Part shown: positions 1 through 39,485 of the stretch, piece after piece
Layout: each line of letters opens with the position of its first letter
Numbering within the stretch: the first letter of the stretch is position 1
From: a virus
Lineage: Duplodnaviria; Caudoviricetes
Strand: one strand, 5' to 3'
Virus record (IMG/VR): IMGVR_UViG_3300044274_000332
Location: 1-39,485 of that record
Length of the DNA stretch: 39,485 nucleotides
Translations under genes and position numbers: made by a program
Notes under the pieces: generated by a model
Told to the model about the DNA's origin: nothing
The model's database searches: none
Seen by the model: the letters and a program-made list of their open reading frames with translations, nothing else

Positions 1-27
1 TTGAAATTTGTACACACGGGGGAGAGT

Positions 28-1239
28 GTGGCGTTATCTGATACCTGGCTGAAGGCCAATAGCGGCAAGCTGCGTGAGAAAACCGAAGAGCGGGCTGACC
101 GTGATGGCCTGAGTGTGCGGCTGTCGCCAAAGGGAAAGGTGACCTGGCAGATCCGGTACCGTTATGGGGGCAAGCCTCAGCGGCTGGACCTGGGTACCTA
201 TCCGCTGCTGGGGCTGAAGGATGCCCGGGAAGAAAGCCACAGGCTGCGTGCCAAGCTGGAACAGGGGTATGACCCCCGGGTTGTTCGGCAGGTTGAGCGG
301 CAGGCCATCATCACGGCGGATTCCCTGGAGCAGCTCTTTCGGCAGTGGTACCAAGCCTACTGCGTCAAGAATAAAAAGGGGCACAGGGAGGTGCTGCGCT
401 CGTTTGAGCTTTATGTGCTGCCTGCCATCGGTGCGCTCCCTGCCAGGGATGTGACGCTGCATCAGTGGCTGGACCTCCTCGAGCAACGTGCTCAGTCCTC
501 TCCCTCCATTGCTGAGCGGCTGCTCACCAACGCCAAGCAGATGTACAAATGGGCATTGCGCCGGCGGCTGGTGGAGCAGAACCCCCTTTCTGATATCCAG
601 GCGTCCCATGACCTCCAGATCAAGAAGGCAACCGGCAGCCGGACCCTGGCCCCGGAAGAGATCCGGATGATGTGGATGGCGGCGGATCAGTCGCGCATGG
701 CGCCTAAGAACAAACTGTTTCTGAAGTTGTGCCTGGTATATGGGTGCCGAAACGGTGAGCTCCGGTTAAGCGAGAAGGCCCATTTTGATTTCGATAACAA
801 GATCTGGACGGTGCCCCAGGAGAATCACAAGCTGGGCAAGATGACGGGTAAGCCGCTGGTGCGGCCGATTGTTCCCGGGGTTGAGCCATTGCTGCGTGAG
901 GCGTTTCAGCTGAGCGGGCGGGGAAAGTATCTGTTCAACAATGCCGGGACCAGTCAGCCCATGGGCAAGAGCTCGCCGCTGGCATTGCCGTATAACGTGA
1001 TGCAGTGGCTGCGCCGGCACAAAGGCTATGAGATGGCGCACTGGTCGGTGCACGATTTGCGACGGACGGCCAGAACCAACTTCTCGGAATTAACAGAGCC
1101 GCATGTGGCGGAAATCATGCTGGGCCATAAGCTGCCCGGGCATTGGCAGGTGTACGATCACTACGACTATCTGAAGGAGCAGGGCGCGGCCTACCGCAAA
1201 TGGTGGGCCAGGCTGGCCCAGATCGTCGGGCAGGATTAA
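28..1239 (+). CDS. int: Tyrosine recombinase/integrase with N-terminal arm-binding domain (P4-like)
   Basis: DGLSVRLSPKGKVTWQIRYR arm domain; catalytic motifs GCRNGE, HDLRRT, LGH, VYDHY; GTG at 28 preceded by GGGGAGAG is the likelier start than TTG at 1. Confidence 0.93.
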   Translation: MALSDTWLKANSGKLREKTEERADRDGLSVRLSPKGKVTWQIRYRYGGKPQRLDLGTYPLLGLKDAREESHRLRAKLEQGYDPRVVRQVERQAIITADSLEQLFRQWYQAYCVKNKKGHREVLRSFELYVLPAIGALPARDVTLHQWLDLLEQRAQSSPSIAERLLTNAKQMYKWALRRRLVEQNPLSDIQASHDLQIKKATGSRTLAPEEIRMMWMAADQSRMAPKNKLFLKLCLVYGCRNGELRLSEKAHFDFDNKIWTVPQENHKLGKMTGKPLVRPIVPGVEPLLREAFQLSGRGKYLFNNAGTSQPMGKSSPLALPYNVMQWLRRHKGYEMAHWSVHDLRRTARTNFSELTEPHVAEIMLGHKLPGHWQVYDHYDYLKEQGAAYRKWWARLAQIVGQD

Positions 1240-1433
1240 GCGGCCGTTCTGGCCGCTTCCTGCTCCTCCCAGGCATCCACATCTTCAATGGCCCAGAGAT
1301 TATGGCTGCCGGACGGGCGCAGCCGTGGCTGTGGGAAGGGGTTGGCGTCCTTGTTCATCCAGCGGAACAGGGTGCGGCTGGAGCAAGAGAAGCGCTCTGT
1401 GAGCTGCTTGGTGGTGTAGTAGCCCTTCGTCAT
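1236..1433 (-). CDS. Excisionase / AlpA-like winged-HTH recombination directionality factor
   Basis: 65 aa, SSRTLFRWM...FPQP...W pattern, convergent with and overlapping int. Confidence 0.8.
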   Translation of the reverse strand: MTKGYYTTKQLTERFSCSSRTLFRWMNKDANPFPQPRLRPSGSHNLWAIEDVDAWEEQEAARTAA

Positions 1434-1681
1434 GATGCACCCACCTGGCAGCCTTCCGCCGTTGTGTTGATGGCTTCAATGCGGCTTTGGTGCTCATCCA
1501 GCGTATCCGGTACCGGGTTTGCTCGGCAGGGCGCGGCCAAGGGGCAGCAGCTGCAGCCGGCAATAGGGCCGTGCGATCGGAATTGATGCTCGCAGATAGC
1601 TTTTGCTCTCTCGCTGAGGGTAGCCATGCCCAGCTGCTGCAGGCGTTGCTCATCGGTGACCATGGTGGCTCCTGTGTTCAT
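1430..1681 (-). CDS. Hypothetical Cys-rich phage protein
   Basis: ATGA-coupled to upstream MTase stop (start 1681, MNTGATM...), CEH...CSCCPLAAPC cluster. Confidence 0.6.
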   Translation of the reverse strand: MNTGATMVTDEQRLQQLGMATLSERAKAICEHQFRSHGPIAGCSCCPLAAPCRANPVPDTLDEHQSRIEAINTTAEGCQVGAS

Positions 1682-3144
1682 GCTGCTGCCTCCATTGATT
1701 GAACCATATTTGCCTCCACCAGTGCCCGGCAGGGGTAGGGTGAGACGCTGTTGCCGCACATCTTCACTTGGTCGGCCTTGGTGAGGCGGGTGCCGTCAAA
1801 GGTGTGGGTGTGGATGTAGTCGGCCGGGAAGCCCTGGGCGGCGAACAGCTCGTGGGGCTGCAGCATGCGCATGCCGATATCCACGATTTGGTAGGGCTCG
1901 CCTTTCACCATCACCAAGCCGTAGCGGTCCCGGGTTGGAATGGTGCCGATTGGGTCGGTAATAGAATGGCCGCCGGTTTCTTTTCCGTAATACTTCATCA
2001 GGAAGGCCCGGACTTCCCCGTGGTGGGTGCCCTGGGCGCTGATGGTGTGCAGGGGCTCCCGGGCGTCGTGGCCGACGTTGCTGCCCCGCAGCTTCACCAT
2101 GTGGCTGGTCACCAAGCTGTGGTGGTCCACGGTGGTGACGGTGCCCAGGGGTTTGCGCAGGTCGGTACCGACTACGCCGGTGTAGTGTTTGGCGAGGAAG
2201 GCTTGAACCAGCTGCCCATGGTTGCCAGTAGGGACAATGGTGGGCATTGGCTTCTGAATGGATAAGGTGCGCGGGCGTTGCCCTGGGGCTTCGCTGTAGC
2301 GCGGCACCATGTACGGTATAGAAATACCGGAGCTGGTGGGCGCAATGAACGGGTCGGCTGATTCGACCACAAACCGGCGGATACCCTCGGCGATCCGGCG
2401 GCAGGTGGCGTCGGCCAGCGGGCGCTTGCGTTCGAAGATGCTGGGGCAGGGTAGGCTCCAGTCGATGATGGCCGCCGCGGTGCGGTAAGGCCTGAGTCCC
2501 GGTCCGTGGGTAGGCTTGGGCCAGGCAATGGGCTGGCCGTCGCAGCGGGCGACCAGGAACAGGCGCTTGCGGATGGTGGGGGCGCCGTAGTCGTGGGCGC
2601 GCAGTTCTTTCCACTCTACCTGGTACCCGTGGCTTCTCAGGGCGTTCACGAAGCTGCGGAAGGTGTGGCCCTTGCGCTTGGGGCAGGGAAGGTGGATCAC
2701 GCCGTCTGGGGTCTTCTTCTTGATCACGGGGCCCCAGGTGACGAACTCTTCCACGTTCTCGAGCATGATCACCCGTGGCTTTACGGTACCCACCCAGCGC
2801 ATCACTACCCAGGCCAGGCCGCGCACCTGCGGGGAAATCGGCTTGCTGCCCTTCGCCTTGCTGAAGTGGCGGCAATCCGGGCTGAACCAGGCGAGACCTA
2901 CCGGTCGGCCCTGGGTGACCTCGCGCGGATCCACATCCCACACGGATTCGCAGTAGTGCTTGGTGTGGGGGTGATTGGTTTCGTGCATGGCCAGTGCCAC
3001 CGGGTTGTGGTTGATGGCGATATCCACGGGCCGGCCAATGGCCTGCTCGATGCCGGTGCTGGCACCACCGCCGCCGGCGAAGTTGTCCACGACCAGTTCA
3101 TCGAAGTTGAAGCCGGCTTGGGGGTGGGTGCGGAAGTGGTTCAA
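1678..3144 (-). CDS. DNA cytosine-C5 methyltransferase
   Basis: Motif I DNFAGGGG, IV SPDC, VI LENVEE, VIII RKRLF, IX/X ELFAAQGFP/CGNSV; TTG start at 3144 overlaps upstream TGA and has GGAGG RBS. Confidence 0.92.
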   Translation of the reverse strand: MNHFRTHPQAGFNFDELVVDNFAGGGGASTGIEQAIGRPVDIAINHNPVALAMHETNHPHTKHYCESVWDVDPREVTQGRPVGLAWFSPDCRHFSKAKGSKPISPQVRGLAWVVMRWVGTVKPRVIMLENVEEFVTWGPVIKKKTPDGVIHLPCPKRKGHTFRSFVNALRSHGYQVEWKELRAHDYGAPTIRKRLFLVARCDGQPIAWPKPTHGPGLRPYRTAAAIIDWSLPCPSIFERKRPLADATCRRIAEGIRRFVVESADPFIAPTSSGISIPYMVPRYSEAPGQRPRTLSIQKPMPTIVPTGNHGQLVQAFLAKHYTGVVGTDLRKPLGTVTTVDHHSLVTSHMVKLRGSNVGHDAREPLHTISAQGTHHGEVRAFLMKYYGKETGGHSITDPIGTIPTRDRYGLVMVKGEPYQIVDIGMRMLQPHELFAAQGFPADYIHTHTFDGTRLTKADQVKMCGNSVSPYPCRALVEANMVQSMEAAA

Positions 3145-3485
3145 TGGGCACCTCCATTCCAGGATCGGGCCGGGTCGGAATCCCATGCCAGAAATTGGAG
3201 GAAGCTATCGAAGCTATCCTCGAATTCGCGGTATCGTTTGTAACGCTCTTTCGCTCGACGCTTGCGGGCAGGCAACTGGCGAACAGGGCCCATGCCCTGA
3301 TATTCCACGCGCCAAGTAGGGTGACAGGGATATACGGTGCCCGGTTCGTCCTCATCAAAAAGCACACCGATGTGGTGGCCGCCATCCTCGGCGATGACGC
3401 CCGGCTTACCGTTAACGACTACCCGGCGCCCTATTTCGGCAGGGACGCCATAGTAATCACGGGCGTACTTGCATGGCTTACCCAT
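3141..3485 (-). CDS. Conserved hypothetical phage protein
   Basis: Coupled in the operon; YYGVPAEIGRRV...GVIAED...HPTW pattern seen in phage early genes; GAGG RBS. Confidence 0.7.
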   Translation of the reverse strand: MGKPCKYARDYYGVPAEIGRRVVVNGKPGVIAEDGGHHIGVLFDEDEPGTVYPCHPTWRVEYQGMGPVRQLPARKRRAKERYKRYREFEDSFDSFLQFLAWDSDPARSWNGGAH

Positions 3486-3687
3486 GGTCGCTCTCACCTC
3501 CGTTATTGGCGCAATCGCTTAGCGCCGACCGGGCCCGGTCGATCATCGCATCCATCCGGTCCAGTTCTGGTTGATCACCTGGATCGGTTAGGTTGCCTTC
3601 AGCATTGGTGGAGCAGTCATAGAAGGCGTCACGCTCTGCAATGGCGAAGCGGAGAAGTTCCTGGGTGCTCTCAATTAATGCGTTCAT
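3478..3687 (-). CDS. Hypothetical protein (69 aa, MNALIEST...)
   Basis: ATGA coupling to upstream stop with GGAGG RBS; the longer 228-aa ORF call overlaps the MTase. Confidence 0.6.
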   Translation of the reverse strand: MNALIESTQELLRFAIAERDAFYDCSTNAEGNLTDPGDQPELDRMDAMIDRARSALSDCANNGGESDHG

Positions 3688-4478
3688 GCTGCCTCCCGAA
3701 GTTTGTATTCGCCGGGTTTTACTCGCTCGAAGTGTGCGCCGGCGATCTGGCGGATCTTCTCGCGCCAATGCGGGTTGTCGGTGGGGCGATTGTTTTCGAT
3801 GCAGGCATAAATCTGGGGCAGGGTCGCCTGACCACCACAGATGCGAAGGGCGGCATAGACGGTTTCGCGCCAGACTCCGGCCTTGCTGCCGTTTCCCACG
3901 AACAGCTCCCGGAATTCCCGTTTCAGCGACTCGAGTGCATGCACTTCGCTGTACAGGAACAGCCCGGACATCACTGTTTTCCGTTCCTTGGTGAAAGTGG
4001 CGAACATCAGGGGCTTGGTGATGCGCTCGAACAGATTCCGGGGCACAAGCTCCTGGGAAAGGGACCAGCGTCGGGAATAGCGCATCACTGTGCCGGCGGT
4101 CTGGAACATGTAGACCGGGAGCAGAAAGCCCACGCGGCCCTCGTACTCCAGCTGCTCGTAGCAACGGTCCAGAAAGCCATCCACCAGCGATGCCTGGAAG
4201 GGCGGGTTCCCGATCACTACCGTGGGCCGTCGCGGCAGGTCCACGGTGCAGAAGTCGCCCACAATGACCTCTCGGCCAGAGTTGGCCACGGCCAGGCCCG
4301 CCATATCCGGATCAATCTCAACGCCGTAGGCATCCACGTTTTCAGGTATGGCCATGAGGAACCGCCCGTCACCACAAGACGGCTCTGCCACAACATCACC
4401 CTGGCCCAGCTCAGGGAAGTGCCGCTTTACCAGCATTTCAGCGGCCCAGGTAGGGGTGAAATATTGGTCCAGCTTCAC
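3684..4478 (-). CDS. DNA amino-(N6-adenine/N4-cytosine) methyltransferase with C-terminal winged-helix-like domain
   Basis: DQYFTP, SAM-binding EPSCGDGRF, GVEID, catalytic GNPPF. Confidence 0.88.
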   Translation of the reverse strand: MKLDQYFTPTWAAEMLVKRHFPELGQGDVVAEPSCGDGRFLMAIPENVDAYGVEIDPDMAGLAVANSGREVIVGDFCTVDLPRRPTVVIGNPPFQASLVDGFLDRCYEQLEYEGRVGFLLPVYMFQTAGTVMRYSRRWSLSQELVPRNLFERITKPLMFATFTKERKTVMSGLFLYSEVHALESLKREFRELFVGNGSKAGVWRETVYAALRICGGQATLPQIYACIENNRPTDNPHWREKIRQIAGAHFERVKPGEYKLREAA

Positions 4479-5425
4479 GCGGCACCCCCGGGGAACTGAT
4501 CCCAGGTCCGGCCGTCCAGGAGGCGACCAGCTTTCTTCTTGCCAACACGGAACATGGGGCCATCACCTTCAGCGCAAATGCAGCCATCCACCCAGTCAGC
4601 CCAGCTATGAAATTCACCAAGCGGGGCGTCGGGCTGTTCGTCCAGCATCTGGCCAGGCACCCATTCACCCCATTGCTTAAAAAGGAATGGCACACCGGCA
4701 AACACGCACTGGTCACGCAGGTCGCGGGCCCACTCTCGATGCATTGGTCGGGCTTCGGTGCCTGACTCTCCTCCGACGATTACCCAATCAACTGCAGGCC
4801 TTACCCAGCCGGTGCCGTCTTCCTCGGAGGCCGACAGCATGGATGCCGCCATCGGGTCCATAGTGGCAAGGTCATGGTCACCCCGATGCAGCCATTCAGT
4901 GATAATCACCAGCTCCAACAGCGGTTCCATGCTCAGCCATCGAACAGCAGCAGGGGTTCCCAGTAGCTTTGGAATGTCGCGGTCGGCTTCTTGCTGGTTC
5001 ACCACCGTGGCGCCCAGCCACACATTCGGCCAGCCGTTGTCCCAGTCGCTGGGCAGCATGCCGGCGACATTTCCGATCCGCTTTGTCAGCAGCAACCAGT
5101 CTAGATTTGGGGTTTCGCTGATCAGCTTGAACAGATCGGCCCGCCATTCAGCTGGCACCTCGTTATCGAATACGTCTGCCAGGCTGGCGCAGAACACCCG
5201 GTACCGGACGCCTTTCTCTGCTGCCTGGGTGTTCCAGCGGCGGGGCTTGGCCCAGTTGGCCGGCGAAGTCCGGCGCCGTGGTGCTCCAGGGCCCCAGTTG
5301 CCGCCATGGAATCGCTTGTTGCGGGTCTCCGCGTAGCAGTGATCGCAGCCGGGACCGACCTTGGTGCAGCCTTCCCACGGATTGAAAGTGTGGTGCGCCC
5401 ACTCGATATTGGTGTTCTCTCCCAC
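4475..5425 (-). CDS. DUF5131 / phage Gp37-Gp68 family radical-SAM-like protein
   Basis: TNIEW..HTFNPWEGCTKVGPGCDHCYAE (Cx6Cx2C), SLADVFD, LLLTKR, SMEPLL, WVIVGGESG, FLFKQWG. Confidence 0.9.
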   Translation of the reverse strand: MGENTNIEWAHHTFNPWEGCTKVGPGCDHCYAETRNKRFHGGNWGPGAPRRRTSPANWAKPRRWNTQAAEKGVRYRVFCASLADVFDNEVPAEWRADLFKLISETPNLDWLLLTKRIGNVAGMLPSDWDNGWPNVWLGATVVNQQEADRDIPKLLGTPAAVRWLSMEPLLELVIITEWLHRGDHDLATMDPMAASMLSASEEDGTGWVRPAVDWVIVGGESGTEARPMHREWARDLRDQCVFAGVPFLFKQWGEWVPGQMLDEQPDAPLGEFHSWADWVDGCICAEGDGPMFRVGKKKAGRLLDGRTWDQFPGGAA

Positions 5426-5435
5426 GGTTCTCTCC

Positions 5436-5693
5436 CTACCTCAACAAAAACACCTGAAACCCGGCATCGGTGACGGTATGGGCGTGATCGCTCAGCATGT
5501 CGTCGATGCACTGGGTGGCGGTGTCGAGCACGTCCACCAGGTTGCAGGGGTTTTGGTTGCGGATTTCGTCTGTGCTGCGGTCGGGCCCGTTTCCCGCGTG
5601 GATCTTGATCAACCATTTGCGGCTCCCAAGGCGGCGGGCCTTCGGGCTGATCCATGGTTGTTCGTCGTGCACGGAGAAACGGGCGACCAGCAT
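5436..5693 (-). CDS. Hypothetical protein
   Basis: Fills operon gap, AGGAG RBS upstream. Confidence 0.6.
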   Translation of the reverse strand: MLVARFSVHDEQPWISPKARRLGSRKWLIKIHAGNGPDRSTDEIRNQNPCNLVDVLDTATQCIDDMLSDHAHTVTDAGFQVFLLR

Positions 5694-5705
5694 GATTGGC
5701 TCCTG

Positions 5706-6533
5706 TTAGGCGCTGAAATTGCCGATGGTGACGGGCAGTTGATCACCAAACTGCTGCTGCAGCAGGGTGGCGAACTCCTCGGCCATTTCTTCTTCGTGTT
5801 GTTCCGGACGGATGATCCGCAGGGCCAGCAGGGGCTTTTCTTCATCGAAGCGCAGGCTCAGGCGCAGGATGAAAGTGCGTTCCGTCAGGCCGGTGTAGGG
5901 TTCGCAGCGGAACAGAATGAAGCTGGGCAATGGTTCGCTGTTGCTGCTGGCTTCCACTTGCTCCATGGCGGACCGGGTTCTGCCCAGCTGGCCTTCGGTG
6001 TGGTCGCTGGAGCTGTTGGCCTTGATGGTGATGCGGCGTATGGCGGCAATGACCTTGCTGGGGGAGAGCCCCTGCTCGTCGCTGGTGAGGCCCTGAATGT
6101 TGTCGCGCCAGTCTTCCAGCCACTCAGCCAGCTGCTGCTGGGTGCGAGTTTTGCCATCCATGCTCTTAATCGCATCGAAGGCGGCGGTGGTTTTCAGCTT
6201 GATGGTGGCGGTGTTGTCCGCATGGCCGGGTTTATTGATATCGCCGAGGTTCAGCACGGCCTTAGCGGTCATGTCGTCGGGCCAGACAAAGCATTCCGCC
6301 CCCATGTCGGCTTTGCCCACGGTGTAGCTGACAAAGTCATCAATGCGACGGGTGAGGAAGTCACCCCGGAACCGGCCGCGCAGAGGCCTGAATTTCTCCA
6401 GCTCCAGCACCCGTGTGTCGTCAGGAAGGGCGGCCACGTCCAGGTCGTCGCTGATTGCAGCTTTGTTGAATTCCAGGCGGACGGTGTTGTCCTGGATATA
6501 TTCCAGCAGGGTCGCGGTTTTGATTGCTTCCAT
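5706..6533 (-). CDS. DUF2303 / YfdQ-family prophage protein
   Basis: Size, GHADN, QQQLAEWLEDW, SAMEQVEA, PYTGL motifs; paired with YfdP-like gene. Confidence 0.85.
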   Translation of the reverse strand: MEAIKTATLLEYIQDNTVRLEFNKAAISDDLDVAALPDDTRVLELEKFRPLRGRFRGDFLTRRIDDFVSYTVGKADMGAECFVWPDDMTAKAVLNLGDINKPGHADNTATIKLKTTAAFDAIKSMDGKTRTQQQLAEWLEDWRDNIQGLTSDEQGLSPSKVIAAIRRITIKANSSSDHTEGQLGRTRSAMEQVEASSNSEPLPSFILFRCEPYTGLTERTFILRLSLRFDEEKPLLALRIIRPEQHEEEMAEEFATLLQQQFGDQLPVTIGNFSA

Positions 6534-6537
6534 GAGC

Positions 6538-6879
6538 TTATTGCTCCTCAGTTGCGTGGGTTTTCAGGAAATCCATCTGGGCATCGGGGGCGATGGTCAT
6601 CTTGCCGCCGCGGCCCACATACATCGGGGTGGTGGTAGTGTCCTCTTCCGTGGCCTTGCCCCGGAGGGTCGGGCGGGACACCTTGAGGGTGTGGCTGATT
6701 TGCACTTGGTGAGATTCGCCGATCTGCTGGATATCCAGCTCCAGAACGACCTTCCCCTTCTTTCTGCCTTTGCCGTGGTCGATGGTGCCGGCGGCCACAT
6801 CGGACAGGGCCTGGCCGAGCTTTTCGACGAAGACGCCGCCGTCCAGCTCACTGATAAAGTCTTCTACGTTGGTACGCAT
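6538..6879 (-). CDS. YfdP-like prophage protein
   Basis: TNVEDFISELDGGVF...KGKV...PTLRGK..EE....TPMYV pattern; adjacent to DUF2303. Confidence 0.75.
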   Translation of the reverse strand: MRTNVEDFISELDGGVFVEKLGQALSDVAAGTIDHGKGRKKGKVVLELDIQQIGESHQVQISHTLKVSRPTLRGKATEEDTTTTPMYVGRGGKMTIAPDAQMDFLKTHATEEQ

Positions 6880-6906
6880 GGTTCTCTCTCCCGCAAGGGT
6901 GGTTGG

Positions 6907-7380
6907 TTAATACTTCTTGCCGTTGCTGCTGGCTCGGTTGGCAAGCTTGTGATCAGCTCGTCGCTGGTTGTAGGCCAATTTCTCTGCTACCGCGCTGCCC
7001 AGGTCATACCCCATGGCGCCTGCAAGGTCGCAGATGCGAATAACCGCATCTGCCAATTCCACTTCTGCCATGTCGCGATGCGGAAGGTGGTCGTCTTTGA
7101 GGTCTTTGCGGTGTCCTTCCATGGCTTCACTGATTTCGCTATGGATTAGGCAGAGCTTGGTCGGGAAGATCGGATTCGGGTCAATGTCTTCGCCGGTTTC
7201 TGGATCGGTCCACCAGCCTGAATTGCGGCTCAATTTGTGGCAGGCCCAAACCAGGTTGTTGGTGTGGTCGGGGATGCCTGACAGCGTGATTGCCAAAGTG
7301 GCATCGATGCGCGGCTGGTCCTGTGCGATTTCGATGTGGTTGCTATCGGGCATTAGACTGCCCTGGTTTTGCTGGCTCAT
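6907..7380 (-). CDS. MazG-like all-alpha NTP pyrophosphohydrolase
   Basis: LIHSEISEAMEG...EVELADAVIRICD...EKLAYNQRR: ExxE...ExxD metal-binding motif. Confidence 0.85.
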   Translation of the reverse strand: MSQQNQGSLMPDSNHIEIAQDQPRIDATLAITLSGIPDHTNNLVWACHKLSRNSGWWTDPETGEDIDPNPIFPTKLCLIHSEISEAMEGHRKDLKDDHLPHRDMAEVELADAVIRICDLAGAMGYDLGSAVAEKLAYNQRRADHKLANRASSNGKKY

Positions 7381-7413
7381 TGATGATTCTCCCGTTGGGG
7401 TAATGGTTAAAAC

Positions 7414-7473
7414 TCAGGTGAGCGCCAGAGTCAGAAAAAGAATGAAGCCAGCAGCACAGAGCACGGTGAGCAT
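7414..7473 (-). CDS. Possible 19-aa hydrophobic peptide MLTVLCAAGFILFLTLALT
   Basis: TAATG coupling to upstream stop, GAGG upstream. Confidence 0.4.
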   Translation of the reverse strand: MLTVLCAAGFILFLTLALT

Positions 7474-7742
7474 TACGCGCTCGCCTCGGTGCGGTTGCCG
7501 CTCTGTCGGCAGAGGAAGCTGCATAAGCCGCTCACGGCGGCGTGGGCCATGCAGGCGGCTTTGGCTTGTTGAACCGTCGGGTAGCAGCCGATGCACTGGT
7601 GAACCGATGCCCGCCAGTTCAGCTTTTGGTAGGGCGGTTTCGGTGGCCAGGCGGTGAATACCGGGGTTCTCCCGGAGAGGCTGCTGCTGACCCGGTAACT
7701 GCCGTTTTTGATGCTGTGCTCGCTGACGGTTTCCCATGCCAT
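7473..7742 (-). CDS. Hypothetical protein
   Basis: GAGGGAG RBS, operon position. Confidence 0.6.
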   Translation of the reverse strand: MAWETVSEHSIKNGSYRVSSSLSGRTPVFTAWPPKPPYQKLNWRASVHQCIGCYPTVQQAKAACMAHAAVSGLCSFLCRQSGNRTEASA

Positions 7743-7759
7743 GTGTCTCCCTCATCGCC

Positions 7760-8020
7760 TCAGGCGGCGCGCTGGATCCGGCCCCACAGTTCCACCAGGC
7801 CGGCTTCGGTTATGTCGATACGTGTTTGCCACTTCCACCCCACGACGGGATGGTGGTATTGGCGGTGGTCTTCTTTGAGCCAGCCCTCGCGCACCCAGGC
7901 CGGGTGGGCCCGTTCGTCTTCGGTAATGGCGCCCATGTCTCGCAGCTGCTCACGGAGCTGGCCGGGCTTGATGCCAAGGCGCTGCGCTGCTTGCTTGATG
8001 CGGTAGGTGGGCTGGCTCAT
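7760..8020 (-). CDS. KilA-C / phage antirepressor C-terminal domain protein
   Basis: IKQAAQRLGIKPGQLREQLRD...W.REGW...TRIDITEAG pattern; GGAGG RBS before ATG 8020. Confidence 0.75.
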   Translation of the reverse strand: MSQPTYRIKQAAQRLGIKPGQLREQLRDMGAITEDERAHPAWVREGWLKEDHRQYHHPVVGWKWQTRIDITEAGLVELWGRIQRAA

Positions 8021-8022
8021 GG

Positions 8023-8547
8023 TTAACCTCCGAATGGCTCCCTGCCGATCAGGCGGCCCGGTTTGGCGGTGTGCCACCATTCCCGGGGCTGATCAGATTG
8101 GTAAATCCGGTATTCGTAGTGAGGCCAGTGCCAGCCGAGCCTGTGCAGAAAGCCCCATCTGTGCTTCCAGTCGGTGTGGATGAAGAGCGTCCAGGTCTCC
8201 GGCTTTACGCCTGCGATGCGGTGCAGGGTTGACCGGGTGATGTGGTTGAACCAGCGGACCGGGCGGGTCTCTACGGTGGCCACTACCAGGTCCGGCTCGA
8301 TCCACCGGGCGAAGGGTGCGTGGTGTTCGCGGTAATGGCCGGTGAGCACCAGGCTGATGGCGTGGTTCCACGGGTGGTTGTGCAGGCTGCGTTCGTGGTC
8401 GTCGCGCACGAACCGGTGCAGGTAGACCGTGAGGCCCAGCAGCTGGCCGATGAAGTACCGCTCCATGTAGGGCTGGCCTTCGATCTTGATCAGCCGGGTA
8501 GGGCGGTTGGCGGTGAGTCGGTAGAGGAGATGGGCTAGCAGGCTCAT
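8023..8547 (-). CDS. Cupin-like (His-ligand double-stranded beta-helix) protein
   Basis: LHRF..DD....LHNHPW..ISLVLTGHYRE...HRI...TWTLF. Confidence 0.65.
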   Translation of the reverse strand: MSLLAHLLYRLTANRPTRLIKIEGQPYMERYFIGQLLGLTVYLHRFVRDDHERSLHNHPWNHAISLVLTGHYREHHAPFARWIEPDLVVATVETRPVRWFNHITRSTLHRIAGVKPETWTLFIHTDWKHRWGFLHRLGWHWPHYEYRIYQSDQPREWWHTAKPGRLIGREPFGG

Positions 8548-9113
8548 GCTGCCCCCTGTTGCTCAGGCGTGACCGGCGGGCGGTGAGCAATGATCCAGGC
8601 GCGAACGATAGCGCAAGCGGTGATGCCCAGGTCTTCTACCGTGCCGTTGTTCAGCAGGTACTGATCACCCTGGGCAAAAGTGATTGGTTGGTTGGTGCTG
8701 TGTTCGCTGTCGCTGGTGCCTTCCGGGCGACTGACGTGGATCACCAGGCCCTTCATGGCCCGCACCCAGTAGGCTTCGTCTTCGGTGCGCAGGTCGGTGA
8801 TGACGGCCAGTTCTGGGGTGTCCTGGCTATCTTCCAGCTCGCGCAGGGTGTCCACCATGCGCACGATCAGGAAATCCGGGCGGATAGTTTTGCGCACCAC
8901 ATCACCCAGCTGCTCCAGCAGGGCGCGGATAGCCTTGTCGCCTTGATGCTTGAGCTGATTGATCTGTTCCGGGGTGTGGCCAAGTGCAGCGGCCGCCATG
9001 TCGTATAGCGGGGTAGCAAAGGCCACTTCGTTGGTGTCCCACCGGGCGCTTAGGGCTTGAGCGGCGGTGTTTTTGCCGGCATCACCGGGGCCGGTGAAGG
9101 CGATGATCTTCAT
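8544..9113 (-). CDS. Deoxynucleoside monophosphate kinase
   Basis: IIAFTGPGDAGKNT P-loop, FATPL, R.LLEQLG, VITDLRTEDE, HSTN, NNGT. Confidence 0.85.
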   Translation of the reverse strand: MKIIAFTGPGDAGKNTAAQALSARWDTNEVAFATPLYDMAAAALGHTPEQINQLKHQGDKAIRALLEQLGDVVRKTIRPDFLIVRMVDTLRELEDSQDTPELAVITDLRTEDEAYWVRAMKGLVIHVSRPEGTSDSEHSTNQPITFAQGDQYLLNNGTVEDLGITACAIVRAWIIAHRPPVTPEQQGAA

Positions 9114-9367
9114 ACGATGGCTCTCTCTATGGCACCGGCGGCAGTGGCGTACACAACGCCACCAACGCGGCTGCTGAAGTTGCAGATGGATACCTGGTCG
9201 GGCCCGGTCGGGCGGACCATGCAGTTGATGTCCTTCTGGAAGCGGTAAACCGTCACGTCCAGATCCACACCGTGCACAGTGATGCGGTTCGTCACCGGGG
9301 AGCGGCTGTGCTGGCCAGCCTTGATGGCGGCGCGCAAGCTGCGCTCTTGTTCGGTGGTGAGGTTCAC
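9110..9367 (-). CDS. Hypothetical protein
   Basis: GTGA coupling (start 9367). Confidence 0.55.
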   Translation of the reverse strand: MNLTTEQERSLRAAIKAGQHSRSPVTNRITVHGVDLDVTVYRFQKDINCMVRPTGPDQVSICNFSSRVGGVVYATAAGAIERAIV

Positions 9368-9609
9368 GCCGCCTTCCTCCCCGCCTTGTACCGCTCGCAT
9401 TTCTTCAGGTACTCATCGGCCATCTGGTTGATCTGGGCGCGTACTCGAAGGGTGGTGTTGCTGACGGGCACTTCGCTCAGGTAGTGGTCCAGCAGGCGGC
9501 CTGAATTGAGCATGGCTTTGTCCATGTCGTGGGTGATGATCAGGCGGCCAAAGGCCCGTTTGGCGTTGTGGATCAGGGCCGGGATGTTCAATGGGTTATT
9601 CGTGTTCAT
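9364..9609 (-). CDS. Hypothetical protein (MNTNNPLN...)
   Basis: AAGGA RBS before ATG 9609. Confidence 0.55.
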   Translation of the reverse strand: MNTNNPLNIPALIHNAKRAFGRLIITHDMDKAMLNSGRLLDHYLSEVPVSNTTLRVRAQINQMADEYLKKCERYKAGRKAA

Positions 9610-9766
9610 CGTTTTCCTTTCCTTCAATCGCCTGGCGGATCTGTGAGGAGACGCACTCACCGACGGTCTCTTCCAGGGCGTCCCAGTTGGTTGCTGCCTG
9701 AAAAATGGCATAGGCGGCGATAGCAGCAGCGGTGAGCTTTATGACTCGCCATTCCAATTTGCTCAT
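9596..9766 (-). CDS. 56-aa hypothetical protein with N-terminal hydrophobic helix (MSKLEWRVIKLTAAAIAAYAIFQ...), not in ORF track
   Basis: Manual translation; fills the gap between flanking operon genes. Confidence 0.5.
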   Translation of the reverse strand: MSKLEWRVIKLTAAAIAAYAIFQAATNWDALEETVGECVSSQIRQAIEGKENDEHE

Positions 9767-9768
9767 GG

Positions 9769-9969
9769 CTATGCGGCGCTGGGGCCGTCTCCGTCTTCCC
9801 AGTTGGGTTGCTGCCAGGCCGCTTTGAGGGGCTTAGGGCTGCTGGAACGCGGGTCACTGACCAGCTCGGCGGTGTTGCCGCTGATGACTGCTACACGGCC
9901 TGTGCGGGCCTGCAGGGCTTTAATGCAGGCGGTGTGTGTTGCGGTGGGGTGGATGTGTATCGTTGCCAT
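9769..9969 (-). CDS. First gene of leftward early operon, hypothetical (MATIHIHPT...)
   Basis: GGAG RBS before ATG 9969, directly downstream of PL. Confidence 0.65.
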   Translation of the reverse strand: MATIHIHPTATHTACIKALQARTGRVAVISGNTAELVSDPRSSSPKPLKAAWQQPNWEDGDGPSAA

Positions 9970-9980
9970 GATGTACTCCA

Positions 9981-10044
9981 TCAACCGTTGGTTTAGTTGT
10001 TCAGAGTAAACCACAGGTTTATGAGATGGGCAACCCCCGGTTTA
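9981..10044. promoter_or_regulatory. OL: three 15-bp palindromic operators (9981-9995, 10007-10021, 10030-10044) overlapping leftward promoter PL
   Basis: Consensus TAAACC-N3-GGTTTA; minus-strand TTGCCC(10033-10028)-17bp-TTTACT(10010-10005). Confidence 0.8.
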
Positions 10045-10115
10045 TAATTGAATTTGTGGGGGGCTTGGCGGGCTTTATAATTACCCTTTGAATTAGCCGA
10101 GTAGAGGGAACGACG

Positions 10116-10322
10116 ATGGCGGATGAACGGCGGGGTGGATACTGCAACACGTGCCAGGAAAACAGAGTTGTGTTCCGGCCAGGAACCAGTCACATACTGC
10201 ATTTGCTTCTGACGATAGTAACAGCTGGCTTGTGGCTGATTGTCTGGATTGGATCAGCAGTTAAGTTTGGCGGGTGGCGTTGTTCTCAATGTGGGTCAAA
10301 GCGTGTCACCAACGTTCAGTGA
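10116..10322 (+). CDS. Small LITAF-like Zn-ribbon membrane protein
   Basis: CNTC - hydrophobic HILHLLLTIVTAGLWLIVWI - CSQC; GAGGG RBS; TATAAT at 10076-10081. Confidence 0.7.
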   Translation: MADERRGGYCNTCQENRVVFRPGTSHILHLLLTIVTAGLWLIVWIGSAVKFGGWRCSQCGSKRVTNVQ

Positions 10323-10333
10323 TCAGGTGGTGA

Positions 10334-10672
10334 GTGCAGATGGAATATAGCGCAATAGTGGCTGGCACTGGATTCGAGGGTAGGGAAGAAAGGATTCGGG
10401 CTCTGGTCAGGCCTGGCATGGAGGTTTACTTGGTGCCGGAACCAACCAACAAGTTCGATCCTAATGCAATCGCTGTGTTTGTCCCTGTGAAGAAGTGGTA
10501 CACATTCTTTTTTCCAGCCAAGACCCAGATCGGGTATGTGAAAAAAGATAGGGCTGCTTTTCTCAAGAGGAAAATGGACGAAGGAGGGAAAATACTTGGG
10601 GCTGAGGTGGTTAGCATGTATACAGAAAAACACCACCCCAGAGTGTCATTGATAATCAGGACTGATTGGTAG
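10334..10672 (+). CDS. HIRAN domain protein
   Basis: VAGTGF...LVPEPTNKFDPNAIAV...IGYV signature; start may be ATG 10340. Confidence 0.85.
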   Translation: MQMEYSAIVAGTGFEGREERIRALVRPGMEVYLVPEPTNKFDPNAIAVFVPVKKWYTFFFPAKTQIGYVKKDRAAFLKRKMDEGGKILGAEVVSMYTEKHHPRVSLIIRTDW

Positions 10673-10677
10673 TCCCT

Positions 10678-11337
10678 TCAAAAGTCCATCTCCATGCGCT
10701 TTACAACGCCTATCATCGTGCAGTTACCGTTAATCGGGATAACGGGATAGGCGGGGTTGAGCGGTTTTAGGTACTTGTTCCCACCATCCAGTACTAGTTT
10801 TTTAAACGTTGCTCGGTTGGTGTCTGTGAGCTTGGCTACGACGAGGTCACCGTTATTGGCTGTAGGTTGGGGATGAACCAGGATGTAACACCCATCAGGG
10901 AATGAGGGTGTGCCGTTCGGGTTAATCATGCTGTCCCCGTCAACTTGCAGCCAAAAAGCGTTATCCGGGGATTTGCTTGGCATTGCCCTTGTTTCGTTCC
11001 CGGTTCCTACAGGGTAAGGGTCTTCTGCTTCTTGCCATTCACCAGCCGCTACAAAGCTGATCACCGGGGCGAACTTGGTCGTGCTGTATCGGCCTGTGCT
11101 TTCGCCAACATTTGACCTTGAATCAATGCCGGTCATCAGCCATTCAAGGCTAACTCCAAGATAGTCAGCTGCTAAGGCCAGGTTCTCTCTCTTAAGTTTC
11201 CCTGTTCTCACCCATTTAGTGACTGCTTGCGGTGATACACCGCAATGTGCAGCCAGGCCTTCCTGATTTTTGCCGGGAGAAGCGCTGAGTGCCTCGGTGA
11301 TTCTGTTGCCGATGTGGGTTTTCGCGAGTGTATTCAT
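10678..11337 (-). CDS. cI: CI-like repressor (XRE HTH + S24 autopeptidase)
   Basis: HTH QEGLAAHCGVSPQAVTKW; AG cleavage site VAAG; catalytic GDSM and TFKKL. Confidence 0.92.
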   Translation of the reverse strand: MNTLAKTHIGNRITEALSASPGKNQEGLAAHCGVSPQAVTKWVRTGKLKRENLALAADYLGVSLEWLMTGIDSRSNVGESTGRYSTTKFAPVISFVAAGEWQEAEDPYPVGTGNETRAMPSKSPDNAFWLQVDGDSMINPNGTPSFPDGCYILVHPQPTANNGDLVVAKLTDTNRATFKKLVLDGGNKYLKPLNPAYPVIPINGNCTMIGVVKRMEMDF

Positions 11338-11343
11338 GTGTGA

Positions 11344-11413
11344 ATTTTAAACCTTTGGTTTACCCCAAGGAATAAATCAAAGGTTGACCTCAAAAGTAAA
11401 CCTGTGGTTTATT
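11344..11413. promoter_or_regulatory. OR: three operators (11348-11362, 11373-11387, 11397-11411) with divergent PR and PRM
   Basis: Same 15-bp palindrome as OL; PR TTGACC(11384)-18bp-TTTATT; PRM -10 TAAAAT on minus strand 11349-11344. Confidence 0.82.
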
Positions 11414-11430
11414 GCTCGTGGAGGTGTGCT

Positions 11431-11670
11431 ATGACCAAACCCAAATCCGCACTCACAAAGGCAATTGAAGCGGCAGGTGGCCAGTCCGCTTTGGCCGAAG
11501 CTCTTGGCGTCAGTGTCCAGGCAATCACGAAGTGGAAAAAACGCCCTGAAGGTAAGCAGGTTCCTGCTGATCGGGTAGTTGCCGTGGAGGCTGCCACCGA
11601 TTTTGCAGTAAGGCGCCAAGAGCTTCGGCCTGATTTGTATTTGCCAGCTGAGGGCGATTGTGCCGCCTGA
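11431..11670 (+). CDS. cro: Cro-like (YdaS family) regulator
   Basis: AGGQSALAEALGVSVQAITKW...ELRPDLY; divergent from cI; GGAGG RBS before ATG 11431. Confidence 0.88.
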   Translation: MTKPKSALTKAIEAAGGQSALAEALGVSVQAITKWKKRPEGKQVPADRVVAVEAATDFAVRRQELRPDLYLPAEGDCAA

Positions 11671-11700
11671 CTGGTGTGGCTTTTTATTTACCCGGATTTC

Positions 11701-11730
11701 CTAGGGGAAACTACAGGAAACTAGGGGAAA
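11701..11730 (+). repeat. Three tandem 10-bp direct repeats CTA(GG/CA)GGAAA
   Basis: ctaggggaaa ctacaggaaa ctaggggaaa directly upstream of the cII-like gene. Confidence 0.85.
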
Positions 11731-11737
11731 CAAATTT

Positions 11738-12082
11738 ATGGAAATCAAACAGTTAACCCTGAACTTTGAAAAGGGACTGGCTGATGCCTGGTCTTCCTGC
11801 AGGGAGTATGTGGCGTACCGTGTCCATCACCAGGGCAAGCCCCAAAAGGCAGTAGCTGCTGACATGGATTACAGCCCGAGCGACCTGTCCAGGAAGTTGG
11901 CCCAGAACCCTGATGATTCCCGGCGCTTCACTCTCGATGATCTGGAAAAGTACATGGATGTAACGGGCGACACTCGGCCGGTTTTGTATCTGGTGGAGAA
12001 GTATTTGGCTCGAAGCAGCCGGGAGGCATTGCAGCAGCAGATCGCCGAGCTACAGAAACAACTGGAGGCAGGCCATGAGTGA
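11738..12082 (+). CDS. CII-like phage regulatory HTH protein
   Basis: QKAVAADMDYSPSDLSRKL HTH; position after cro. Confidence 0.65.
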   Translation: MEIKQLTLNFEKGLADAWSSCREYVAYRVHHQGKPQKAVAADMDYSPSDLSRKLAQNPDDSRRFTLDDLEKYMDVTGDTRPVLYLVEKYLARSSREALQQQIAELQKQLEAGHE

Positions 12083-12932
12083 TCAGAATGTGCTCGACCA
12101 GTTTCTGAGTGCTGGCCTGAAGGTGGACTGGCCGCCAGTGGTTGGTGAGCTGGTACGGTGCAAGGTTGAGGGTGACGGTGGCAATAAGCGCTCTGGCTGG
12201 TATGTGCTGCATGAGTTGCGCCTGGATAACGGCGACCTGGTGTATGTGGGGCGCTACGGCAATTGGAAGAATGGCTCGGGGCAGGATGGCGTCAAAGTCG
12301 AGTTCGATGCTGGTGGCTTGAGTGAAGACGAGCGGGCCCGGTTGAAGGCCGAGCAAGAAGCGGCGCGGCAACAGGCTGCCCAGGAGAGGCAGCAGCGGGC
12401 TGAAGACGCAGCGAAGCGGGCTGAGGCCATATTCGGTAAGTTGCCCGATTCCGGGCGCTCTGATTATTTGCAGCGTAAGAAGGTTGGGGCGCACGGGCTT
12501 CGATTTTCGCGTGGTTCTGTCGTGGTGCCTGTTCGGCACATTGATGATTCCCTTGTCGGGCTGCAATTCATCGATGGCGAGGGAGAGAAGAAGTTTCTTA
12601 CTGGCACCCCCAAGCGGGGTGCTTTTCATTTGATAGGGGATCTGCAGCAGGCTCAGGCATTGGGCATTGCTGAAGGCTATGCGACCGGGGCCACGGTTTT
12701 TGAATGCGCAGAAATGCTTGAGATCCCGATGGCTGTTGTTGTGGCCTTTGATGCTGGGAATCTGTTGCCGGTGGCTAGAGCCTGGCGTGCGAGGTGCCCG
12801 GAACTGCCGATTATCATTTTCGCTGACGATGACGCTACTACTGAGGGTAACCCGGGTATCACCCAGGCTCAGTCAGCGGCAGAAGCTGTAGGTGGCGCCG
12901 TGTTGCCGCCGCGCATGCAGGAGGCTGCATGA
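12075..12932 (+). CDS. TOPRIM-domain DNA primase (P4 alpha/TraC-like)
   Basis: GWY...GNWK, YLQRK, LQFI..GEKKFL, IAEGYATG, AFDAGNL, IFADDD. Confidence 0.88.
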   Translation: MSDQNVLDQFLSAGLKVDWPPVVGELVRCKVEGDGGNKRSGWYVLHELRLDNGDLVYVGRYGNWKNGSGQDGVKVEFDAGGLSEDERARLKAEQEAARQQAAQERQQRAEDAAKRAEAIFGKLPDSGRSDYLQRKKVGAHGLRFSRGSVVVPVRHIDDSLVGLQFIDGEGEKKFLTGTPKRGAFHLIGDLQQAQALGIAEGYATGATVFECAEMLEIPMAVVVAFDAGNLLPVARAWRARCPELPIIIFADDDATTEGNPGITQAQSAAEAVGGAVLPPRMQEAA

Positions 12933-14596
12933 GCCGGAAGCTGGATTGGAATGACCTTCAGCAGCTGATCGGTAAGGACGAAACGGCCAAGCAACTGAGT
13001 GAAGGCATCACCGCTATTTTGAATGGTGGTGGTGCTGCCAATGATTGCGCAACGGAATCTCCCGCTCCCTCTGATAACGGCGGCTCCGCTTCTGGCGTGG
13101 TTTCTCTTCTTGATCTTTCTGGTGCGCTTCAGCGTTTTGCGTGGACTGTGCCTGATGGTCGGATCTGGGATAGCCATGATAAGAAAATGCTGAAGGAGAA
13201 GCAGGTAAGGGACTGGATTGGTCCTGAAGTTTATAAGGCTTGGAAAACCAGTGATAAGCGCCGCACGGTGCAGCATTCCGATGTGGCGCGTAAAGCCTCC
13301 GCCGCCCAGAAGCAGGGGAGCGGGGAACTGGGTATGGCGCTGCGGCGGTTTGTGCTGCTGTACCCCTCGCAGAATGCCTGGGACAAGGAGCGCAGTGAGG
13401 TGGTGGGGCTGAACGATTTGAAGCCGCTACTTCATCGCTGGTATTCGCTTTGGTTGGAGCATCCAGACCGGGAAATGATCGACCGGGACAAGCTGGTATT
13501 TGACCCCAAGCAGCAGTTCCGGCCGGAAGATGGCTATATCAATATGTTCCGCGGATTGCCGTTGAAGCCTGGCGGTGACCTGGTGCGCTGCAATTACATC
13601 ATGAGGCTGGTTGATCACCTGTGTAATGGTGAGCAGGTGGTGGTGAGTTGGTTTTTACGGTGGCTGGCTTACCCGCTGCAGCATGTGGGCGCCAAAATGG
13701 CCACCGCGATTCTGATGCACTCTGAAACACAGGGCACGGGTAAAAGCCTGCTGTTCGAGCGGGTGATAAAGCCTATGTATGGTGAATACGGGGCGACCCT
13801 GGGGCAGCACCAGCTTGAATCACAATATACCGATTGGCGCAGCCAGCAGCTGTTCGGGCTTTTCGAAGAGATTTTCAGTCGTGATCAGAAGTACAGCCAC
13901 ACCGGTACTCTGAAGCACATGATCACTGGCGATACGCATCGCATTGAGAAGAAGTTTGTGAGTGGTTGGGAAGAGGCCAACCACATGAATGCGGTTTTTC
14001 TCTCAAATGAAATTCAGCCTTTCCCTGTAGAGCCAACTGATCGGCGAATGCTGGTGGTGTGGCCTGCGACCAAGATGCCGAGAGAGTTAAAAGAGGGTGT
14101 TCTGCACGAAACCCGGAATGGTGGCGTTGAGGCGTTTTACCGGTTTCTGTTGAGCTTGCGGATGATGTGGCGCAATGAAGGGGATGAAGAAGAGCTCCCG
14201 TTTGATACGCACCGTGAACCGCCGATGACTGAGGCGAAGGCCCGGTTGATCGATTTCGGTAGACCAAGCTGGGACCTGTTTCACAGGGACTGGCGTGCCG
14301 GACTCCTGGCGCCACAATACCCGTACGAAACTTGTTTGGTGAACCATCTCTACCAGGTATATCGACGGTGGTGTTCTGAGGCCGGCGAGAAATCTGTGAT
14401 GACCCGTGAGCGGTTTTCCAGCTCCCTTTCCGGTAGGGAAAGGCGGCGCCGAGACGTGAAATTTGAGATGGGTGTGAACGAGCGCAAGGGGACCTTCTTC
14501 CAAGTCGGTGAACCGCCAGAGGGTAAGCCGCAAAAGGTGTGGCTCGGTGAATTTGTTACTCGCTGGGGGAAGAACCTGGAGGGTGATGATGCGTAG
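12929..14596 (+). CDS. Replicative helicase/ATPase (DUF5906 / SF3-like)
   Basis: N-terminal DWNDL, Walker A QGTGKS, Walker B-like GLFEE, FLSN, DRR arginine finger. Confidence 0.85.
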   Translation: MSRKLDWNDLQQLIGKDETAKQLSEGITAILNGGGAANDCATESPAPSDNGGSASGVVSLLDLSGALQRFAWTVPDGRIWDSHDKKMLKEKQVRDWIGPEVYKAWKTSDKRRTVQHSDVARKASAAQKQGSGELGMALRRFVLLYPSQNAWDKERSEVVGLNDLKPLLHRWYSLWLEHPDREMIDRDKLVFDPKQQFRPEDGYINMFRGLPLKPGGDLVRCNYIMRLVDHLCNGEQVVVSWFLRWLAYPLQHVGAKMATAILMHSETQGTGKSLLFERVIKPMYGEYGATLGQHQLESQYTDWRSQQLFGLFEEIFSRDQKYSHTGTLKHMITGDTHRIEKKFVSGWEEANHMNAVFLSNEIQPFPVEPTDRRMLVVWPATKMPRELKEGVLHETRNGGVEAFYRFLLSLRMMWRNEGDEEELPFDTHREPPMTEAKARLIDFGRPSWDLFHRDWRAGLLAPQYPYETCLVNHLYQVYRRWCSEAGEKSVMTRERFSSSLSGRERRRRDVKFEMGVNERKGTFFQVGEPPEGKPQKVWLGEFVTRWGKNLEGDDA

Positions 14597-14863
14597 GCCG
14601 GAGGTGGGCCGGATTCAGGCCGGATGCATCGATTCGCGTAACTACCTGAAATCTAAGAAAAGGCCGGAGGGCCGGAAGGGCCGGAGGCTCAACGCGCGTG
14701 CGTGGGTGCGTGTGTTTATACCGCTACATGGGGTTTTGGAAAAAACAGTGTACCCACACGCGAGAAACACCTTCCGGCCTTTCCGGCCCTCCGGCCTTTT
14801 CTTGTTTATCAGCAACTTATCAAGCGGGCACCCTCCGGCCAACCCTCCGGCCTGCATCCGGCC
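14596..14863. repeat. Putative replication origin: 12 GGCCGGA heptamers in a mirror-symmetric array
   Basis: Forward at 14596,14607,14618,14662,14670,14679; reverse at 14773,14782,14790,14834,14846,14857; follows primase/helicase. Confidence 0.75.
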
Positions 14864-14917
14864 TCGCTTAAATACATGTTCCACGGCAAACAATTCGAAA
14901 ATGGTAAGGGGAGAGAT

Positions 14918-15448
14918 ATGAATCCAATCCAGTTGATGATGAAGTTGGCTGTGTCTGCGCAGTCTTACGAGGTTGGCTGCGGTGGTGGCCGTTCAGGCAT
15001 TCCGGTGGCATCGATGGTTGCTGCATCGCTTGGGATGGGAGATTTGAAGAAGGAGCCCTACCTTGCGGGTTTGTACCTGGTGGCCCAGCAGCACGAGCTG
15101 CGCAAGCCGGTGACAGAGCTTCTGACGGCGGCAGGGCGGCGGGTATTCATGAAGCATGGGTGGAAGACGGATTATTGCTATGGGATAGCTGAGATGTGTC
15201 TGTTCGAGATCTGCTGGCCAAAATACACCGATGCTTTGGAGTCGGCCCGGGATGATGTTCGCTTTTCAGAAGTGGTGTTGCCTCGAAGCTTGCGGGAGCA
15301 GGCGATTCTTTCTGGCATAGAGCAGTCCCGTTTTGCGCGCACTTGGGCGCCGAGGGCAAATGAGATGCGGCTGATTTTAGCCGGCTGGATGGATGATTGT
15401 GCTCGCCATATTCGTCGCCACTATCACGAACAGGAAGAGGCTGCCTGA
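14918..15448 (+). CDS. Q-like late-gene regulator/antiterminator
   Basis: Position before late promoter and terminators; C-terminal HTH-like SLREQAILSGIEQSRFARTW; GGGGAG RBS before ATG 14918. Confidence 0.65.
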   Translation: MNPIQLMMKLAVSAQSYEVGCGGGRSGIPVASMVAASLGMGDLKKEPYLAGLYLVAQQHELRKPVTELLTAAGRRVFMKHGWKTDYCYGIAEMCLFEICWPKYTDALESARDDVRFSEVVLPRSLREQAILSGIEQSRFARTWAPRANEMRLILAGWMDDCARHIRRHYHEQEEAA

Positions 15449-15455
15449 AAAGGTG

Positions 15456-15485
15456 TTGACGGACCGCATCACTTTAAGGTACTTT
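15456..15485 (+). promoter_or_regulatory. Late promoter (PR'-like)
   Basis: TTGACG-18bp-TACTTT immediately after Q-like gene. Confidence 0.6.
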
Positions 15486-15500
15486 TTTCCCAGACTGGAT

Positions 15501-15536
15501 AAACCCTGCCCTGAGTAATCAAGGCGGGGTTTTTTT
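15501..15536 (+). terminator. Intrinsic terminator (tR'-like) 1
   Basis: AACCCTGCC...GGCGGGGTT stem + T-run. Confidence 0.75.
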
Positions 15537-15566
15537 ATGCCCATATAAAATCCAGTTCTCTCCCCC

Positions 15567-15590
15567 AGGCCCGCGCAAGCGGGCTTTTTT
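15567..15590 (+). terminator. Intrinsic terminator 2
   Basis: GCCCGC-GCAA-GCGGGC + TTTTTT. Confidence 0.8.
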
Positions 15591-15618
15591 ATTCCCAGGA
15601 ACAGTTCGAGGCCCGTTC

Positions 15619-15849
15619 ATGACGCCAAAGACTGACAGCGTGGTTTCTGCTGGCAGCTACGCCGGTGCCGGCGTTTCAGTGCTGGCCGGGCTGACCCTGA
15701 CAGAGTGGGGCGTCATTGTCGGTATCTTCACTGCGTTGCTGACCTTGGCGATTAATGCGGTGTACCAATTCCGCAAGGACCGCCGTGAACAGCGGCTGTT
15801 CAAGCTGAAGATGGATCAGCTTCAAGAGGTTGATAGCGATGGCCAGTAA
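15619..15849 (+). CDS. Holin (small, class II/pinholin-like)
   Basis: 76 aa, two hydrophobic segments, charged C-terminus, first gene of lysis cassette. Confidence 0.8.
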   Translation: MTPKTDSVVSAGSYAGAGVSVLAGLTLTEWGVIVGIFTALLTLAINAVYQFRKDRREQRLFKLKMDQLQEVDSDGQ

Positions 15850-16309
15850 AGCGCGTTTGGCAGGGGTCATTGGTGCTGGTGTGCTGGCTATCGCAGGTTC
15901 TGTGATTGCGCCTTACGAGGGGCGCAGTCTGGTTGCATACCTTGACCCGGTGGGTGTGCCTACGATCTGCGAGGGCATCACTGCTGATGTGCAGATCGGT
16001 GACACGGCCACTGATGCTGAATGTGATGCAGCGCTGCAGCGTGAAATGCGTAAACACCTGGCTGGTGTTGAGACCTGCATAGACGGGTACCTGACCCCAA
16101 ACCAGTGGGCTGCCGTGCTTAGCTGGACTTACAACGTTGGAGTTGGTGCGGCATGCAACAGCACGCTGGTGGCCAAGATTAACCGTGGTGAGTCATACCG
16201 GGCCTGGTGCCCTGAGTTGAAGCGTTGGGTGTATGCCGGTGGCGAGCGGTTAGCTGGGCTCGTAAAGCGCCGTGATGCTGAGTATGCCCTGTGCATGGGT
16301 GATGCATGA
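15839..16309 (+). CDS. GH24 lysozyme endolysin with SAR-like N-terminus
   Basis: Gly/Ala-rich N-terminal helix, E-8x-D-5x-T triad (YEG...YLD...PTIC), YNVG, GLVKRR. Confidence 0.9.
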   Translation: MASKARLAGVIGAGVLAIAGSVIAPYEGRSLVAYLDPVGVPTICEGITADVQIGDTATDAECDAALQREMRKHLAGVETCIDGYLTPNQWAAVLSWTYNVGVGAACNSTLVAKINRGESYRAWCPELKRWVYAGGERLAGLVKRRDAEYALCMGDA

Positions 16310-16785
16310 GCCCGGCAGTGGCCCGTGGCCTGGGTCTTCTGATTGTTATCACGGCGATATTCTCGGCTGGCTTCCTGTTCGGCTGGAAGTGGCAGGCTGT
16401 TGAGTATGCAGAGTACCGGGAAGACCAGGTTACGGATGCGCTGGTTGATATGGCGCATGCTCAGGTTCAGCGGGACAAACTGCAAAAACGGTTCGAGGCA
16501 CTAGATGCCAGGCATACGGAGGCAAAGCGGAATGCTGAAGAGCGTGAAGAGCAGCTGCTGTCTGATATTGGCGCTGGTCGCATCAGGCTGTCAGTGCTTG
16601 CCTCGGGGTGCGGAGCCAGTGCCGAAACCGGCGCCGGCGGCTTGGATGATGGAAGAGTTCGAGCCGACCTTGACCCCGCGCATGGTGAAAGAGTTATCCG
16701 TATTACCCGAGAAGGAGACCGAGCAATCCGAGCACTGAGTGCGTTGCAGGAATACGTTCGGCGGGTGTGCCTGAGTAATGGCTAA
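16306..16785 (+). CDS. Rz-like inner-membrane spanin
   Basis: N-terminal TM, coiled coil, G..RLSV, LQEYVR..C terminus. Confidence 0.85.
   Translation: MSPAVARGLGLLIVITAIFSAGFLFGWKWQAVEYAEYREDQVTDALVDMAHAQVQRDKLQKRFEALDARHTEAKRNAEEREEQLLSDIGAGRIRLSVLASGCGASAETGAGGLDDGRVRADLDPAHGERVIRITREGDRAIRALSALQEYVRRVCLSNG
16532..16738 (+). CDS. Rz1-like outer-membrane lipoprotein spanin embedded in +1 frame of Rz
   Basis: GGAGG RBS, signal peptide with lipobox ASGC, Pro-rich, AWMM motif. Confidence 0.8.
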   Translation: MLKSVKSSCCLILALVASGCQCLPRGAEPVPKPAPAAWMMEEFEPTLTPRMVKELSVLPEKETEQSEH

Positions 16786-16963
16786 ATCATTATTGAAGTT
16801 GTCAGTCCAGGTCCGCCAGCGCTGGTGGCTTCAGTACTATCTTCTGGGTGTCAGGTTGATGAGCATTCTGCTTGACCGGGATCCCGACTGGGTTCGCGTA
16901 GAACGAGTGATTAAAAAGGGATTAGTCCTATCAATGAAGCCGGTACCCTTGGATGGCCGCTAA
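16778..16963 (+). CDS. Small hypothetical protein
   Basis: Overlap-coupled between Rz and HNH. Confidence 0.55.
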   Translation: MAKSLLKLSVQVRQRWWLQYYLLGVRLMSILLDRDPDWVRVERVIKKGLVLSMKPVPLDGR

Positions 16964-17258
16964 GAAAAGAATGTACGGCACTCGCTGGCAGAAGGCCCGT
17001 GAGGGATTCCTTGCAAGCCACCCGCTATGCATGGAATGCAGCAAGTTCGGCAGGGTAACGGGCGCGGTGATCGTTGACCACATAGTCCCGCACCGTGGTG
17101 ACTGGGCTTTGTTCTGGGACAAGACGAACTGGCAGTCACTGTGTAAACACTGTCACGACAGCCACAAGCAGCGGCTTGAGAAGAGCGGAACTGCTGTTGG
17201 ATGCACTGAATCAGGAGTACCCATCGACCCCAATCACCACTGGAATAAAAAGGGGTAG
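16953..17258 (+). CDS. HNH endonuclease (HK97 gp74-like terminase cofactor)
   Basis: CMEC, VDHIVPHRGD, NWQSLCKHCH; just upstream of terS. Confidence 0.9.
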   Translation: MAAKKRMYGTRWQKAREGFLASHPLCMECSKFGRVTGAVIVDHIVPHRGDWALFWDKTNWQSLCKHCHDSHKQRLEKSGTAVGCTESGVPIDPNHHWNKKG

Positions 17259-17345
17259 GGGGTATCAAAAGTTCAAAACCTGCAACCCCAAAGACCGCTG
17301 CTCCCCCTTTTTTTGTGCAAGCGGGAGTTTTGGAGGGGGGGGTGT
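17259..17345. other. Probable cos packaging region
   Basis: Intergenic between HNH and terS, G-runs flanking TCAAAAGT...GACCGCTGCTCCC; exact cohesive end not determinable. Confidence 0.45.
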
Positions 17346-17382
17346 TGATGGCTGAGGCTGTTGGATCAGCCAGGAGGTAACC

Positions 17383-17898
17383 ATGGGTCAGCGAGGGCCG
17401 GCGCCAATGCCGGATAACGTGCATCGCTTGAATGGCAACCCAAGCAAGAAAAGCTTGGGTACCGGCAGCGATGTGCCGATTGAAATTCCTGCTGCACCTG
17501 AGCACCTGGATGACGAAGCCCAGAAGGAATGGACCCGGATCAGCAACGAGCTCTTTCGTCTGGGCCTGGTCGCCAAGGTGGACCGTGCGATGCTCGCGGT
17601 TTACTGCACTGCCTATTCCCGGTGGGTGAAGGCGGAGCTGAAGATGCAAGAACTCGGTGAGGATGGGCTGGTGCAGCGCTCGCCGAATGGATACCAGCAG
17701 ATGAGCAGCTGGCTTCAGATCAGTAATCGAGCGGTAGAGCAGATGAAATCCGCAGCTGCTGAGTTTGGCATGAGCCCATCAGCACGGGTTCGTGTGAACC
17801 CCAACCCTCAATTCGACATGTTTGGTGATGGCAAAAACTCCCAGGACCAGAAAGGCAGCGCCAAAGGCAAAGCCAACCCGGCAGAGAAGTACTTCTAG
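17383..17898 (+). CDS. terS: Terminase small subunit, P27 family
   Basis: RGPAP.P....LNGNPSK, PEHL..EA..EW, YCTAY, EFGMSPSAR. Confidence 0.9.
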   Translation: MGQRGPAPMPDNVHRLNGNPSKKSLGTGSDVPIEIPAAPEHLDDEAQKEWTRISNELFRLGLVAKVDRAMLAVYCTAYSRWVKAELKMQELGEDGLVQRSPNGYQQMSSWLQISNRAVEQMKSAAAEFGMSPSARVRVNPNPQFDMFGDGKNSQDQKGSAKGKANPAEKYF

Positions 17899-19597
17899 GG
17901 CCAAGGATCCTGTCACCAGTTACGCCGAAAAAGTTGTAAAGGGCACCATCATCGCGGGCCCGCATGTGCGGGCGTCATGCCAACGACACCTGAATGACCT
18001 CAAGAATGGCCCAGCCCGCGGGCTAAAGTGGGACATCGCCCAGGCCAAAAGAGCGATTGGTTACTTCAGTGATGTTCTTCACCTCAACGGTGGCGAACAT
18101 GAAGGCAAGCCCTTTGTGCTTGAGCCCGCTCAGGAATTCATTGTCGGCTGTCTTTTTGGCTGGATGGATTCAGATGGTACCCGGCGATTCCGGGCAGCGT
18201 ACGTTGAAACCGCAAAAGGGAATGGGAAAAGCCCGTTGGCAGCGGGAATCGGGTTGTATGGCCTGACCGCTGATGGTGAAAATCGCGCGGAAATTTATGC
18301 TGCCGCCACCAAGAAAGATCAGGCGATGATCTTGTTCCGCGATGCGGTGGCGATGGTGGATCAATCCCCGGAGTTGGCCTGGCGGATCCGCAAGAGCGGC
18401 AGCGCCGGCAATGAGTGGAATCTGGCTTTCCTTGATTCCATGAGCTACTTCCGGCCCATTAGCGCCGACGATGGCCAGTCAGGCCCGCGCCCTCACATGG
18501 CGTTAATTGATGAGTTGCACGAGCACCGGGACGGACGGGTGATCGAAATGCAGCGAGCTGGCACCAAGGGCCGGCGGCAGGCGCTGATCTTCATGATCAC
18601 CAACTCCGGGGCAAACCGGCAGTGCATCTGCTACGAATACCATGAATATGGCATTCAGGTTGCCAAAGGCGCAGTCGAGGATGATTCGTTCTTCTCCTAC
18701 ATCTGCGCGCTGGATGAAGGGGATGACCCTTTCAGCGATGAGTCTTGCTGGATCAAGGCTAACCCGTTGCTGGGCGTCACCATCCACAAGAAATATATCC
18801 GTGAGCAGGTGAGAGAAGCCCGTGGCATGCCCTCGAAAGAGAGCGTGGTAAAACGGCTTAATTTCTGTTTGTGGGTTGAAGCGGCAAATCCCTGGCTGAG
18901 CTTCGATGCCTGGCAGGGTGGCCTTGAAGAATATGATCTGTCCATGATGGCCGGCCGCCGCTGTAGGGCAGGGCTGGATCTATCCAGCACCACTGATCTG
19001 ACCTCACTGGTCCTAGCTTTTGAGCCCATTGCTGAAGACCCTGTCTGGCGATTGCTGCCTTTCTTCTGGCTGCCCGATGAGGGCATCACGGACAAGGAAA
19101 AGAAAGACCGAGTGCCATACACAGCGTGGGTAACGCAAGGGCACCTGGAGTTAACCCCCGGCAGGGCAATCAGCAAAAGCCATGTCCTGAAACGAATCGA
19201 TCAGATTGCCTCGCAGGTTGAAATTGTCGGTATGGCTTATGACCGCTGGCGGATTGAAGATCTGATGCAACTTGCATCTGACGAAGATATCACCCTGCCT
19301 GAAATGACGCCCTTCGGGCAGGGCTTTAAAGATATGGCCCCCGCAGTGGATGACTTTGAAGAGGGCCTGCTGAACGGACAGATCAAGCACAACGGCAACC
19401 CAGTGATGAACTGGTGTGCCGCCAATGCGGTGGTAGTTAACGACCCTGCCGGTAATCGCAAAATTGCCAAAGACAAAGCGACAGGAAGGGTAGATGGCAT
19501 TGTGGCCGCAGTGATGGCGAAAGGCGGTGCCAAAATCGAAATTGACGACGGGCCCAGCGTTTATGAATCGCGCGGGCTGCTGGAGGTAGAACTGTGA
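17828..19597 (+). CDS. terL: Terminase large subunit
   Basis: Walker A AKGNGKS, Walker B LIDELH, GLDLSSTTDL, YDRW, RVDGIVA. Confidence 0.95.
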   Translation: MAKTPRTRKAAPKAKPTRQRSTSRAKDPVTSYAEKVVKGTIIAGPHVRASCQRHLNDLKNGPARGLKWDIAQAKRAIGYFSDVLHLNGGEHEGKPFVLEPAQEFIVGCLFGWMDSDGTRRFRAAYVETAKGNGKSPLAAGIGLYGLTADGENRAEIYAAATKKDQAMILFRDAVAMVDQSPELAWRIRKSGSAGNEWNLAFLDSMSYFRPISADDGQSGPRPHMALIDELHEHRDGRVIEMQRAGTKGRRQALIFMITNSGANRQCICYEYHEYGIQVAKGAVEDDSFFSYICALDEGDDPFSDESCWIKANPLLGVTIHKKYIREQVREARGMPSKESVVKRLNFCLWVEAANPWLSFDAWQGGLEEYDLSMMAGRRCRAGLDLSSTTDLTSLVLAFEPIAEDPVWRLLPFFWLPDEGITDKEKKDRVPYTAWVTQGHLELTPGRAISKSHVLKRIDQIASQVEIVGMAYDRWRIEDLMQLASDEDITLPEMTPFGQGFKDMAPAVDDFEEGLLNGQIKHNGNPVMNWCAANAVVVNDPAGNRKIAKDKATGRVDGIVAAVMAKGGAKIEIDDGPSVYESRGLLEVEL

Positions 19598-19779
19598 AAG
19601 CGGCCATGATCATCGCCAATCTGTTGTTCGTGGTCGGCCTGGCCATGATTGCGGCGGGTGCAGGAATGATCTATCTGCCAGCAGCGTTCATCGTCGGTGG
19701 CTTTGGATTCATTCTTATGGCCATTGGTCTCTATCTGTCCCTTGCTCGTCAGCAGCGTTTGGGTGAGGGCGGTTCATGA
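19594..19779 (+). CDS. Small two-TM membrane protein between terL and portal
   Basis: Hydrophobic 61 aa, GTGA/ATGA coupled. Confidence 0.7.
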   Translation: MKAAMIIANLLFVVGLAMIAAGAGMIYLPAAFIVGGFGFILMAIGLYLSLARQQRLGEGGS

Positions 19780-20996
19780 ATATTCTGGGCGGCCTTTTGG
19801 GGCGATACGGCGAGCCGGTATCGCTCTCTGAAATGGAATACGGTGTGCGGCGTGCGGTCAATAAAACGCAGGCCGGCACATTCGTGAATGAATATCTGGC
19901 GCTCAATCTGACGGCGGTATCGTGTGCTGTGCAGGTGATCGCCAACACCATGGCTCAACTGCCTGTTCACGTTTATCAGCGGACCAGCAAGGGCCGAGAG
20001 CCTGTTAACCAGCACCCCGTTGAAGCGATGCTCAATGTTGAAGCCAACGCCAACATGACGCCCTTCACCTTCAAGCAGACCAAGCAATCTCATGCATTGC
20101 TATGGGGTAATGGCTACGGCGAGATTGTCCGCAATGGTCGAGGTCAGGCGGTGGGTCTTGAGCTCATGGAGCCTGACCGGACGCGACCTGAAGAAAAAGA
20201 CCCAGGCCGAATTGTCTATGGTTACAACGGGATGCTGGGGAAGGCTGATTTGCCATCTTCAGAGGTATTGCACCTCAAAGCGTTGGGTTACAACGGATTG
20301 GTGGGTTATTCCCAGATCCAGATGCATCGAAATGCGCTGGGTTTGGCCCTTGCTGCCGAGCAATTCGGCAGCAAGTTTTTTGCCAATGACGCCAAAAGTG
20401 GCGGCTTTCTCCAGCACCCGGGGAAGCTTGGCGAGAAAGCAACCAAGAATTTGCAGGACAGCCAGAACAAACAGGGCGGCCTGGACAACGCCTTCAAGGT
20501 AAAAATCCTTGAAGAAGGGATGAAGTTCATCCAAACCACTATCCCGCCGGATGATGCCCAGTTTCTCGGTACCCGCGAATTTCAGAATGCGGAAGTGGCC
20601 CGGATGTATAACGTGCCGCTGATTCTGTTGCACAGCCACGAAAAGACAACCAGCTGGGGTTCCGGTATTGAGGAGCTGATTCTGGGGTTTGTTCGGTTCA
20701 CGCTTCAAAGCTGGATCGTGGCGGACGAACAAGAAATGAACCGCAAGCTGTTCACCCCGAAAGAGCGTGAGCAAGGGCTGTTTGTGAAATACGCCCTTGG
20801 GGCGTTGTTGCGTGGTGACATGGCCAGCCGTGCCGCTTTCTACAAGACCATGGCCGAGATCAGCGGGTTGACTGCAAACGAGATCCGAGAGCTGGAAGAC
20901 CGCAACCCTCTGCCTGGTCTGGATCGCCCCTATATGCCCACCAATTGGCAGCACGTTGATCAATCAGGCAAGGGCACAGAGGAGAATGAGCAATGA
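19776..20996 (+). CDS. Portal protein, HK97 family
   Basis: AVSCAVQVIA, LLWGNGY, VLHLK, LEEGMKF, DAQFL, VARMYNVP, TANEIRELE. Confidence 0.95.
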   Translation: MNILGGLLGRYGEPVSLSEMEYGVRRAVNKTQAGTFVNEYLALNLTAVSCAVQVIANTMAQLPVHVYQRTSKGREPVNQHPVEAMLNVEANANMTPFTFKQTKQSHALLWGNGYGEIVRNGRGQAVGLELMEPDRTRPEEKDPGRIVYGYNGMLGKADLPSSEVLHLKALGYNGLVGYSQIQMHRNALGLALAAEQFGSKFFANDAKSGGFLQHPGKLGEKATKNLQDSQNKQGGLDNAFKVKILEEGMKFIQTTIPPDDAQFLGTREFQNAEVARMYNVPLILLHSHEKTTSWGSGIEELILGFVRFTLQSWIVADEQEMNRKLFTPKEREQGLFVKYALGALLRGDMASRAAFYKTMAEISGLTANEIRELEDRNPLPGLDRPYMPTNWQHVDQSGKGTEENEQ

Positions 20997-21928
20997 AATA
21001 TGCACGCCTGCTGGCAGCCATTGCCGGTGAATACTGGGCCATGGAGCCGCTAAAACTTGCGGCGATGATGGATATCGTCAAGTTTGCGGCTGAAGGTGGC
21101 AAGCTGGGCCCGGATGAAGTGGCCGCCAGAATTGACGCGGCCAAGATGACAGCTGCTCAGGATCGTGCTGTGCGCCGCAATGAAGGTGGGGTTGCTATCC
21201 TGCCCCTGGGTGGCGTGATCAGCAATCGGGCCCCAATGGTAGAGAATGTCAGTACTGATCCGGGCACCAGTGTAGAAAAGTTCGGGCGGCAGTATCGCGA
21301 GGCGATGAACGACAGCCAAGTGAAGGCAATCATTATCGATACCAACACCCCGGGCGGCACCGTTTCCGGTGTGCCTGAGTTGGCCGATGAAATCTTTACC
21401 GGGCGCAATAAAGACAAGCCGGTTATTGCCCATGTGAACGCCCTGAACGCCTCGGCGGGATACTGGATCACCAGCGCGGCAGACGAGATCGTGGCTACTC
21501 CGAGCGCCCAGGTTGGCAGTGTTGGGGTTTACACCCTGCATGAAGATATCAGCAAGTGGCTGGAAGCCATGGGTTTGAAGGAAACCCTGATCAGCGCTGG
21601 TAAGTTCAAGGTGGAAGGGAATCCCTTTGAGCCACTGTCTGACGAAGCGGAAGCTGCGATTCAGGGCAGCGTTAACGAATATTACGAGATGTTTACCGAC
21701 GCCGTGGCTCGCCACCGTGGCGTCAAGACTTCTGAGGTCCGTGGTGGCTTCGGTGAGGGGCGCACGCTGATTGCAAAGCAAGCGCTCAACGAGGGGATGA
21801 TTGATCGTGTTGCCACGCTCAATGAAACCCTGGCCCGGTTTGGTGTCGGCCCGCTGGCTGACCCAAGCCCCCAAGCCGCCACGCCGCGGCGCAACATGGC
21901 ACAGCGAAAGCTGGGCCTTATTTCTTAA
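20993..21928 (+). CDS. S49 (SppA-like) capsid maturation protease
   Basis: NTPGG, ASAGYWI, VGSVGV, AGKFK. Confidence 0.88.
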   Translation: MKYARLLAAIAGEYWAMEPLKLAAMMDIVKFAAEGGKLGPDEVAARIDAAKMTAAQDRAVRRNEGGVAILPLGGVISNRAPMVENVSTDPGTSVEKFGRQYREAMNDSQVKAIIIDTNTPGGTVSGVPELADEIFTGRNKDKPVIAHVNALNASAGYWITSAADEIVATPSAQVGSVGVYTLHEDISKWLEAMGLKETLISAGKFKVEGNPFEPLSDEAEAAIQGSVNEYYEMFTDAVARHRGVKTSEVRGGFGEGRTLIAKQALNEGMIDRVATLNETLARFGVGPLADPSPQAATPRRNMAQRKLGLIS

Positions 21929-22005
21929 CCCAACCGGATACCCCTTTCCACACTGCCAACCCTGGCGGTGGGGGATCCTATTGTCTGAAATTCAGGAGAC
22001 AGACT

Positions 22006-23286
22006 ATGAGCCTTCAGGCCCTGCGCGCAGAGCGCGAGAAGAAGGTTGCGGAAATGCGCCAGATGGTCAACACGGCCGAGGCGGAAGAGCGCGACCTGAA
22101 CGAAGAGGAAGCTGGCAAGTTTGATGCCTTGCAAGCTGATGTACAGAAACTGGATGCCAGTATCTCCCGGCTGGAAAGCCTGGCGGGTATGGAAGCCGCT
22201 CTGGATGAGCCGGCGGATTCCCGTGTTGCTGGTGTTCGTGGCCATCCTGGGCGAGCTGCGGCTGCAGCGCCGAAAGAGTTTGAAAGTTTCGGTGAGTTCC
22301 TCCATGCAGTGCGCTTCAACGATGGTGACACTCGTCTTTCCGGTTTGTATGGAGAGGTGCAGGCTGCAGACGGTCAGCGTATGAGTGAGGGCGCCAGCGG
22401 CGGCTTCATGGTTCCGGATCAGTTCATGACTGGGATTATGCAAGTTGATCCCGAAGCGGCAATTGTCCGGCCGCGCGCTCGGGTGATTCCTGCTGGCAAC
22501 ATGCCTGATGCAAGTCTCTCACTAACAGCGCTGGATCAAGGCTCAGCCACCAATATGTATGGCGGGGTTGAGGTTTACCCGGTAGAGGAAGGCGGTACTA
22601 AGCCGGATACTGACGCCAAACTTCGAAATGTTCAGCTGACTCCGCAGGAAGTAGCTGCATGCGTCGAGGTAACTGACAAGTTGCTCAGGAATTGGCCGGC
22701 GGCGTCCGTGTTCATTAGCGACCTTCTCCGTGATGCGATTCGTGCTTGGGAAGATCGGCAGTTCCTGACCGGTAATGGTGTTGGCAAGCCGTTGGGGATT
22801 CTGAATTCTCCCGCGGTGATTCCTGTTGCTCGTGCAACCGCGAATGATATTACCTACGTTGATATCGTCAACATGGAAGCTGAGCTTCTCGAAGGTGGTG
22901 TGCCTGTCTGGATTATTTCTAAAAAGGCAAAAAAACGTCTGCGTCACATGAAAGATGAGGCGGGCCACCTCATCTGGCAAGACAGTGCGCGCACGGGCGA
23001 GCCGCCGCTTCTGCTTGGTATTCCCGTATTCACTACAACCCGAACGGTTGCGCTTGGTAAAAAGGGCGACATCATGCTGGCTGATCTCAAGAGCTACCTG
23101 ATCAAAGACGGTAGCGGGATCTTTGTCCAGGCTTCCGAGCATGTGAAATTCAAGCAAAACAGGACGGTCATTAAGGCCTTCTGGAATGTTGATGGGGCTC
23201 CCTGGCTGAACGGGCCAGTTAAGGGTGAAGACGATGAGCTTTACTCAGCCTTCGTGGTCTTGGATGTACCTAGCGGCTCCCCGTAA
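22006..23286 (+). CDS. Major capsid protein, HK97 fold
   Basis: N-terminal coiled-coil scaffold, GGFMVP, EGG.KP, FLTGNG..KP.GILN, LLGIPV. Confidence 0.93.
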   Translation: MSLQALRAEREKKVAEMRQMVNTAEAEERDLNEEEAGKFDALQADVQKLDASISRLESLAGMEAALDEPADSRVAGVRGHPGRAAAAAPKEFESFGEFLHAVRFNDGDTRLSGLYGEVQAADGQRMSEGASGGFMVPDQFMTGIMQVDPEAAIVRPRARVIPAGNMPDASLSLTALDQGSATNMYGGVEVYPVEEGGTKPDTDAKLRNVQLTPQEVAACVEVTDKLLRNWPAASVFISDLLRDAIRAWEDRQFLTGNGVGKPLGILNSPAVIPVARATANDITYVDIVNMEAELLEGGVPVWIISKKAKKRLRHMKDEAGHLIWQDSARTGEPPLLLGIPVFTTTRTVALGKKGDIMLADLKSYLIKDGSGIFVQASEHVKFKQNRTVIKAFWNVDGAPWLNGPVKGEDDELYSAFVVLDVPSGSP

Positions 23287-23307
23287 AGCTGACCGCTAAC
23301 TGATCAA

Positions 23308-23340
23308 ACAAAGGGCGCATTCAGCGCCCTTTGTCGTTTG
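23308..23340 (+). terminator. Stem-loop/partial terminator after capsid gene
   Basis: ACAAAGGGCGC-ATTCA-GCGCCCTTTGT 11-bp stem. Confidence 0.65.
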
Positions 23341-23368
23341 AGTACGTTTTAACAAGAGGGAATTCCCG

Positions 23369-23767
23369 ATGAATGCAAAGCTGAGCGAAGTGCTGGGTTT
23401 CGCCCTGGCATTGGAAGGCGCCGATCTGGCGGGTGGAGCGACGACCAACTATGTCAACGTGGTTGATATTCGGCTGGTCTGTCTGGTTTTGCTGGCAGCC
23501 GCTGCTGCGGAAGATGCCACCATTACCGTTCAATTCCGTGCTGCTGAGGATGCCTCCGGCACCAATGCAGTTGATCTGGGTGGTGTTATCACCCTGACTG
23601 CCGGTGCGGGGCCGCTGAAAGTCCATGCGGATCGCGTGATTGCAGGCCTTCCGGAAGGTCTGACCTATGTGGCGGCGGTTGTCACGGCTGTAGACAGCCC
23701 GGTGCCGGCGGCATTGAACAGCGTCAGCGGCACTTTCGTACTGGGTGACCGCCGGTACAACCCGTAA
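23369..23767 (+). CDS. Putative capsid decoration/cement protein
   Basis: 132-aa beta-rich protein immediately after MCP. Confidence 0.6.
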   Translation: MNAKLSEVLGFALALEGADLAGGATTNYVNVVDIRLVCLVLLAAAAAEDATITVQFRAAEDASGTNAVDLGGVITLTAGAGPLKVHADRVIAGLPEGLTYVAAVVTAVDSPVPAALNSVSGTFVLGDRRYNP

Positions 23768-24222
23768 TGGCTGCCCAGGAATGGGTGGTGCTATCTGCCT
23801 TCAAGGATGTTGGTGGTGAGATGGTGAAGCCGGGAGCCCCAAATTGGGCCCCGGCAACGCCTGAATCTGCCGAGAAACTGAAGAAGGCTGGATGCATCAC
23901 TGAAAAGGTGGCTAGCCCTTTTCCTGGCGAGACGATGAGCGAACCGTCGTCATCGTCGCCAGCGGGCCCAGCGCCGGCGCAGTTGACCTTGAGCTCACCC
24001 GCAAGTGGCCCGTCCTTGCAGTCAACGACGCCTGGCGAATCGTCCCCTGGGCAAAAGCCCTCTACGCCTGCGACGGAGCCTGGTGGGACCACCACCGGGA
24101 AGAAGTCAGCAGGGGCTTCACAGGCCAAAGCTGGACGCAAGACAAGCGGGCGGCAGAAAGGTACGGCCTCCGGTACATCTGCAGCAAAGTCGGCGCGGGG
24201 CTCAGCCAACAGCCCGGAATAA
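23767..24222 (+). CDS. Small putative head-associated domain (~52 aa) plus Ser/Thr/Pro-rich tail (zero-frame product)
   Basis: TAATG-coupled to decoration gene; compact N-terminal domain then low-complexity tail. Confidence 0.65.
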   Translation: MAAQEWVVLSAFKDVGGEMVKPGAPNWAPATPESAEKLKKAGCITEKVASPFPGETMSEPSSSSPAGPAPAQLTLSSPASGPSLQSTTPGESSPGQKPSTPATEPGGTTTGKKSAGASQAKAGRKTSGRQKGTASGTSAAKSARGSANSPE

Positions 24223-24509
24223 TTCACCAGGGGTGCAACAGCGGTTACCAGGCAATCAACCTGGCGTGGCAGCTGGGTGCGGGGCGGTTTGTTCTGGTGG
24301 GCTTTGATTTTCGGCTCCATGAGGGAAAGCGCCATTTTTTCGGCGACCACCCGGGAGCCCTCAACAAGGCAAGCCCTTATGAGCAGTGGAAGCCGTTAAT
24401 TGAAGTGCTGGTTAACGATCTTGCTGGCCTTGGTTGCGAAGTGGTGAATTGCTCGCCATATACCGCCCTGCAGTGCATACCGGTCAGTGATCTGGAGAAA
24501 GCGCTTTGA
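23916..24509 (+). CDS. Start-less -1 frame ORF encoding a Maf/DUF115 (GT29/GT42-like Rossmann) glycosyltransferase-like domain; predicted to be made as a ~247-aa frameshift fusion with 23767
   Basis: Manual translation: TVVIVASGPS..LAVNDAW..LYACDGAWW..NSGYQAINLAWQLGA..VLVGFDF..HFFGDH..VVNCS; open 23916-24509, no ATG/GTG/TTG before 24297; slippery CCCTTTT at 23916-23922. Confidence 0.78.
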   Translation, partial: PFSWRDDERTVVIVASGPSAGAVDLELTRKWPVLAVNDAWRIVPWAKALYACDGAWWDHHREEVSRGFTGQSWTQDKRAAERYGLRYICSKVGAGLSQQPGIIHQGCNSGYQAINLAWQLGAGRFVLVGFDFRLHEGKRHFFGDHPGALNKASPYEQWKPLIEVLVNDLAGLGCEVVNCSPYTALQCIPVSDLEKAL

Positions 24510-25342
24510 TAGTCCAGGGTATGAAAGGGCTTGGTGACAACATTTACCAGCGGGCGTTTATTCGGCAGCTGGGCGATGTGCAGTTGGAGACACCCTGGCC
24601 GGAGCTCTATGAAGATTTGCCGGGGGTTTCTTTCTTGAAGATGAGCACCCCGCTGCGTACCCAGGCAAAAAACCTGGCGCGACAGCCGGCGGATCGCTGG
24701 AGCTCGCCGGAGGGGGGCTCCTCTTGCCGTGTGCATTACGGGAAAGAAGGCATTTTCCCGGGCATGGAGCGCTGTTTCGGGATTAAGCCTGGCGTCATGG
24801 ATCTGCCAGATTTCGGGCCCCCGTTGGTGTCTGGCAGGTATGCGCTGGTTCGGCCAGTGACTTTGCGACGTGAGTGGCCAGCTGCTGCCAGAAACCCCTT
24901 GCCTGAATATGTTGCAGAGGCAGCGGCCGTACTTCGTGAGTGCGGTTTTACCGTCGTTTCTGTCGCTGACCTGGTGGCAGGGGAGGAAGAGCCTGTCGGA
25001 GATCTTCCAGAAGCTGATGTGGTCTGTCACCGCGGGGAGCTCTCGGTTAAGGAGTTGCTTGGGCTGGTGCAGGGTGCCGCTGTAGTGGTTGGTGGAATTG
25101 GTTGGTTGCTACCGGCGGCAATTGCTGCAGGTGTTCACGGGTGGTTCATCTGTGGGGGCCAAGGCGGCTACAACGCGCCGGGAAATCTCACACACGAAAG
25201 CATGAATTTGAATCGGGTGCATTTTGCCGTACCCGATCACTTCTGTATGTGTACCCAGAGGGAGCACAGCTGTGACAAACGCATTGCCAGCCATCGCAGC
25301 CAGTTTGAGCGATGGCTTAGAGAGACTGGTGTGGTGGCCTGA
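24506..25342 (+). CDS. GT9-like (heptosyltransferase-like, GT-B) glycosyltransferase
   Basis: N-terminal GLGD catalytic motif; LSVKELLGLVQGAAVVVG..G..PAAIAAG C-terminal Rossmann motif; terminal Cys cluster CMC...C; TTGA coupling. Confidence 0.72.
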   Translation: MIVQGMKGLGDNIYQRAFIRQLGDVQLETPWPELYEDLPGVSFLKMSTPLRTQAKNLARQPADRWSSPEGGSSCRVHYGKEGIFPGMERCFGIKPGVMDLPDFGPPLVSGRYALVRPVTLRREWPAAARNPLPEYVAEAAAVLRECGFTVVSVADLVAGEEEPVGDLPEADVVCHRGELSVKELLGLVQGAAVVVGGIGWLLPAAIAAGVHGWFICGGQGGYNAPGNLTHESMNLNRVHFAVPDHFCMCTQREHSCDKRIASHRSQFERWLRETGVVA

Positions 25343-25934
25343 GTTGGGAATGGGTTGGCATCCTCGCGAACCCATCAGTTACGAAGGGTGTTACTGGGAG
25401 GAATATCGCCGGCGGGACGCCTCCCCGATGGGCTGTCAGCTCACAACGGCGCGGGTCGATCTTGTCCGCAAGTGGTGGGGTGGCGTCGTTGTGGATATCG
25501 GTATTGGTGGTGGGCGTTTCGTTGAGGCGGTCGGTGGCCAGGGGTTTGATGTGAATCCTGAGGCCGTCAACTGGCTAAAGAAGAAGGGTCGGTGGCGTGA
25601 TGTTTATTCTGAGCCCGTTGATGCGGTTACCTGCTGGGACTCCCTCGAGCACATCCCGGACCCCGCTGCCCTTCTGGCCCAAGTTTCACGTTGGTTGTTT
25701 GTGAGCTTGCCCATTTTCCGGGGCCCGGAACACTGCCTTCGTTCGAGACATTACAAGCCCGGCGAGCATATTTGGTACTGGACTCATTCTGGCTTCGTGG
25801 CATGGCTCTCTGATCAAGGATTTGTTATGCGAGATTGCAGCCGGATTGAGAGCCAGATTGGCCGGGAAGGCATTGTGAGCTATGTCTTTGAGCGGGCACC
25901 TGTCGGTGATGGCCGACTTCGCCAGGCGGCGTAA
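25272..25934 (+). CDS. Class I SAM-dependent methyltransferase (small-molecule/sugar type)
   Basis: VVDIGIGGG motif I, GFDVN, DAVTCWDSLEHIPDP; GGGAG RBS before GTG 25272. Confidence 0.82.
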   Translation: MTNALPAIAASLSDGLERLVWWPELGMGWHPREPISYEGCYWEEYRRRDASPMGCQLTTARVDLVRKWWGGVVVDIGIGGGRFVEAVGGQGFDVNPEAVNWLKKKGRWRDVYSEPVDAVTCWDSLEHIPDPAALLAQVSRWLFVSLPIFRGPEHCLRSRHYKPGEHIWYWTHSGFVAWLSDQGFVMRDCSRIESQIGREGIVSYVFERAPVGDGRLRQAA

Positions 25935-25944
25935 CGGAGAGCAT

Positions 25945-26550
25945 ATGTACAAATGGCGCATTGTTGTCCCGCCCGCTGAGCCTGTTGTTGATCTGGCCGC
26001 TCTGAAGCAGCACCTGCGAATTATCTGGGATTATGAGGATGACTACCTGGAGAAGCAGTTGTTGCCGGCGGCGGAGCGCCGTTGTGAAGCCTGGATGAAG
26101 CGGAGCCTGGCGCCGCAGACACTTGAAGCAGCGTTTGATGGCTTTGTCGGTTGTGGTGGGTTTCGCCTGGCGCGGCCGCCGCTGATTGAAGTTGAGTCGG
26201 TCACTTATACCGATGCTGACGGGGTTGGCCAGGTCATGGATTTGGCTGATGTAGCCGTGGATACCTTTGAAGAGCCGGGCATGGTGTTCCCGCTCCCGGG
26301 GCAGCACTGGCCAACGACGCAGCGTGGCAACCCAAACGCGGTGAAAGTTCGTTACCGGGCGGGCTATGAAAGCCATTCCAGTCCGGTGGGAGCCGCCGTT
26401 CCGGCGGACTTGGTAGCGGCGGTTCTATTGACTGCTGGTGATCTTTACGAAAACCGGGAGAGCACCATCGTGGGTGTCAGCGCTCAGCAGGTGCCGCTGG
26501 CGGCAGAACGGCTTATGGACCCTTATCGGGTATTCATGGTGCTGGAATGA
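25945..26550 (+). CDS. Head-tail connector/adaptor (gp6 / phiE125 gp8-like)
   Basis: PAEPV.LAALKQHLRI, VRYRAGY, VPADL..AVLL..GDLYENRE; GGAG RBS before ATG 25945. Confidence 0.88.
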   Translation: MYKWRIVVPPAEPVVDLAALKQHLRIIWDYEDDYLEKQLLPAAERRCEAWMKRSLAPQTLEAAFDGFVGCGGFRLARPPLIEVESVTYTDADGVGQVMDLADVAVDTFEEPGMVFPLPGQHWPTTQRGNPNAVKVRYRAGYESHSSPVGAAVPADLVAAVLLTAGDLYENRESTIVGVSAQQVPLAAERLMDPYRVFMVLE

Positions 26551-26921
26551 GGGCGGGCCGTCTCAAGCACAGAGTGGAGATTCTTCACCGGGTGGGTGGG
26601 CTGGATGATGCAGGCCAAGAGATCGAAGGTGATGAAGGTTGGGAGGTATGGCAGGGCGGCGTTCCTGCTTTTGTGAACCCTGTTCGTGGCGCTGAAGGTG
26701 TTCAGGCCGGGGTTATGGTTCAGGGGGTGTCCGATTATGAAATCACCCTTCGTTATCTGCCGGGAATAGTTCAGACCATGCGGGTGCGGTGGCATGAAAC
26801 CTACGATTCGCCAGCCATTGTTCATGAGTTTGACATTGTGGGATCGCCGCAAATTTTCGCGGCAAGGCGCGAAATAAAGCTGAGCTGCAAGGAGCGAGAT
26901 TCTCATGGCTGGCGGGGGTAA
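26547..26921 (+). CDS. Head closure / stopper protein (SPP1 gp16-like)
   Basis: MRAGRLKHRV, ITLRY..GI...MRV. Confidence 0.85.
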   Translation: MRAGRLKHRVEILHRVGGLDDAGQEIEGDEGWEVWQGGVPAFVNPVRGAEGVQAGVMVQGVSDYEITLRYLPGIVQTMRVRWHETYDSPAIVHEFDIVGSPQIFAARREIKLSCKERDSHGWRG

Positions 26922-27366
26922 AGGCAAAGGCATGGAAGGAATGGCGGCCTTGGAGCGCCAACTGGACAAGCTGGAGCTGCTGGCCAGTGGTACCAAAGAC
27001 AAAATTCTGCGAGCTGGTGTCCGGGCCGGAGGTAACGTCTTTGCCAAAGAGATGCGGCGGTCAGCCCCGAAGGGCGACGTTGCTCATAAAACCTACAAAG
27101 GTCGGTTGGTTTCGCCGGGATTCGCTGCTCGGAACGTAAAGGTGACAACGCCCCGCAAGGCTCGCAGCAAGCATCATGCCACCGCGCTGATTGGCGTCAG
27201 ATCAGAAGCTTTCTATGTGTTGCAGTTTGTAGAGCTGGGGACATCAAAGTTCCCCGCTGAGCCCTGGGCTGTGCCCGCTTATGAGCGCGCCAAGCACAAA
27301 GCCATTGAGGCTTATAAAGACAGAGTGATCAAGCGGATCCTGAAAATTACCAGGTCAGGCAAATGA
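26905..27366 (+). CDS. HK97 gp10-family tail completion protein
   Basis: GMAALERQL, AFY..FVELGTSK.PA.PW..PA. Confidence 0.85.
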   Translation: MAGGGKGKGMEGMAALERQLDKLELLASGTKDKILRAGVRAGGNVFAKEMRRSAPKGDVAHKTYKGRLVSPGFAARNVKVTTPRKARSKHHATALIGVRSEAFYVLQFVELGTSKFPAEPWAVPAYERAKHKAIEAYKDRVIKRILKITRSGK

Positions 27367-27752
27367 TTGAGCAGGCGTTGAGAAAATACCTCATTGCGGC
27401 CCCGGCCGTAGCTGGCCTTATCGGCGAGCGGGTGCATCCCCTGGTAATACCCCAAGGGGGCAAAACGCCCTGTATCACCTATCAGCGAAGTGGGGCGCGC
27501 AGGCACAAGACAACGTGCAAGACCAGCAGGTTGGTGGGTGCCCGGGTGAAGCTGGATTGCTATTCAAAAACCTATATCCAGGCACAGGCCCTGGCAGCGG
27601 CGGTTTGGCAGGAATTACGCGATTTATCGGGTGACATGCAAGGGGTGGAGGTGAACGACCTGAGCCTTGAGCTGGATCTGGACCTGAGCGACATGGAGCC
27701 GGGTTTGTACCGGCAATCTCAAACTTATCTTATCTGGTACTACGAATCATAG
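27363..27752 (+). CDS. Tail terminator (DUF3168-like)
   Basis: VAGLIGERVHP, PCITYQR, VKLDCY. Confidence 0.8.
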   Translation: MIEQALRKYLIAAPAVAGLIGERVHPLVIPQGGKTPCITYQRSGARRHKTTCKTSRLVGARVKLDCYSKTYIQAQALAAAVWQELRDLSGDMQGVEVNDLSLELDLDLSDMEPGLYRQSQTYLIWYYES

Positions 27753-27761
27753 GAGGCCGTC

Positions 27762-28205
27762 ATGAGCGGTGGTGAAGACGCGTTTGTAGGTAATTTCAAA
27801 CTCCGCATGGGTGATGCCGGCTCTCCGGAGCAGTTCGCAAACCTGTGTGAAGTATTCGATGTTGGCGGTGTGGGTGAAACCAGTGAACAGGTGCAGTCCA
27901 CCACGTTCTGTAACGACGGCTCCCACGTTTATATCCCGGGCCTGGCGGATGGCAACGAGGTGACGTTCTCTTCCAACATCACGCTGAATGAGAACGGCTC
28001 GCTGGATACCGACGCGGTGGCTCTCATTCAGGCCATCAAGGCCAAGGAGAGCCGGAATTTCCAGGCCGTCTTTGACAAAAACAGCCCGGTGGTGGGCTTT
28101 CAGTTCACCCTGGCGTTGTTGAGCTGGGAGCTGGTTCCCTCTGTCACCGATAAGAACACCATTAACTTCACCGGCAAAATCAGCGGTGGGGTGGAGATTA
28201 TCTAA
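27762..28205 (+). CDS. Major tail tube protein
   Basis: GDAGSPEQF, YIPGLADG.EVTF, KISG; position. Confidence 0.85.
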   Translation: MSGGEDAFVGNFKLRMGDAGSPEQFANLCEVFDVGGVGETSEQVQSTTFCNDGSHVYIPGLADGNEVTFSSNITLNENGSLDTDAVALIQAIKAKESRNFQAVFDKNSPVVGFQFTLALLSWELVPSVTDKNTINFTGKISGGVEII

Positions 28206-28543
28206 TGGCCGGGAAAACTGTTGGCAGCTTTGATGAATTCATGGCATTGGCAGCCCCTGTAATCGGCAGTGTTGAGGTCAGGGGCCGTAAGGTCCATATC
28301 CGGGAGCTGTCTGATCGGCAGCGTAAAGAGATTGCGGAAGCGAGCAAGGAAAGCCAGGAGGAATGTCTGGCGGCAGTTCTTGCCTTTGGTGTTGTTGACG
28401 GATCGGGTAATCCGTTGATGACCCGCGATCAGGCTCGAGAATATGGTTCCTCCTCGCCTGGTGTGATCCAGGAGATCAGCGAGGCAATCATGAAACTCTC
28501 CGGCATGCAGGACGAGGAGGGTGAGGACCCGGGAAAAGACTGA
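28205..28543 (+). CDS. Tail assembly chaperone (gpG-like)
   Basis: Position; ends in slippery G GGA AAA at 28531-28537. Confidence 0.85.
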   Translation: MAGKTVGSFDEFMALAAPVIGSVEVRGRKVHIRELSDRQRKEIAEASKESQEECLAAVLAFGVVDGSGNPLMTRDQAREYGSSSPGVIQEISEAIMKLSGMQDEEGEDPGKD

Positions 28544-28956
28544 GCCCAATCCAGCGTTTCAAGCATCGGTTGGCGCTGGGGTTGGGGCGAACGGTCGGTG
28601 AGCTGGAGTGTTCTCTGAGCCCTCGCGAACTGGCGGACTGGCAGGCCTACTACCTGCTGGAGCCCTGGGGGGCCTGGCGTGATAACTACCATGCAGGCCT
28701 CGTAGCGGCGCGGCTCAGTAATCTGTTCCGGGGCAAAAAAGCCAAACCGGTATCCCCTGCAGATTTTTTCTACGAATACTCCGCACCGCAAAAAAGCCAA
28801 ACAAACTGCGAATCCTTCAAGGTTTTGTTGATGGCGCTCGCGAAGGATAAATCTCATGGCAGAAGATCTGGCAAAACTGGTCCTCCGGATGGAGGCGCAG
28901 ACAGCCCAGTATCAGCGGGAACTGGAGAAATCCAGGGAGAAGCTGAACCGCATTGA
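28531..28956 (+). CDS. gpT-like -1 frameshift extension of tail assembly chaperone
   Basis: -1 frame open from slippery site: LALGLGRTVGELE..LSPRELADWQAYY..EPWG. Confidence 0.8.
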   Translation, partial: GKRLSPIQRFKHRLALGLGRTVGELECSLSPRELADWQAYYLLEPWGAWRDNYHAGLVAARLSNLFRGKKAKPVSPADFFYEYSAPQKSQTNCESFKVLLMALAKDKSHGRRSGKTGPPDGGADSPVSAGTGEIQGEAEPH

Positions 28957-31063
28957 TCGTACTACCAAGAAAATGCAGGAAAATACCCGGCGGCGGTTTG
29001 CTGCAATGGAATCAGCATCGAACCGTTTAAAGGGTGCTGTTGCGGGGATGGTTGCTGCTTTTACGCTTCATAAGTTCTCTTCTTGGATTAAGTCGTCCAT
29101 TGATGGAGCAGATAGAGCCAATAAATTTGCCCAGCAGGTTGGTGTTGCCACGGAAACACTTACGGGGCTTGACCTTGGGCTGAAGTTATCTGGCACTAAT
29201 ATGAAGTCCTTTGAGGGTGGGTTGGTTCGCCTCAACAGGTCTATCAGTGATGCTGATCAGGGCCTGGCTACCCAGAAGCGAGCGTTTTCGGATCTGGGTA
29301 TCAGCGTTAGGGATTCCAAGGGCGAATTAAAAAGCTCTGAGCAGGTGCTGCGTGAAGTTGCCGATAAATTCTCTCAAATGGAGGATGGTGTTCGAAAAAC
29401 CGCCAGAGCACAGGAGATATTTGGGAGGTCCGGTGCAGAGCTAATTCCATTCCTGAATCAGGGTAGTGATGGCCTTGACAGGATGATTGACCGATCTCGG
29501 GACCTTGGATTGGTTTGGACCCGCGAATCGGCGGCAGCGGCAGAGGCGTTTAATGACAAGTTGACCATCTTGGGCAGTGTAGCTGAAGGTATTGGCAACC
29601 AGGTCGCGCGCGATATGTTGCCAATAATGAGCGATTTGGCGGATTACCTCATTGAGGTTTCAGAGGATGGAAGTGTTGCAGCTACCGTAGCGAATGCGCT
29701 TTCTACCTCGTTGAAAGGCGTTGCAGCCACTACGGTCGGGGCGGTTGCAGCATTTGAGTTGCTCGGTAAGGCCATCGGAAGTGGGTTGGCGGCCCTGGAT
29801 GTTGGTCTCGAAGATGCTGAGTGGTATGAAAAAGTTATTCCTGTTCTAGCGGCCCGCCGGATTTATAAAAACCTCGATGATGTAAAAGGGGCGCTAGATG
29901 TGTCCCTTACCGATATCAATGAGACGATTGGCAAATATGCGGTTGCGTTCGACAAAATCTGGGCTGCTGGTGAAGGTGAAGGCTCGGGTTTGGCGGATCG
30001 GATTGCAGCCATCCGTGGAGCATTTGATCGTCCTGATGGTGACAGTGGTGGTTCCTCTAGTTTTCTGGAAGATCAGATTAAAGAAATCGATAAGCTGATC
30101 GATAGGGCTCATAAATCAACTGAAATCTGGAGCCGGGCCCGCGATGCGGCAAACCAGCAGCTTCAAGGGGTCGTTGATTCCTTGATGACTGAAGAAGAGC
30201 AGATCCGTGCCAGCTATGAGCGGCGGCAGCAGATAATTCTGGATAACACGGCACAGGCCTCCCAGAAACAGGCGGCCCTGTTGGCGCGTCTGGAAATGCA
30301 GAAAAATGAACAGCTTGAGGAGCTGAATCGGGGCTACTGGGAGAGGTACCTGGCGGCGGCTGATGAGGCTCTGACTAACCTCAACGACATTGCGGCTACC
30401 ACTATTTCGAATTTTGCGAGCGGCGTGGGCAATGCGTTCGAGAGCATGATTTTCGATGCTACAAGCGCCAGTGACGCCTTCAGAAACTTGGCTGAAGGGA
30501 TGGCCAGGGCAATCGTCAATGCCTTGGGGCAGATGGCGGCTCAGTGGGCAGCTTATCAACTTGTTCAGCTTGCTGTCGGAAAAACAACAGCGTTGGCATC
30601 GGCGGGGGCCATGGTTGCTCAAGCTCAGGCCGCAAGTGCTCAGGCAGCCCTTAACGCGTATTCAAGCACTGCCGCTATTCCTATTGTTGGTCCCGCTGCA
30701 GCGCCGGCTGCAGCTGCGGCAGCTACTGCTGCCACGGCGCCGTTTGTGGCAACTATCGCAGCTACTTCTTTTGCTGGCATGTTCGATAAGGGTGGGGATA
30801 TCCCGGCAGGTATGTGGGGCATTGCTGCGGAGCGTGGCCTGGAGCTTGTCGGTAATCAGTTGCTCCGCCAGCCTTCGATTGTTCAGGGGCCGGCACACGT
30901 CACCAGTAGAGCTGATACGGCCTCAATGCTGGGGCGGAAACCGGAAGTTAATTTGCGGAACATCAACGTCCTTGATCCGCGTGTTGTTGGTGATTACTTG
31001 GGGACTGACGAAGGCGAGCAGCAGATCGTCAACATCATGCAAAAGAATCGGAGTGCCGCCTGA
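28856..31063 (+). CDS. Tail tape measure protein (735 aa)
   Basis: Long alpha-helical Ala-rich ORF after G/GT; IPIVGP and FDKGG C-terminal motifs. Confidence 0.9.
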   Translation: MAEDLAKLVLRMEAQTAQYQRELEKSREKLNRIDRTTKKMQENTRRRFAAMESASNRLKGAVAGMVAAFTLHKFSSWIKSSIDGADRANKFAQQVGVATETLTGLDLGLKLSGTNMKSFEGGLVRLNRSISDADQGLATQKRAFSDLGISVRDSKGELKSSEQVLREVADKFSQMEDGVRKTARAQEIFGRSGAELIPFLNQGSDGLDRMIDRSRDLGLVWTRESAAAAEAFNDKLTILGSVAEGIGNQVARDMLPIMSDLADYLIEVSEDGSVAATVANALSTSLKGVAATTVGAVAAFELLGKAIGSGLAALDVGLEDAEWYEKVIPVLAARRIYKNLDDVKGALDVSLTDINETIGKYAVAFDKIWAAGEGEGSGLADRIAAIRGAFDRPDGDSGGSSSFLEDQIKEIDKLIDRAHKSTEIWSRARDAANQQLQGVVDSLMTEEEQIRASYERRQQIILDNTAQASQKQAALLARLEMQKNEQLEELNRGYWERYLAAADEALTNLNDIAATTISNFASGVGNAFESMIFDATSASDAFRNLAEGMARAIVNALGQMAAQWAAYQLVQLAVGKTTALASAGAMVAQAQAASAQAALNAYSSTAAIPIVGPAAAPAAAAAATAATAPFVATIAATSFAGMFDKGGDIPAGMWGIAAERGLELVGNQLLRQPSIVQGPAHVTSRADTASMLGRKPEVNLRNINVLDPRVVGDYLGTDEGEQQIVNIMQKNRSAA

Positions 31064-32118
31064 TGGCAGTGGAAACCGGTACCGCAACGGACCATGTGGA
31101 TCTGTTCAATAAGCTGTACACCTTTCTGACCAGTAACGCCGATCTGGTGAACGCCGGGCAGCAGTGGGAGCGGGTGGCTAGTGTAGGCCAGACTCCGCCG
31201 TTCACGGCCAGCCAGGGCACCTCTGGTGCCGGTGATGAGAACGATACGACTGGCGCTGTAATGCTGAAGGGGCCGGGCCTGGCGGGTGCTGATGAAATCT
31301 TTGTGTCGCTGCGCCTGTACGACAACACCAGCCTGAACCGGCAAATGCTGTTCATGCGGGGCCACAACGGGGTCATCGCCGGGAACAGCAGCTACCAGAA
31401 CCATGTGAATACGGGCCCCAGAAAGGCAATCCCGGTGTGGGGCCAGAACATGGCGTACTGGTTTGTTGCCAGTGGCCGGCGGTTTTATGGCGTGGTGAAG
31501 CTGGGGACCGTTTACGAGGTCTTCTATTGTGGCTTCTATTTGCCGTACGCCTCTCCGGCGGGGAACCCTTACCCCTTGATGATCGGCGGCACCACCGCTC
31601 GCGATACTGCCGATATTGGGCAAGAAACCACTGGGGACGATCATCGGGCCTTTGTGGACCCTTGGGAGCGAGATCCGGGCAGCCTTACCGCTATCACCTA
31701 TTCCGGCAACTGGGTGAACTTCCGCCATGACAATGACAGCGGGCATTCGTCCGGCATTGATCATTGTGTCCACCCGTTCCAGGCGGCGATTTTTCCGCGC
31801 TCCCTGGGTGGATTTAATGACCTTTACACGCCGCCCAGCCGCGACTGGGAGAACTGCCGGTCGAGCTATCTTTTTTCTCAGGCCCAGCTGCTGGGCGGCG
31901 GTTACCTGCTCACCCCGCTGACTCTGCACGCCTCGCAATACCATGATCCGGCTCAGGCGGACCCCGGTGTGCTGGGTGTGATGGACGGTGTGTTTCATGT
32001 GGCCGGAAACGGCAATGTGGCCGAGAACCTGGTGCAGGTGGGCGGCGTTAACCACCTGGTGGTGCAGAACGTCTATCGGACCTATAACGCGGCCTATTTC
32101 GCCATGACGCTGGAGTAA
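31063..32118 (+). CDS. Virion structural/tail-tip protein (D3112/YuA-like)
   Basis: MAVETGTA..H..L, YWFVASGRR, Y.GFYLPY..P..NPYPL.IGG, VVQNVYRT. Confidence 0.65.
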   Translation: MAVETGTATDHVDLFNKLYTFLTSNADLVNAGQQWERVASVGQTPPFTASQGTSGAGDENDTTGAVMLKGPGLAGADEIFVSLRLYDNTSLNRQMLFMRGHNGVIAGNSSYQNHVNTGPRKAIPVWGQNMAYWFVASGRRFYGVVKLGTVYEVFYCGFYLPYASPAGNPYPLMIGGTTARDTADIGQETTGDDHRAFVDPWERDPGSLTAITYSGNWVNFRHDNDSGHSSGIDHCVHPFQAAIFPRSLGGFNDLYTPPSRDWENCRSSYLFSQAQLLGGGYLLTPLTLHASQYHDPAQADPGVLGVMDGVFHVAGNGNVAENLVQVGGVNHLVVQNVYRTYNAAYFAMTLE

Positions 32119-32120
32119 GT

Positions 32121-33110
32121 ATGCCTTTCGCGACCACAAACCCTTCTGACCTGACTGGTGCCATTGCGGATCTGGCGGACTTCTACCAGAACACCATGGG
32201 CTGGTCGGTTACCCACGATGTGGGTGCTGTCACTCTGCAGGTCACCATTCCCGGGAAAACGGCTGTTTTCACGATCTCGAAAGAGGATTTCGTGTACTCT
32301 GGGTTTTCCGGTGGGGCCGATTTTGAGGTATTGGTCATTGATGTGACGAATATCGCCGCGCCCATTAAGGCCAAGGTGAACTGGCTCAACCCGATTACCT
32401 CTATGCGGGTGCATGCGGACGATGCCGGTGCAGAGCCGTGGTCGCTGATCACATTTGAATCAGCGCCGGATTATTTTCACCACGCCTGCTTTGGTTATGT
32501 TGAGAAATTGGGCTCTTACTCTGGGGGCGCATTTGCGGACGGGACCTGCTGGGCGGATGGGCTTCAGTCTGCCTACCTTGAGTGGGACACCAACTACAAC
32601 CACCTGCTGTTTAACGGTGAATACAACAAGTCCAGTTACGATGGTGATTGGGGCCGTTGGAGTGGTGGCCTTGAAATTGATCATGTGGATGCTGATTCGG
32701 CGGTGTACCACTTCAGCGATCAGGATGGGGGTTACATCCTCGGCGGTGGTTGGGGCGATGCGTACAACGGTCTGTTGAGTTGGGTGGAGCCAGTAGGGGC
32801 TGATGGCTCAATCAACATGCATCCAGTGGTTCTTTTTGCCAATTTGACGGGCAATAACTTTCTTTCCCCGGTTGCCTGCGTGCCTGGCGTGCGCATGATC
32901 AATTGCCTGCCTTTCGAGAATGCTCAGATCGTGTCCATTGGTGGCCAGAATTGGCAGGTCTTCCCTATGTGCAACAAGTCGATCCCCTACGGTGAGACGG
33001 GTGGCGATGGGTCAGGCCCGGGCAACATCCAACCGGATGGCAGCAACTTCAGATTGAATATCGGCGGCGCAACGGAGCGCTGGGGTATTGCCGTACTGCA
33101 TGAGGCATAA
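32121..33110 (+). CDS. Virion structural/tail-tip protein (paralogous type)
   Basis: Position; H.CFG..EKLG, GGQNWQVFP, GIA C-terminus. Confidence 0.6.
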   Translation: MPFATTNPSDLTGAIADLADFYQNTMGWSVTHDVGAVTLQVTIPGKTAVFTISKEDFVYSGFSGGADFEVLVIDVTNIAAPIKAKVNWLNPITSMRVHADDAGAEPWSLITFESAPDYFHHACFGYVEKLGSYSGGAFADGTCWADGLQSAYLEWDTNYNHLLFNGEYNKSSYDGDWGRWSGGLEIDHVDADSAVYHFSDQDGGYILGGGWGDAYNGLLSWVEPVGADGSINMHPVVLFANLTGNNFLSPVACVPGVRMINCLPFENAQIVSIGGQNWQVFPMCNKSIPYGETGGDGSGPGNIQPDGSNFRLNIGGATERWGIAVLHEA

Positions 33111-33112
33111 CT

Positions 33113-34771
33113 GTGGCGACGTTTTCAGGGGTCATTGCGAAAGGTGGCAGCGGCCAAGCCGTCAATGTGAACGGTACCGCCAACCTGGATGGTCGCACGT
33201 TGCCTCGTTGGCAGGCTGTCTCTGTGCTGGATTCGGTTCAGAAGCCGCTGGCAGGGGATCTGCAGGATAATAGTCCCATCCCTGGCTTCCCGGCGCAGTC
33301 ACTTGCTGGGCGGCGGGCCTGCTCGTATTTCGATGATTTCTACAACCGGATTTACTTCACTCCGAGTCCGTTGGATTTCGAAGCAGTCATTGCTGACACC
33401 GAAAAGACCTTTGATGTGTGGTCGGCATTCCTGGGCCCGCAGACGCTGGAATCTGTCTCGGCGGATCTGGACCCCACGGTCAACCTGGTTCATCCGGCAA
33501 CCCCGCTGGAGTTCGCGGGGCTGGAGCTTAAAACATTCACGGTGCAGGCAGCACTCAATGGCCCGCCGGGCATCGATACCAGCTACACCTTCTCTTTCGA
33601 AGGAGTGGAATACGATCTGCAGGTGCTGGGCACCCGGATCCGGTTGTGGCCCTATAGCGCCCTGGTGCCGGCGCGTGAGACGTTGGAGTGGCTCACTGAC
33701 ATTCTGCCCAGCTACAAGAATGAGCAACGCCTGGCATTGCGGCGGGCGCCGCGGCAATCATTCCGGTACAGCCATAACCTGACGCCCCGTGAATTCAGCT
33801 ATGCCAAGCTGCTGACCAAGACCTGGGGCCATAATAATTATGCTGTGCCGGTATGGCATGAAGCGCAAGCGGTGGGCGATGTGCCCGCCGGTACCGGTGC
33901 GATCGCTGTGGATACCAGCTGGGGTGATTGGCGCGACAACCTGCTGATCTGGTCCGGCTCAGAGAGTTACCAGATTGCCAAAATTGCCGAGGTGCAGCCC
34001 GGCAGCATCCTGCTGGAAGACCCCACTGAACAATCGCTCACCGGGGCCTGGGCGGTACCGCTGCGGGTGGGTCGGCTGATCAATGGGGCCCAGTTTGCGC
34101 GCAGCACGCCGATTATTCCGCGCTCTGATGTGGAATTTCTGATTTCGGACAATGTGGACCTGGGGGCAACCCCGTGGCCGCAATACCGGAACCGTGACCT
34201 GGTGACCGACTGCAGCGTGATTCTGGGATCCATGAATGAGCGGATCGTGCGGGCAGTGACCGAAGTGGACAACGGCAGCGGGCCGGTAGTGGTGTTGCCT
34301 GATTTCGATTATGCCACCCATGCGCAGACCGTGACCTTCCAGAGTCAGGACCGGGCCCAGCAGTGGCAATTCCGGCAATGGCTACACAGCCTTCGCGGCC
34401 GCCAGCGTGGCTTCTGGCTGCCCAGCTGGAACAAAGACCTGGAGCTGGCAGAGAACATTGTTTCCGGGGCCACCCAGTTCCGCGTCAAGGCCATCGGCTA
34501 CCCAGAGTTTCTTACAGTTAGTGACGTGGCGTTTGTCATGCACGACGACAGCCTGGTCACCGCGCGGGTGCTTACCGGTGCAGCCAGCACTGGCGGTACC
34601 GAGCTGCTGGATGTGGAAACGCCCTTTGATGGCGGAATTGATATGGCAGATGTGCAGATGCTCTGCTTCCTGAGCTACATCCGCCTCAATGCCGACCGCG
34701 TGACCATCGATCACGATGGAGCGCGCTTCATGCGCGTGAGCATCCCGGCTATTACCACCCCTGAATCCTGA
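33113..34771 (+). CDS. Tail-tip protein with Ig-like N-terminus and distal-tail-like repeats
   Basis: DDFYNRI, ETLEWLTD..EQR.ALR..PRQ, LRGRQRGFWLPSW. Confidence 0.7.
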   Translation: MATFSGVIAKGGSGQAVNVNGTANLDGRTLPRWQAVSVLDSVQKPLAGDLQDNSPIPGFPAQSLAGRRACSYFDDFYNRIYFTPSPLDFEAVIADTEKTFDVWSAFLGPQTLESVSADLDPTVNLVHPATPLEFAGLELKTFTVQAALNGPPGIDTSYTFSFEGVEYDLQVLGTRIRLWPYSALVPARETLEWLTDILPSYKNEQRLALRRAPRQSFRYSHNLTPREFSYAKLLTKTWGHNNYAVPVWHEAQAVGDVPAGTGAIAVDTSWGDWRDNLLIWSGSESYQIAKIAEVQPGSILLEDPTEQSLTGAWAVPLRVGRLINGAQFARSTPIIPRSDVEFLISDNVDLGATPWPQYRNRDLVTDCSVILGSMNERIVRAVTEVDNGSGPVVVLPDFDYATHAQTVTFQSQDRAQQWQFRQWLHSLRGRQRGFWLPSWNKDLELAENIVSGATQFRVKAIGYPEFLTVSDVAFVMHDDSLVTARVLTGAASTGGTELLDVETPFDGGIDMADVQMLCFLSYIRLNADRVTIDHDGARFMRVSIPAITTPES

Positions 34772-34781
34772 CGGGAATTCC

Positions 34782-35576
34782 ATGGATTACCTGACCGTAG
34801 AGCAGTCGCTGGAACTGGGCGACCCGGTAGAGCTGTATCAGTTTGCCGAGGGTGACAACGTGTACCGGTATGCCAGCTGTGCGGAACCGGTGGTGTTCGA
34901 GCAGAACACCTTCCAGTCTTCCAGCATCAAGCGAGACCGGATCAAGCAAAGTCAGGACCAGAACAAAAACACCGTGGATATTGAATTCCCGGTGACTGAC
35001 CCATTCGGTAGCCAGTTCATCGGTTTTCCCCCGAGTCAGGTGGTGAGCGTGACTATCTGGCGTGGCCACTTTGGGGTGAATGATTTTGTCGTGTACTGGA
35101 AGGGCAGGGTGGTCGGCAGCAATGCCGACGAGAACGCGGTGAAGATTCAGTGCGAGCCCATTTTCACTTCCTTACGGCGCCCAGGCCTGCGGGCCCGGTA
35201 TCAGCTGTTTTGTCGCCATGCGCTGTATGACAGCGGTTGCCGGGTGAATCGTAATGCGGTGGCCTTCCCGGGCACGGTTTCGGCGGTGAATACCCTGGAT
35301 GTGACCGTGCCGGGCCTATCTGTGAATCCGGACGGCTGGTATACCGGCGGCATGGTGCTGTATCGCGGGGTGTTTCGGTTTGTCACCTTGCATGTGGGTG
35401 ACGTGATCACCCTTTCTCAGCCGTTATCGGCATTAGAGACAGGGACAGAAATCACCGTTTTCCCTGGCTGCGACCACCGCAAGCAGACCTGCATCGACAA
35501 GTTCGACAATCTGGAAAATTTCGGTGGCTTCCCGTGGATCCCGAACAAAAACCCCTTCGAGGTGAACATTTCATGA
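34782..35576 (+). CDS. Baseplate hub protein (BR0599/DUF2163 family, Cys4 Fe-S motif)
   Basis: PVELYQF, CRHALYDSGC, PGCDH...TC..KFDN..NFGGFPWIP. Confidence 0.85.
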   Translation: MDYLTVEQSLELGDPVELYQFAEGDNVYRYASCAEPVVFEQNTFQSSSIKRDRIKQSQDQNKNTVDIEFPVTDPFGSQFIGFPPSQVVSVTIWRGHFGVNDFVVYWKGRVVGSNADENAVKIQCEPIFTSLRRPGLRARYQLFCRHALYDSGCRVNRNAVAFPGTVSAVNTLDVTVPGLSVNPDGWYTGGMVLYRGVFRFVTLHVGDVITLSQPLSALETGTEITVFPGCDHRKQTCIDKFDNLENFGGFPWIPNKNPFEVNIS

Positions 35577-35589
35577 GGGAGTCCCGGTA

Positions 35590-37968
35590 ATGGCAATTGG
35601 CACAATTATCGCGGTCGCTGCCCTTGTTTTGTCGGTGGCCAGCTTTTTCCTGGCACCCAAGCCGCCTTCTCAGCGGCGACCGTTGGCGGGGCTGGATGAG
35701 TTCGATTTCCCCACCGCAGAAGCTGGCCGGGAAATCCCGGTGCTGCAGGGTACCCGCGAGATCCGCGGGCCTAACGTTGTGTGGTATGGGCACCTGGCGT
35801 CGTGGCGGTCAGGGGGTGACGATCAGTACAGTCACTATGCCATTGGCGTTCATATGGTCATCTGCCATGGCCCTATTGATGAGATTTCCCGTATTCGGGT
35901 TGAAGAGAAAACGGCGCTGAGCGGCTCCCTGTCCGACGGGAACTACTACATCGACAAGCCTTGGCTGTTCGGTGGCCGCAAGAAAGAAGGCGGCCTGGAA
36001 GGCACGGTGGGAATCCAGATGGGGGCCGTCACCCAGACCGCTGACCCGTACCTAGTTGCCCGCCTTGGCAATACCTGTCCGGCATTCCGGGGCGTGGTGT
36101 CCGTCATCCTCAAACAGATGTACATCGGCACCACGTCCTACATGAAGCCCTGGGCGTTCCGCTGCACCCGGGTGATGACCACCAGTAACGGGCAGCAGCA
36201 GTGGTACCCGGCCAAGGCCGCTATCGGGCCTGACATGAACCCGGCCCACATGATCCGCGAAGACCTGACCGACGCTGTGTGGGGCATGGGCTACTCCGCC
36301 CAGGACATCGATGATGCCAATTTCCGGGCGGTGGCAGATACCTTGTATGACGAGGGCTTTGGTCTTTCCCTGCTGTGGTCCCGCACGGAACCGCTCGAGG
36401 ACTACATCAGCAAGACGCTGGAGCACATTGAAGCGGTGATTCGCGTGGGGCGTGTGTCTGGGCAGTTCGAAATCAAACTGCTGCGGGACGATTACGACCC
36501 CGAGGCTCTGTTGGTGCTGGATGAGACCGTGGTTACCAAGGTGACCAACTACAAGCGGCCGGCCACCGGTGAGCTGATCAACCAGGTGGTGGTGACGTAC
36601 TGGAACACCGAGCGACAGAAAGACGATACAGCCAGCGCCGATGATATTGCCCTTCAGGCCGAACAGCAGGGTGTGGTGCAGGAGTCCGTGGACTATCCGG
36701 GCATCACCAATCCGGTACTCGCCAGTCGCGTGGCGGCGCGAGATCTGCAGGCCCTTTCGACGCCGTTGTCATCCTGCACGGTCTACGCCAATCGCCGGGC
36801 GGCAGAACTGCAGGTAGGTGACCCGTTCAAGCTCTCCTGGCCGAAAATGGGCATTGAGTCTGTGATCATGCGGGTGGTCAACATCGAGCTGGGCGGGTTA
36901 ACCGACAACCAGGTCAAGATCACCTGCGCGCAGGACGTATTCGCCCTGAAAAGCGCCCTCTATACGCCGCCGGCAGGCACTGAATGGGAAGAGCCGGACA
37001 ACGCGCCCCAGGCAGTGCAGTACCGCCATATCGTGGAAGCGCCGTATTACTCGCTGGTCAAGAATCAGTGGGCCGATGCTCAGGTGGCCATCGCCGCGGC
37101 AGCGCCCACCAGTGACGCTACCTTTGCGGGCATCAGTTCGACCCACGGAGATCCCGGCTATGACGACGCTGGCGACCTGCCGTTTGCGCCGGTGGCCGTA
37201 CTGGATGCTGACATGGATGAACAGCAGACAGTTTGGCCGGTGTCCGATTTCGAGGGTTTCGGGCGCCCCGATTCGCCAGCACTGGTGGGCAGCTATGCAG
37301 TGGCCGGGACCGAGGTGCTGGTTGTCGAGGCTGCCACGGAAACCGAAGTGACCGTTGGCCGGGCAGCCATGGACACAGTGCCTGTGAAGCACCTGGCAGG
37401 CGAGCGAATTCTGTTTTCCGGTCCCTACACCCGCAACGATGCCTGGACCTATGCCGCTGGGCAGACCACCAGCATCAAGCTGCTCACGAACACCGGGCAG
37501 GGCGAGCTGGATGCCGGGCTGGCCCCGGTGGATTCCGTCACCTTCGATCAGCGTGCCGAGCGGCCTTACCCGCCGGCCAATATCACCCTCAATGGCGATT
37601 ACTGGGCGGCAGATGTGCATGGCGACATTAACGTGGCCTGGGCACACCGCAACCGGGTGACGCAGGGCGCCACGCTGGTGGACTGGTACGCCGGCAGCAT
37701 CACCCCGGAAGTGGGTACCACCTACGACATCGCCCTCAAGCAGGGAGCGTCTGTGGTCGCGTCGGTAACGGATGTCACCGGTACCAGCGCAGTCATTACA
37801 CCGCCGGCGGACGGAGAATACACGCTGGAAGTGATCAGCAAACGGGATGGCCTGACCAGCTGGCTGACCGTCTCGCACACCTTCAATTGGACACGCACAG
37901 AACCCATGGTGACGGAAGCGGGCGAGCCCATGCTGACCGAAGCCGGGGATGTGATGATTCTGGAGTAA
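35590..37968 (+). CDS. Large tail-tip / central fibre (megatron-like) protein
   Basis: PTA..GREIPV..GT...GPNVVWYG, CHGPID, PAFRG, MNPAH.I, DEGFGLS, RPYPP. Confidence 0.8.
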   Translation: MAIGTIIAVAALVLSVASFFLAPKPPSQRRPLAGLDEFDFPTAEAGREIPVLQGTREIRGPNVVWYGHLASWRSGGDDQYSHYAIGVHMVICHGPIDEISRIRVEEKTALSGSLSDGNYYIDKPWLFGGRKKEGGLEGTVGIQMGAVTQTADPYLVARLGNTCPAFRGVVSVILKQMYIGTTSYMKPWAFRCTRVMTTSNGQQQWYPAKAAIGPDMNPAHMIREDLTDAVWGMGYSAQDIDDANFRAVADTLYDEGFGLSLLWSRTEPLEDYISKTLEHIEAVIRVGRVSGQFEIKLLRDDYDPEALLVLDETVVTKVTNYKRPATGELINQVVVTYWNTERQKDDTASADDIALQAEQQGVVQESVDYPGITNPVLASRVAARDLQALSTPLSSCTVYANRRAAELQVGDPFKLSWPKMGIESVIMRVVNIELGGLTDNQVKITCAQDVFALKSALYTPPAGTEWEEPDNAPQAVQYRHIVEAPYYSLVKNQWADAQVAIAAAAPTSDATFAGISSTHGDPGYDDAGDLPFAPVAVLDADMDEQQTVWPVSDFEGFGRPDSPALVGSYAVAGTEVLVVEAATETEVTVGRAAMDTVPVKHLAGERILFSGPYTRNDAWTYAAGQTTSIKLLTNTGQGELDAGLAPVDSVTFDQRAERPYPPANITLNGDYWAADVHGDINVAWAHRNRVTQGATLVDWYAGSITPEVGTTYDIALKQGASVVASVTDVTGTSAVITPPADGEYTLEVISKRDGLTSWLTVSHTFNWTRTEPMVTEAGEPMLTEAGDVMILE

Positions 37969-37971
37969 CAC

Positions 37972-39045
37972 ATGGGCAAGAAGTGGTCGGAAGTGGTTAG
38001 CGAGAGCCCTGCTGGGCCCTTGGATGGCTCGGAATTGGTCGTTGCGGTCCAGGGCGCGCAAACGGTCGGCCTGGATTACGCAACCCTGAAATCCTGGTTG
38101 CAGTTCAAGAACAACCTGACGGCCACGGCCGATCCGGGTGTAAATGATGACAGCACGGCGGGTTATGAGGCGGGCAGTAAGTGGCTTAACACCAGCACCA
38201 ATGAGTGGTTTATCTGTTCGGTTGCAACGGCTGGGGCAGCTGTTTGGGAGCCGCTTTCGCTGTCTGCGGATGATCTGGGCTCGGCTGCGCTGGTGAATAC
38301 TGGCACCGGGGCGGGCGATGTGCCTCTGAACAGCGATTTGGGCACTGCTGCATATGAGCAGTTCAAGAGTATGCCTTTCCTCAATCAACTGCAGTATTCA
38401 GGCCGGTTCACGGACTCGGACTATGGCCTAACCATTTCCGGTGCGTTACAGAATATCGCAGCAATTTTCACTCTGTATAACGGATCGTCCATCTCTGATG
38501 CTGGTCAGTTCATTCACAATAATACGGACTACGGCGGTGGCGCGGGCAATATGACGCAAGCGGTCATCGATTTGATCGAGGATCAGGGACGCTCAGCCGT
38601 CGAAAAGCGTTATGGCCCTGAATTTCGGGTAGCAGAGTACTTGGCCGGTGGCGGTACCTCAGCCCCAATATCAGGCCCTCTCGGCACCAAGTACCCTCTG
38701 GCGGTAGCGAGCTTTGCTGTACTCGGGTTTGGGGCCGACAATTTCACTACTGTGTGTTTCTGGGTGGCGGCCATTGATAACCCTATCTACCTACATATCG
38801 CAGGCTCCAAGCGCCATTGGGTGAACGGCGTAGAGCCCGCGGATTCGACGTATGTGCTCAACCCCGCTGACGGTTGGGTTTTCTATCGGACTACTGATCA
38901 AAATACTTTGGGGTACACCACGGCCCTGCCAAGGATCTGCGCTAATAACGGTGATCGGGTGCGAGTGGCGCTACCATCCAAGTTTCCGGGCTTTTTCGAT
39001 CCCGGTATCTACCTATCCCCATACATCAACTCGGTGATTCTGTGA
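37972..39045 (+). CDS. Tail fibre / receptor-binding protein
   Basis: TADPGVNDDS..GYEAGSKW, LGSAA/LGTAA fibre repeats, divergent C-terminal domain. Confidence 0.7.
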   Translation: MGKKWSEVVSESPAGPLDGSELVVAVQGAQTVGLDYATLKSWLQFKNNLTATADPGVNDDSTAGYEAGSKWLNTSTNEWFICSVATAGAAVWEPLSLSADDLGSAALVNTGTGAGDVPLNSDLGTAAYEQFKSMPFLNQLQYSGRFTDSDYGLTISGALQNIAAIFTLYNGSSISDAGQFIHNNTDYGGGAGNMTQAVIDLIEDQGRSAVEKRYGPEFRVAEYLAGGGTSAPISGPLGTKYPLAVASFAVLGFGADNFTTVCFWVAAIDNPIYLHIAGSKRHWVNGVEPADSTYVLNPADGWVFYRTTDQNTLGYTTALPRICANNGDRVRVALPSKFPGFFDPGIYLSPYINSVIL

Positions 39046-39485
39046 TGCGTATATTGAGAGATGGTGTTTACTTTTCAGAGGGCGAGGACCTCGAGTTTAT
39101 TGCTGCGGCGGCTGAGGAGCCTGTGTCCCTCTACAGCTTCCACCCAGACGACTATCGGGCACATAAGCTGGCAGAGATCAAAGCCGCATGTGAGGAGGAA
39201 CTGTCCAGCTTGCAGACTTCATACCCGGCTTCGGAGGTACTGAGCTGGGACAAGCAGGAGCGCGAGGCCAGAACCTTTGTGGCAGATCCGGCGGCGGCGG
39301 TCCCTCTGATTTCCAATCTGGCGGCAGTACGGGGTATCAGCGTTTCAGACCTGGCGAGCCGGATCATCCAGAAAGCTGACGCCTATACGGCGGCCATTGG
39401 TGCAGCCCTGGGCAAACGGCAGAAGCTGGAAGACCAGCTCAATGCTCTCACCGACTGGGAGAGCATGGCCGAGATCAAGTGGTAA
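39045..39485 (+). CDS. Tail fibre assembly protein (DUF4376-like)
   Basis: KLAEI, YPASE..SW.KQ..EAR, LAAVRGI...LA..I..KA, GKRQKLED. Confidence 0.7.
   Translation: MRILRDGVYFSEGEDLEFIAAAAEEPVSLYSFHPDDYRAHKLAEIKAACEEELSSLQTSYPASEVLSWDKQEREARTFVADPAAAVPLISNLAAVRGISVSDLASRIIQKADAYTAAIGAALGKRQKLEDQLNALTDWESMAEIKW

Follow-up and report, generated by a model that had tools for sequence, protein, structure and literature searches.

Evidence for a −1 frameshift behind the capsid gene of HK97-type phages, predicted to fuse a small N-terminal domain to a Maf/CstII-fold enzyme

How does a phage produce an enzyme whose reading frame offers no start codon for most of its length? The question arises in the head module of a tailed phage (Duplodnaviria; Caudoviricetes) from IMG/VR, record IMGVR_UViG_3300044274_000332. 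The window, by which we mean the whole stretch of DNA analyzed (39,485 nucleotides), is a nearly complete provirus with a head module of the HK97 type. Its major head protein gene (22006..23286, + strand; phrog_10, E 2e-53) is followed by a single small gene encoding 132 amino acids (23369..23767, +; weak match to phrog_5707, E 0.006), whose product we guess to be a possible head decoration protein and whose family also precedes the frameshift site in two other loci (L182 and L209). Next comes an ORF of 151 amino acids (23767..24222, +) that comprises an N-terminal domain of ~49 residues and a 99-residue tail rich in S, G, A, P, T, and K. Overlapping this ORF in the −1 frame are 197 start-less codons (23916..24509, +) with a match to phrog_4603 from residue 14 onward (E 2e-45), and for the enzyme stretch behind ORF 23767–24222 gene callers give no proper gene. 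The best explanation overall, to which we assign a probability of about 0.8, is that one gene yields two proteins by a −1 slip and that the second of these is an enzyme fusion.

The proposed site is a slippery heptamer, C_CCU_UUU (23916..23922, +), in register with ORF 23767–24222 (0-frame codons CCT at 23917 and TTT at 23920) and inside the overlap of the two ORFs, the X_XXY_YYZ arrangement looked for in bacterial −1 frameshifting. A TAG (23913..23915, +), which is CAG in the relative L006 and hence not conserved, closes the −1 frame directly before it. Across nine other genes of the window, 10 of 4277 codons carry XXX(AAA/TTT)N in register, which amounts to a chance of about 2% for such a heptamer within the ~10 usable codons ahead of the enzyme's first core strand. 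All positions given by an earlier reading of the sequence alone (the sequence-only reading) for the TAG, CCCTTTT, the arms of a stem, and an SD-like AAGGTGG are confirmed in the DNA. Its statement that the glycosyltransferase-like frame lacks a start for 127 codons also holds, the first ATG, GTG, or TTG being the GTG at 24297, and the 247-aa fusion that it had predicted (52 + 195 aa) is reproduced under a tandem slip at the heptamer, as is its junction peptide, VASPFSWR. Absent from that reading was the continuation of the 0 frame for 99 codons past the heptamer. We also find separately the tail recoding site besides which it had counted this one as the second: the true tail-chaperone G/GT pair occupies 28205–28956 and contains G_GGA_AAA (28531..28537, +), where the −1 frame continues into an ORF called at 28570. 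In the available part of a study of E. coli assays, H_HH.U_UU.Y, the class that includes C_CCU_UUU, is among the most efficient motifs, and C_CC.A_AA.G, as found in phage D3, is the most efficient (PMC4066793).

The AlphaFold model of the −1 frame has a pLDDT of 95, and its first core strand (residues 10–14) lies inside the start-less stretch, so that initiation at the sole available start, GTG 24297, would lose two thirds of the fold. In Foldseek and VIA searches the model superimposes on Maf (5mu5) with Z 15.4, an rmsd of 2.6, and 169 aligned residues, and on Cst-I with Z 13.5 (Cst-I/II sialyltransferases, Z 11.5–13.5). Residues invariant in the family are G17-P18-S19 (the GPS motif), D53, W57, G129, H140, and H145. 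Based on the model, we predict that the −1 frame encodes a transferase of the Maf/GT42 (CstII)-like fold.

We fetched 223 homologue loci and dropped 32 of them, 18 without a detectable N-terminal motif and 14 with <330 nt upstream, which left 191 usable loci in 130 clusters at 70% identity. PACT201 was excluded from the counts; compared with D3, its record (L225:411-580) contains numerous single-base insertions that resemble sequencing error, and the region has no annotated genes. Assigned blind to slippery sites, 42 clusters form a stand-alone class, in which an ATG is no more than 30 codons from the GPS motif. Another 56 form a start-less class, which has no such ATG and in which an upstream ORF overlaps the enzyme frame and would have to shift by −1 to enter it; the remaining 32 fit neither class. 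The start-less layout is present in 99 of the 191 usable loci; 88 clusters have no ATG nearby, and to reach the enzyme from the upstream ORF takes −1 in 56 of them and +1 in 12. Homologues retain a slippery site, a check that the sequence-only reading had named: an X_XXY_YYZ heptamer is in register 8–32 codons before GPS in 34/56 start-less clusters, as against 5/56 and 5/56 in the other two registers (p 8e-9) and 5/42 among stand-alone genes (p 9e-7), p values that overstate independence because the clusters are still related. The excess holds when clustering is relaxed to 60, 55, and 50% identity (26/44, 20/31, and 10/15, respectively). The motifs themselves vary (AAAAAAG, CCCTTTN, AAACCCN, CCCAAAN, and others) and the register is constant; CCC TTT is found at the equivalent position in L006, L008, and L237. 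A later scan returned new start-less loci <75% identical to the first set, of which three of six have an in-register heptamer; a seventh (L237), missed by the motif filter and read by hand, has C_CCU_UUA.

No heptamer was found 8–32 codons upstream of GPS in the remaining 22 of the 56 start-less clusters. Two of these are in-frame fusions, six have a C_CCU and three a U_UUU tetramer, and several have nothing obvious; L018, L019, L033, L116, L132, and L182 lack a heptamer or common tetramer 8–45 codons upstream. Across the whole survey, 6/130 clusters and >12 database proteins join an N-domain-like part to the enzyme in frame, and the N-terminus of one such fusion (P0008) has 16/45 matches to the window N-domain (pairwise E 3e-4). 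On a quick tree the start-less class needs 24 changes, of which starred branches force at least 10, as opposed to a shuffled mean of 41.6, so the start-less state is clustered yet has often been switched. Moreover, many relatives have a stand-alone enzyme elsewhere (the 42 clusters above, and P1 pmgO), which indicates that the fusion is not obligatory. From a scan of viral sequences, the enzyme motif is estimated to occur in about 1500 stretches. A DNA-level search of annotated phages gave no match, and a single-sequence locus scan returned no locus.

The layout occurs in Pseudomonas phage D3 with the heptamer C_CCA_AAG, which is kept in PMG1 and phPA-G, and in the record of Tetraselmis viridis virus S20 with C_CCU_UUG; in all phage records examined it is unannotated. 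The enzyme is annotated from three different codons in D3 (L001:2597), PMG1 (L226:430), and phPA-G (L227:622), and the D3 record begins it at an ATC that lies downstream of GPS. The Citrobacter phage phiNP (L002:2470-3055) contains an unannotated homologue that has neither an ATG nor an overlapping upstream ORF and that precedes a second PmgP-like gene near terS.

The 0-frame continuation past the heptamer has properties of a protein in its own right. It stays open for at least 16 codons past GPS in 52/56 start-less as compared with 16/42 stand-alone clusters, and a leucine codon after GPS that creates a 0-frame stop is found in 2/56 and 19/42, respectively. Set against the corresponding frame in stand-alone genes, the tail encoded by the 0 frame has an excess of K, E, and Q and a deficit of W, C, and R, with nearly no W or C, a difference between classes that is absent further downstream; its last 20 residues average a net charge of +3.8 across 52 clusters. 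Between the window and L006, four-fold sites have diverged at 13/38 positions in the overlap and at 23/37 beyond it (p 0.02), and divergence is lower inside the overlap in 7/10 clusters (p 0.027), although this test is modest because some stand-alone clusters are likewise less diverged near the N-terminus (few sites). Since stops are avoided in the 0 frame beyond the heptamer, both the 0-frame and the −1 products appear, from these sequence comparisons, to be under selection. A pseudogene or a simple mis-start would not be expected to yield such patterns in the 0 frame.

Three other origins for the broken frame have to be weighed against a ribosomal slip. An enzyme once in frame could have been interrupted by a mistake in assembly or by a recent frameshift mutation, an idea that gains something from the in-frame fusions among relatives and from the proviral nature of the record. 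Yet variant contigs from three other runs, belonging to other studies, cross the heptamer free of gaps with 3, 16, and 12 substitutions (X9, X10, and X13), and none has the indel at the site that the sequence-only reading had named as a possible refutation; the comparison covers contigs rather than raw reads from four runs, one of which is possibly the source itself. The closest other phage (L006/L007) is 82% identical to the window in the enzyme frame, and L006 has the identical heptamer, spacing, and 0-frame length and stop. Strain differences in the enzyme frame introduce no stops, and the layout recurs in the 99 loci counted above, so we regard an error or pseudogene as scarcely credible. 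A base lost just behind the 0-frame ATG at 23935 was considered separately as the origin of the shift and rejected because L006 has no ATG there and retains the same site and length.

Overlapping genes would be a different solution, with the enzyme translated from its own non-canonical start or by re-initiation and no fusion formed. Annotators do call two separate genes, and a GTG or TTG stands 7–30 codons before GPS in 12/56 start-less clusters, 3 with an SD word, D3 among them. In the window, however, none of the 16 codons that separate GPS from the TAG is an ATG, GTG, TTG, or CTG, the only near-cognate start among them being an ATC within the first core strand, and separate initiation leaves the register-specific heptamers and the in-frame fusions unexplained; we therefore consider it very improbable. 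The extra base might instead be supplied by RNA polymerase slippage, since A-run motifs can slip during transcription (PMC4066793, in the part available) and A-runs (AAAAAAG/A/C) make up 10/39 of the family heptamers. This too we think very improbable, and slightly more so: the window site has four T only, and CCC-TTT and CCC-AAA are tRNA re-pairing motifs whose specificity for one register is needless for a polymerase. We thus return to the programmed −1 frameshift claimed by the sequence-only reading, for which the gap-free variants, the site kept in homologues, and the existence of in-frame fusions all speak; the sequence evidence makes it highly probable that the slip at C_CCU_UUU is ribosomal.

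The sequence-only reading had also proposed two stimulators. Stimulatory structures are expected 5–9 nt downstream of a heptamer and are optional in bacteria. The candidate 3' stem-loop (23924..23962, +) has a core in which GACGATGA (23931–38) pairs with TCATCGTC (23950–57), extended by CTGGC (23924–28) with GCCAG (23958–62). Folding of 23923–70 gives −21.8 kcal/mol and z −2.6 (3/200 shuffles equally good) and 23928–62 gives z −3.1, with longer windows weaker at z −1.4 to −2.3. All four members of the sub-clade with CCC TTT 16 codons before GPS keep GACGA...TCGTC, with one T-A/G-C swap, and a stand-alone relative (L009) has neither slippery site nor stem. The covariation is not significant, the lone compensatory pair being matched in 90/500 shuffles, and the closest relative, L006, has a weaker stem (z −1.1). 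The hairpin is thus real in the window and kept in the nearest sub-clade, but it is not enriched family-wide, the mean downstream z being −0.64 for start-less and −0.68 for stand-alone clusters. We consider the odds that the stem stimulates the slip to be about even. Between 23200 and 24600, no Rfam match comes near its gathering score, and neither promoter- nor terminator-like sites are present.

The proposed SD-like stimulator, AAGGTGG (23905..23911, +), is kept in L006. Just 4 nt separate it from the heptamer, a smaller distance than the 6–17 nt upstream of the motif within which such elements were searched for in the available text of PMC4066793. Because of this spacing, it is probably no −1 stimulator in the window, contrary to the sequence-only reading. 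In other members an SD-like word lies 8–18 nt upstream in 14/34 cases, as against 67/504 background windows (13%), by a motif set that is broad and of our own choosing.

What might the shared N-terminal domain do? The upstream ORFs of the family have a common 45-residue pattern with occasional matches to DUF7210 and DUF7302 under the cut-off. Their main upstream neighbor is the major head gene in 48/52 start-less loci scanned, compared with 12/40 stand-alone loci. The lambda FI gene likewise follows the capsid gene, and lambda FI residues 102–130 align with the N-domain profile of the family (E 4e-4, probability 36%); Atlas leads are FI, DUF7302, and L9-N, all <0.9 (FI 0.82), and there is no Pfam match to FI (PF14000). 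The window N-domain is itself divergent: a profile built from the other members fails to recognize it, hhalign gives 7%, and the pLDDT of its model is 56. Searches with it found only itself and two repeat-rich chance matches, with no useful sequence match in the PDB. Its fold search returned Z 2.0–2.9, with 16 of the 21 rows short ribosome chains, one of them L9 residues 1–41, and 3 of the 21 GINS/replication proteins; FI (2LSM) is unlisted, an absence that excludes nothing. The C-terminal domain of FI is, in work attributed to Popovic in 2012, said to be its head-binding, L9-like part. FI is reported, in the available parts of two papers, to link terminase-bound DNA to the prohead via the major head protein (PMC7889075, PMC13595911). 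These sequence relationships put at even odds the reading of the N-domain as an FI-like module that binds the head, with the short product helping in DNA packaging or head assembly.

Most ribosomes on ORF 23767 thus probably read through the heptamer to make the 151-aa protein with its disordered basic tail, the putative FI-like helper, and some probably slip back one base at C_CCU_UUU to make the predicted 247-aa fusion with the Maf/CstII-fold transferase. Both products would start with the same small N-terminal domain, which would carry the fusion to proheads in a small fixed ratio, in line with the sub-stoichiometric level and the capsid docking suggested by the sequence-only reading. A Maf-type activity would then transfer a CMP-activated, nonulosonate-type sugar onto a virion protein, with a GT9-like enzyme and a methyltransferase as optional elaborators of that sugar. 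This chain, from delivery to the prohead through glycosylation of a virion protein to elaboration, we put forward tentatively, with the odds against it.

The putative elaborators are encoded directly downstream. A second glycosyltransferase-like gene of GT9-like fold (24506..25342, +; probable start 24521; phrog_6804) has an Atlas structure with TM 0.72–0.77 to PF01075 clusters, and an ORF for a SAM-dependent methyltransferase follows (25224..25934, +; start uncertain; phrog_6564, E 2e-81; PF13489), after which comes the head-tail adaptor gene. In 16 scanned loci the first downstream ORF, as chosen by a crude picker, is the head-tail adaptor, which suggests that the frameshifted enzyme is the core and that further transferases are optional. 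The phrog_6804 and phrog_6564 genes (24506–25934 in the window) travel together as a pair, and in L232 the pair apparently follows the head-closure gene instead of adjoining the frameshifted enzyme. In the early region of the window (1678–5425, − strand) there are three ORFs that we labeled by eye from motifs: 1678–3186, with what we take to be cytosine-methyltransferase-like motifs; 3684–4478, with a presumed NPPF adenine-methyltransferase-like motif; and 4475–5425, presumably radical-SAM-like.

A frameshift can be real and its product still serve another end. The fusion could modify some other target, such as the host surface or a packaging intermediate, or its −1 portion could be a kinase-like or non-catalytic nucleotide-binding domain. 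Relatives of the fold at lower scores are indeed non-transferases, including archaeal HPPK/MptE, thiamine pyrophosphokinase, and SteA (Z 10.8); Pfam gives only a sub-threshold MptE-like match, and there is no useful sequence match among PDB entries or to any solved transferase. Stand-alone homologues, moreover, are found beside portal, tail, and lysis genes and as P1 pmgO. Against this, Maf and Cst lead the fold matches by 2.7–4.6 Z units, the head gene accompanies the frameshift class, and glycosyl- or methyltransferases are frequent neighbors. We regard a function other than virion glycosylation as a strong contender that falls somewhat short of even odds. The broader proposal, that the site is a widespread switch from an FI-like helper to a capsid-tethered Maf-type transferase and that many proteobacterial HK97-like phages, including D3, coat their heads with sialic-acid-like sugars as densely as the rate of frameshifting dictates, is doubtful and on balance unlikely.

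With the −1 frameshift, the phage morphogenesis operon gains a second conserved recoding site. A common mis-annotation is accounted for as well, in which D3-like enzymes are begun at three places, some of them past the first core strand. If it is true that the enzyme modifies virions, glycosylation of phage head proteins would extend well beyond the mycobacteriophages, a prediction testable in cultured D3. In the literature searched, with most subscription papers outside its scope, we found no published account of a frameshift into an enzyme behind the capsid gene. The part of Antonov 2013 available shows only the tail chaperone among its phage cases (PMC3711429), and from the part of Sharma 2014 available, three unexplained prophage clusters are in its supplements, an overlap of which with the present family is possible (PMC4066793).

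Comparison with known systems places the site between several of them. Like the tail chaperone G/GT of lambda-like phages, as described in the available text of PMC5009743, it has an X_XXY_YYZ heptamer, two predicted products with a common N-terminus, a shared domain that would bind one partner, and a location in a morphogenesis operon. Unlike the G/GT site, it is in the head module, outside the interval between major tail and tape measure genes, its extension is an enzyme fold, and it falls mid-ORF, the 0 frame continuing for 99 codons that are themselves apparently under selection. Frameshift-extended capsid and tail proteins (T7/T3 gene 10, Lactobacillus A2, and Listeria A118/A500/PSA, with Ig-like domains) similarly put an accessory domain on a fraction of a head-related protein, with in-frame and frameshifted forms coexisting among relatives, again according to the accessible portion of PMC5009743; here, in contrast, a small post-capsid gene is shifted and the added domain is Maf/Cst-like rather than Ig-like. 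The likeness to lambda gpFI lies in a gene placed right after the major capsid gene and in the weak N-domain profile alignment, but in the window the domain comes first and the basic tail after it, the capsid is of the HK97 type, and there is a frameshifted enzyme extension. The Maf flagellin glycosyltransferase (5mu5) and GT42 Cst-I/CstII have the predicted fold in common with the window enzyme, which is 14–16% identical to them and matches the central domain only. In mycobacteriophage Che8, phage glycosyltransferases are proposed to decorate the capsid protein (Freeman 2023, cited in the accessible text of PMC11256854); genes for virion glycosylation of this type are close to the genome's 3' end (reported for Maravista) and that text mentions no frameshift, whereas glycosylation by the window enzyme would be a prediction from fold and gene setting. 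Thus, the post-capsid site works like the G/GT and capsid-extension frameshifts but is a member of neither class, because it lies in a different gene, extends it with an enzyme fold, and retains a long 0-frame tail that appears to be selected.
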